NCBI GenBank assembly: GCA_951406725.2
Contig: OX597817.1
Location: forward strand, 108,314,001-108,378,000
Direction: 5' to 3'
Length of the DNA stretch: 64,000 bases
From: Octopus vulgaris
Taxonomy: Eukaryota
Shown here: positions 1 to 64,000 of the stretch, piece by piece
Layout: the number at the start of each line of letters is the position of its first letter
Position numbering within the stretch: the stretch's first letter is position 1
Notes under the pieces: generated by a model
The model's input: the letters and a program-made list of their open reading frames with translations, nothing else
What the model was told of the DNA's origin: nothing
Database searches by the model: none
Translations under genes and position numbers: made by a program

Positions 1-310
1 TCACATCTGTTCACCACTGAACAGATGTCACTGTGTATTGCAGTGATCCAGTCCTTGAATGCAGGCCCCAAACCAGCTGCCTTGAGGACCATCACCAGGC
101 ATAGATAGTCGACTCTATTGAAAGCTTTAGACAGATCTAAATTGATCAGGGCCCCACCTGTGCCAGGTTCTTTAGTCACTTTCTCAATGATTTAGTGCAT
201 GAGGTGGAGGTTGTTGTGGATGGATCTTTCCGGGATGGCGCATGTCTATGTCTTCCCTACCAGATCCCCGACAAGCACCAACCTCATAGCTAACACTTTG
301 ACCAAATAAT
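1..310 (-). mobile_element. Tx1/L1-clade LINE reverse-transcriptase fragment (decayed, runs off the window)
   Basis: Minus strand reads KVLAMRL..LVG..TCAIPERSIHNNLHLM..ALINLDLSKAFNRVD..LKAAGLGPAFKDWI. It is homologous to 39011-39400 in this window. Confidence 0.85.
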
Positions 311-627
311 AGTAATGGCATCTGATTTAGGCACAAGGCCAGTAATTTTGTTGACCCCCAGTAATTGATTGCTACTTATTTTAGCAATGTTAGAGTATAA
401 AGCTAACCAATTTATTTGTGGTCAATTCCCTGAATCATATAGTATTACTTATCTTATTCAGAATGGAAAATCTAATTACATCTCTCTTGATGGGTATAGG
501 AGTAGCCCTGTTTTTAAAATCTTTACTATACAGCTATATGGTTCTGGATTCAATTTCTGTGCATGATACATTGCAAGTTGATGACGATCTTGTGAATGGA
601 ATAAACTACAAAAGCATGTTGCATCTC

Positions 628-665
<38 letters not shown>

Positions 666-769
666 TGTGTGTGTGTACGTGCATGCATGTGCATGTGTTT
701 ATATCTTTTACTAATGTATATTGAGGAAATATGTTAGCACCAGCAAGAAAACTTAGTACATATATATAT

Positions 770-1155
770 ATAAAATCAACTGCTTTTCAATATTTGTTCT
801 GTACTAAGTTATAGACGTTCCCTTATTATTTTCATTGCAATGAACTCTCAATGAAGTGGACCAGAGAGTAGTCTATTGAAAACCTAAAACTAACAACACT
901 CGTTTACAAACTGTGATATAGAATAAAGACCTTACTGTGTGTTAAATGGGAACAGGAACATGTTATGTGAGGAAGTGCTGTAAGGTTCCTGTCTTTAAGG
1001 GTATCATGAAAGACCTGGTTGGGCCACCAACTAAGCTTTTGTGAGTTCTTTTATAAAGTTTAGAAAAACTGAAGGACTGTTGCAATAAGTGTGTGAATCT
1101 GATCCTCCTGTATTTTCTTTTACTCAAAACCAGGAACTTTTCAATACCCTCTTGT
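770..1155 (+). mobile_element. Mariner-derived non-autonomous remnant
   Basis: Ends in ggaacttttcaataccctcttgTA (mariner-type TIR plus TA). A CNKCVNL-like transposase C-terminus lies at ~1078-1100, and the 5' side is in (TA)n. Confidence 0.4.
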
Positions 1156-3015
1156 ATATCTTTAGACAGCCTGCTTACACTTGATATATGATGCCTGTAA
1201 GATAGACCACTGATTACAAATGAAACTTAATCTAAAAATCTGGACATCTCTTCAGTGCTGGGTCTACACCAGCTGAGCAGCATTATTCAACAACAATGAT
1301 AAACTGTCACACGGGTATTTGGAACATTTTGCCACCACCATCATAATCATGATCATCGTCATTGTTGTTTAACATTTTCCTTCCATACTAGCATGGATTG
1401 AATGGTTTGACTGGAGCTGGTCAGACAGAAGTCTGCACCATTCTTCTGTGTTTGGCATGGTGGTTTTGAATGAATGCCCTTCCTAACACTAAACACTCTG
1501 CAGAGTGGGCTGAGTGCTTTTTACATGGCATCAACACAGGTGAGATTAGTTTTGGCATGGCTTTTACAGTTTGATGCCCTTCCAAATGCCTACCACTTTA
1601 CAGTGTGAACTAATTATAATTTAACATTTTCCACAAAGTACAGTTTAACATTTTTCTCAATACGTTTTAACATTTTCCTCATTAAATGCATAATCTTTTC
1701 CACATAGTATTGTTTAACATTTTCCATATAGTACAGATTGATTAGCATCTACACATGTTATAGCTTAACATTTTCTGCATAATACAGTTCATTTAGATAA
1801 AACTCTCTTGAAGATGGTCTACCTTATCTAAAAACATTTAAATCTCTCATGGAAGAATTTTTGTTGTTTGATGTTAAAAAGCCTCTTTATTAATTAATTT
1901 ATTGTAGATTAATTACACTGTGTAACATGATTTTTGCCCTTGAGTAGCAAGTGTTATTTCCTAATATTTCCTTCAGACTTTGCTTTTGTTGCATTTATTC
2001 AAACCCCAAAGAATCCCTATCAACACATAGCTATGATGCTCCTCCACAACTCTTACTCATGATCAACGATGCATATATTTATTGTCAGCCACCAAGGGAC
2101 ATGCTCAAGTGGTTAAGGTCAAACAACTGACAAGCAAATCTGTGGTATTGAGCAGAATATTTGCTATGACGATATTTCTGCTTCAGCAACTCAGCGCTGA
2201 ATCTGTTTGAAATATAATGGAAAATAGGTCTGTTTCAAAATATTAATGTCCAGGTCACAAAAGCAAAGTTTGAAGAGAATAGTAGTCATTTTCTTTGATT
2301 TCTAGATAGAAGCAAATAGGAAATAAAGATAAAAAAAAATAAATACTGTTATGCAGTGTTATATTCTTACTTTTGATATCTGTATTGATTTATTACTAAC
2401 ATTGTTATCATTATTATTTTAATTTTCTCTTCAGACAGACTTTCAATTTTATTAGTTGCATATGAAATACAATGAAAGCACCTGATATTTTACTAAGCAA
2501 CAGAAAGGTAACTTTAGTAACTGTTTATTTCAACTGACACAGGTGTATAACAGCTTGATAATCTTTTATCAAAGATGCTTGAGATTGGAAGTGTTTTGAG
2601 TTTCAGCTGTTTTTCTTTTTTTAATGATTGCCTCCTCCTCCCCTCCTCCCCCCTCGTCCTCGTCGTCGTCATCGTCGTCATCGTTGTTGTTTAACATTTT
2701 CCTTGCATACTAGCATGGACTGAATGGTTTGACTGGAGCTGGTCAGACAGAAGTCTGCACCATACTTCTGTGTTTGTTTGGCATGGTTTTTATGAATGAA
2801 TGCCCTTCCTAACACTAACCACTCTGCAGAGTGGGATGAGTGCTTTTTACGTGGCATCAACATAAGTGAGGTTAGTTTTGGCATGGCTTTTACAGTTTGA
2901 TATCCTTCCAAATGCCTACCACTCTACAGTGTGAACTAATTATAATTTAACATTTTCCACAAAGTACATTTTAATATTTTCCTCCTAAAACGCTTAATCT
3001 TTTCCACATAGTATT

Positions 3016-3427
3016 ACTCTTTTACTCTTTTACTTGTTTCAGTCATTTGACTGCGGCCATGCTGGAGCACCACCTTTAGTCGAGCAACTCGACCCCAGGA
3101 CTTATTCTTTTTGTAAGCCCAGTACTTATTCTATCGGTCTCTTTTTGCCGAACCACTAAGTGATGGGGACGTAAACACACCAGCATCGGTTGTCAAGCAA
3201 TGCTAGGGTAACAAACACAGACACACAAGCACACACACATACATATATATATATAAATATATACGACAGGCTTCTTTCAGTTTCCATCTACCAAATCCAC
3301 TCACAAGGCATTGGTCGGCCAGAGGCTATAGCAGAAGACACTTGCCCAAGTTACCACGCAGTGGGACTGAACCCAGAACCATGTGGTTGGTTAGCAAGCT
3401 ACTTACCACACAGCCACTCCTGCACCT
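3016..3427 (-). mobile_element. tRNA-derived SINE family A (octopus OK/OR-like), full length
   Basis: Minus strand has a tRNA-like head (gtggctgtgtggtaag..ggttcagtcccact), an internal (TA/TG)n and a (gagtaaaa)n tail. It is absent from duplicate copy 1. TSD gtatt at 3011-3015 and 3428-3432. Confidence 0.9.
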
Positions 3428-4147
3428 GTATTGTTTAACATTTTTCATATAGTACAGATTAACATCTTCTACACATGTTATGGCTTAACATTTTCCACAT
3501 AATACAGTTCATTTAGATAAAACTCTCTTGAAGATGGTCTACCTTATCTAAAAATGTTTAAGTCTCTCATGGAAGAATTTTTGTTGTTTGATGTTAAAAA
3601 GCCTCTTTATTAATTAATTTATTGTAGATTAATTACACTGTGTAACACAATTTTTGCCTTTGAGTAGCAAGTGTTATTTCCTAATATTTCCTTCAGACTT
3701 TGCTTTTGTTGCATTTATTCAAACCCCAAAGAATCCCTATCAACACATAGCTATGATGCTCCTCCACAACTCTTACTCATGATCAGAGATGCATATATTG
3801 TCAGCCACCAAGGGACATGCTCAAGTGGTTAAAGTCAAACAACTGACAAGCAAATCTGTGGTATTGAGCAGAATATTTGCTATGACGATATTTCTGCTTC
3901 AGCAACTCAATGCTGAATTTGTCTGAATTGTAATGGAAAATAGGTCTGTTTCAAAATATTAATGTCCAGGTCACAAAAGCAAAGTTTGAAGAGAATAGTA
4001 GTCATTTTCTTTGATTTCTAAATAGCAGCAAATAGGAAATAAAGATAAAAAAAAAATATTGTTATGCAGTGTTATATTCTAACTTTTGATATCTGTATTG
4101 ATTTATTACTAACATTGTTATCATTATTATTTTAATTTTCTCTTCAG

Positions 4148-4220
4148 ACAGACTTTCAATTTTATTAGTTGCATACAAAATACAATGAAAGCACCTGATA
4201 TTTTACTAAGCAACAGAATG
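4148..4220 (+). CDS. Candidate internal exon of an unidentified + strand gene (QTFNFISCIQNTMKAPDILLSNRM)
   Basis: Acceptor ttttaattttctcttcag and donor gtaact. Open in one frame and ends in phase 0. The duplicate at 2435-2507 has an in-frame TGA. Confidence 0.3.
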
Positions 4221-4367
4221 GTAACTTTAGTAACTGTTTATTTCAACTTACTCAGGTGTATAACAGCTTGATAATCTTTTATCAAAGATGCTTGAGGTTG
4301 GAAGTGTTTTGAGTTTCAGCTGTTTTTCTTTTTTTAATGATTGCCCCCTCCCCTCCTCCTCCTCCTC

Positions 4368-4462
4368 ATCACCATCATCACCACCACCACCACCACCACC
4401 ACCACCACCACCACCACAACCGCCACCACCTTCACCATTACCACCACCATCATCATCATCAT
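4368..4462. repeat. (CCA)n/(CAT)n microsatellite
   Basis: Seen directly. It explains the poly-His/Pro/Gly ORFs. Confidence 0.95.
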
Positions 4463-5005
4463 CCTTTAATGTCAGTTGGACAGTTTGACCAGAGCTGGGA
4501 AGCTGGGGGAATTTCACCAGGTTCCAGTCTGACTTGGCTTGGTTTTCACAGCTGGAATCCCTTCCTAATGCCAATCACTTTACAGTGTATGCTGAGTGCA
4601 TTTAAGGTGGAATCACACGAGTTCTTTCACATGGTACCGGCATGAGTGCTTTTTATGCGACAGTGGCACAGGACTCTTGCAGGCCAATCCTCTTCACCAG
4701 GTGGAGCAGCTCATGTATATTTTTTTATCTATAAAATGGGACAGTTTGGAATCCAACTCTAAATACATTATTCATTTACATCTCATATATCTCCCCTACA
4801 TCAAAACACCTCTCATCACCTGGCATAAACCACCTCCAGCAAGTGTACTCTGTAAAGTGGTTGGTATTAGGAAGGGTATCCAGTCTTAGAAATTGCGTCA
4901 AAGCAAATGTTGGAGCTTCATGCAGCCTTCTTGTATGCTGGCTTCTGTTGAACTGTTCAACCCACGTTGGCATGGAAAATGGATTTTAAATGATGATGAT
5001 GATGA
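4463..5005. mobile_element. Two oppositely oriented fragments of an abundant (GAT)n-tailed retro-repeat (also at ~1360-1610, ~2680-2935, ~15540-15660)
   Basis: Shared segments (ccttcctaatgccaa.cact..cagagtg; catggaaaatgga..ttaaatgatgatgat) at 4463-4700 (-) and 4810-5005 (+). Confidence 0.7.
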
Positions 5006-5029
5006 GGATTTTATTATACAGCTTGTAGA

Positions 5030-5395
5030 AATATCTTTTACATGTTTCAGTCTGCGGCCATGTTGGGGCGCCGCCTTGAAAAATTTTAGCTGAACAATTA
5101 GACTCCAGTAATTATTATTTTTTGCAAAACCTGATATTTATTCCATCACCTTCTTTTGTTGAACTGCTAAGTTATGGAGATGTAACAAGTAACCATACCA
5201 ATACACACACACTCTCTCTCTCTCACACACACATAGATGACAGGTTTCTTTCAGTTTCCATTTTCTAAATCCTCCCACAAAGCTTTGGTTGGTCTGAGGC
5301 TATACTAGAAGACACTTGCTTAAGGTGACACACAAAGGGTCTAAACCTGGAATCATATGGTTAGAAGCAAACTTCTTATTCACAGCCATAGCTGC
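5030..5395 (-). mobile_element. SINE family A, decayed
   Basis: Homologous along its length to 3016-3427. Confidence 0.8.
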
Positions 5396-5429
5396 ATCTA
5401 TCTTGAAAGCTTTTTTTTTTTTTATATAG

Positions 5430-5462
5430 AGTGGTTTTACTCAAAGCAGCACACAAATCATG
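5430..5462 (+). CDS. Candidate 33-nt phase 0-0 exon (SGFTQSSTQIM)
   Basis: Strong acceptor (poly-T then atatag) and a perfect gtaagt donor. Phase-compatible with 4148-4220. Confidence 0.35.
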
Positions 5463-5654
5463 GTAAGTATTTGAATGTATGAAGATATTTTTGCGACAAG
5501 TATTAACAATAAACTGGCGTCACTGGGCTGGACAAGCTCCCATTAGCCAGATGCAAAACTGTCATCAGTTTTGATGAATGGAATAATCTTAGTACTTTCT
5601 GGAATTTTTCAGTTTTTCATATGAGATATTTCTTTTACTGCTAAAGTAATACTA

Positions 5655-6095
5655 TTAAGCTTGTTTCCCAACCACATGGCTTTGGGTTCAGTCCCACTGC
5701 ATGGCATATTAGGCATGTGTTTTTTACTATACCCTCAGGCTGACCAAAACCTTGTGAGTGGATTTGGTACATGGAAACTGAAAGAAGCCTGTTGTATATA
5801 TATATATATATATATATATGAATGATGAGGCTGATGATGTTATATATATATATATATGTATATATCTATGAGTGTGCATCTTTGTGTCTGTGTTTACCCA
5901 CTACCACCGCTTGACAACCGTTGTTGATGTGTTTACATCTTTGTAACTTAGCAGTTCAGCAAAATAGACTGATAGAATAGTATTAGGCTTGAAATATAAG
6001 TCCTGGGGTCGATTTCTTTGACTAAAACCTGTCAAGGCAGTGCCCCAGCATGGCTGCAGTCAAATGACTGAAACAAGTAACAAGTAAAAGATTAA
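5655..6095 (+). mobile_element. SINE family A
   Basis: ttcccaaccacatgg..ggttcagtcccactgc..ggaaactgaaagaagcc..cagtcaaatgactgaaacaagtaa. Further partial copies at ~17270-17480 (+) and ~22205-22380 (-). Confidence 0.85.
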
Positions 6096-6127
6096 AAATA
6101 ATAATGATGATGATGATGATGATGATG

Positions 6128-7995
6128 ACTTCTTTTATTTGCTACCAAAGCAAAGGATGAAGGGAGACAATACAAAGACAGACATAAAGTGCAGGGCTTA
6201 ATATATGATAGAATGATTATTAAAACAAAAGGAAAATAATGTATACATGGCATACATTAGAATGGATGTTTACATAGTATATGACACTAGAAAAAAAAAA
6301 GGCGTAGTTGTGGAGTCACCCAATACAAGAAGACCTCTAGGGATAATCAAGGAACCCTATCATCCAAGATCACACTGAATACTGACTCACAGGTCTCCAC
6401 AGAGAGTGGTGTCATCTACTCTTGCCATTTTTGGAACTTTCACCCACCTTTTCATAAATTCTCTCTCCACCCTTACTTTCCTTTTCAAGTAAAACTTGAA
6501 AAAGTTGATGAGGGCTTTACCAAAGCGGAATGTTTCTGTCCTTATTCCTTTCAGCCTCGTCCACCAGACAACCTCTTTCACCACAGCCACCTGACAAAGG
6601 AAAACTGCCTTGCCTGCTCGGTTAAAGGAGGCAATTATCATTATGGAGTCGATTGACACATGGATCCGTCCCACATGCGACAGCAGCTGTTTGACATAAC
6701 TCCACAAGTGAGTAATGCTCAGACACTGAATAAGTACATGTAAAACTGTTTCGTTGCTCTGTGAGCACCTCAGAGAAGCCTGTCTAACAGCACATCCTGT
6801 AGAGTTTATCTCGAACCAGTAGCACTGCCAGGCCAAAGACATCTGGAGATTATCCATAACAGTCCCCAACTGGAAAATCCTCTGGAATAGACTTGCCAGT
6901 TCGTCCTCATCGATGCCTATGGTCTCCCCGAGGATATCGTTGCACTTCCTGCTACTAGTCCTCAGTAAATATCTAAAGTGGAACATCCACCGATACTATT
7001 GCCTGACTTGTAGATAACAGTGAGCAATTGACAACATTCTAAGTGTCAGGTGCCCAATCTTGGCATATCCTTTACCCAGGACAGCAGCTCTGTCAAGGAG
7101 ATGAGTTGCAGAAAGGCGTGTCTCACAAATGGAGCCCACGCACGTTCACCTAGAAATCGTTGCAGGTGACACAACCTGAGTGCATGTGTGCACATCAAAA
7201 GCCATGGCATGCTTAAGCTGCCATGCAGAGGGAGTTGGCAGTAGACCAGCCGCCTGACCATTGGAACCCATCCCTTCCATAAGAAAATAAACAGGGTATG
7301 TTCCAATTTAATCAAGGAGTAACTAGGGCAAGGCACGATGGTCAGGCAATAAATAATCTTTTCTACTCTAGGCACAAGGTCCAAAATTTCGGGGGAGAGG
7401 GCCAGTCGATTTGATCGATCCCAGTACACAACTAGTGCTTTATTTATCAACCTCGAAAGGATGAAAGGCAAAGTCGACCTCAGTGGAATTTGAACTCAGA
7501 ACGCACAGACAGACAAAATACCTCTAAGCATTTCACCTGGTGTGCTAACGTTTCTGCCAGCTCACTACCTTGGTCAGACAATAAATAATGACAGAGGCGA
7601 TATAGGCATTCAGCACCTCTGCCCAATCTTTCAGGGACAACTTCCTCACTGCTCATTTCTAGGTAAGACAAGCCACTCTGTTCATCACCTCTTCTCAATT
7701 CTTATCCACCTAGAGATTGGGACCAAACCAGACCCCAAGCAATTTAACTGGTTTGTCAGTCCAGTGCCCGCCGCCGCCATCCGATGGTATCGATCTGCCT
7801 CTCCAGGTGCTCAGTCATAATCCCACCGACTTATCAGCGTTAATTTTGGTCCCTGCAACCAACTCATATTTCTATACAAAGGAGCTGATCGTCTCTACTT
7901 TGGAGGCATCTGACACCATGATGGTGACGTCATCCACATATGCCAACACTACCCTCTGAGTCCAATTTTGAAAGGGAAGCCTCTTAACTTCTGGT
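6128..7995 (-). mobile_element. 5'-truncated Tx1/L1-clade LINE (RT C-terminus, Zn-finger region, 3' UTR)
   Basis: AYVDDVT at ~7923-7943, FLWKG..PMVRR and C..ETVLHVLIQC motifs. The 3' tail runs into (GAT)n. Paralogous to 39590-40960. Confidence 0.9.
7358..7570 (-). mobile_element. SINE family B inserted in the Tx1-like LINE
   Basis: Core gcctttcatcctttcgaggttgataaaataag. TSD tggtcag[g/a]caataaataat at 7339-7357 and 7571-7589. Confidence 0.92.
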
Positions 7996-8390
7996 CTACT
8001 TTATCTGTTTCATTGGTAACAGAATCTGTTGCTTGAATAACTTCTGTAACAAAACTTCATTAATTTATTGCTTATTTAATGTGACGTGCTTTCTAAAATG
8101 TGTGAGTGCTGTAATAATCTATTTGTGAATCCTTTAATGAACCATTTCACTGTATTTATGTCTTATACCTGTGAATTATAATCTACATGAATTCTGTCTA
8201 ACTGTAAGCCGAGTCTCTAGCCCAAGAAAACATGGGAACATCAAGTTAGTTTACTCATAACAGATTACATAAAGATGACTTTCTGATGTTGAGTATCTTT
8301 TATTAAGGTTTGTGAGACATTTTTCTTTTAAATTAGAAATATTCCTAAATTTCATAAAATTATATTTTGCAAAGTTGTAATTTGTTTTAG

Positions 8391-8410
8391 AAATTGTCCT
8401 TTAACTATAA
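8391..8410 (+). CDS. Candidate micro-exon (KLSFNY + 2 nt)
   Basis: Acceptor tttgttttag and donor gtaaat. Phase-compatible with neighbouring candidate exons only. Confidence 0.2.
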
Positions 8411-9506
8411 GTAAATTAACTGATATATTTTATGTCATGTAAGATTATTTATATTTTGATAGTTTTGGTGTCACTAGTTTAAAAATGACTCTGTAAGTGT
8501 ATTGTAATAGATAACTGCAGGTTACTGATTGCTTATCTGATATAACTAAAAAAAAAAAAAGACTAAATAAGAAAACATGGCTGTTACTCAAGCAAGTATG
8601 ACATGGTAGAATATACAATGCTTTCAATTGTTTTTGGTGCCTCAGTAGTTGCAAGCATACAAAGACATTTTCTCAACCCTCCCACAACTCAGCTGGTACT
8701 TGTTCTCATTTGAGTAGATTGGAGCAATGTGAAATGATAGCCCCCCCAGTGAATTGGATCTGTCAATTACTACAAGCATTACAACTCTATGTTGCCTCCA
8801 AATGCTGAGTTTCAGTCCCTCTTTAGTAGTACTTTGAAGCGAGATGTATTCTGCCAAATGATTTTCTTAAAAACCCAACTTCAGCTTCCAAAATAATTTC
8901 AGACAGTGGACCAGAGTCTTTTTTATAAACTTTATTTGTAGCCCACAGTAATACATATTACAAAATAGCTATGGTTTACTGGTAATAATACTAAAACTTC
9001 AGATTTAAAACTTAATAGACACCATAAAAATATGAACAGAGTGTAATATAAATATTTTACTTGTTATATTTTGAAGCTTATTTTCATGGCATCCCTAAAT
9101 ATTTTTTCAAAGGTTAATAATATATAAATGAATGTTATCAAATTTAGATTTTATTGAATAACATTGAAATTACAATTTAAAATTGAATTTGACATCATAA
9201 GAATTTATAAACTTTCAAGAGAAGATGAAATAATTCCTTTTCTGGTGTAGTGGATCTCAAATCACATAAAACTATAAATAACATTATGTAAATATTGGGT
9301 TGAGAAATCCTTCTGGATAGAAAACGTGGACATTTCTATCTAAAAGAGGATTTTAATCCAATATTTACATGCTATTATTTATGGCTTTATGTAATTCAAG
9401 ATCCACTGTTCCCCCCCACCAAAAAAAAGCATTATAAAATTAAATCTATTTACTGCTGAAAGAAAATGAACAACTGAGGCATAGAAAAGAAACAATTTTG
9501 CACAAA

Positions 9507-11130
9507 TTAATGTGAAAAATAAGGTTGTTATCACACAATAATTGCACATCAGAAAGAAAAGAAGTTAATCTTAACCTCATATCTATCTCAACATCCATTC
9601 TGTTCTTATACTAGTATATGAAGAAAGCTGAAGCAAACATCCAATCTTGTATAAGTTGCAACAAAAGAAATTAGAAATTGAACTACCTTCCTTTATAAAT
9701 TTGGATAATCTTCTTGACAACTAAAAGTTATGTGGGTAAACATTCTGAAATTTTTGTTTCAAAACTGCCTTATGTGAAATTTTAGTTAATAGAATCCATT
9801 TCTAGTTCATTTAACTATAACATTTTACACTGAATGGATTTCTAATCCAGTTATGCTTGTACCTTACAAATTTAATCCATTTAAGTCATGAAATGTGCTG
9901 CATAAGTAGGCCAGCTGTACAGACCAATTAAATTCATCAAATCTATCTTTAAATTAAATATGACATTAATTACCAATGGTGGGTGTTGATCTAAAAGAAT
10001 AAACATTGATTTTTTTAATTGAAGTAGTAATTCCAAAACATTTCTGTTAGATAATCATCACAATTAACAATGTTAAAGAAAACATATTCACTTCATGCAG
10101 TAACTGTCTTGCTATTTAACCATTTCGTTACAGTATTTATTTTAAGATGCTCTGTGTTTCTTTCAATTACTTTAAATATAACAAAGAATTTAGTAAAATA
10201 ACTTAATTATCATTCAGCTAGTGTTAGGAACATAAATTGGAAGATTTTAATTAAAAATTTATGGAAACAAGACATTTGTACTCAGAGCCAGAGCCGGTTT
10301 CAACCTGGTTGGTAATGAAAGGGTTAATAGATGAGACTATATAATTTGATAAGTTTACACACACTTAAGCAATTGAGTTCAAATTTAAGGGTATACATTA
10401 CATCATTAAAGCTTGCCTGTGAATAAATACAATGTACACGTACAGAATTTGGAGCAATTCATTGATTTTCTGGAACAATCTTTAGTAGTAACCTGACATT
10501 TCCTACTCCATTGCTTTTTAGTCCCAAACATATTTCTTAGTCAATGTTTTATTTACTGATAGAATCATTCATGAGCTTCGACAATTCTACTGCTGTTGTT
10601 ATTTTTGAAAATGCGTTATAAATGTAAAATTGTCATGAATGGAAACCTTTAATCAACATTAAATCATAATTATCTGCAATGTCTGTGCTTCCATCCATAT
10701 GTAATGCGGGGTTGGAACCCAGGCTGTTCTGTATTCTACAATCAAGAGATTCTTCTATATTCTCACTGTATTTTTAATTCAGCATTGTTAAAAAGGGATG
10801 TTGCTAAATAAGAAACTTCATTCTTATGTTCATTATAGGGTATATTAACTTTTCCTGTAGATACCCCATCTCAGTCATTGATTTTGAAACTTCATACGTT
10901 TACAAAACTAAGTTTCCATTGGATAGATTGATAAAGAGAGCTTATTAATATGCTTTTTCTCAACAGTACGTAACTTAATTTTGATGGTACCATGAACTTC
11001 TTGATAATCTGGTATGGCAAATAATGTAAAATGGCTAATGTTTATTGCTACTAGTAACAATGAAGCCAAATTTATAATATTCATCACAAATTTGTATATT
11101 ACATAGCACTTCTCTACATTGCTTGGTCTT
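9507..11130 (-). pseudogene. Decayed hAT (Charlie/Buster, ZBED5/SCAND3-like) transposase
   Basis: Read across stops and frameshifts: ALHMDGSTDIAD (~10672-10710, cf. ALQLDESTD), an HC..HRQAL-like motif (~10410-10435), WSVQLAYLCSTFHDLNGLNL (~9865-9929), KNRMDVEIDMRLRL (~9565-9607) and terminal QPYFSH* (9507). TIRs not resolved. Confidence 0.8.
10120..10323. mobile_element. TTAA-flanked MITE (piggyBac-like) inside the hAT remnant
   Basis: TTAA|ccatttcgttac ... gtaatgaaaggg|TTAA. Confidence 0.8.
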
Positions 11131-13277
11131 TTATTATTATTTTTGCTTGTCGTGAGCTGAGTTGAATTGCTGTCATTTCTTCTTTAGTGGACACTAAAAT
11201 GAAATATTTTTATAAATAGAAATTTAAGTTGATTAGTATTATTGCTATCAACTGCTGAAGGCTGATTCAATATATTAACAATATTCTTTTTTGCAATACT
11301 GTCTGTTATTTTCTTTTTAATGAAACATGGAGAAACAAGTGGGGAGACCAAGCAGTTGGATAACTTCATAGAGAAAAAAATAGAAGAAATATTCATATTC
11401 AATTTTCTGTAATAACATTTAATTTCTCTAAGAACTGAAAACTGTATAAAGCAATTATCATTAACCATGAAATGTAGTGTCTAGTAACATCAAGTTTAAT
11501 CATCAGAAACTTAGCAACAAAGAAAATTGGAAAAAGTTTAATATGTTAGTGTTCTTATTGATCCTGCAAAATTTGATATAAAAATTTAGAACTTAATAAA
11601 TAAAGTTTTACTATATAGTGTGTTATGTACTTCTCATGAAAGTTGTGACAACAGCTAGTAATGCATATCTAATGTGTGTGTGTTCTTCATTCGAAAGGTT
11701 TTGCAGTCACAGATCTCTTTCTATGAGACATGAAAGTTGAGTATTGAGAGCTGCTACAATGGGTTCCAGCAAGCCAATATTTTTAAATGTAATTTAGGCA
11801 TTAATTTAAACCAGTTGAATCTTGTTTCCCTTGATTGTCCAAAGCAGAGTTCTCTTCAGAGGGCATTCCAAAAGGTATTTTAAATAAAAGGCAGAAAATT
11901 TGTAAAATCTATTACAATTGCTTTTCTTATGAAAGAATCTGAAATTTCATGCCTAGCTTTCAGTTGCTATGACCATGTGACAATGTATAAGAGTGAGTGT
12001 GTGAGGGGGTAAGTGAAGGCTATGTTTTAAAGGTGAATCAGATACTATACACGCACATTAAAAAAAAATGGAAAAATAGGATTCTCCAAATTTCCAGTAT
12101 GTTGTCTGAATTTATAAAAATAGCCCTTACTGTGATATGCTTAAAGTGTGATCTTTGTCATGTCCTCACCATCATATATAACATTTAACGTAACTATCAG
12201 CCAAGACAACTCCATAGCAGTCATATTTTTGTATGTACTTTAAACTTGGGCTGAATACTTAACTGAATGAACCAAATTTCATACATTTACTAGGATTTTG
12301 ATACTTGGATGTTTCATTAGACAACCATCTTAAAATATTATTCTAATATTTATCATAGGTAAAAAAATACTGTCACAGGCTTTAGTATAGAAACTATGTA
12401 CTACTCGAAAATAAAACCAATAAATAACACACTGTAAGCTATTGACCTACAATGCTCAAGCACACTATAGATAGATATTTGAGAACTTTTGTATTCTGAT
12501 TTATTTATTTTGTATTTTTATTATCTCCCATTTCTCGCAGTTTCCTAGAAAGTGCTGCACAAGAGTGGAGCTTATTTTCAGGATCATTTAGTTGAGAGTT
12601 ACCTGATACTGTCTCTTTCACAATATACTTGTCAATATTACAATGATTATGCAGCTTATAAACATTGATGTTTAAGAAGACACAGAATATTATTGGTGAT
12701 GGGTATAATCTACTGATTATCAGAAAAAAAAAAAAAAAAATTAGCTGCCAACTATCTTTGAATGAGTTTATGGTAATTTGGTGGCACTGAGTCCAAGAAT
12801 GACCTCTGTTTTTGAAATAATGGATTTCCTTCAAATTATAATGTTGTCCTAATATGACATATAAGGGTGTTTCTGAGTTCTATTAAAATGTTGGCTAGAA
12901 GTTAAGTCAGGTAAGTTTAGGTCAGAGGTCATAATAATTTGATATTCAGCAAATCAGTCAGTCAGGAATTCCTAGGTGAGAATGCCATATTTGATAAAAA
13001 CGTTGAATCATGTAACTTTACTAACATATTTGTTGACATATAAAGCAAGGACTCTTATCCACATATCTTTCTCTTCTACATTGTTATTTAACTTTTATTG
13101 GAGACCTGACTTTAAAAATTGTCTATGAAGTTAATAATTGTTTTTTAAAACTTATTTTTTTGGTAGATAAAGAATTAAATATAAAACAAGTAGAAAGATA
13201 TATTTTTCAATGCATAAATACTGATAGAACAGCAAATATAGGACAAAATCCTTTAAAAGCAGAAAAATTTGTCAGCA

Positions 13278-13349
13278 ACCAGCCATGAGGATCAAACTCA
13301 CAGCCCTCTGATTTACGGTCAGAGTACTCTACCTTTAAGCTATACTGCT
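13278..13349 (-). pseudogene. tRNA-like sequence (degenerate; GTA in anticodon position)
   Basis: A box tagcttaaaggtagag, stem-loop tctga-ccgtaaa-tcaga, T arm gtgag-tttgatc-ctcat. The acceptor stem is imperfect. Confidence 0.65.
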
Positions 13350-13608
13350 GACTGACGAATTCTACTGCAATTTTAGAACTATAAAGTCATCCAGAAATGC
13401 TAGATGTCATAAATTATGTCATGTAAACAAACATAATTTTGCTTTTGAAGCATTGAAATGTATCGTAGAACAAGTAGAAAAATATATTTTTCAACACGTA
13501 TATACTGATACCAACAGCATATATAGGATAAAATCATTTAAGAGCAGAAAAATTTGTCAACAACTAGCCATGAGGATCGAACTAAAATTGCAGAAAAATT
13601 CATCAGAC

Positions 13609-13680
13609 AGCAGTTTAGCTTGAAGGTAGAGCACTCTGATTGGAAATTAGAGGGGTGTGAGTTCAATCCTCAATGCTGGT
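13609..13680 (+). pseudogene. tRNA-like sequence, inverted copy of 13278-13349
   Basis: tagcttgaaggtagagcactctgattggaaattagag..gagttcaatcctc. Confidence 0.6.
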
Positions 13681-15498
13681 TGCTGAAAAATGTTTCTGCT
13701 CTTAAAGGATTTTATCCTATATATGTTGTTCTATCAGTATTTATGCATTGAAAAATATATTTTTCTACTTGTTCCACAATACATTTCAACACTTACGCTT
13801 GTTTACATATGATGTATTTAAATATAAGTTCATCATGAAGAACCTGTTTGAGCAATCCAGATGTTCAAACATCTGCTATGTCTGTGGCAAAAGTGCTATA
13901 GAAAAGCATAGAAAAATATCATTGACTTTTAAAACAAACACATTTTCCTTATTTTGGAGTAAAGCTTGGAAATCAATTACAAGTCATGGGTTCCCATAAT
14001 GTATGCAAAACTTGTATATATCCTTCTCAGATGTGAAGAAATGGAAAAAGAAAAAAAATTAAAGATAGTGAATTTATGCTTGGACAGCAAAATGGGTACT
14101 TTCATGTACTTATAGGATAATAGAGCAAAGCAAGATCCTTGAGAAAAAGTGACATGGTCTTCAAGGGAGACTGTGGCCATTGAGACAGCAAATATCGTTA
14201 ATGAATCATTAGTTCAAAGAACAAACATCAATCTCTTTCCCCTCCATATCAAAGCAGGGCGGATGAAGGATTTTGTTAAAACTTTGGACAAAGATGATTA
14301 TTGCTTCACTATCTTTGCAGAACGTTCCTGGACTTGAAAAATTAAAAGGTAAAATATTTACTGGTTTTCATATTTGTAAACTTATCAAAGATTCTAGTTT
14401 TCCAAATATATATAAATGATGTTGACATTTCTGCTTGGGACACTCATGTCTCAGTTATTGAGAATTTCTTGGGTAACAAGAAAGCAGACAATTCTGAGGA
14501 ATTTATGGAAAGGCTGCTCAATGGGTTAAAAATACTGCTGCTAATTTGAACATAAAAATACATTTCTTCCATAACCACTTGGGCAGATTTCCAGAGAGGA
14601 ACAAGGGGAGAGGTTCTACCAGGATATTAAGGTAATGGAAGAAAGATATGAAGGCAGATGACACAGATACCTGATAGCAGACCACTACTGGAACATTCAG
14701 TGTGAATGTCATGCTAAACCACACAAAAGAAAATAATACAAATAGTGTGGTTTGAAGGATTGATTGATATATTTTAATGCACTTAATTAGCCAATGTTAC
14801 TGAATTATCTTATATATTATAATTGCATAAGATACCATAAAATGTTTTGAGCTTATTCCCATGATTTTTAGTGCTATGACACAGTGAATAATTTAGGTAT
14901 TTTATGTCAATGTGTTCTGATTGCCCTTAATATGAAATGTATCAGATGACCTAATATCTAAAAATCAATTCAGTAACTAGTGTATATCATAAAAATGTTA
15001 GGGGTCTCAGAAGGCTAAGCTTATCAAATTCTCAAGTATGAAAGTCATCGATTATGTCAAAAACTAGAGCCAATCTAGCAAAACTGATGCCTTGTTCAGA
15101 TTCAGCATCCAAATTCACTTCCAGGTCACTCAAATAACTTTGGTAATGAAAATAATATTGACCAGTATCCTGTATTATCAATAGTAAATTCTTTGTTGTC
15201 ACTCAAGACCAAAGAGAGAGAGAGAGAGAGAGGGAGAGAGAAAGAGAGAAGAGAGCTAACCACTTCACTTCTCTTAAAAACGTCAAAATTTAATTTTATA
15301 AGTTAGTTTACAAACTTAGAAATTTATAAGGCTGACTTAGCAGAATCCCAATACCAAAAAAACAAAACAAACAAACAAAAAAAAAAATTATAAACTCCTT
15401 TGAATTGGATACAGACATGATATATTTTCGTTCTAGTTTCTGTAGGATTAAACTAAATATTACCTGTCATGGCCACTTACATTACTCATGAATTGATC

Positions 15499-15542
<44 letters not shown>

Positions 15543-15841
15543 TTACCACCCATTTTCCATGCTAGCACGTGTTGGATAGATTGACAGGAGCTGGCTAGGT
15601 AGAAGACAACACCATGTTTTTATGTGACACCAGCACTGGCAAGGTCTCCAGTAACTTACAAGACAAAGCTCTTTTGAAAGGGGATGTGGCATTGAAACAA
15701 AGATCCTTTGAGAGGGGATATATTTCTTTTAAATGGTTGAATTAAACCTATTTATTTCAAATTAGTGCTGTAACTTGACTTAATGAATGTGTAGTTCAAC
15801 ATCACTCTTAAAATTTTAAGATTTTCTTTTCTTCATTTCAG

Positions 15842-15872
15842 CATTGTCCTGATATCATATTTTCTCTCTGTG
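15842..15872 (+). CDS. Candidate exon (IVLISYFLSV)
   Basis: Long pyrimidine tract ttttcttttcttcatttcag and donor gttagt. Confidence 0.25.
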
Positions 15873-16778
15873 GTTAGTATTAAAATTAATATAATTAATG
15901 TTCAGATGTATGTTTTTGTTATGATCCAGGCTTAAAGTAGAACTTCAATGATATTTACTGGTTAGTGACATATGCATTCCTTATGGATTCACTTTTGTTC
16001 TTTGAAGTGCTGAGCTACTGCAATATACCATTGTACTTATTCAAATCAGGTTGACTTAGCCAGCTACAGTTAAGAGTCTATTACACCTGCTCATATATGA
16101 TAAGATACAAACCATTGACTCTCTAGTAGGTCGGTAGTTAGATTCTTGCTTCAGCCAACTGTGTTTGTCTTTGGACTGTAAAACTGTAATTCAGATGCTT
16201 TGTGATATCAAGTTTGGTAACACACACTTCTAACATCAAGACCTGTCTGTGTCAATAATAGGAATATTGCTATTAAAGAGGTATTGAATCATTTGGCTAC
16301 CTCATTACTAGCTACTCAGATTTCATTTGAAGCCAGAAGAAATTACAACAAAGAATGCTTTGTAGTTGTTGATATGGAGCTGAGCCAAATATACTTTGTA
16401 TATGTTACTGAAACATTCATTTCTTATGTTTAATTGCTTTTACAATGTAGGTAGTGTTATTATTCTCTGGTTGGGATCCATACATAAACATTTGTATTGT
16501 TTCCTTTCCAAGTTAAGAAGCACTGTCTTCAAATGACAGCTATTTTTAGGGAAATATGTATCATAAAACTAATGTATACGTGTTGTTAACAATGGTGTCT
16601 GTGTCAATCAAATTCTTTAGAGCTTATTTTATTGTTATAAAATGTTGACATATTTTTCCAGGTCCACAATATTTAATTTGTACATATTTTTTGTTAAACT
16701 ACCAAAACACAATGTCTGTGTTATAAAAAACAATGTGAATGCAATACTTTTTTTAAAGTTTTTTATTTCTTATTTTAG

Positions 16779-16805
16779 ATTGAGTTCATTAGTGGAATAA
16801 TTTGA
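16779..16805 (+). CDS. Candidate terminal coding exon (IEFISGII*)
   Basis: Acceptor ttttttatttcttattttag, with a stop in the frame implied by the upstream candidates. Confidence 0.25.
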   Translation: MEFISGII

Positions 16806-16982
16806 TGTTAAAAACCCCAAAATGTTATATCCCATGTTTTCCAAGTATAATGTGACACAGAGAAGCTTATTTTGGAAATAAGATACAGGAATGTAGACAG
16901 ACAAACTTTTTACCTTACACATCACACACACACCACAGACACAAACACATACATATATGTATGTCTGTATTTATGTGTGTAA

Positions 16983-17019
<37 letters not shown>

Positions 17020-17488
17020 TATCTATGTGTGTATACACACACACATGCTCACATATATGTATTATGACTCTCTTGATCACCTAAGTAAGTATATATAAAT
17101 GTATATATATGTGCATGCGTGTACACACACGCATATATGTGTGTGTGTATATATACATATATATATATAAATATATACACACACACACTCACACACACAT
17201 ATGTATACATACATATGTATACATATGTTTGTAAGTATATATATATATATATATATACATATGTGTGAGGGTGTGTATGAGTGTGTGTCTGTGTTTGTAC
17301 CCCCACCATCACTTGATATCCGATGTTGCTGTGTTTACATCCCCATAACTTAGTGGTTCAGCAAAACAGACTGATAGAATAAGTGCTAGGCTTACAAAGA
17401 ACATGTCCTGGGTCGATTTGTTTGACTAAAGGTGGTGCTCCAGCATAGCCGCAGTCAAATGACTGAAATGAATAAAAGAATATGTATG

Positions 17489-17752
17489 TCTCCACTGTCT
17501 TGTTTTTGTTCGCGACTTTGACCCTTCATAAATCCCAAATTTTATTTTGGAACTGTTGGGAGTAACTGTTTTGAAGACTCATATTTGTCATTGAAGGCTT
17601 GAAATGAGGAGTAGCTAGACTGGCGACAACTGATGAAGGGTTGCTCTCTGTGTTACTTGTCCTATTTGCCACTTTTTGTTTTGCTGTTTGTGTATTGAAC
17701 TTGTTTGTTTTTGTACTTCATGTTGTTTACACAGTTGGTGACGTCCTGTATC
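17489..17752 (+). mobile_element. Short dispersed repeat, probably Penelope-derived (second copy 19519-19792, partial 24690-24852)
   Basis: Shared tccactgtc..ttgaccc..aaatcccaaatttt..gacaactgatgaaggg..gacgtcctgta.ccatatatgca. It sits in TA/CA microsatellites. Confidence 0.6.
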
Positions 17753-17761
17753 CATATATGC

Positions 17762-17794
<33 letters not shown>

Positions 17795-18169
17795 CATACA
17801 TATATATATATATATAACTCCAAGAAAGTTAGGGGTTGTGGATCCAACCCACTAAGGAATAATATCGAGCCAATATACTGCTAGTAGAATACCCAGTTAT
17901 TAATACACAAGTGTTTTTTATTGCATTGCAATTACATTACCTAGTGTATTAAATGGGTGAGGGTAAAGAGATATTTTACCATTAATTTATATCGCAAATA
18001 AGAAAATGGAGGAGAACAATAGGTGGTTCATCAACTTTTGGACATTAAAACGTTAGCTTATTTATTTATTAAACTGATAATTATAATAACATACATACAT
18101 ATAGCATATTATTCTTTGCATATAAGATATGAGATATAAAATATAGTGATATATAAGGATACCAGTAAT

Positions 18170-18438
18170 TATGTAGGATCACGATTTTGATTCCCAGACC
18201 GGGCATTGTGAGTGTTTATTGAGCGAAAACATCTAAAGCCCCATCAGGCTCCAGCAGAGGGTGGAGGCAATCCCTGCTGTAGTCTTTCACCACAACTTTC
18301 TCTTGCTCTTTTTTCTGTTGGCCTGCTCACTTAGCCAGCGGGGTGGTGTCATTAGAAGGCTAAAACAATGCGAAGTGCATTGTGACCAGCAATGTGTAGC
18401 AACATCTTATAGCCTGGTTGGTCACGGTGATCACGGTG

Positions 18439-18440
<2 letters not shown>
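18170..18440 (+). mobile_element. tRNA-derived SINE, 5'-eroded (CORE-like family)
   Basis: B-box-like ttgattcccagaccggg followed by ttgagcgaaaacatc. Ends ggtcacggtgatcacggtgata into (TA)n. Confidence 0.55.
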
Positions 18441-18469
<29 letters not shown>

Positions 18470-18492
18470 TATATATAAATACACACACACAG

Positions 18493-18569
<77 letters not shown>

Positions 18570-19138
18570 TAAAGTCTAACCTCCATATATGTAGTGTATC
18601 TATTTTTATATGTTTTTGTATCTATACACAGATGTGTATAGATGCAAAAACATACACAGATATATTCATCTACACATGCTCATATATATAATTCTTAGAT
18701 ACATTCTAACTAGGTAAAAAAATTCTTATATGCATTCTTAAGCAGGTAAGAAATAGTATAATAAAGTAAAATGACAAACACATATACACATATCGCTTTA
18801 TATATGCACACATAAACACTTCTTATTTACATACTTATTACTTCTGAAGGTAGAAATAAAAGAAAGTTAAATAAAGAAGAAAAAGTACAAGCATACATCA
18901 ATTTGTATATGCGCACATATATATTACTTACACACATTCAAAATATTTATAAAATACTGAAATAGATAATACAACATGTTACAGCTAAATAGAATAAAAC
19001 ATAACATACAGATGTACAAGTAAAAGAGAAAATATCCATACTTATCTATTTATATATAGACACATATACACTTCTAATAAATATCCTTTGCTTAAGCCTA
19101 ATCCACATGCAATACATACATACATATATACATACATA

Positions 19139-19185
<47 letters not shown>

Positions 19186-19939
19186 ATGAGTTTATCTTAA
19201 TAATTTTGATGACTCTCTGTACCACTCTCTCTTCCCTCTTCGTTTCCTCTCTATTCTTTCTCTAATTCTTTTCCTCTCCCCTTCACCTTTCTGTATCTGT
19301 CCCTCTCTCCTTCCCACTCTTCTTCTTTTACTCTCTCGTTGCTCACACGTGACCATAGGCCACCTTTCTTTTCCTAACTTGAGCTTCTTTCTTTCCTTTT
19401 GATCTGCAACATAGATCACACACATTCTTGTCTGTTTCCTCTCTTTTCTCCTGTCAAAGCTTGTTCTCCAGCGTTCGCCACCTTACCTCATTATGGCATA
19501 GCAGCCCTTACTGTTTGTTTCCACTGTCCTGTTTTTGTTATCAACTTTGACCCTCTGCAAATCCCAAATTTTATTTTGCTTTGCAGGAGCAACTGTATCT
19601 CGAAGATACATCTTGTCGTAATTGCTCGAAATGTGGAGTAGATAAAACAGCCGACAACTGATGAAGGGTCGTTATTTATGTTACTTGTCTTGTTTTCTAT
19701 TTGTTTCTTTCGTGGTTTGCAAAAAAGTTCTTATTTCATGTTATCGTATTTCGTATTTCATGTTGTTTACGTTTTATGACGTCCTGTACCCATATATGCA
19801 TATGTATATACATATATATGTATATATGCATATATATATTATTTATATTATTATATGATTGAACGCCACACCTCCATTTCCAAGTAAGTTTATATATACA
19901 TATATATATGTATGTGTATAGCTTGATATAAATAAATAA

Positions 19940-19983
<44 letters not shown>

Positions 19984-21760
19984 GTATGTATATGTATTTG
20001 TATAAAGGTGTTGGTGTGTTTATGTCTGTGAAACTTAGCAGTCCAGCAAAAGAACACACATACACTTGTATGTATTTATGTGTGTAACTGTGTGTGTATA
20101 CAGGTGTTTGTTTTTATGTGAAGTTTTATACACATGAGCTGTTAAACAGATCGAAGGATCACTCAATAGCGTTTAGTGCAGTGCCATTTTTTAAGGCTTA
20201 GAAGGAAAAGTTTAATAGTGACTTCGAAGTTTTGGTTTGTATACCATTAACGCTCTGATGACCTTTAGTAAGCCAAAATTCGAGGGCACTATCAAACTCT
20301 TCCTACTTTCTAGCAAACACACACTCACACGTACACCCCCCCACAAATAGATATACATACATACATACATACATACATACACACACTCAAAATTACGTAG
20401 TACTTAATAAAACGAGTAGTTTTTCAAAACTTTCCTTTTGTGTTTCGTTTTATCTTTGAGTTGTTTTATCCTCCTTATTACTGCCCACACTCCACAATTA
20501 TTTTTAATGACTTACTCATGTGCTTTATTAGTTTATTTTTTCTGTTTCTCTCAATTTCTGTGTACATTTTCCCCACATTTTCCTCTTAATCAAATCTACA
20601 TTGGTTGCCTTTTCATATTTCCTATTGTCCTCATCAAACACTTCCATATGCCTAGATTTCTTTTTTCCTCTTTTACTCTCTCTAATTTCCTTTCTCGTTC
20701 TCTATAATTTTTTTTTAGATATTTACTCTTTGTCTATACGTTTGTTACTTTATCACTTTAAATCTTTTTCTTTAAGTATTACAGAGCTCTCAAATCTTTC
20801 CACCTCTTCTCTCTTACGCCATCTCTTCCTTTGTCACTCTTTTTTCATCTCTTACAGTATTTTACTGTTAGCTGGCATTACTGTTATATCACAAACCTCT
20901 CACTGCTATTTATTTCCCTCTCTTCCTCTTCCACTCTGTCAATATTCCACCTTTATAAATTTATAAATGTAACCTACTTTATAATACTCTCCTTCTTTGT
21001 TTCATTTCTTTCAGCACAACCACTGATTTCTCTTTCTAACGTGGGAGTATGACAGAACTCAGGAAAAACAAAAGAAATTGAAAATCTAAAAAGAATACAA
21101 AAACAAAAAGATTTGTGTGTGATTTGGTGTTTTAGATATTAAGAGTGATAATTACTTTGCACAATACAAGAGTGCATATTTTCAGAAATCACGTTAATTC
21201 GCTAAGCTGGTTATCCAAATCTACTACGTAAAACTTTTAGATAATATTGATTTTTGAAACTGGCAAAGAGCCATGCATTTGAGGACAGGGTATATACGTA
21301 TACTCGATACTATATGGTTGGGGCTTTATTTGATTGACTAGAAAAGGTTGAAAGACGAAGTTGACATTGGTGGTATTTGTTCTCAGAATGTAAAGAAGAA
21401 ATAATTAATACCGCAAGTCATTTTGTTCAACACTCAAACGATTCTACAAATCTATCGCTTGGCTCGATAATATTAATAGATTCTTTCGCGTTTAAACTGA
21501 CCTGACTCATAGGATCAAATTTAGAATACAAAGGAAATAGGTATTGGTTAGCAACAATAAATCTCTAGGTGAGTTTATAGAAGAGTTGATCTTTAAAGCT
21601 ATGACCGCAAGAATTGAAAAAAACCAACCATTTTTCTCTAATGGACCCTTCAGGTAGAAAGAAAGTTGTGCTGTTGCTTGGATTGTGAGCAGTCTACATA
21701 TATCTATCTATCAAATACCGTTATTATCTTTACTGTATATACTTTATTTTCATTTTAATA

Positions 21761-22157
21761 TCCTTTTTCTAAAAAAAGCACAAGGCCTGAAATTTTGGGA
21801 GAGAGGCTAGTCGATTATATCGACACCAGTACTCAACTGGTACTTATTTTATCGACCCCGAAAGAATGAAAGACAAAGTCGACCTCAGCGGAATTTGAAC
21901 TCGCAACGTGCAGACGGACGAAATACCTATTTCTTTACTACCCACAAGGGCTAAACACAGAGAGGACAAACAAGGACAGACAAACGGATTAAGTCGATTA
22001 TATCGATCCCAGTGCGTAACTGGTACTTATTTAATCGACCCCGAAAGGATGAAACGCAAAGTCGACCTCGGCGAAATTTGAACTCAGAACGTAGCGGCAG
22101 ACGAAATACCGCAAAGCATTTCGCCCGTCGTGCTAACGATTCTGCCAGCTCAGCACC
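21761..22157 (-). mobile_element. SINE family B composite: head + Tx1-tailed unit + standard body
   Basis: Two copies of the gacgaaatacc junction (~21918 and ~22100). Flanking TSD-like tttattttc[a/g]tttta[a/t]ta at 21743-21760 and 22158-22175. Confidence 0.9.
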
Positions 22158-23070
22158 TTTATTTTCGTTTTATTATCGTGGTTATTTTTATAAGCTCTTG
22201 ATTGTTTATCTTTTATCTTTCACTTGTTTTGGTCATTGGATTGCGGCCATGCTGGAGCATTGCCTTGAAAAGTTTAGCCGAACAAATCAACCTCAGTACT
22301 TATCTTTTTTAAGCCTGTTACTTAGTATATCCGTCGCTTTTTGCCGAACCGCAAATTTACGGGACAAACCGACATCGGTGGAGTTCAAAAACAAGACTTA
22401 ACAGTTCACTTCTTTTGTTCAAGCTATTACTGAGTTGTGAAGGCCTATGCACGCGGCTAAGTGTCTTTTATGCAAATATAAGCCTCCTTGAATTTCGTTC
22501 TGGTTCAAAGGAAAAACAAAACAAAACAAAAACAAAACAAAAAATAAAAAAAAAACAGCAAAAAATAAACAAAGAAAAAACAAAAAACAAACAAAATTGG
22601 TTTCGAAATGTTTAATTAATAGATTTTATGGATATATATTATAATATGTGTGGATGCATGTGTATGTGTGCTTATAAGTATGTATGCGTATGTGAATATG
22701 TATACATGAATATATAGTTCTCTGTGTATATGTGTGTGTATGAGTGTGTATATGTGTATGTATGTATCTGCACAGGCACATACAAAATGAATACGCATTG
22801 ATTAAAAGTACTATTTAAAAGTATTAATTTATAACATAGCTTAAACAGCAACGCAATTTCATGACTTCGCTTGCATGGAGTTTAAAACGAGAACCAGAAG
22901 TGAAATCAAAAGCGTGAGCAAATGTTTTTAAAGAAAAGCTAGTAGTAGTGTAATTCAATGGAGATGAGAGTAGACCATGTGCTTAGAACCTAAATATTGC
23001 TTGGAGACACATGGCATGTTATAAAAACCTGCCTAGACCCGCGTCTCGGATGCATGAAGCGATTAGTATA

Positions 23071-23292
23071 TTGCAGCGTGGAAGGTGTTTATAAGCCATT
23101 TAAAAACACACAAAAACCGTTAGATTCAACATTTAAATTTAGTTTGCTAAAATATTTTCGTCGCTTTCAGACCGCAACCTGTTCACTGACGAAATGCAGC
23201 ACGGAATTTTGGCAAATTAAATTTAAATGTTGAAGTGAATCTAACAGTTTTTGTATGTTTTAAATGGCTTATAAACACCTTCCACGCAGCAA
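23071..23292. repeat. Long inverted repeat (~80-bp arms), MITE/foldback-like
   Basis: ttgcagcgtggaaggtgtttataagccattt.. pairs with ..aaatggcttataaacaccttccacgcagcaa. Confidence 0.9.
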
Positions 23293-23351
23293 TTGATTTT
23301 GGTTCAGCACACGATTTCAGATCAGGTCACTTGCTATGCAAGTACATCTCC

Positions 23352-23387
<36 letters not shown>

Positions 23388-23403
23388 TATATATATATAT
23401 ATA

Positions 23404-24660
23404 CCGGATGTCACAGAAAGTATTTATCGATGATTTAAACAATTCTTGAAATTTATTGGATGAAGCACAGCGATTGATTGTGCACAGTGATTTGGGTGTG
23501 TTTCAGCCTTAAGTGTTTATAGTTTTGTTTGTCTATAATAGTTTTGTCAACAAATACGGCTTCCGGAGTTAAAGGGGATCAAATTGTTGCATTAAAATCA
23601 GCAAGGAAATCTAACAATGATATTGCAAAACAGCTCAATGTGTGTTGTAAGACGGTGTATAATGTCTAGAAACGTTACAATCAATCTGGCATAACATCAA
23701 GCAAGCCATTTCCAGGGCGTAAAAGAACTTCAGCACCAAACACAGTGAAAAAGTTCACAGGAATCTTCGTCGAAGCATGCGAAAAGTGACAAGAGAGCTT
23801 AATATTCCAAAATCTTCAATGCAATGATTGCTAGAGTGGGATCTCAGGCTAAAGGTATACAAAAAGCAAACAAGTAATTTCAGCAGTTTCGAATAAAAAA
23901 AACAGCTCGATAGGGGGGGAAAATGATGTTAACGGAGATGAACAGCATTACAACAAAATCTTCATTTGGAGTTATGAGAAGATCTTCACCGTGGAGGCTG
24001 TAACGAACAAGCTGAACGACAAGCTGTACGCTATTGATGTTCAGGACTTGCCTGAAGGGAGCCGAACCCATTTTCGTCGCCAGAAACCAGCTGGGGTTAT
24101 GGTGTGGGCTACCGTAGCATCTGATGGATCCAAGTCTCCTTTGATCTTCATTTACGTGGGTGTTAATGTGAATAGCACAGTTTACGTCAAAATGTTGGAA
24201 GAAAGAGTGTTGCTTTGGTTAAATGAAACATTTGGAAATAGGTATGTCTTCACTCGGGACTGTGCCCCAGCCCACACCTAGAATCTTACGCATAAATGAC
24301 GCAGAGAGAAAATTTGCAGCTTTTGGGACAAGAAATTTGGCCTCCTTCAAGCCCAGACATCAATTCAATGGACTTTTCTGTTTGGTCCGTTTTAGAGAGT
24401 GATATCACAGCTATTTCATATTCAGATGTGGCGGATCTGAAAGTAGACCTTACTGTGTGGCGTAAATTTGACGGTGGTGCAGTGCTGTTACACTTCAGTC
24501 ATCACTCGTTTGCAGGCCATGATCAAAGCAAGAACGGGTCATTTTGAAATTTGATTGGTAAAATATTGTTCTTATAATATAGGAAGTTTGATTGCCCTCC
24601 CTTATATACATTATGAATAATTACAAAAATATGGTAGGTAAATCTTTTTGGGACATTCGG
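23404..24660 (+). mobile_element. Full-span decayed Tc1/mariner element (DD37D/maT-like)
   Basis: TIRs ccggatgtcacagaaagtattta / taaatctttttgggacattcgg within (TA)n. GVMVWA..SPLIFI..VYVKMLE..DCAPAH and WPPSSPDINSMDFSVW. Confidence 0.9.
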
Positions 24661-24693
<33 letters not shown>

Positions 24694-25269
24694 TAGATGA
24701 AACAGAGGCGGCTGAAGAAGGAGAATTTTCCTTGTGTTGCATGTCTTGTACTCTATTTTTTCGTTGTTTAAGAAAAATGTCCATTTCCTTGGTTTTGTGT
24801 TTATGTTTTCGTTTCTCATTGTGTTCGACGTTTTCTTGGTGTCCTGTACCCATATATGCATGTATATATACATATAGATGTAGGTACGTACATATATGTA
24901 TGTATATATGCATATGTTTTATTTATTAATTTGTTATTATATATATATATACAAGGAAAGAAGTAAGATGACAAACCACAAGATTTATTTTGCAAGACTA
25001 AAGAATATATTAGAATCGTCATAGCAAAAGTATTATACAATATTATACACGATAAGATATTTTCCCTCTAACTTAATAACAGGTTTCGCTAACGCTTTTC
25101 AAATTTTGAGCGTCAGATGGAATTCGGAATGAAAAAGTTTGTTTTCTAGGAGGTGATAATTAGTAACCAAAGTATCTTTCAGTAGAGGGGAAGTAAATCT
25201 GTAATTTTCAGTCGTGATTAACATTTGGCTCTGGCTTATATTTTTCAATAAAAAGGGTAAATCTACAAT

Positions 25270-25640
25270 TTTCAGTATGGGTTTATATTTAGTTCTGGGT
25301 TATATTTTTCGATAAATGAGGTCTCTTTATTTAGTCGCACTTTCGTTGAGGTCCAAATAGCAAAATAGTATAATGGGAAGATTAAGAATTGTGGTTGCAG
25401 TTGTTCTGCACATCTGTCAATGTGTTCACTGAGATATATCTGGCGATATTGTGGGGAAGAGATTCCATTGTAAATTGTATGTTTGTGTTAATGCTATTAA
25501 GGAGTCTTTTGAACTCCAGGAGTTTATCTGTTTTCATTCCAGTCGTCCAAAAATCTTTTCCAGTTTTCTTTTACGTATTGAGAGAATGGGTTTACAAATT
25601 TTGAAACTGACTCCTGATATATTGTTCTGTCTAACAAATC
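25270..25640 (-). mobile_element. Penelope-like element remnant (RT piece fused to GIY-YIG C-terminus)
   Basis: YVKENWKRFLDD..DKLLEFKRLLNSINTNIQFTME, then LSEHIDRC..RLNKETSFIEKYNPELN. Confidence 0.65.
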
Positions 25641-26049
25641 CACTGGCAAAGTTTTGGTCGGCCCAGAGATATTGCAGAAGACACTTGGTCAAGGTCTCTC
25701 ACAGCCACGCTCTAAGTTAAATGTCTTACAATACAAAGTACAGATCGGTGAATAGTTAAAAAAAAGCCTTAAAATAAATGTATTGTGAAGTAGAGAGTAA
25801 TAAACTGTCAGAAACAGTAGAGCATTAAAGTAAATGTTTTATGAAGTATAGAACAGCAAATTATTACAAATAGTAAAGCTCTAATCTCTATGCTTTACAA
25901 AGTATACAGCTCTAGCTAATGAAATAAATTCGGATACAGCACCAGATTCGATTTGATTAACAATATATAGGTATAAAAAAGAATTTAGTGCTCGCTTAAA
26001 GAATTATTACCTACAAGATTACAGTAGTAATTGCATTTTGTCTACATAA

Positions 26050-26255
26050 AATATGGGAACGTATTCAAGCCACCTACTGGAAACAATAACTAAATCTCCG
26101 CTTAATTTAGAAGCCTATTATCTTAAAAAAAGTAAAGAGGTGTATGCTGAATAGTGTAGCCCTATGTACACTATATCCAAATAAATTACATGATGTCACA
26201 ACAGGAATTTATCATACATCTGCTCAGTCAAGCTTGCCCAAAGCTGAACAATGAA
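26050..26255 (+). repeat. Old dispersed repeat with (AAC)n tail (copies at ~32270-32430 -, ~32885-33120 +, ~34605-34850 +, ~52868-52990 -, ~53320-53490 -, ~53675-53835 +)
   Basis: Shared tagcagccaaat.tc.ctcaaat..gataatgtagtcct..gctggaa..gatctgctc..gggctaaacaac pattern. Confidence 0.6.
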
Positions 26256-26811
26256 GAAATTTACACAAATATGGTCCGTTGTAAGATTTTGTTTCCCAGC
26301 TGAAGCCATTTCACCTTACTTTAGTTATGTGAATATGCCTTAGTGGGAACCAAATTACCTGTATTTCTCCTGAAATATGAACATTTTAAGCATTTCTGGT
26401 GAGTGCCGTAATCCTCATACTTTCAGTTCCATGTTAATAGCCATATCTTTCATATTTCTAGACAAGGCATGAACGCCACAATATATCACTCCCCATATTT
26501 AAGAAACCAACACTTCATCTGTCCTTTAACACTTATTTTTCATAGAAACGCAGTAAGAATGAAGTATCTAAAGTATTCTACAGTGATTATAGACAGTTTA
26601 GAAAGTTCTTGAGTTTTACAAGAAACTTGATTTGATACAATTACAGGTTTGTTGATTTACTGTATTTCTTCGTTGTCGGTTCAAATGTAACTACTCAATT
26701 TTATTTTCTCTCCGGTGACGATTAAATTATTACCAGCAAAGCTGCTTACTATTACTCTTCTCTGCAATAATTTCATTGCGTTTAGTGGAAATATATTAAT
26801 ATTTAGAATAA

Positions 26812-27020
26812 CTAAGGCAACGAACTGATAGTATCGTTAGCATGCCGGTCAAAATGCTTAGCGGCATTTCGTCCGTCTTTACGTACTGAATTCAAATTCC
26901 TCCGAGGTCGATTTTACTTTTCATTCTTTCGGGGCTGATAAAATAAGTACCAGTTGAACACTGGGGTCAACTCATGCCCTTCCCAGAAATTGCTGGCCTT
27001 GTGCCAAAATTTGAAATCAA
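26812..27020 (+). mobile_element. SINE family B monomer (others at ~326-383, 21255-21460, 28613-28757, 37300-37505, 38200-38403, 41351-41570, 41922-42137, 45905-46295, 50597-50790)
   Basis: taaggc..gctggcagaatcgttagc..gagttcaaattccgccgaggtcgactttgcctttcatcctttcggggtcgataaaataagtaccag..gccttgtgcc. The central block resembles the conserved Meta-type SINE domain (from memory). Confidence 0.9.
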
Positions 27021-27825
27021 TATTTAGAATAACGGCAACCTAGTACAAATCTACAAGATGTCATTCCTAATTTAGTTTGATAGTCTCCAAACTGTAACAG
27101 TCTGCATTGCAGCCTAGTTACCTACCCATATTCATTGTTCGAGAAATGGTTATTCTAGATGATTTGTGTTCTCTCAGCAGTCGAGCAGTCGTTTGCCCGC
27201 GAGTGAGTTGAAATTTAGATTGATTGTGTTCAAACTTGCCGTTTATTCTCCGTTGTTAATCAAATCCTGCTTGGTCGGTCAATCATTGCGGAATTAATTT
27301 AAGATCAGATGTATAGGATCTACTTGGCCTGCACAGATGGTATGCTTGGGGGTGGGTGGGTGATTAGTGCCGCTAATATTTAGCCTGGGCTGATTTAAGG
27401 CGACAAAATTGACTGAGACGGCACAACATCAAACTTATACTTTATGAAATCAATTCTGATTTTCAATGCTTTGATTTCAAATTCCATCAGGTATAACTTT
27501 TTAGCAAAGAAATATATATTAGCTTAGTTAGTGGTAAGTTTGGTTTAATCGATTGCCTTGCAAAAATAGTGAAACGAAATCAAAATTTTTCAAGAACATG
27601 AAGTTGATCAGTATGAGAGGTATGGAAGAAGAAAAAAAAATTGATGCAATTGTTAAAATAGGGAGGACTCATTCACATTAGTGTGAAATCATACTATGTA
27701 TAATATCTCTGCTTTTTCTATCAATGCAGTTCTGTTTCGAAATTGTTGCATACTCGGATCCCTATTCAAACTCAATTTCTGTATATGACCTCTTATTATG
27801 AGCTATAGTATGCTTCTTTTAGTGA

Positions 27826-28035
27826 AGGTGCATGTCCTAATGGTGAGGTTGTTTTGCTCAAAATCAAAAGTCGTGGGTTTGATTCCTCGACCTGGTGTCG
27901 CATTTGTATACTTGATCAAGGGATTTCACTTCATGTTGCTCCAGTCAGATTAGCTGCAAATGTGTTGCAACCGAGTGCTGGTGTAGCCATCACTCATTTC
28001 AATTGTCATGTCCTAGATGTTCTGCTGGATCAAGG
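27826..28035 (+). mobile_element. CORE-like tRNA SINE, decayed
   Basis: A/B boxes (taatggtgagg; ggtttgattcc). Body similar to 62011-62330. Confidence 0.6.
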
Positions 28036-28773
28036 TTAAGAGGCCCGAGAGGGTGTCTATATCTACTCACCAATACTTAGGCACCTAAAGCAATTAAAAA
28101 AAGCATAGTACATAATATATAAAGTAATACTTGTTTGCGAATGACGACTGGCTATGGCTGTACACCAAATATACCAAAAACCGTTGCCTTTCTGAATGAC
28201 TTCCATTTTATGCATACTCATAAAAGAAATTATAACAAGAACTAGAAAGCACCCGAAGAACTTTCAAAATCAAAATGATATAAATGACCATTTCCATTGC
28301 ATTTTTACTTGATGTCATTTCATTGTCTTCGACTTCTTTTTGTAACATGAAATAAAAACCATTTTCTTTGAGATAGTTTGAACTAGCTGAAATGTTTTCT
28401 CAAACTTACAGAAGTAAACCTTTTTGAAGTAATGTCAAGAAACGTGTATCTTCTGTAAGTTCGTTATCCAGGGAAATGCATTGCATGAATGATCCCTTAA
28501 TTGAAACATTGTTTTCCTAGGATCCCGTTGTTCTTGATTACAGAAGCAATCATTTAAAGAACTGATTATAAAGTTGTAATGGTAACTGTCAGGTTGCAAA
28601 CACCGAACTAAGTATTGGTTTCAAATTTTGGCATAAAGCCAGCAATTTCGGGGGAAGGGGAATAAATCGATTACATCGACCCCAGTGCACAATTGGTACT
28701 TATTTTATCGACGCCGAAAGATGAAGGGTAAAATCGATCTCGGCGGCATTTGAACTTAACACCCTACTAAGTA

Positions 28774-29636
28774 CGTGGTTTGATCAATAAGTACCTCGAC
28801 TGTTGCCATAGTAACGAAGCTAAAGCACGCGAAGTAAATTGGCTTGATTGATTTGAACTCTGCTATGCATGCACACCAAATTTTAACATTTCGCTGTTTA
28901 CAGCAGTGTTTCGAAGGAAGGTGTGTAGCATTGACTATTTCAGAGAAAGTTGAGCAGAGAATCTGCATGAAATTTTACCAAAAGCTTGGTGATACCTGCT
29001 CAGAGGGCTATGCAAAGAGTTGAAAAAGTTTTACCGTTCTCGACACAATCAAAGAGATATTGTGTAACTGAAAGCCATGTGTCTTTTTGGTCAGCTGAAA
29101 GCAGTTTTGGCACAAACTTGGCAGACACGCGTCTCATATCCAAATCTCCAGTGATAATGGACTGAACTGAACCGTAACTAATCTGCACATCGTCTGATAA
29201 CTCACGGATGGTGATTCGACGATTTCCTTTCACAGTTGCACGCACATCGGCGATATTTTCCTCATTTCTTCTGGTTGCAGGTCTCCCAGAACGTTCGTCA
29301 ATATCGACATTTTTTCGGACATCTTGGAAACGTCTGAACCACTCGTTCACTTGTGTGAAGCTCATATACTCCTTTCCATACACTTTCTGCAGCTTTGGGT
29401 AGGCCTCTGAGCAGGTATCGTCATGACAACTTTCTCTGTCATGATCAATGCGACGATATCACGCTACATACCTTCCTTCGAAGCACTGCTGTAAACAGCG
29501 GAAATAAGCTAGTACGTTTAAACTTAGTGCGCATGCACATCAGAGTTCAAGGTAAATATGTATCAAGCAGCTTCACTCTGCGTGCTTTAGCTTCGTTACT
29601 ATGGCAACAGCCTGGACACTTATTGTGCAGACCTCG
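28774..29636. mobile_element. Mariner derivative made of two inverted 5' halves
   Basis: TA-flanked. ORF 29000-29383 is a mariner HTH region (YG..MS..QV.EWFRRF..RSGRP..NRRITIRELS..RRVSAKFVPKLL). 28774-29020 is the reverse complement of ~29385-29636. Confidence 0.9.
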
Positions 29637-30159
29637 TATTAATTCAGCTATGTTGCAGATCCTGTTGTTACCATATACATTTTTTCTAATTGCATATTCT
29701 ATATTGTCATCGAATTAAACCTACAAAGGAACGAGTAAGATGGAGCACAAACTCCCCCATTAATTTTTACATTTGTTGAATGATTGAGCACTTTTGAATG
29801 GGAAAGAATTAAAGAGTAATGCCAAGGAACTGGAAGGATAAAAGAGTTTATTGATTAAATGTTACCTCATTTGTCAGAACAAATATAAAATGACATCAGT
29901 TGTTCCTGTTTTCTGCACTCCAATTCATATTCGGAATAGAGCAGGTACAACCCAATTGTTTTTAGTGAATATTTTTAAAGAGGTAATACAACTGATAGTG
30001 AAACCTTCACTCAACCACACGGTACAAAAATTAGCTTACCGACGCACTGGGTTCACTCTCCTTTCTATGCATCAGTTCTTCCATCCTTATTAGTCAGGGT
30101 AAAAATTGCAAAGATTATAGTATCTTTTATCTTTCTGAGAATGTTTTTAAAAATTTGTT

Positions 30160-30700
30160 CAGAATGGCTTTTGATGGTTGGAGGTAGAGATTGTTTCTAT
30201 GGACTTTGCTGTCTCTCCAAGCTTAACGAGATCGACGACGCGGTTAATGTCCATCGAGAACAGTTGCAAGAAGACCGTTTCCGGAAAAATGCGCAAGGAA
30301 TAAATCCCAGAGATTTGACGGTCTGCGAAGGAATGACAGGAAGGTGGGTGCACACAATATGGATGAAGAAGAAAGAGGAACGAGTTAGGAGTACTTGAGT
30401 GGGGGTGACACGGGTCTAGCTAGCTCAAGGAAGCAGAGGCCAGTGTTGTCGTGCAAGAAAACACAGAGAGGAGACATTTCACATATGTAACCCAGAGGTT
30501 GTACTTTGTAAATGACTTAAAACCAAACAGTTGGACGACCATTCTCTGGATTTTATCTAAGATATCTGTATGTGTAGAAGCTGCACCTTGAAAGAATAGT
30601 TCATTATAGTGTTCACCAGAGCTTTGCAAAAATCTAGCAGTCTTTGGAGGACGAAATAGTTTCTGGATCCGAAGAGGAATGTTAATCTTTTTGATGCAAT
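30160..30700 (-). mobile_element. CR1/Jockey-group LINE 3' fragment
   Basis: GAASTHTDILDKIQRMVVQL and downstream SF..RT..W..LP..VFP-like C-terminal motifs. Confidence 0.55.
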
Positions 30701-30709
30701 CTTTACTAC

Positions 30710-31072
30710 GTTTGTTTTTTAGTTGAGCTTAAAACGGCAGACTTTGATGTCGTGTTAACAAAGTTTTGACATAGTTTCAATCCTTTTTGAAAAGTAAAAA
30801 ATTTGCATTATGTAGCTTGTTATTCTCTTTAAGTGAACACTTTTCTGGTTGAAATACACCGAAAAATGGCGACACAGCAGTAAAATATTGGGATTTTCAT
30901 AGAAAAAAGCGCCTTTTTGATGTAAATAATTTTTGGTGTTAACATGATCCGATTTGAATTTTTTCTTCTACGGAATGGAGAGCAAGCCTTCTTCTATCAT
31001 ACTCTCAATTTTGGTCAACTTGCGCCGCAGGGTCTCGGAGGAGATAGTGTTAGTTGAAAGCTACCAAACCTG

Positions 31073-31126
<54 letters not shown>

Positions 31127-31147
31127 CTTCAGCTTTATATGTATAGA
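30710..31147 (-). mobile_element. Non-autonomous Helitron-like element, 5' part
   Basis: Minus strand starts A|TCTATACATATAAAGCTG then (TG)n, a typical Helitron-N 5' end. No 3' CTAG end was found. Confidence 0.5.
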
Positions 31148-31630
31148 TTTCAAAGATAGCTGGGTGTGATTCAACAGTGATTGGTTGGTATTTCTAGTAG
31201 GTCCAGTGACCACATGAAAGCCTTTGTATTTTTCGAGTCACCTAATTTCCGGTTTGATGGATGAGGCACAGCCAATTTTTTTTCTTTGATAAACAATATT
31301 ACTGGCAACTAGAGTTGTCTTTAATGAAGAATTAATTTAAATTACATTTGACAGGTGAAAACAGTTGTCTTCTAATCTGACTCAGTATGTGTCAAACGGA
31401 ATAATTTTTCATTTGCTCTCGTCTTTTTATAAGATGGAAAAGAAAATAATGTTTTAGGAAGTTACTGCTGTAATGTCTTTACCCACAGGTCTCTTTATTT
31501 AGAAAGTGTAGCAAATTAGCTCACATTTATCATAAGTTATTGGGTTAAAAAAGAAGCTTTATATATTATAATTTAAAAAAAAAGTATTTTACCGGTAAAA
31601 GATGTCAGAAATCAATATTAGCGTTAGAGG

Positions 31631-32229
31631 TAAGGCGGCGAGCTGGCAGAAATGTTAGCGCGTCGAGCGAGATGCTTAGCGGTATTTCGTCTGCCGTTAC
31701 GTTCTGAGTTCAAATTCCGTTGAGGTCGACTTTGCCTTTCATCCTTTCGGGGTCGATTAAATAAGTACCAGTTACGCATTGGGGTCGATGTAATCGACTT
31801 AATCCGTTTGTCAGTCCTTGTTGGTCCCCTCTATGTTTAGCCCCTTGTGGATAATAAAGAAATAGGTATTTCGTCTGTTTTTATGTTCTGAGTTCAAATT
31901 CCGCCGAGGTCGTCTTTGACTTTCATCCTTTTCGGGGTCGATAAATTAAGTACCAGTTACGAACTGGGGTAGATATAATCAACTGGCATCCTCCCACCCT
32001 AAATTTCGGGCCTTGTGCCTAGAGTAGAAAAGAATCATCAGCTCGCCGAGCAAAAGGCTTAGCGGAATTTCGTCCGTCTTTACGTTCTTGGTTCAAATGC
32101 TGCTGGAGTTGACTTTTCCCTTTCATTCTTTCAAGGTCGATACAATATATGCCAGTCTAACACTGGGGCCAATTTAATCGATATATCCCCTTTCCTGGAA
32201 CTGCTGGCCATGTGCCAAAATTTGAAACT
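31631..32229 (+). mobile_element. SINE family B triple composite
   Basis: Head, 184-bp unit, standard body/tail, then a head-clipped third copy. Outer TSD aatatta[gcg/act]ttagag at 31614-31629 and 32230-32245. Confidence 0.9.
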
Positions 32230-33550
32230 AATATTAACTTTAGAGCTCAATAATCAATATACTGTTATTTAATCTCTAGGTTAGTCCTGATCGAACAGAA
32301 TAATCAAAAGTAACTAATTCCATGACCATCCCATTTTTTCCAGGAATAGTGTAATCCGGAGTATATTATTCAGCGTGTCGTTTCTATTTCTGTGATTAAT
32401 AGTGTGCTATTTGAAAGAGATTTGGCTGCCATTTTAATGTTTACCTGTGGAATGGCAGATGATGGCAGAATCGGTAAATTGCCGAACAAAATACTTCGTA
32501 ATATTTAGTTATTTTGCATAGTGACTACGAATCGTGTCAATGTTGATTTTTATTTCATCTTTGCCGGGTTCACAAAATATGTCCCAGTTAGGTGCTGTGA
32601 CCCAGTTTATAATTCAGAGAAGGGAGAAAAAAGGTGGAGAGATCGAAACTATAGGACAGTTTCGGTATTTAGTCTCGAAATTCAAAGTTCATTAATCCCA
32701 GTTACAGGCTTCATAAAACAAGTATGAGCGATGCACTGAATCCTACCGTTTACGTTCCAAGTTCAAATCCACTGAGGTTAACACTTCACTCTCTTTGGGT
32801 TCCACGAAATGAATACCTGTCATGTACTAAAGTTAATCTAATCGACTTTACACTTTTTCCAAAATTTTTAGGTTTGTGCCAGCATAGCCTTTATGTCGTC
32901 ACTCGATCTGCCACAAATAGCAGCCGAATTTCGCTCAAATAATATACCCAAAGAGAAAAAAATAATACCTTGGATAATGTAATCTTAGATATATTATGAA
33001 ATAGAAACCATAGAAATAAGAAACGGGTAAACAGAGATGGGATACACTTAAGCATAGTCGAATACATTTAAGCTTATGTCAGTCGAAGCTGACATAAGCT
33101 AAGCAACATCTACATCAATGCCGATGTTTAACCTGCGGAAACGGCAAAATGCTTTTATAGTTTTTTTCTTTGTTTCGTTTGGTATTTTCAGAGTCTGAAT
33201 TCAAATCATATCTCGATCGATTGCGCTTTTCATCTGTTTGGAGAGATGAAATATGTACCAATAATAAATTGATTCAATCTCCTTCACAGTTCTACTTGCT
33301 CCTAAGTTAACTTATAATGCGTGGAGTGTTGCAGATCATGGTTTAATCATTTGACGATCAGAAATTGTGACAGAGTTTCGATTCTCGATTGAAGCCAGTT
33401 CTCTCTACATGTGTTGCTTATCCTTTTCCCTCTTATATCTAGCCTTAAGATATCCAATTTTAAATTTCAAATTATTTTGCGAGCCGTTAAGAGAATAGTA
33501 AGGGTGAGGCAAGTGGCTACGAAACTCCTCGGATTAATTGAAACAACAAA

Positions 33551-34530
33551 AGCAGTGAGCTAGCAGAAACGTTAGCACGCCGGGCGAAATGCTTAGCGGT
33601 ATTTCGTCTGCCGTTACGTTGTGAGTTCAAATTCCGCAGAGGTCGACTGTACCTTTCATCCTTTCGGGGTCGATAAATTAAGTACCAGTTACACACTGGG
33701 GTCGATGTAATCGACTTAATACCTATGTCTGTCCTTGTCTGTCCCCTCTATGTTTAGCCCCTTGTGGATAATAAAGAAATAGGTATTTCGTCTGTTTTTA
33801 TGTTCTGAGTTCAAATTCTGCCGAAGTCGACTTTGCCTTTCATCCTTTCGGGGTCGATAAATTAAGTACCAGTTACGCACTGGGGTCGATATAATCGACT
33901 TCATCCGTTTGTCTGTCTTTGTTTGTCCTCTCTGTGTGTAGTCCCTTGTGGGCAGTAAAGAAATAGATATTTCGTCTGCCGCTACATTCTGAGTTCAAAT
34001 TCCGCAGAGGTCGTCTTTGCCTTTCATCCTTTCGGGGTCGATAAAATAAGTACCAGTTACGCACTGGGGTCGATATAACCGACTTAATTCATTTGTCTGT
34101 CCTTGTTTGTCTCCTCTGTGTTTAGCCCCTTGTGGGTAGTAAAGAAATGGGTAATTCGTCTGTTTTTATGTTCTGAGTTCAAATTCCGCCGAAGTCGACT
34201 TTGCCTTTCATCCTTTCGGGGTCGATAAATTAAGTACCAGTTACGCACTGGGGTCGATGTAATCGACTTAATCTTTTTGTCTGTCCCTGCTTGTCCCCTC
34301 TATATTTAACCCCTTGTGGGCAATAAAGAAATAAGAATCATTAGCACGCAGGACAAAATACTGAGCGGCATTTCGTTCGTCTTTACGTTCTGAGTTCAAA
34401 TTCCCCTGAGGCCGACTTTACCTTTCATCCTTTCGGGTTCGATAATAAGTACCAGTTGAGCATCGGGGTCGATGTAATCGACTTACCCCTCCCACCAAAA
34501 ATGCTGATCTTGTGCCAAAATTTGAAATCA
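33551..34530 (+). repeat. SINE family B array: one head + four 184-bp tandem units + head-clipped standard copy
   Basis: Unit starts (gtatttcgtc or variant) at 33599, 33783, 33967 and 34151, an exact 184-bp period. Confidence 0.95.
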
Positions 34531-35157
34531 ATAATAGAAATGACAGCTATAAAAGGCACCAAAAACGTGTCATGTAATATTAAAACAAAATTATCTATTA
34601 CAGTTAAATTACCTATTAGAAATAGCTACTAAATCAGACCGCCTTACCTAAAAAAATATAGATCCACTTTGTATTATGTAGAATGCATTGCCTGGAACGA
34701 AATGGAATAGTCATTGCTGGAACGCTTCGACCATAGTTAGACATAGAGTCTTAAATATCTCTAAAAAAAAAAAAAACGGAAAGAACACGACGTTAGCATC
34801 TTTCGTCACTCATCAGTCAGGACTGACCAGGTGCTAAGCAGCAATAACAATAAAGATTTTTTTTCAATTAGCGATTTACAGAGTACGGAACTTCCTACAA
34901 CGAACTAATTTACTTTGATCTTAGTTTTCATTTAAGGTACATGACGGCATGAGCGTAAACCATATGTCTAAGTTGAAAATACTAATATCAATGCCCAATT
35001 ACTTTCTACAGATTTCACATTGGTGCAGATGTCATTCGTATCTTGGGCAATCATGCACACCGTCAATTTTGAGCAGCTCTTTATGTCGTTATCTCACCTT
35101 GCTCATTTGTATCATGCGTTCATGGTAATTTTTGTCGCCGACTAATCATCTTTATTA

Positions 35158-35730
35158 CGAGGGAAAGTAAAAAGTCAGCCGCACTTTCGCTAGGCTGGCC
35201 GCAATGTCTTCAGCGCCCGCGAGGAAAACATGTGGTACTCTTATGGTTACGTAACCGTGATCTGACCTCGGTCGTTCTAGTTTTATTTCTTACGTAGTCG
35301 CTTTGCTGGCACAGTGCGCCAAGGAAGAGTAGAAATCAGTGATCTAATTTCTCTGGTCTGAAGGTGTTTCAGGGGCTGAAATTCATCGCAATTTTTAAGT
35401 GCAATGTGAGGACAGCGCTCTACTGCTAGAAATGTGTATGAGTGGATCGAGAAGTTTAAAAATGGCAGGATGAGTGTGAAGCACGAAGAGGGAGCAGGAT
35501 TTTCATTAACCTTCACCACAAACGTGAAGATTCAACAAGCTCGAGAGATGGGTCCAGAGAATTGATGAGTGATCATCGATGAGGTGGCTTATTCTCTGCA
35601 GATAAGTCAAGGTTCTACATACGAAATCATCCACAGCAAGCTTGGCTTCCTTAATGTCTGTGCAAGATGGATATCCAAGAGCTCTTACCGAAGCGCATAA
35701 GTGCAATCGTGTAGAGATCTATCAACATTT
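35158..35730 (+). mobile_element. Mariner 5' half (TIR + HTH region), decayed
   Basis: TA|cgagggaaagtaaaaagt TIR. FLWSEGVSGAEIHR, VYEWIEKFKNGR and VCARWI motifs. Confidence 0.8.
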
Positions 35731-36519
35731 ACAACTTGTGTTTTGTATTGATTCTTATCAATTGTTACCTTTCTAGGATTTGGATAGATTGGAACTAATG
35801 AACAACTGATGCCATTTCTACTCTCCTTCCCTTAGTTTCAATACGAGGCATGCTTTGGCTGAACAGAACACCAAATGACGTTATATCTTTTCGCTAGACC
35901 ATGCAAATATTATTTACACAATACAGGAATGATTCAATTGGCTCCTACAAACAAGAACATTTAGACAGCTTACAAACAACATTTGTGTAAACCTAACTTT
36001 TATTAATGTTTCACATTGAAACTTATTAAATATCTCTGCATGGAATGCTGTACAAACACCTATCATATTTTTTTACTGTATGCATTCGAACTGAATTTAC
36101 AACACCTGTAAGATGACCTGTTGCTTAACTGCTTTGAATTCTGATGCCACAGACTGGAAGAATATATTTTCTTGGGTACGTAAAAAATATAGAAAATAAA
36201 GGAACACTAATTTATGTAATTTATTTTTATCTCTGGACGTGCCTTAATTTTAAAATTTCCTACAGTGAAAGAATTTTTTTTTAGTTTGATAATTTTCCCC
36301 AAGTACGTGAAATAAACACCAGAGATGCTTTGCCTCAATCGAAAACTGAAAGACCTACTTGTAGATATCGCAAGATTTTCTTCCTATAGTGACTAAAGCT
36401 ATTGCAATAATGGAAGCCCTTCCGTATTATCAGCATATGTCTCAGAGTCACTAGCGTTTCGTCCCTTAGCCTGTACGTTTCGTGGGAGTAGGACAATGAA
36501 GATTCAAACTTCGCGTGTA

Positions 36520-36920
36520 GAAGAGTGCTATCAACAATCTCTTACCAACTACAACCACCTTGAACTAGTTTTTTCATTTGCCCTGACTATCTCTGCGTAG
36601 TTTTCTCCAGTTATTCGGGTTCTAAAATCAATCTTCTGCAGGAAATAGTGCACTGATCTTACTGGGAAACCGTGACGGCCAACTTCAATAGGAAATGAGG
36701 TTGAGGTTCATCTTTTCATCAGCCAAGCTATGATATTTGGCCTACTCTGGTTTGAAAAAAAATGTTAACTCTCTACTCTCAGGGTACTAAGTTCAGCCCC
36801 GATGATTGTTTTTGTGCTCCTGCATAGCAGTCAGATGGTTAGAGCGATGTTACTGCTGTTTCTTCTGGAAAATAGAGTCTCTCCTTCAGATCCACTTGTA
36901 TCTCCCAGTCTGAGGCCTGA
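36520..36920 (-). mobile_element. Restriction-like endonuclease C-terminus of a HERO/NeSL-type non-LTR element
   Basis: ASDWEIQVDLKERLYFPEE..TSL, AELS/VP and FPIEVGRHGFPVRSVHYFL..ANEKTSSRWL, read across frameshifts. Confidence 0.65.
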
Positions 36921-37917
36921 GACAAAATAGAAAATGAGTCCCACACAGTTGCTTTTGCCTTAGGCATCTTATACTATTCCCTTATGAATCTGATACTTTT
37001 GGGTGTTGCTTGCCCAAGGTAACCCAAGTAAGATCGACCATGAAACCATGTTTATGAAGCAAACTTTTAAACCATATTACCTTTAAGGAAGATAGGAACG
37101 TTACAACTTTCATTTTCCCCTCTTCTAAAAACGTTAAGTTTGAATCGTTTGAAATATTACTTTAGAGTATTCTTTCCGAATCACTCCAAATTTATAGCTA
37201 AACTAACTTTAGAAACACACATATTTAAAAAGAGGAATAGAACTGCTTGGCGAAAGAGGAAGTTCAAGGTTTTCTCCGTAGAACTTACAAACAGTGATTT
37301 TTAACATAGGTACAAAATCCTCAAACTTAACGGAGTTATATAATCGATTATGTCGACTCCAGTGCTTGATTAGTATACTTCAATTTTATCGAACCTGGTT
37401 GGATGAACTGCAAAATTGACCTCGGCAGGATTCGAGCGCATAAATTAAAGATCCGGAGCTAATAACAAGACATTTTTTTGTCTGACACTCTAGCGATTCT
37501 ACCAACCAATATTCATTCAATCAGAATCGATTTATTTTCATGCTAAAGTATACTGATTGTGTAAGCTAATTAAAAGCTACGATTGATCTAAAAGATATGC
37601 TTGAAGAAGTATATATAAAAAGGAAAGGAATTCGATGAATCGGTCTGATGGATGTAGACAATAGATTGATACTAAGAGCGAATCACTTTGATGAAACTCG
37701 GAATAAAAGCGGTGTTAAATGATCTAAAGCTTTACATAATGTTGATCCTAAATTTGTACAGTACAAAGTAAGCAACATTATTATGAGCATTTGATATACA
37801 ATTAAGCATCAAATAATTACAAATACACCACGCGATAAAATTTTTTCTCGTCGTACGTTAAAGTTGGAAATCATTTATCACATACACACAAACATACGTA
37901 CGCGCGCACACACACAC

Positions 37918-37993
<76 letters not shown>

Positions 37994-38081
37994 AATCATA
38001 CAGATTAAATAAAGCGGGTATTACAACGAACTTATTCCTTTCATGAACTGATATTATATTATCGATAAAATTGGCAGATAC

Positions 38082-38170
<89 letters not shown>

Positions 38171-38190
38171 TAATAATAATAATAATGATA
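38082..38190. repeat. (AAT)n array continuous with the tail of the SINE at 38200-38403
   Basis: Seen directly. Confidence 0.95.
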
Positions 38191-38410
38191 ATCCTTTCTA
38201 TTATAGGCACAAGATCTGAAATTTGTGTGTGTGTGTGCGCGTGGGGGTGGTGGTGATAGTCGATTATATTTAGTACTTTTTTCATCAACCCTGAAAGGAT
38301 TAAAGGCAAGGTGGATCTTGACGGAACTTGAAATCAAAACGTGAAGACGGATGAAACTAACATTTCACCCGGCGTACTAACGATTCTGCTAGTTCGCCGC
38401 CTTATGCAAA

Positions 38411-38727
38411 ATGTTGAAGGCTGCCCGTGGTACTGAAACCCTCATCCCCAGTGGAATAATAGTAATGACCAACGAGAGAGAAGAAACTCTACTCCGCATG
38501 GAATTACATGGTCAGTTCCACCGTGAAACTAACAAGTTAAAAGACCAGGAAGCATCATGGAGGTGGCTCAGCAAGGGTGGCCATAAAAAGAAGTCTGAAA
38601 GCCTAAACATCGCTGCCCAGGATCAGGCATTGAACACCAAGTCAGGGAAAAGGGATATATACCACATAAGTGCATCGGACCTCTGCAGAATGTGTGGAAT
38701 GAGGGTCGAAAGCGTGACTTACATTGT
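38411..38727 (+). mobile_element. R4/Dong-clade non-LTR fragment (pre-RLE zinc-knuckle region)
   Basis: LHGQF..SWRWL..IAAQDQALNT..DLCRMC..ESVTYI. Confidence 0.75.
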
Positions 38728-40962
38728 TTGGAGAGGGCAATGAGTCAACGACGGTACTGGACTTTAGTTCGTACCTGGATGGCTTGCCGCGGCTCTCGGC
38801 AGCTGACACGAAGCTATGTGAAAGACCGATAACAATCGCTGAAATTTGGGAGGTGATGAGCGATTGCACAAGTTTGCAGATCGCCCGGTTTGGATTGGTT
38901 TGCCCTTCGGGTTCTATGTATTCATGCCAGATTTGTTTGGCGACCTCTTGGCAGATGTCTACTGCAACTGGTAACCGAAAGAGAGGATTACTAGTGCTGT
39001 TAGCAGAGGTGTGGTGACACTGCTGAGGAAAGACGCCGACAATGGGGATGTACTAGAGAATTTTTGGCCCATAAATCTGTTAAACACAGAGTTTAAGATT
39101 TTGGCCAAGGTGTTAGCGAAAAGCTTGGCGCTCGTCGCCGGTAGCCTGGTCGGAGAAACGCAAACGTGCGCAATCCCGAGTAGGTCTATCCCTGACAACC
39201 TCCACCTTATGTGATACGTCATAGAGTGGGCCGGGGCCACAGCTGGTTTCGAGGGTGCTCTGAACAATTTGGACCAATCAAAAGCATTCGATAGGATCGA
39301 CAATCGCTATTTGAAAGCCGTCCTGAAAGCAGGCAGCTCCGGGCCCGTTTTCAGCGACTGGATCGCTGCAATGCGCAGCGGCACCTGTTCAGTGGTCAAA
39401 GTAAACGGCCACCGATCGGATCCGTTTGGCGTCGCACACTCGGTCCATCAGGGATGCCCGCTTTCGCTTCTTCTATATGTGTTGGCACTCGAGCCACAAT
39501 TCCAGAAGCTGGAACAGCTAAGGGGCATCCCATTTAACAAATCGGTTGGTTTGCGGTTGGGCTCCTGGGGAGACAGGACGATGCCGTGAAATGGTGAGGC
39601 GGTCATTCTGTTGCCAGCATCCTCTGAGTGGCAGATTAGGTATACTGTGGCTCCTATTGCACAGACACGCGCTTAGGTTATGCAACCTGAAACGATTTCT
39701 GGAGCGTGTGTGGGCTCCGTTTGTGAGGCTCGTCTTACCTCAGCTCGTCTCCCAGACGGAGCAGCAGTTCTGGGTGAAGAAAAGACTGAGACTGGGCACC
39801 TGGGAACTAGAATGTCGTCAGGAGCCTACAGCCCTCTACCAACGGAATCGGTGGATGTTCCGCTTTAGAAATTTATAGAGGATTAGTGGCGGGGAAGTGC
39901 GACGACGTTCTCAGAGAGACTCTGGGCGCCAACGAGAACGAGCTGGCTAGTCTGATCCAGAGGACTTTCCGGTCGGGAACTATCATGGATAATTTCCAGA
40001 TGTCCTTGGTCTGGCAGTGCTACTGGGGGGCGCTACCGGTTCGAGATAAACTCTGCAGGCACGGTTGTGCTGTCAGACGGACTTGTCCGAGGTAGCGAAA
40101 CCATTCTGTACGCCCACGGTCAGTGTCCGGGATTGCTGACTTGTGGTATGTTGAACTACTGGCGGCGAGCTGGCAGAAACGTTAGCACGCCGGGCGAAAT
40201 GCTTTGCGGTATTTCGTCCACCGTTACGGTCTGAGTTCAAATTCCGCCGAGGTTGACTTTGCCTTTCATCCTTTCGGGGTCGATTAAATAAGTACCAGTT
40301 ACGCACTGAGGTCGATATAATCGACTTAATCCGTGTGTCTGTCCTTGGTTGTCCTCTCTGTGTTTAGCCCCTTGTGGGTAGTAAAGAAATAGGTATGTTG
40401 AACTACTGCTGTCATGTGTGGGACGGATCCGCCGTCCTCCTTCAATCGGGCAGGCAAGGCAGTTTTCCTTTGCCTGGTGGCTGTAGCGAAAGAGGTTGTT
40501 TGATGGACAAGGCTGAGAGGCAAGAGGACAGACATATTCCTCTTTGGTAGAGCTCTCATTGACTTTTTCAAGTCTCACTTGAGAAGGAAATTGAGAGTGG
40601 GGAGGGAAGTGCTGTTCTTGAGTGAGTTTATCGAAAGGTGGGTGACGGTTGCAAAAATGGCAAGAGTGGATGGTACTTCTCTAAGTGTGAGTCGGAGAGA
40701 AGGAATTGGAGAAGGCACTTGCACCTAGGACTCCTCGATTATCTTTTGAGGTTTTCCTGTATCGGGGGGGGGGGGCATCTCTATCATCCCCACCTTTTTG
40801 TTTATACCTTTGTATGCTATGCACATGTCCCTTCTTTTCCAGTGTATACCCTCTATACTTTAATTTTTTTTATTATTTCATTACTATATGTAACCCCCTG
40901 CGCTTTATGTCTGTCTCTGTATTGTCCCCCTCATCCTTCACCCTTGTGGTAAATAAATGAAA
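38728..40962 (+). mobile_element. Tx1/L1-clade LINE, 5'-truncated and internally deleted
   Basis: NFWPINLLNTEFKILAKVLA, DQSKAFDRID, SVHQGCPLSLLLYVLALEP. The YADD region is missing. The 3' tail runs into (ATC)(TTC)n(TTA)n. Confidence 0.92.
40162..40391 (+). mobile_element. Young SINE family B variant with Tx1-like tail (head + one unit)
   Basis: Perfect 17-bp TSD ggtatgttgaactactg at 40145-40161 and 40392-40408. Confidence 0.95.
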
Positions 40963-41003
40963 TCATCATCATCAATCTTCTTCTTCTTCTTCTTCTTCTT
41001 CTT

Positions 41004-41079
<76 letters not shown>
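40963..41079. repeat. Compound (ATC)(TTC)n(TTA)n microsatellite
   Basis: Seen directly. Confidence 0.95.
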
Positions 41080-41081
<2 letters not shown>

Positions 41082-41082
41082 A

Positions 41083-41334
41083 TTGAGTAAGAAAGCATTG
41101 TATGCTATCAAAGCGACACTGGGGAACAAATATACGAAGCCCATCATGACTACCCGTCTGATAAGGGTACATCAGACACATGCATCACAACAATATGTGC
41201 GTGACATGGTGATCTCATATCAAGATAAACAGCACATGACCTTGCAAGTGAGGCCCAGTAAGAATTTTTTTTAGGTCGAGTAGCCCATCCCGCTAAAAAA
41301 ATTCCTGAATAAGGTTGTTTTATGGATGATGAAT
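41083..41334 (-). mobile_element. Non-coding (AAT)n-tailed retro-repeat, 3' part (longer copy 42153-42240 + 44718-45197; internal fragments ~1995-2166 and ~3715-3880)
   Basis: catcatgactacccgtctgataagggtac is contiguous here and split by a LINE in the second copy. Confidence 0.8.
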
Positions 41335-41577
41335 TAATCATTATCATTATTAAGGCGGTGAGCTGACAGATTCGTTAACATGCCCCGCAAAATGCTTAGC
41401 GGCATTTCATCCGTTTTTACGATCTGAGTTCAAATTCCGCTGACGTCGACTTTATCTTTCATTCTTTCGGAGTCGATAAATTAAGTACCAGTCAAGTACT
41501 GGGGGGTCGATGTGATTGACTTTCTCTCTCTATTCCCCAAAATTTCAGGCTTTGTGCCAATAGCAAATAGGATTATA

Positions 41578-41905
41578 GAGGGTTTGTGGTGAAAAGAAAC
41601 GACGTCGTTCTCGGGGAGACTCTTGGCGTCGATGAATTTTAACTTGCCAGTCTGTTCCGGAGGACTTTCGGGCCGGGGACTATGGATAACTTCCAGAAAT
41701 CCCTTGAAAGAAGGGGAGTAGGCTCTTACCCTAGTAGTCGGGGCGCTAGTGGATTTTTCACTGCTTGCCTTTTTTAGGCATTTTCTTTGTTATATTTTTC
41801 ATTGTTATCGACTTTTTAAACGACACTTTATGTAACCCCACTTTGTTCTCCATGTTTTGTAATGTCCAATCTTATTTTCATCGGCTCTTGTGGCTAATAA
41901 AGAAA
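41578..41905 (+). mobile_element. Short, internally deleted Tx1-like fragment in a SINE tail
   Basis: DVVLGETLGVDE..RTFGPGTMDNFQKSL joined directly to a 3' UTR ending cttgtggctaataaagaa. Possible TSD aggattat. Confidence 0.7.
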
Positions 41906-42240
41906 GGATTATTATTATTATTAAGGTGGCGAGCTGGCAGAATCGTTAGCACGCTGGACGAAATGCTTAGCGGTATTTCGCCTGTCGTTACGTTCTGAGT
42001 TCACATTCCGCCGAGATCGACTTTGCCTTTCATCTTTTCAGGGTTGATAAATTAAGTACCAGTGAAATTCTAGGGTCGATGTAATCGACTAGTCTCCTAC
42101 CCACAGATTTGAGGCCCTGTGCCTCCAGTAGAAAGGATTATTATTATTATTATTGAATGAGAGAGCAATGCATGCCATCAAAGTGACACTGGTGTAAAAT
42201 ATACGAAGTCCAGTATGCCCATCATGACTACCCGTCTGAT

Positions 42241-44717
42241 CAACATCATCCTTCGACCAACTTATAGTTGGTCAAAACTCCATTGACAATCCTTTTCCAC
42301 ACAGATATCTACTATCCAGCACTGAGTCCCGATATATAGTATCTGGGAATGTCAGTTTCCTGGAGAAAACACTTTCAGAGGGATGCCATAGGATCAGGGA
42401 TGAGATAACCTCTTTCACTGCTTGATGACAGTAGCCAGCAAATTGTAGCCATTTCTGCTTCAGCTTGAGGGATATTGGTATCAAATTTCCGTAGATTTTA
42501 CTAAGTGCTGGGTGCGATCTCTAACTGATGTTCTGTATCTTTCTGAGCAGTTTGGTATATGTTCCATCTAGTTGTTTTTCTAAGAGCCGATAAGGTCCAG
42601 GTCTCTGATCCACAGAGAAGGACCATCTCAATCAGTGTTCTAAATATTTTAACTTTTAACGTGGTTGGAAGGTCTGAGTGCCAGATCGTATCAAGTCTGT
42701 TACATGCATTCCAAGCAAGAGCTTTGCGGATGCGAAAGTTCTTTTGGGAGTCTACTATGTGTGATCCAAGATATTTGAAGTCGTCAACGTTTTTGATTGA
42801 TATATTATTGAACGATTTAAGTTCAGTTAACTTGGAGGAGGTTGTGATAAACTCTGTCTTACTCTCGTTGCAGTAAAGGCCGACCTGGTTTGCTGCTTTC
42901 TCCAGTACTTGTAACAAAGGTTCTGCATCTTTAATACAATGGGATATCAAGGCAAGATCGTCAGCAAAGTCAAGATCAGACAAATATTGTGCACAATGCC
43001 AAGTGCTCTGACGGCGTTTCAAAAGGAGTGCCTTTTCCTCCATACCGTCTAGGGAAATGCGTAGAACATAGACGAGAACAATGATGAACAAGAAAGGAGC
43101 GAGTGTGTCACCCTGCAGAACACCTCCTTCAACTTCAAAGAAATCAGTCTCTTCATCAAGAGGTACAACTGTGGCAGTGGTGTTTGTGTACAGCGCTCTG
43201 ATAGCATCAGCAATCCTGGGAAGAATATCATAGAGTGCAAGGATTTTAAACATAAGATCTCTGCTGATGGAATCAAATGCTTTGCGAAAGTCGACAAAAC
43301 AGATTGAGATGCTCTTGTTAAACTCTTTCATTTCTTTCGGTATGCGACGGATGGAGAGAATTTGAGCAGTTGTTGACCGGCCTCTTCTAAATCCATTCTG
43401 ATTCTTACGAAGCGGATCGAGCATAGGTACACTATTAAGCAGAAGTTTCTTAAAACTTCTTGCTGCCATTGGGATCAACGTAATGCCTCTATAATTTGCT
43501 GCACTTGTTAGATCACCATTTTTTTGGGACAGGGACAATTTCGCTCTTTAATCAAACTGATGGAGGCAATTGATGTGCATATGTGTCGTTGCAGAAACCT
43601 AGTAAGGTTTCATGAAATATTGGATCTTTCTACAGTAAAGTTGGTATGTTATCGAGTCCTGGAGATTTATTGTTAGCAAAACTACTGAGAGCTACTTTGA
43701 GCTCATCCAATGTGAAAAGGTCCGTGTTGATGTCTAATAATATTTGGTGTAGAGGAAGTGGAAGACCGCTTGTTTGTGGTGCTTCTGCAAGAAATTTCTG
43801 AAAGTGGTCAAACCAGTTGGCCTTGCGCTTCTCAGAGGAACAACATTTAAGCCTGAAGTGGGGAGGGCTTAAATTTTCTTCCAGTTAGTGTTTATTAATT
43901 CCCATACTGCAGCATGTTGCTTTGCAGTATGCAAGTTTTGTAATTTTGTTAATCTCAGCTAGAATGTAATCTGTTTTTACATTGGCATATGCCTCATCTT
44001 GTGTTCCTTGAGCTTTAGAAGCATCTTTGAAGTTATTTTTAGTAAGCCTCTGTTAATGTCTAAGTTTCGATCTTTCTAGATGCTTCCTTGCTTCTCTCAC
44101 ACGATCATCTGCATGAATTGATCTGGGCTTTATTCTTTCCTTCTTTGGTAGTTTTAAAAGGGCAATATCTTCTGTGGCTGTAACGTAGTTATTATATTGT
44201 GTTTCAATGTCGCCAGGGTTCTCTGAGAGCATTTCAAAACGGTTTTTAACATCTGTTGCTAATGAGTGCGCTACGATTTTATCTGATGATACTTTGGACC
44301 AGTCCACCTGAGTCATGGGGTTTGGGACTGGTGGTTTTGATGATCTAAGGCTGAGAACAGTGCATAAAGAAACAACTCTATGATCTGAGCCAACGGATGC
44401 GAAGGAGGAATATGCCTGTTTATTTCGGACACTGATCTACTTGTTTCTCACAAGTCAATTTGTGAATAAGATCCAGATGGGTTCTGGAATGTCCAAGGAA
44501 GCTGTGAGAAGGGACATTTTCCATTACTCCCTTCAGATTGTAGCAGAACTTGTCTGCAAGTTTCTCATAACTTGTGTTAGTTGGGCAGTAACACGCAATA
44601 AATGTGGTTTGAGGGTTACTACTCAGCTCGGCAACAATTATGCGGTCAGAGAGCAAGTTCCCTGAGGCTCTTGGAGACAGGAGAATACCAACACCACCTA
44701 TAGTGGAGCCCTGGGAG
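42241..44717 (-). mobile_element. RTE-clade LINE, 5'-truncated (partial APE endonuclease + RT)
   Basis: GGVGILLS..CYCPT; NYRGITL, QNGFRRGRST, FVDFRKAFDSI, GVLQGDTLAPFLF, DFADDLAL, FKYLGS. TSD cccgt[c/g]tgat at 42231-42240 and 44718-44727. Confidence 0.92.
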
Positions 44718-45222
44718 CCCGTGTGATAAGGGTACACCAGACACATACATCACAACCATATGTGTGTGACATGGTGATCTCATATCAAGATAAACAGCGC
44801 ATGGCTTAGCAGGTGGGGCCCAGTTAGAATTTTCTGCAGGTCGAATGGCCCATCCCGCTCAAAAGGTCCCAAAATTAAGTTCGTTTAAGGATGATGAAGA
44901 AAACACCCATGTTTCCTGAGGTGAATGATTCAAGCCCCAAAGAATACCTCTCAACACATTTCTTTGGTGCTCCTCCACTCCGTGTGCGCGTAATCAGTAA
45001 TGCACATATCATCAGCCACCAAGGGAAAGCTCAACTTGTTCAGGTCAAGCAACTGACAAGCAAATGTGTGGTATTAAGCAGAATATTTGCTGTAGCCCAT
45101 TTTTTATACTAAGACAAAACATGTACATGATAACACTTCCAATGGGTTAAAATCAAAAGCCATGAGAACCACTGCCTCGTACTGCATCAGGACATTTATT
45201 ATTATTATTATTATTATTATTA

Positions 45223-45254
<32 letters not shown>

Positions 45255-45351
45255 GTCAATAGGAAGAGCGCGATTCGATTGTATTATTTTATTAGTTGAA
45301 CGATATTTCAACAGTACGTCTGTCTTATCGAATCGCGCTCTTCGTCTTGAC
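45255..45351. repeat. Hairpin-forming inverted repeat between (TTA)n tracts
   Basis: gaagagcgcgattcgat ... atcgaatcgcgctcttc (17-bp perfect arms), extended by gtcaa/ttgac. Confidence 0.9.
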
Positions 45352-45414
45352 TGTTTACCTTTGTGAAGAGTTACGTCAATCCTCTTTTAAAATATTATTA
45401 TTATTATTATTGTT

Positions 45415-45447
<33 letters not shown>

Positions 45448-45452
45448 GCGTC

Positions 45453-45544
<92 letters not shown>

Positions 45545-45589
45545 CATACAACAGATTAGATTGTTTGAAAAGAAAAATTCGTAACAAGT

Positions 45590-45860
45590 AACCTAACTGT
45601 CTCTAGCAACGCTGTACTAAACTGGGTTTTATGCCTATTTCCTCTATCCATCTGTTCAGATCTTTAGGGATAGTTCCTAATGAACCTATAACAAATGAGA
45701 TTCATTTTACCCGCACTTTCCATAGTCTCTAGAATTCAATAGCTAGGTCCTGTAATTTGCTATTTTCACTATACCTCTCGTATTGATTTTCTCATCATTT
45801 GAGACGGTAAAGTCAATTACCTGGCACTTTCCGTTCTCTTTATGTACTACTACTAAATGT
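45590..45860 (-). mobile_element. R4/Dong-like RLE fragment (related pieces at ~47640-47800 - and ~60730-61000 +)
   Basis: KCQVIDF..YQDLAIE..LWKV..VIGSLGTIPKDL. The 60730-61000 piece reads ILKSQLSSRNVITAINS..RKTRKLL..IDRLYIKR. Confidence 0.65.
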
Positions 45861-46297
45861 TATATTTCTTACTTTCTAGTACTACGTTATCAATATATAT
45901 TATCATTATCAGCGGTATTTCTTCCGGCTTTTAACGATCCGAGTTCAAATTCTGCCGAGGCCTTTTATCTATTCGCATCGATAAGATAATGTATCAGTCA
46001 AATATGGGGGTCGAAGTCATTGACTAGCCCTCTCCTCTAAAATTGCTGGCCTTGTGACGGCAATTTGAAATAAATATTATGATAATTAATTAAGGCCTCA
46101 AGCTGGCAGAATTGTTGAAACGTCGGAAAAAGTGCTTTGCTCATTTGTATCGGTTCCTTATATTATGAGGTCAAATTCTTCCGAGGTCAGTTTTGACTTT
46201 CATTCTCACACCAGAATCGTCAATAAAACAGAATTCCATTCAAGTCCTGGAATTGAAGGAATTGACTAAACTACAAACCACAAAATTGTTGCCCTTA

Positions 46298-47608
46298 GGG
46301 TTGTCAGTCTACTCAGAAACAGTCTGTGAGGAAATTATCCCTGAAAGGTCGAGCAGAGGTGGCGAATGCATATAACGCCTCCCTAATAATTCACCGCCTG
46401 ACCCGTAAGGCTTATTCCAGTCGACATTTGTTTAGATTGGAGAGTTTACTTTCCGATTCCTGTGGAAAGGACTCACTCCACTGGTCCATCTGTTGCCAGC
46501 ATTATCTAGAAGTTGGGCTTGACACACACAGCTGTGCCACTCATAGATTTTCTTGGGCAGTGAGCCGGTGTGGTCTACATTTGTAAGATGCATCTTTCTG
46601 CAGCCCATCTCTTTAACGGAGTTGCAGTCACCAAATGTCTTCTGGAACATCGTTAGGTGCCTTCTGGAATGTCATCAGGCGCTTATGTCCTCTATCAGTC
46701 GGGCAATGCGGTCGGCGGAAATTCTACGTAAGCAATATATAGAAATCTAGTGGTGGGTAAGAGCGATGACATTCACGAGGAAAAACTCGGCGTCGACGAG
46801 GATAAACTACCTGGTCTGTTTCGGAGGACTTTTGGGTCCGGTACTACAATCTATAACTTTCAGAAGTCCCTGGCCTAGCAGTGCTACCGCGGAGCACTTC
46901 TGCTTTGAGATAAACTCTTCAGGCACGGAAGCGCTATGTGCACAGAGTGGCGAAACCATACAATTCGCACTCGTGCAGTGGCTGAGCATTGCTGACTTGT
47001 AGAGTTATGTCGAACAACAGTTGTCGCGTGTGGGACAAATCCGACTATTGGTGGAATCCATCGTGAGGGTCGCCCCACTACCTATCTCTAACAAGGCAGA
47101 CAGGCAGTATTCTTCAGTCTAGTGGCTATGGCGAAAGAGGCTTTGAGGTGGCTGAGACTGAAAGGATTGAAGAAAGACTCCGTCCTCTTTGGTCAAGCTG
47201 TCATCGACGTTTTAAAGTTTCACTTGGAGAGGAAAGTGAGGGTGGGAAGGGAAGCGCAACCTTCCAGTGAATTTGTGAAAAGATGGGTGACCGGTAAAAA
47301 TGGTTGGTGCTACTCTAAGCATGCACCTGTAGATTGGAGGAAAACAGTTGGGCAAGGGGCTCGTGCCTCTGGTGCCTCCTTGATCTGTTGGGGTTCCTTA
47401 ATTTGCCATTGTTGGCGTTTCTCCTGTATCAGGTGGGCTGCATCATTCATGTTATCACATACTTTGTATTCTGTGTATACTTATACTGCATTTCCATATT
47501 TTCTTTTCAGTTTTCTCTTCATTTTTCTTACGCGATTCCCCTTGCAAATTCTTTACAGTCCTTGAGATGTCCTCCTCCCCTACGTCCCTGAGGATATTAG
47601 AAGAAATC
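46298..47608 (+). mobile_element. Tx1/L1-clade LINE 3' part, decayed
   Basis: RKLSLKGRAEVAN, MAKEALRWLRLKG..FHLERKVRVGRE..FVKRW. Paralogous to 6128-7995. Confidence 0.85.
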
Positions 47609-48642
47609 AACATCGTTGTTGTTGTTGTTGTTGTTATTATCATATCTGACGTACTAAGTTTGTCGCTGGAGGTATCAACGTACTAGCTGTTTCTCTTCTG
47701 TGAATTGAGGTGGTATGTTCTCTTCAAGTCTTGAGGACTTTCTGGAGACTTCTTGCACTGCCAAGCGATCCTGTTTGAGATGTATTCTATTTTAATTTTT
47801 ATATCATTTTTTTCAACCACTTTTTATTATCTTTTGCTCACGGTAAACAGAGTAGCAACAATTATTGACATAATAGAAGCTTTCTTTTTGTCATTGACCT
47901 TAGATTTTTGATTTCTCTCCCATCTTCTTTGTCGATGATTCTTCTATCCTCAGACACTCGATATATGCAAACAGGTACAAGTTTCTATTATTATTATTGT
48001 TGTTGTCGCTGTTGTCGCTGTTGTTGTTGTTGTTGCTGTTGTTGGTATTATTTAAAGCAAGATTCAACTTCCTTGGCCTTTAGTAAAATAGTAAAGAAAA
48101 AGCTGCAGAGTTTAGAGTGTTTATTCATTTTAATCATTGAAACCTAAGGAGCTTTTATGAAGGATTAGGTTTCCATAATAGCTTGATTAAGTTAGTGCTT
48201 TCGTAATTGTTGGCATTCTGGGCAAGCTAGGGAAAATGTGATGTAGTATAAAGGCCAGTTTCCTCTATTTCAGAACAGAAGTGAGAGACAAAACAAGAGG
48301 ACAAAGAAAATCCCTTGAAGCACAACAACATTTAGTTGTAAGCATAGTTTTAAGTATGCGGGATTAATGCAAATAATAATTAATATAAATTGTTTCATGT
48401 CCTTGGATGGAGGGAAATGCCGTGTGAACACTTGAGATATGCACATAATTAGTTGAAGATCAGAGAAGATAGATAAATGAAGATGGAAAATTCAAGAACT
48501 ACAAAGTGTACTGTTAGCAAAATGAAAGTGCCGGAAAGCATTTTAGCAGCCGCAGAAGAGACACAAAGATGTCACATCTCATGAGTATGGATCGATAGCA
48601 GGAGAAGGCTTACTATTCGATAATTGAACTTTGTTTAAAATA

Positions 48643-48707
<65 letters not shown>

Positions 48708-48735
48708 GCTATGTGTCTGTCTGTCTCTCTGACTC

Positions 48736-48800
<65 letters not shown>

Positions 48801-48801
<1 letters not shown>

Positions 48802-49924
48802 GGATCAGCTGAGAAGTTCATAGGCAGACCAAGATAGTCTCATGGAATATGACCAAATAAGGTTTATTTTTCAACATAGTCACTCTTGCAGTCCACACAC
48901 TTCTTCCATCGGTGTTGTAGTGCTTGGTTCCCATTGATAAAGAGGCTTTCATCTGCTGGTTAAAAAGTCATTGACAGTAGCTATGACATCATCATTAGTG
49001 TAGTATTGGCTCTAGGCCAAGTGTTTTTTCATGTTGAGGAAGAGATTATTGTCTGATGGGGCAAAATTAGGAGAATAAAGTGGGTGATCAATCAGTTCAG
49101 AGCCACAGTCACACAAACACCCATTGAAATCAACGACTTGTGCACTGGACCGTTGTCCTGATGAAACATGACCCCTTTCATCAGTTTTCCTAGACATTTG
49201 ATCTTGATGACTTTTCGTAACTGCCTCAGCAAGTTGGCATAGTAGTCTCCTTTGATGCTGTGGCCCTTTGCAGATAGTCAATAAGCACAGCGCCTTTTGC
49301 ATCTTGGCTATCACCTTCTCTAAAGATGAGACGACCATAGCATTCTATGGAGCATGTGAGGAGAGGTGTGTCCATGTATGGATTGTCTCTTTGTCTCTGG
49401 CTCAAAGTGATTAACCCAACACACATCCTGAGTTAGCAAACGTTCAAAGAAACCGGCTGTATTTGCCTAAACAATGTCAGATGTTCCCGTTATGTGATCA
49501 GCCTGGTACTCTTTTGATCAGGTGTCAGAAGACGTACTCATCGAGCAGAAACCTTCGTCATGCCAAGTTCATTGTGCAAAATATTTTCAACTCCCTCACA
49601 GGATATGCTAATAGCATTGGCTATTTGATTTATAGTCTATTTCCAGTCATCCATCACCATATGAACACGACTGATATTTTTCCACGGTAGTTGCAATTGC
49701 TGAACGTCCAGACCTTGGGTCATCTTCAAGACTCTCTCTTCTAAATTCAGCTGCCCACTTTTCCATTGTCGCTCCTAGTTACTTTTGCAGTTTTCTTTTA
49801 AGAGATATCAATTAGAAAGAAACAATGCAGCTATTAAGAAGATTTGAAATTAATGTAAGCAAGATTTCACAGCTCTAGCATCACTCCTTCATAATCAGCT
49901 TATGAACTTTTCAGTCCACCCCCG
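48801..49924 (-). mobile_element. Full-span decayed mariner (DD34D)
   Basis: TIRs ..ctgagaagttcatagg / agcttatgaacttttcag..cgTA. FWDSQD..IDYL and HPLYSPNFAPSD..LF..MKKHL motifs. Confidence 0.85.
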
Positions 49925-49931
49925 TATGTGC

Positions 49932-49976
<45 letters not shown>

Positions 49977-51221
49977 TGTGTGTGTGTATGTGTGTGTGTG
50001 TGTATTATGTAATGTTTATAACACACATACACACTCACGCACGCACACGCATAATTATCGTTTTATGCATCTGTGTGTGTCAGTGTAAATGCACGTGTGA
50101 GAATACAGCTTCCTTTTTTAAGCAAGTGGTGTTGAAATCACGATTGTAACTTATTCTTGAAAATGTTTTCGAATTTGCAGGTTTGTATTTTTTATTGTAC
50201 AACACAGAAAATGTATAAGATGTCTGTTTATAGTGTTCATCATTCTCACAACCTGAATATCATGAATTTGTCCTCTTTTATTTCCACGATTTGAAAGAAC
50301 ATTATCCATTTATCTTATACGATTTCACTGAATATCGTTCGTTGTACTTGTGCAATAGGAGTAATATGTCATATAGGATATATATCTGTAGTAAAAGCTT
50401 CAGATAAGGCGTCTATTGAGGAATGATTGTTATCTTTGAATTGATATAGCTTCCTTAATCGTTTTGCCTAGCTGGTTTTATGAAGGATTTTGGTGTTACT
50501 TTTTAACTTTTTTTCCTAAGAAGAGCATCGTTACGTATTTTAGCAAAGCATGTTGCAGATAGTAAGCTGGGTCACTATCTGCGCAGTTTAATATACTGAG
50601 CTGGTAGAATCGTTAGCACGCCGGGAAATTTGCTTAAAGGCTTTCCATCCGTCTTACCTCTTGAGTTCAAATTCCGTTGAGCTTGACTTATTTTGGGGTC
50701 AATAAAATAAGTATCAGTTGAGCAATGGGGTTGATATAATCGACTTTCCCTACCACGGAAATTGCTGGCCTTGTACCAACATTTGAAACTGATATCTGCA
50801 GTTTGACATGTATAATATCAATCGGAAACAAACACAAACGGATACACATACACACGTAGTATTGTATATTGGAGTTCGAATACTGTCTTCATGACAACAA
50901 TAATTGATGACATCGTTACGTATAAAGTCTTTCGATTTCTGTATTTCCAGCGAGCACTTGTATAACTTCAAATAACAAATAAAAACAGCCGTCTCCATGT
51001 ATTTGGCAAACTGGGTTATGCTGTACATTCAGTAACATGCTCATGATAAGTGCATTTCGTTTTTTAGCTCCCGAAATTTTGCATCTACAAATTGAAATCA
51101 CAGTAGTACTTTCTAATTTTGGTTAGTCGATTTCATCGATCCCTTTGTTTAACTGGTACTTATTTTAATGCGTGTGCTGACAATTCGTAGACAGATAATT
51201 CGCCGACAGACAATTCCCACA

Positions 51222-51345
51222 CGGCCTCAGACTCAACACGGAGGCCTACATCAAGTGCCTGGAGGAGGTTGTGCTGCCCTGGATCAAGAGAGCGGCTGCT
51301 GGAAATACCCTTTGTCTGTCAACAGAACTGTGCACCATATCACAC
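51222..51345 (+). mobile_element. Tc1/DD37D transposase fragment
   Basis: GLRLNTEAYIKCLEEVVLPWIKR, homologous to the VYVKMLEERVLLW segment at ~24180. Confidence 0.65.
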
Positions 51346-54106
51346 AATTGTCATGTCTGTATATTGATACACCTCAGCTATAAAATTTGGCTTCTACTTG
51401 TTTAAAAATCGATAAAGTGACATTGATATTCTACCATGGTTTAATATGATTGCACATGACTTCCTACAAAATTTAGGCTTGTACATATATGCAGAAGAAC
51501 TCAATATTTAAAATTGTATTTGAAACAATTATTCTACTTTATTTGAAAGTGAATGTTGACAACAAAAAGAAAAATATACGATATTGGATAATATATATTA
51601 GATCGTCGTTGTATCTATTTTTAAAACTTTCAAAATTTCCTCTGAATTTATTTCTCAGAAAACTACGATTCTAGTAAATTGTTCTCTTGAACCGTTGCCT
51701 CTCAAATGTCTAATGGTTTTTATATCATTATTATCGATTGGTCATTTCTAAGAAACAATAATATCAGTATTTCATTGATCTTCCACGATTTCCCACTATT
51801 TCTATATATTATATTTTCCGATTTTTAAAAAAATCGGTCTCACTATAAAAACAGTTGTTGATGGCTGAAGACGATGGGATTTCTTTGTAAAGAATTCTTT
51901 TTCTCCAGTTTTGCTTTCAATTTGCTATTTGCATATTATTTGGTTATTGGTTATATTGAACTACAGTTAATTGCTAGCTTTCTTCTCTTTATTTACTTCA
52001 GTACTCATTAATTGACCATAAGAAGGCTTCTTTTTAATTTTTCTGCGTTACAAAATTAGCATTTTTGCTATCTTTTAAATAGACCTTTTCCTTTATTCTA
52101 TTTATTTATTGTTTTAATAAAGCAGAGCGAGAAGATAAGTGAGATTTCCGGATGTTGTTCTTCACCAAAGAAATAAAGAGAGAGAGAGAGAGGGAGAGAG
52201 AGAGGTGGAATAAAGAAAGACAAACTTTGTTAGTTGTTCATCTGCCACCAGTATGCTATACCAACTATGCATTAATCAAAGTATTACCAATAAATTGACG
52301 TTTTAAATACTTTCTTGTCAAATACTTGACAAATTCTTCCTTTACAATGTTCAAAGGGAAACGCTCAATAATAAGGGAAGCGCTTAATTATAATGAAAGC
52401 TCACATTTATTTCTGAGAATAGTCAAGTGCATTTAGTGGCATCCACTCTGTTGCAAGCATTTGCAACAGAGGTCCCGAGTTTGAGGAATATTTTTACTTT
52501 CCTCTCACTAGCCTTTTAAGAACTGGAAGGGGTCATAGAAGCTGCTCTTCCCTTCTTTTGGCAAATACGTTAAAAATAATTGACACATCGGTGTAACAGG
52601 TACATAATTAGTCGACCTTTCGTGATAAGAAGAAATTAACAGAAGGAATTTATGCTTCTTGCTTTGTTCATGTCATTATAAAAAAATTCAAGTTACATAG
52701 CTACAACCAAATAAAGAAGAGTTTTGCAATGTACTATATTTTGTCATTTGGCCCTTTCCCGATCTTATTTAAGAATGGCTAGAATCATCGAATGGACTCT
52801 GAGTGCAGGAGGCTCTGTGGAACCTGTCTACCTCCACAATGTTTTACATGTTGTTGTAATTGGTGCTGCTTAATTACGGGTCAGTCCTTCCTTATTGAGC
52901 AGATCATAGATGAATGGGATACCAGCTAGGATCATTCTATATCTTTAGAAAAATACACAGCTACATTATCTATGTCATCTATTTGTTTAAGACTAGTTTG
53001 GTACTGTGGTACATTGCCATTGCTTTCCTCTAATTTTTATAGCCTGTCATAATTCAGTGAATACATAAAAAAATTATATAGTAGTAGTATAGACAGAAAC
53101 AGAAAAAAGTGCAATAGTCGCTGTAGATGAGACAGAAATTGGCAAAAATATTTAACTGCTCCCCCAAATATTCTTAGCAATCAAAAGTATATTATCAACT
53201 TCTTAAACATTTAAGTAGAATTCATGTAGAAAACCAAATCATCATCTTAGGATATTCTTAGATAATCAGTAAGATCCTCAAATAATTTTAGTTGTGACTT
53301 ATTCTGAAATCATTTTCAATTAAGCTGATCTATGCACAAAGACATTCCAGCAATGACTGGTCAATATTTTTAGAAGCTTTTATTTTACCTTTACATTAGT
53401 AAATGTGTCTTTTTCATATTCAAGACAGTAGTTTGTAGCTTGAGGAAATTTGGATCTCATTTCTGACAGTTCACTCCACGACCACGTTGGCTCGAATGAT
53501 TTCCATGATTTTCAGTTATGCTGAAATTATGTAATATCAGTTTTCTATTATTTCTTTTAAAGTGAAATAAATATTTTGATGCAGCAAAGTTAATGATTTT
53601 GTAATAAATACAACTTGAAGACGGTGGATGGAAGAATGTATAGAAATTAGAACTGTTAAAATATCAACTGTTAAAATAGCAACAAAAATTCTCTTCAAAT
53701 CACACGTTATCGTCTTAAGTAAAGTAAAATATACTAGACAATGTAGTCCATGTTTTACTAAAAAAATGTGATGATCGTGGCTGGAACGTCACTGACAATA
53801 GATCTGTTGGATCATAGCCGATCTGGAATAAACAACAATAACGACAATAGCAACGACAGTAATCGCAACAATACCAGCAGCTACAACAACAAAAACACCA
53901 ACGATATAAGGATAGATGTGCTGGTGTCTAACCGAGTATGCCCTTTCTTGAAATATATTTGGTGTTGAGCCAAAGCTTTAAATCAATGATATGAATGCAA
54001 CTGGGTATGCTTTTAAGTAACTTATTTACAAAATTTTTTCAAGAACAGCATTCCATGAAAATTATATTTTATATTTCTTGTACATTTCTTGTAAATTATA
54101 TTTGTA

Positions 54107-54745
54107 CTAGAACGTTACCCGTCGTATAACGAGTAATCATTGAAATGCATATTTGCTGCTGTGAGTAATGTTAGGTAATTTTGCTTTGGTACAATAATTG
54201 TAATTTTACAATTTTCGTATTTCATGACACAATTACAAATGATTACTAATTTTCTTTCATTAAAATATGCTAAAGCAAATTCCACATTTATAAATTTGCA
54301 ATGAATATGTTATGAATATTAATACTGTTTAATTATAAATTGACAGCACATGTAACATATAAGTTAGCGGGATTAAGGAACCAACAATGAATATTATTGA
54401 GTGTTATCTGTCATATAGTGTTTAGATCACAGTAGTATACTTTTGCCACTATGAGTAATATTAAGTAACTTTCATATTTCCTCCTTTGTTTCTACATGAC
54501 TATAGCTTACTAAAATTGCTTAGGATGCGGAAGTTTCACTGTTATAGTTTGTTGATACAACCAGTTTATATGAAGTTGTCATGTTATAACTTTACAATAT
54601 GTGATCGTTCGATTTTGAATTTGTTTTGAAAAATTTTGATCCGAAACCGTGCGTTGAAATCAATACTGTTATATTTGGGAAGATTCCTAATCAATAAGGT
54701 TTTTAAATACACCCGTCGGTTGTTGTCTGTCTATATTTATATAAA
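54107..54745 (-). mobile_element. Non-autonomous Helitron-like element
   Basis: Minus-strand 3' end has the hairpin actcgttatacgacgggt followed by CTAG|T at 54107. Confidence 0.5.
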
Positions 54746-54805
54746 CAAAAGCATCATTAGCTCACTTGCTTACTACTATGGAGATATAACAACTATAAAA
54801 ATGTT

Positions 54806-54838
<33 letters not shown>

Positions 54839-55249
54839 AAACAACTAAAAACCCAAGCATTTGAAAGATAAAATGTACACTCGTTGAAAAGGATATGGAT
54901 CGGTGTTGTTGAGAATATTTTGGGGGACATAAACAAACATCGGCAGCTTCGAAAAAAGAAAAAGAATTAAAAAATAAACAAGCAACAATCAATAAACTTT
55001 ACAACAAACCAATAAAAATCACCATGATTATAACCATACAAAAGTTATTATTTTCTTGAACTTGTTATTTGCATATTGCATTCATATTTTAGAAGTGTAT
55101 TGTATACATATTTTCGCTGGCAATTTCAAAGAGAATATTTACATTATAAAGATTTTATGTACAGGTTTAACTTCGGGAGACCATTTTCAAAAACTTAGTT
55201 AACTATACAAAAAAATCAGTGCTTGCATCATAAAAGCAATATTTTACGT

Positions 55250-56160
55250 CAGAAGATCATTTATGACTACATTTTCTGCGAATGCACGACCGTTTTATAA
55301 AAGATGGTCTTGTTTCATTTGAAGTGAAATCTGTAATTTCAGGTGCTATTGATTTCTCTTTGTCCTACTTAGAGCTAACATAGCTGTCCGTGGTTAAACA
55401 CAAGCTTTGGTAGACACGCTCTATTATAAAATTTTCAAATTTTTTTGAGTAATTTAATGCAAACAACCCTGATTTGTATCTGTTATATATATCATTGTCA
55501 TTAACTTCTCTGAAATCTGTTAAATAAAGTTGTGCAAACAGTCACTGTTCACCACCATTTGGGTGCATGTTAGAAGCATAGTGATAAATTTAGCCATATG
55601 TTCTAAAAATGCTGGGTCACCAATCTGTGCAATTATCTATTCCAATTAAAATGATAGATTATACATTCAAAGAGACACGCTGGTAAAAAGTTCAATGAGC
55701 ATCGAAATTAGTACGCATATCTTATTTCTCTTCAAAAATGTTGCTGGTGCTCACTTTATTAAACTGTACTTTCTTTCCAATTTTCTTTGGCGCGAGCAAT
55801 CCTGTGTCAACTACTCTCCTGTTTTTCCCCTCCTATTCTGTAATTTCGGAACATCTGAACGCTGATGTCTGTAGAGCTTATTCTCGTTCTCTCGTTCTGT
55901 TTGCAGTTGTTGCAGACGTTTGGCAAAATTGCATCAAACAAATCTGGCTTACACAAGTATGCTGTTTCCGCCTCCCATAAAGATCGAATTGTAGCTTTGT
56001 TGTCTTGATGCGCCCCTGTCACACGGGTCTGTTGAAAAGGTTTCATCACTTCATGTCTTAGAACATGTGCTCTAGCTATGACAATGCAACCTTCGTTCTC
56101 TGCGTTGAAAAAGTGCTCAAAAAGTCGATCTCGGTTGTCGGTTACGAAACCTTTCCTTAG
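55250..56160 (-). pseudogene. Helitron RepHel remnant (PIF1-like helicase C-terminal motif)
   Basis: QIQIRVV..PKLVFNHGQL(Y)-ALSR at ~55365-55490 (cf. PVFSHGQLYVALSR). The upstream SLWEAETAYLC only weakly resembles the RepHel N-terminus. Confidence 0.5.
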
Positions 56161-56189
56161 CGCCTCTTTTAAATTTTTAACTTTTCACT

Positions 56190-58700
56190 ATTTTATTTTT
56201 CTCTATTTTTATTTTTCATTATTTTTATTTTTCGATCTCATTAAACCTTATCAATTCTAATCTAATAACCCTTTTCTGGGCAAACTACCATCTATTGTTG
56301 GCGATTACACCCGTCAACCCTTGCTTGGCTAATTCGCTAACCCAGTTTCTGTAGGCTTAGTATGCCAGGAGCAACACGTCCAGCTTCCAACTCGTTGTGT
56401 TGGTGGCCCTCCTTCCCAGTTGAACCCAGGCCTCGTGCGTTTACTGCCCTTAGTAAGGCTATGTTTGACAGAAAGAGAGAGAACACTTTTGTCTGTTCTA
56501 ATTCTTATTGAGAGACAGGTGCTTCGTCTTTCCAACTGTTGTAGATGTTTCCACAAGCAGATTTTTATATGGGTTTTATACTTCTCTTGTAGTCCCCTAC
56601 ACATTCGAAGCATTTATGTTTCAAAGTGTCATATGGATGATTTTTATACGTGCTGGAATGCTATTAGTTAATGTAATGTAACTGCTATGTGTAGCATTTG
56701 TATATTGGTGTATGTAGCTTACTTGGTCTTTATTGCATATGTTTATAGGTGTGTTGGTAATGATTTCCTTGTTTGTTCTTGTTGGTGACTATGATCTGAC
56801 TGTTGTTGTGCATGTGAATTAGGTTGTCCTTGTGCTTATAAAGGAGGCATGTATGGTAGTGGTGGTTGTGGTAGTGATAGTGAAAGTGATGGTGTTAATA
56901 GTAGTGGTATAGTTGCTGTTAGGGATTGTGTTGGTACATTGCTGCCTCAAAACATCTTCTCCGTTTGTGTCTGCCAGTATTTTTGTTAGTGTTTTAGCTT
57001 CCTTCTCTTTTTTTTCGCATTGGTAACATTTTCCCATTCAGGCTCCTCATCCTCACCTTCGCCACTCGACATGTCCGAGTGATTCTAAGCGGCGAGGGCA
57101 TATCTTGAGGGGCGTTATATTTTTGATTTGCTGCTATCATTTTCATTCTTGGTATTGTTGTTGCTGTTGCAGTAGGTGCTGTTTCCAGTCTTGTAGCTGC
57201 TGCTTCGATCGGTATTGCTGCGCTGTATGCTATTTTCGTAGTTGTTGTGGTTGTTTATGTAGTGATTGCTATTATATTTTGTTATCCTGAAGTTGTTGTG
57301 CTGGCGGTAGTGAAAGTTTTAATTTTCTGTTGTTGTTTGGGGTAGAAAAGCCTTGAAGTCATTAGTGTTCCTACAGATGTAGGATTGAGACCTGCTGCCT
57401 TCCACTACATCCTGCAGCAACCCTCATGGGATCTCTGTTGGGTCTGAAAGACACCTGAAAGTGTCTCAGGTTTAACCTGGCCCAAAATCTCCATCTCTGA
57501 ATCAAAACATTTCATCTGAAACAAAAATATTCAACCTGATTTTGTTTACGGAACCTTTTTATTTGTAGCAGCCTTCCAAAACTACCGCACATTATGCCAC
57601 CCACCTGAAATCTGGCTCTGGTGGTGTGTTTGAGATTTCTACTTAGATCACATTCCATTCAAGGTAAATCAGTATCAGTGTGAAATCAACAGTTCTATCT
57701 GAGATTGTGGAATACTTCTGGTTTTGGATTTCGAAAAAATAACACAGATATGTCCGAATATATGGGCATGTCTCACAAAAAAGATATTTCTTACCATATG
57801 TTCCTTAAACGGAGTACCGCTTAATCTGATCTAATTTCTGTCTTTTTGTCAAAAAGAATTTATACAGAATTGTTTTCCCTTCTCTTTAGTTTAAAAAACT
57901 TTGTGCATATGAGTGTAATCTTTTGTCTGTTCTAATCTGTCGATGTGTTTCTCCGCCTCTTTTAAATGTTCATGTTTTTTGTTTAGTTGGGTGAAATTGA
58001 ACACGTTCGTGATCTTGGCAAAGTAAGTACTTTTTGTTGTGTTTTCACTGTGGCTGCGACTGGTATTGTTAGTATCATCCCTGCACTACCAATATTGTTT
58101 CTTATTGGTGTGGTGGTGGTGATGGTAATGCACAATTTACTACTGCTGTTGATATTGTTGTTGTTGCTGTTGTTGTTAAGCAACAAGACGGGTAAGGGTG
58201 GTTAGGTGATGGTCTAGGGCTTAGGGGCGGGAGACCCCAGACCTTGGAAAAGGAAAAAAGAAAACTTTGGTCGTCTTGTTGTAGTCGAGGGCTCTTCGTT
58301 GACACCCGACACCACTGGCTGGTGGCCCTCGACGTCGCTGGAAATGGAGATCTCCAGGTCCAAATTCTTGAACGGCTGCTGTTGATGTTGCGAGCTTCTT
58401 CGCTGTTGTTGGTGTTATAGTTATCACTGTTGTTGTTGTTGCAACAGATGCTACTGCTACTGTTTTTAATTACTACAACGTCTGTGACTTTTAACTACTA
58501 CAATGTCAGGACTTGACTGCGAAAGGCGTTTTCATCTTGAAAAATTTTCGCAACTTGTTCTTTTGCTGACTGGTCGACAGCTAAAACCTTTTCCTTGTCT
58601 CGAAACAAGTTCTTTTTGAAATTTTGCCTCGTAGAACGAGTAGTAAAAAACCATTGATCAGTACCTTATCGTTTCTGGTCAGCCAAAAACACTTCTTAAA
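56190..58700 (-). mobile_element. Decayed element with Tx1-type ORF1 remnant and no visible ORF2
   Basis: VEISNTPPEPDFRWVA and VVEGSRSQSYICRNTNDFKAF (~57340-57410) align with the ORF1 at 63720-64000. It also has (CAA)-rich low-complexity linkers. Confidence 0.45.
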
Positions 58701-58771
58701 AAGAAAAGAAAAGAAAACAAAACACAAACTTGCAGAGATTCCAAAACTCATTTAGCTTCAGCAACAATGAA

Positions 58772-58811
<40 letters not shown>

Positions 58812-59305
58812 GTTTTTAATGTTGGCACAGTTTTGAAGGGAGGAGATAAGTCGATTTGAACTTAGAATGTAAAAGGGTGTAACTATATACAGCAAAGTTG
58901 TTTAACCGATGGTCTATCGATTTTCGCAAGCCATCAATTGTATCGTACTGCTACAAATGTACCAGTTGCATTCGCTTTCCTGCACCACAATTCTTATATT
59001 TTTACTTTATGCACCTATGATTAGGTTCACTGCTGAAATTACTCTATCGTTTTCGAGGATCATTTAAATGCATAAGAATTCCATTCAGTTATATACTTTT
59101 GGTTACTTGAAAACTTGAATTGCACCCCAAAAGTGATCCTGAAACTGGATTCAGTGTAGTGAAATATATTTTACTGTAATATTCGTGTTGCACTCCCCAA
59201 GTAATGTAGTTTGAGTTTCAGGCCGCATTAACTCGGTCTGCTTTTTCAAATCGTCGTCCTTATTGAATATTACGCAAGAAGTTGCACTGTGTCTTCGTTG
59301 GTTAA

Positions 59306-59836
59306 CCCCTTGACACCGGTATTACTCGAAGCATGCGAGACACTGCTCCGGTTTTTTTATCTAATGAGGCCACACAAACACACAAGTGCCAACGAGCTCG
59401 CGTCTATTTACGCTTACCGTTACAATAACATAGCGTCGTACATTTTCGTCTACCGGTTTATGAAAACGAACTATGTGAAGCTATTTATCATAATATGATA
59501 CGCACGAGTTATTCTGCTCAAGTTCAAAAAATAGCTTGCGCGTGGTACAACTCAAAACATGGTATTATGCATGTAAAGTATCCGCATGTCATTGGCCTAC
59601 TGCTAGTCTACTGCTAGTCTCATGACTTGAACGTAACCTAAAATACCTAAGATAATGCACGGGACGGCGATGCGCGCACCTCAAGAGATAAAGTACACGA
59701 TAGCGAATGTAAACAGACGTCAGCCGCTAAAAAGCCCGCGATAGAGTTAGGGCAGCTCTACATCGTATATTTACGTTAACAGCGGGTAGTCAAGTAAAAT
59801 TGTGATCGCATATTTGCGTCAAACGCTGTCAAGGAG
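59306..59836. mobile_element. TTAA-flanked MITE (piggyBac-like), CpG-rich
   Basis: TTAA|ccccttgaca ... tgtcaaggag|TTAA. Confidence 0.75.
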
Positions 59837-60147
59837 TTAATAAAGAATAGGCTACGTCACACTTCACCGCCTGGAATGCTTGCAATTGCTCTGATGGAGT
59901 CTTGGAAAAGTTCCTGTATCTTCTGGGATGCAGTAATAATAATTTTTTCTGATGTTCGATAAGGGATTGCGGGGTAGATTCACCTTCGCTTGTTATACAT
60001 CTCCACTAGGTTGACATTTTCTCTGTTAAGTAATTTAGTTAAGGTATTTCATACGACCGAAGGAAGGCAGGAAACACTTTTACAGTTCTTCTATTCGAAC
60101 TCACTATTCATTTCTTTGATTAGTGACAGGCTTAAGCTTGTGTTTGT

Positions 60148-60152
<5 letters not shown>

Positions 60153-60238
<86 letters not shown>

Positions 60239-60243
60239 TGTGT
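60153..60243. repeat. (TG)n microsatellite
   Basis: Seen directly. Other long SSRs at 633-680, 15500-15542, 18438-18565, 31074-31123, 37907-37990, 45393-45542, 48642-48800 and 62836-62912. Confidence 0.95.
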
Positions 60244-61332
60244 GCCCCCGCGCTCAATAAATGATGATTCTGTTATTTTATCATTTACATTGTTCAACAT
60301 GATTATTTTCTATCAGAAATTCTTTTATTAAACTAAAAAGCATTCTGTTGAAGGATTGAATATATTTCTTCTCTATTTTACTGTTTTCTTTCCTTAAAAT
60401 ACGCTTATTTTCGTTCAAATCATTTTTTGTGAGGCGTATCTAAACGCTGTAGCTATTTTGTTTGTTTACGAGTTATAGAAAAGAAAAAAAAAAGTTTTTC
60501 TTTGCAAATTAGTCTTTTCCCCCAAAAGGGAAAAAAATTGATGCAAACTGTTAAAATCGCTGCCTCTCTATTTAGAAGATTTGCATTAAGAACGTTTTTC
60601 TATGTAGTTTCACTTGCTAGAAATCCACGACATGGGAAAACTAGACGAAACATGCCCGACTATCTCAAACATAAGAACCGAAACAACAACAACAACAACG
60701 ACAACAATTATAAAAAATAAAAATAGGAAAACGAATGCATAAGAAGATTCCAGGAAATATTAAAATCCCAACTTAGCAGTAGAAATGTTATTACAGCTAT
60801 CAATTCATGCGCTGTCTCGATCATTCGATACAGAGAAAGTATAATCAAATGGCACACCAAAAACTATAGGATATTTACAGGAAAACTAGGAAGTTGTTGT
60901 CGATATATAATATTTCACAAGATGCTGTTATTGACAGACTGTATATAAAACGCTGCGATGGTTTGACTGGCGTTGGAGATTGTGGTGTAGCAGAGGAACG
61001 TTGTATGTTTCAGAAAGTAAAGAAAAACGCTATGAGCTGTGAAAAGAGAAGGAACAATAAACGACAGAGAATAGAAAGAATATATATGGTTCCCTCTAGC
61101 TATGGCTGTTAATACAAGGAAAACACGTACGCCCCCAGAAGGTGAGGCGGGATTAGAAATTTGAATTTGAAATTAAGAAATATTTGGAAAATGTATAGAA
61201 TTCACTTATTATAAACTTTCGAGTGAATGCGAAATAATTCTTTTTGGAGCAGTTGATCTCGAAGCGCATAAAACTATGTATAATAGCATGTAAATATTGA
61301 ACTAAAAACACTTTTGTATAGAAACATACGAA

Positions 61333-61404
61333 GGCTACCTGTGGGACTCGAACCTATGTCCCCAGTAAACATGACAAATGCTCTACCACAGGACTAAAGC
61401 AACC
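61333..61404 (-). pseudogene. Isolated tRNA-like sequence (degenerate)
   Basis: ggttgct..tagtcctgtggtagagc..ggttcgagtccc..ggtagcc. A box, B box and acceptor stem are present, but the anticodon arm is unpaired. Confidence 0.55.
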
Positions 61405-62010
61405 CTTCAAACTTGTATATCCATTTTAAAATTTGTCTATCCATTCTTACCAGCAAGAATTGTATGTTGTCTACATCGCAAGGGTTTAGAAACTTTTGAG
61501 AGAACGGGAAATAATTGTTTGGGAATAGTAGATACCGAAGTACACAAAAATATAAATAATGACATGGCTACAGGAAATTTGGTAGCTTTTGACTTTGTCT
61601 ACACAAAAGGGCTTTTCAACCCAATATTTACATGTTATGATTTATAGCTTTATGTGCTTCAGGATCCACTATTCCAAAAAATAATTATCTTTTTTGTTTT
61701 TGTTTACCTATTACGAAGTTCATTTACTTTCTGGTGGGTAGTAATTATGTAAAGAAAAAGATATGAAAAGTCGAAAAGGCAAACTGAATGGCAAAAATGC
61801 TTTGAATATTCTTCAAGAACACTGCTTTTAGAGGTATACGGACTTGGGGTTGGTTAAGGAAACGGGGGTGGGGGTTAAAGAATATTACAAACGGCACAGT
61901 AATGTCAGCTCAGGAACAGACCATAATGGATACCAACAGTTAGAAGACATAAAGATCAGGAGTATATGTTATTATTATATCGATTACGACTACATATAGG
62001 CATGGATGAA

Positions 62011-62330
62011 GACCCATGGCTCAGTGGTTAGAGCGTCGGGCTTACAATCATGAGGTCGTGAGTTCGATTCCTAGACCGGGCTGTGTGTTGTGTTCTTGAG
62101 CAAGATACTCTATTTCACGTTGCTCCAGTTCACTCAGCTGTAGAAATGAGTTGCGACGTCACTGGTGCCAAGCTGTATCGGCGTTTGCCTTTCTCTTGGA
62201 TAACATCAGTGTCGTGGAGAGGGGAGGCTGGTATGCATGAGTGACTGCTGGTCTTCCATAAACAATCTTGCCCGGACTTGTGCAATTCCATGGTCATTTA
62301 TGAACGAAGGGCTCTTCACCCTTTTACGAG
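62011..62330 (+). mobile_element. tRNA-derived CORE-like SINE
   Basis: tggctcagtggttagagcg..gagttcgattcc head, then gtgttcttgagcaag..cactcagctgtagaaatgag. Confidence 0.85.
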
Positions 62331-62881
62331 GCGAAAGAGAAGAGACGATCGAAGTCTAACAGCCATGCACAGTACAAAGGCTTGAGACATGATATAACTG
62401 CATTAGTTTAAGACTGGTAATTGTATTAGGCATGCAGTACAAGACATTCAGTTAACTATTGTGATCATAGAAGTTGTCGAAAATGATCAGGTAAAAAAAT
62501 TATGGTATATGGAAATTCAGATAGAGTAAAGATTGCAACATTGCAGAATAGATATCGTTGTACTAGAGAAAAAAACATTAGGACTTGTAAGATTTTTGTA
62601 GAATTTGTCAATACAACATGAGCGTGAAACAAAAAAGGAAACAGGAAGGTGGTCAAATATGAGGACTGTAGAGAGAAAGGTAATAGGATAACTATGGAGA
62701 AAGTCTGAAAATATCACCAAACAGCTTAAGCATGTATCTTCAGTACACTTTCAGTTTTAAGATATGCCGAATGTCTGAAGATACGGGTAGCGGCTTGGTC
62801 TTCAGCGATTACATACATGCATGCATACACACACACATACATACATACATACATACATACATACATACATACATACATACA

Positions 62882-62913
<32 letters not shown>

Positions 62914-63019
62914 CACACACATACATACTACTACTTGCTGCAGTGGTAGTGATAGTGGTAGTAGTTATAATGATTACATCAACAACAGCAATAGCAACAA
63001 CAACGATGATAATAGTAAA

Positions 63020-64000
63020 GATTCTTTATTGACCACAATGGCCACACAATCCGCTTGAGACAATGCAAAGACAAATGATAAAACTCTTCAACTCTGCATT
63101 TGGCAGAGTTGCAGACCTGCTAAATTCATTTCCCTCGTTTGAGCCTACACTACCACGCTTCTTTTCGCAGAACTAGAAATTCTCATGTTCTGCTCTACGT
63201 CTCAGTAGACCCGGATCCCTGTCTATGAAATTTACCTACCTGCACCTCCAACGGCATCCGTGTAAAGGACAATACAAAATTGTGGACAACTAAAAGTATT
63301 CCTATCTTTGCCTTTAACGAATATCCTATTTATTATAAGATTTGCGTGAGCTGTCGCTATTACTCCAGGTCCACTGTGGAACGTTCGGTTCATCCAGTCT
63401 GTAACGGTCTACTAGATTATAGCTCTCTAGTAAATCCTTGAGGCCAGGATTTTCCCACCTATCTGTCGAGCCAACACTATCCGCCCGTGCATCAAGGATA
63501 GTTTTAAAGTCTCCTAACAGAACTACCGTTTTTGAAGTCACTAGAAAGTGATGTAGGTCTCAATAAAAACCGAACTGCCTACACACCTTAGGAGCATAGA
63601 CAGCTACCAACCTGAAGGACTGTTTACTCCCGTGGGTTACATCTAGGATGACCAGCCTACCTTTCTTTTCTTGCACTTGTGGTGTTGTAGCCTTGGCGGC
63701 AGTGGGGCTTTATTTTTCCTTGTTTCAGGGCAGGAAGCCTTTAAGTGAGTTACAGATCCACATATATGGCATCTTGCCATTCTACCCTCCACTAACGCTG
63801 ACAGGTGGGTACCATCAAGGAGATCGAATAGATCTGGTAGCTGGTCGATATGGTCCTACTTGCATTGCAAAGTCAGTTCCATACCTATACCTAACCAGTT
63901 TTACTGAAGTATTTTCTTTACCTCCAAGATTGTCACTTCATCTAAACCTAACAAGACGACCGCCACTAACCAGGTAATGGATTTTTTCTGGCAGCTCATT
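63020..64000 (-). mobile_element. Internally deleted Tx1/L1-clade LINE: ORF1 zinc knuckle, APE endonuclease piece and 3' tail
   Basis: VEGRMARCHICGSVTHLKASCPE (CCHC, ~63725-63795); FRLVAVYAP, LLGDF..ILD, LVDRYR..PQWTW. Tail tgtctttgcattgtc..ttgtggtcaataaagaatc. Confidence 0.85.

Follow-up and report, generated by a model that had tools for sequence, protein, structure and literature searches.

How does a SINE come to carry a tandem array inside a copy of itself? The question is raised by a locus in the stretch of Octopus vulgaris DNA analysed here (contig OX597817.1, positions 108,314,001 to 108,378,000; 64,000 nt, referred to as the window), where one head is followed by four 184-bp units and, from position 14 on, by an older body (33552-34529, the focal array; Table 1). 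A reading of the letters without database searches (the sequence-only reading) had described one tRNA-like head, four exact 184-bp units and a head-clipped standard copy, and this description was borne out: TRF returned a period of 184 with 4.0 copies and 86% matches, and the unit junctions were located, reading AAAGAAATA joined to GGTATTTCG except for the variants GATAT at junction 2 and ATG joined to GGTAAT at junction 3. The same head-unit-body layout was confirmed at 21761-22157 and 31631-32229, each with a diverged TSD, as was the claim that a free monomer at 40162 had inserted at a ggtat target with a perfect TSD. The TSD finder made no TSD call for the focal array.

Table 1. Features of the focal array and of other SINE copies in the window
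Feature	Positions	Strand	Remarks
Candidate left TSD of old resident, weak	33533..33548	+	16 bp, 4 mismatches against 34530-34545
Single mosaic head, SINE positions 1-46	33552..33597	+	differences from young consensus
Unit 1, young subfamily V, positions 47-230	33598..33781	+	B-box-like motif, shared core, LINE-like tail
78-bp tract identical to 31824-31901	33741..33818	+	spans junction; likely local gene conversion
Unit 2, V tail	33782..33965	+	starts TCTGTTTTTATG with T5 run
Unit 3, subfamily V	33966..34149	+	
Unit 4, sister subfamily V'	34150..34333	+	tail CAATAAAGAAATA then AGAAT, joined to resident position 14
Old resident body, subfamily S1	34334..34529	+	position 14 to tail CCAAAATTTGAAATC
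Candidate right TSD, weak	34530..34545	+	pairs with 33533..33548
Dimer: head, V unit, S3-type body from 47	21741..22177	-	TSD 2 mismatches in 21
Neighbour: TSD, head, V unit, S2 body from 47, S1 body from 14, TSD	31614..32245	+	TSD 2 mismatches in 16; two nested older bodies inside
Free V monomer (40162-40391) with TSDs	40145..40408	+	perfect 17-bp TSD beginning GGTAT

Copies of the element in a random sample of the 2.8-Gb genome (160 stretches of 10 kb; 227 contigs) have head and core in common and differ in their tails (V, V' and S1-S4). Non-CpG core divergence of free copies was 3.8% for V (n = 44), 7.2% for S2 (n = 15), 10.1% for S3 (n = 26) and 11.9% for S1 (n = 50). The SINE is 230 bp long, exact V tails number 67,054 genome-wide, and a TSD was detected in 22 of 33 free V copies (median 16.5 bp); the family is thus short, high-copy, dispersed, non-coding and TSD-flanked, as a tRNA-derived SINE is. 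A- and B-box-like motifs are visible, judged, like the A-box-like motif near bases 10-20 of the focal head, against what we take to be the consensus; ARAGORN made no call on these SINE copies, nor did Rfam return a tRNA match. Elsewhere in the window, ARAGORN called a tRNA-Tyr (13277-13349, minus strand) and a tRNA-Ser (13609-13681, plus strand). The SINE is presumably OR1-like, and may resemble the CORE-SINE OR1 with its CORE central domain.

Young units are joined to older copies at fixed points, GGTAT (position 47) and AGAAT/AGAAA (position 14), the latter used by the sister subfamily with a different tail. Exact 25-mers joining a V tail to position 47 occurred 26,982 times genome-wide, exact junctions into S3-type starts 404 times and into S1/S3-type starts 172 times, and one variant of the V'-to-14 junction 315 times, all with reversed controls of 0; junctions are not at random positions, in keeping with the sequence-only reading. 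The random sample contained 84 V-type units, of which 26 run on into position 47 or 14 (20 V into 47, one V into 14, five V' into 14), with 51 continuing into other DNA and seven unassigned. A V tail precedes 25 of 151 SINE sites, compared with 12 of 2,343 other GGTAT sites and none of 309 other GGTATTT sites. GGTAT alone is therefore insufficient for the preference, the SINE site standing approximately 30-fold above other GGTAT sites, so that the earlier proposal of priming at ggtat/agaat motifs inside SINEs holds for the fixed sites and the preference for resident copies but not for the motif as such. The preference may stem from a site-specific nuclease that recognises a longer stretch, or from completion aided by homology. 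At the start of their TSD, free V insertions with a TSD (29 of 58) favoured GGTAT, at 59-86% per base. Junctions with resident heads, near 14-18 or 39, were seen for the S2 subfamily too (tail AGAAAAGAAT; L050, L078 and window position 32030), and hence tails other than V also target the head.

Comparison of the first unit with the last body, at loci mostly chosen by exact patterns and thus biased toward well-kept junctions, revealed an age gap in arrays ending in the oldest subfamilies. Non-CpG core divergence was 4.5 vs 11.9% in S1-ended arrays (last body older in 17 of 19) and 3.5 vs 9.0% in S3-ended arrays (13 of 15), the S1 and S3 last bodies being as old as free copies. No gap was seen for S2 last bodies (5.5 vs 6.2%, 14/26, p = 0.53). 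Outer TSDs, located in 8 of 22 arrays ending in S1, S3 or S4 (a small sample), carried 14 mismatches in 130 positions, significantly more than those of free V copies (22/33 found, 12/351 mismatches, p = 0.003) and not different from those of free S1/S3 copies (14/40 found, 33/248 mismatches, p = 0.52); elements with low-complexity flanks had been dropped, and shuffled pairs gave 5/93 false calls. Oldest-type last bodies and outer TSDs were thus about three times more diverged than young units, and the expectation of an outer SINE and TSD older than the inner units held for S1/S3-ended arrays and for TSDs, but not for S2. Age polarity between first and last V units was weak (28 vs 14 of 47, p = 0.08), and private mutations shared just past the junction were not above shuffles overall, with one clear case (L233). 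At both neighbouring loci compared in related organisms, contigs ended inside the SINE and bridged no array; one such contig held the S2 tail and S1 body of the 31631 locus without bridging the V unit, and raw reads of one related organism gave almost no cover at the compared loci.

A minority of copies are two-headed: among 134 nested first units, 6 retain the head of the resident together with a duplicated stretch from 47 and a full new head, one of them (L203) with mismatched types, and 115 exact two-head patterns were counted genome-wide. Since junctions are fixed, last bodies of the oldest types and outer TSDs are older, and two-headed copies carry an internal TSD, the arrays are, for the most part, the product of serial insertion into resident copies. 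At G000:C10:17996023-17996504, a two-headed insertion has expanded into a head-only minisatellite of eight 64-bp repeats in tandem, each made up of SINE head and TSD.

Had arrays grown by plain local tandem duplication, or by unequal exchange between GGTATTTCG direct repeats as proposed for SINE-derived satellites, adjacent units would be each other's closest relatives, an outcome that the sequence-only reading had named as evidence against itself. This was so in a minority only: about 8 of 87 neighbours were near-identical yet diverged from the consensus (L293, L288, L289, L262, L168), and neighbouring V units differed by 6.9% vs 8.2% for random pairs. However, across seven subtype columns 72 of the 87 neighbours show one difference or more, 45 of them three or more, and V-to-S1/S2/S3 joints are impossible by that route. 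Local duplication is a secondary process, contradicted as the main route by the mixed-subfamily arrays, and as the origin of the arrays we hold it to be highly unlikely. A segmental duplication accounts for L223-L225, three four-unit arrays on C1 that are identical and lie within 150 kb; they were counted once.

The focal array itself bears conversion-like tracts. Its units share 86-91% identity among themselves and 86-90% with the monomer at 40162, being about as unlike one another as random young copies; the homogeneous units of an sSat were absent here, as among the differing neighbours above, and were seen only in cases like L293. Units 2 and 4 have rare variants in common, the start of unit 2 with its T5 run recurs in unit 4 and at 31865, and the GGATAAT variant was found at 2 of 142 junctions, both of them in the window. 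Judging by its identity, the 78-bp tract across junction 1 likely arose by conversion with the neighbour at 31635. Because of this tract and the variants shared by units 2 and 4, both of which speak for local exchange, the focal array is not a pure insertion stack.

Which head survives was examined in chains joined at position 47 of an old resident, at loci that were again mostly pattern-selected; of 44 such chains, four were dropped as possible truncations and 40 kept. At bases 10-17, array heads were 8.1% diverged, compared with 2.5% in free V (p = 0.0008) and 7.5% in free S copies, while at bases 19-46 they were 5.8% diverged, compared with 6.6% in free V and 15.4% in free S; at bases 3-9 the value fell no more than in between (11.8%, p = 0.29 vs V). 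In age, bases 10-17 of the head go with the resident and bases 19-46 with the newcomer, which means that the newcomer usually brings its own head and the resident loses approximately bases 18-46. The focal head fits this mosaic pattern: it departs from the young consensus three times within bases 1-11 and not at all in bases 12-69, and it bears the young-type GAAAC/GGGCG while the resident body is old-type. The notion of a headless newcomer was mostly not upheld: from about base 18 onward the head that remains belongs to the newcomer, and the incoming copy was near full length. Resolution of the 5' end by homology survives in so far as joining is in register with the resident head; it is the resident, not the newcomer, that loses its head.

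A later loss could leave a similar structure. If a full-length insertion with TSD first produced two adjacent heads, one of them might subsequently be lost by recombination between heads, and both the two-headed copies and some late crossovers (33A in 8/40 and 56C in 6/40 array heads, a minority) agree with this. Yet crossovers crowd before base 19 instead of spreading over bases 1-62, and the resident share of bases 19-46 was -0.10 (-0.51 to 0.18) where uniform later collapse predicts 0.48. Moreover, approximately 95% of insertions would need to have collapsed within the age of the young family, and tandem heads can persist and even expand, as in the eight 64-bp repeats on C10. We regard this explanation as unlikely. 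Slightly less likely still is that arrays were made at the RNA or reverse transcription level, by template switching at GGTAT or remobilisation of whole composites, and inserted as one piece. In keeping with such a route, heads are mostly of the young type from base 19 on, perfect 15-bp TSDs flank two arrays whose head is clearly young (L270, L277), S2 bodies show no age gap, and pol III could read through the V unit, which lacks a T4 run. The old bases 10-17, the old outer TSDs, the S1/S3 bodies as old as free copies and the two-headed copies with a resident-type internal TSD run against it.

We consider it probable that young copies were inserted singly by LINE-driven TPRT at position 47 or 14 of older copies, with head pairing leaving mostly the new head. 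A LINE partner with a tail resembling the V tail would drive the insertion, beginning with a bottom-strand nick at the GGTAT of the resident SINE. The new cDNA would then invade, or pair with, the upstream head of the resident, forming a cDNA/target heteroduplex as proposed for R2, and second-strand priming would occur near bases 11-18 or, in some cases, further on, as far as the TSD zone at 47-66. Insertions of this kind, repeated in series, may build the short tandem arrays, with later local duplication or conversion presumably lengthening or blending a minority of them, the focal one included. The rare two-headed copies carry an ordinary internal TSD and parallel R2 in the absence of a heteroduplex.

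Tail similarity is compatible with such a partner. Over approximately 40-55 nt, the V tail is 78-86% alike to the 3' ends of LINE-like elements in the random sample, and two of eight ORFs scanned upstream of those ends encode RVT_1 (L035) and an endonuclease (L148), the best PDB match of a LINE-like ORF being human L1 ORF2p. The tail thus appears to be shared with LINEs through relatives rather than through an exact partner: nothing recurrent was found among the 100 of 529 matches listed for a LINE with the exact V tail, and the random sample contained no LINE at SINE position 47. LINE-like 3' ends related to the V tail and followed by (TATC)n-like repeats (L035, L042, L111, L136, L148) are those of a microsatellite-associated LINE family. 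Approximately 3 kb upstream of one LINE-like tail, an open frame of 334 aa encodes a full protein kinase domain (L136:1824-2825).

The sequence-only reading had offered a second origin, rolling reverse transcription of a 184-nt circular RNA in the manner of a retrozyme. It would account only for the exact period and the fixed junction, and did not stand up. Neighbouring units belong to different subtypes (the 72 of 87 above), free TSD-flanked monomers end at the same base, and no hammerhead ribozyme was found in the 184-bp unit by core motif (CTGANGA absent on both strands), Rfam (no ribozyme at E up to 10) or folding (z = -0.72), which makes a circular template most improbable.

Heads reading CGTAGCCGTAT, with C at position 47, numbered 17,209 genome-wide, and only 246 V-to-CGTAT junctions were counted (0.9% of the G form), which suggests that the C47 subfamily is rarely hit as a target. 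The low count may alternatively reflect the youth of this subfamily, or the RNA end overwriting base 47. The idea that C47 heads never lead arrays proved wrong, since 7 of 40 array heads carry C47. Tentatively, and with somewhat more doubt than confidence, an insertion could be seen as overwriting the decayed promoter of the resident with a fresh in-register one, the C47 subfamily having largely escaped, in an intra-family arms race.

Related behaviour has been described for other elements. According to the available text of PMC4494074, crocodilian SINEU-3/Tx1-Mar targets a Mariner element and its full tandem copies sandwich a TSD; strong preference for a site in a repeat and sequential tandem insertion are common to both systems, but the octopus SINE targets its own head, of which the second copy is usually lost in register. 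In the accessible portions of PMC3774820 and PMC11331408, homology to the upstream target at the 5' end of R2 RNA gives seamless junctions via a cDNA/target heteroduplex, with occasional tandem duplications, resembling the two-headed octopus copies, when the heteroduplex fails to form. R2 is an autonomous element with 28S rDNA as target, and its homology arises from co-transcription, whereas in the octopus SINE the homology lies in the head of the passenger itself and target sites are scattered over many thousands of copies. Squamate sSat likewise consists of tandem units that are part of a SINE inside SINE loci; the sections seen of PMC10702118 attribute it to unequal recombination and mention same-locus insertion in passing, and the octopus arrays differ in being short, mixed in subfamily and age-layered. 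By description, the element is also like the octopus OR1/OR2 CORE-SINEs (tRNA-like head, shared central domain, exchangeable tails), of whose self-nesting the available part of PMC4824008 makes no mention. A search of mostly open-access literature, with the original OR1/OR2 reports outside its scope, gave no description of octopus SINE self-nesting.

These junctions would represent tens of thousands of natural records of non-LTR cDNA 5' joining to homologous upstream DNA; of all steps of retrotransposition this is the one least understood, and it bears on R2-type gene insertion tools. If this is true, old SINE copies gain new promoters, and composite copies mix ages, so that repeat dating and the calling of subfamilies may be biased; dispersed SINEs would also have a route towards tandem repeats. 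Two further types of 5' junction were observed. SINEs inserted just upstream of older SINEs were seen at L111, L163 and L135, the duplication at L111 extending approximately 40 bp into the head of the downstream resident, a second form of homology-set 5' junction. In addition, 5'-truncated V copies were joined via GTCTG microhomology between target duplication and V tail at L226, G000:C1:33586745 and C2:131445845.
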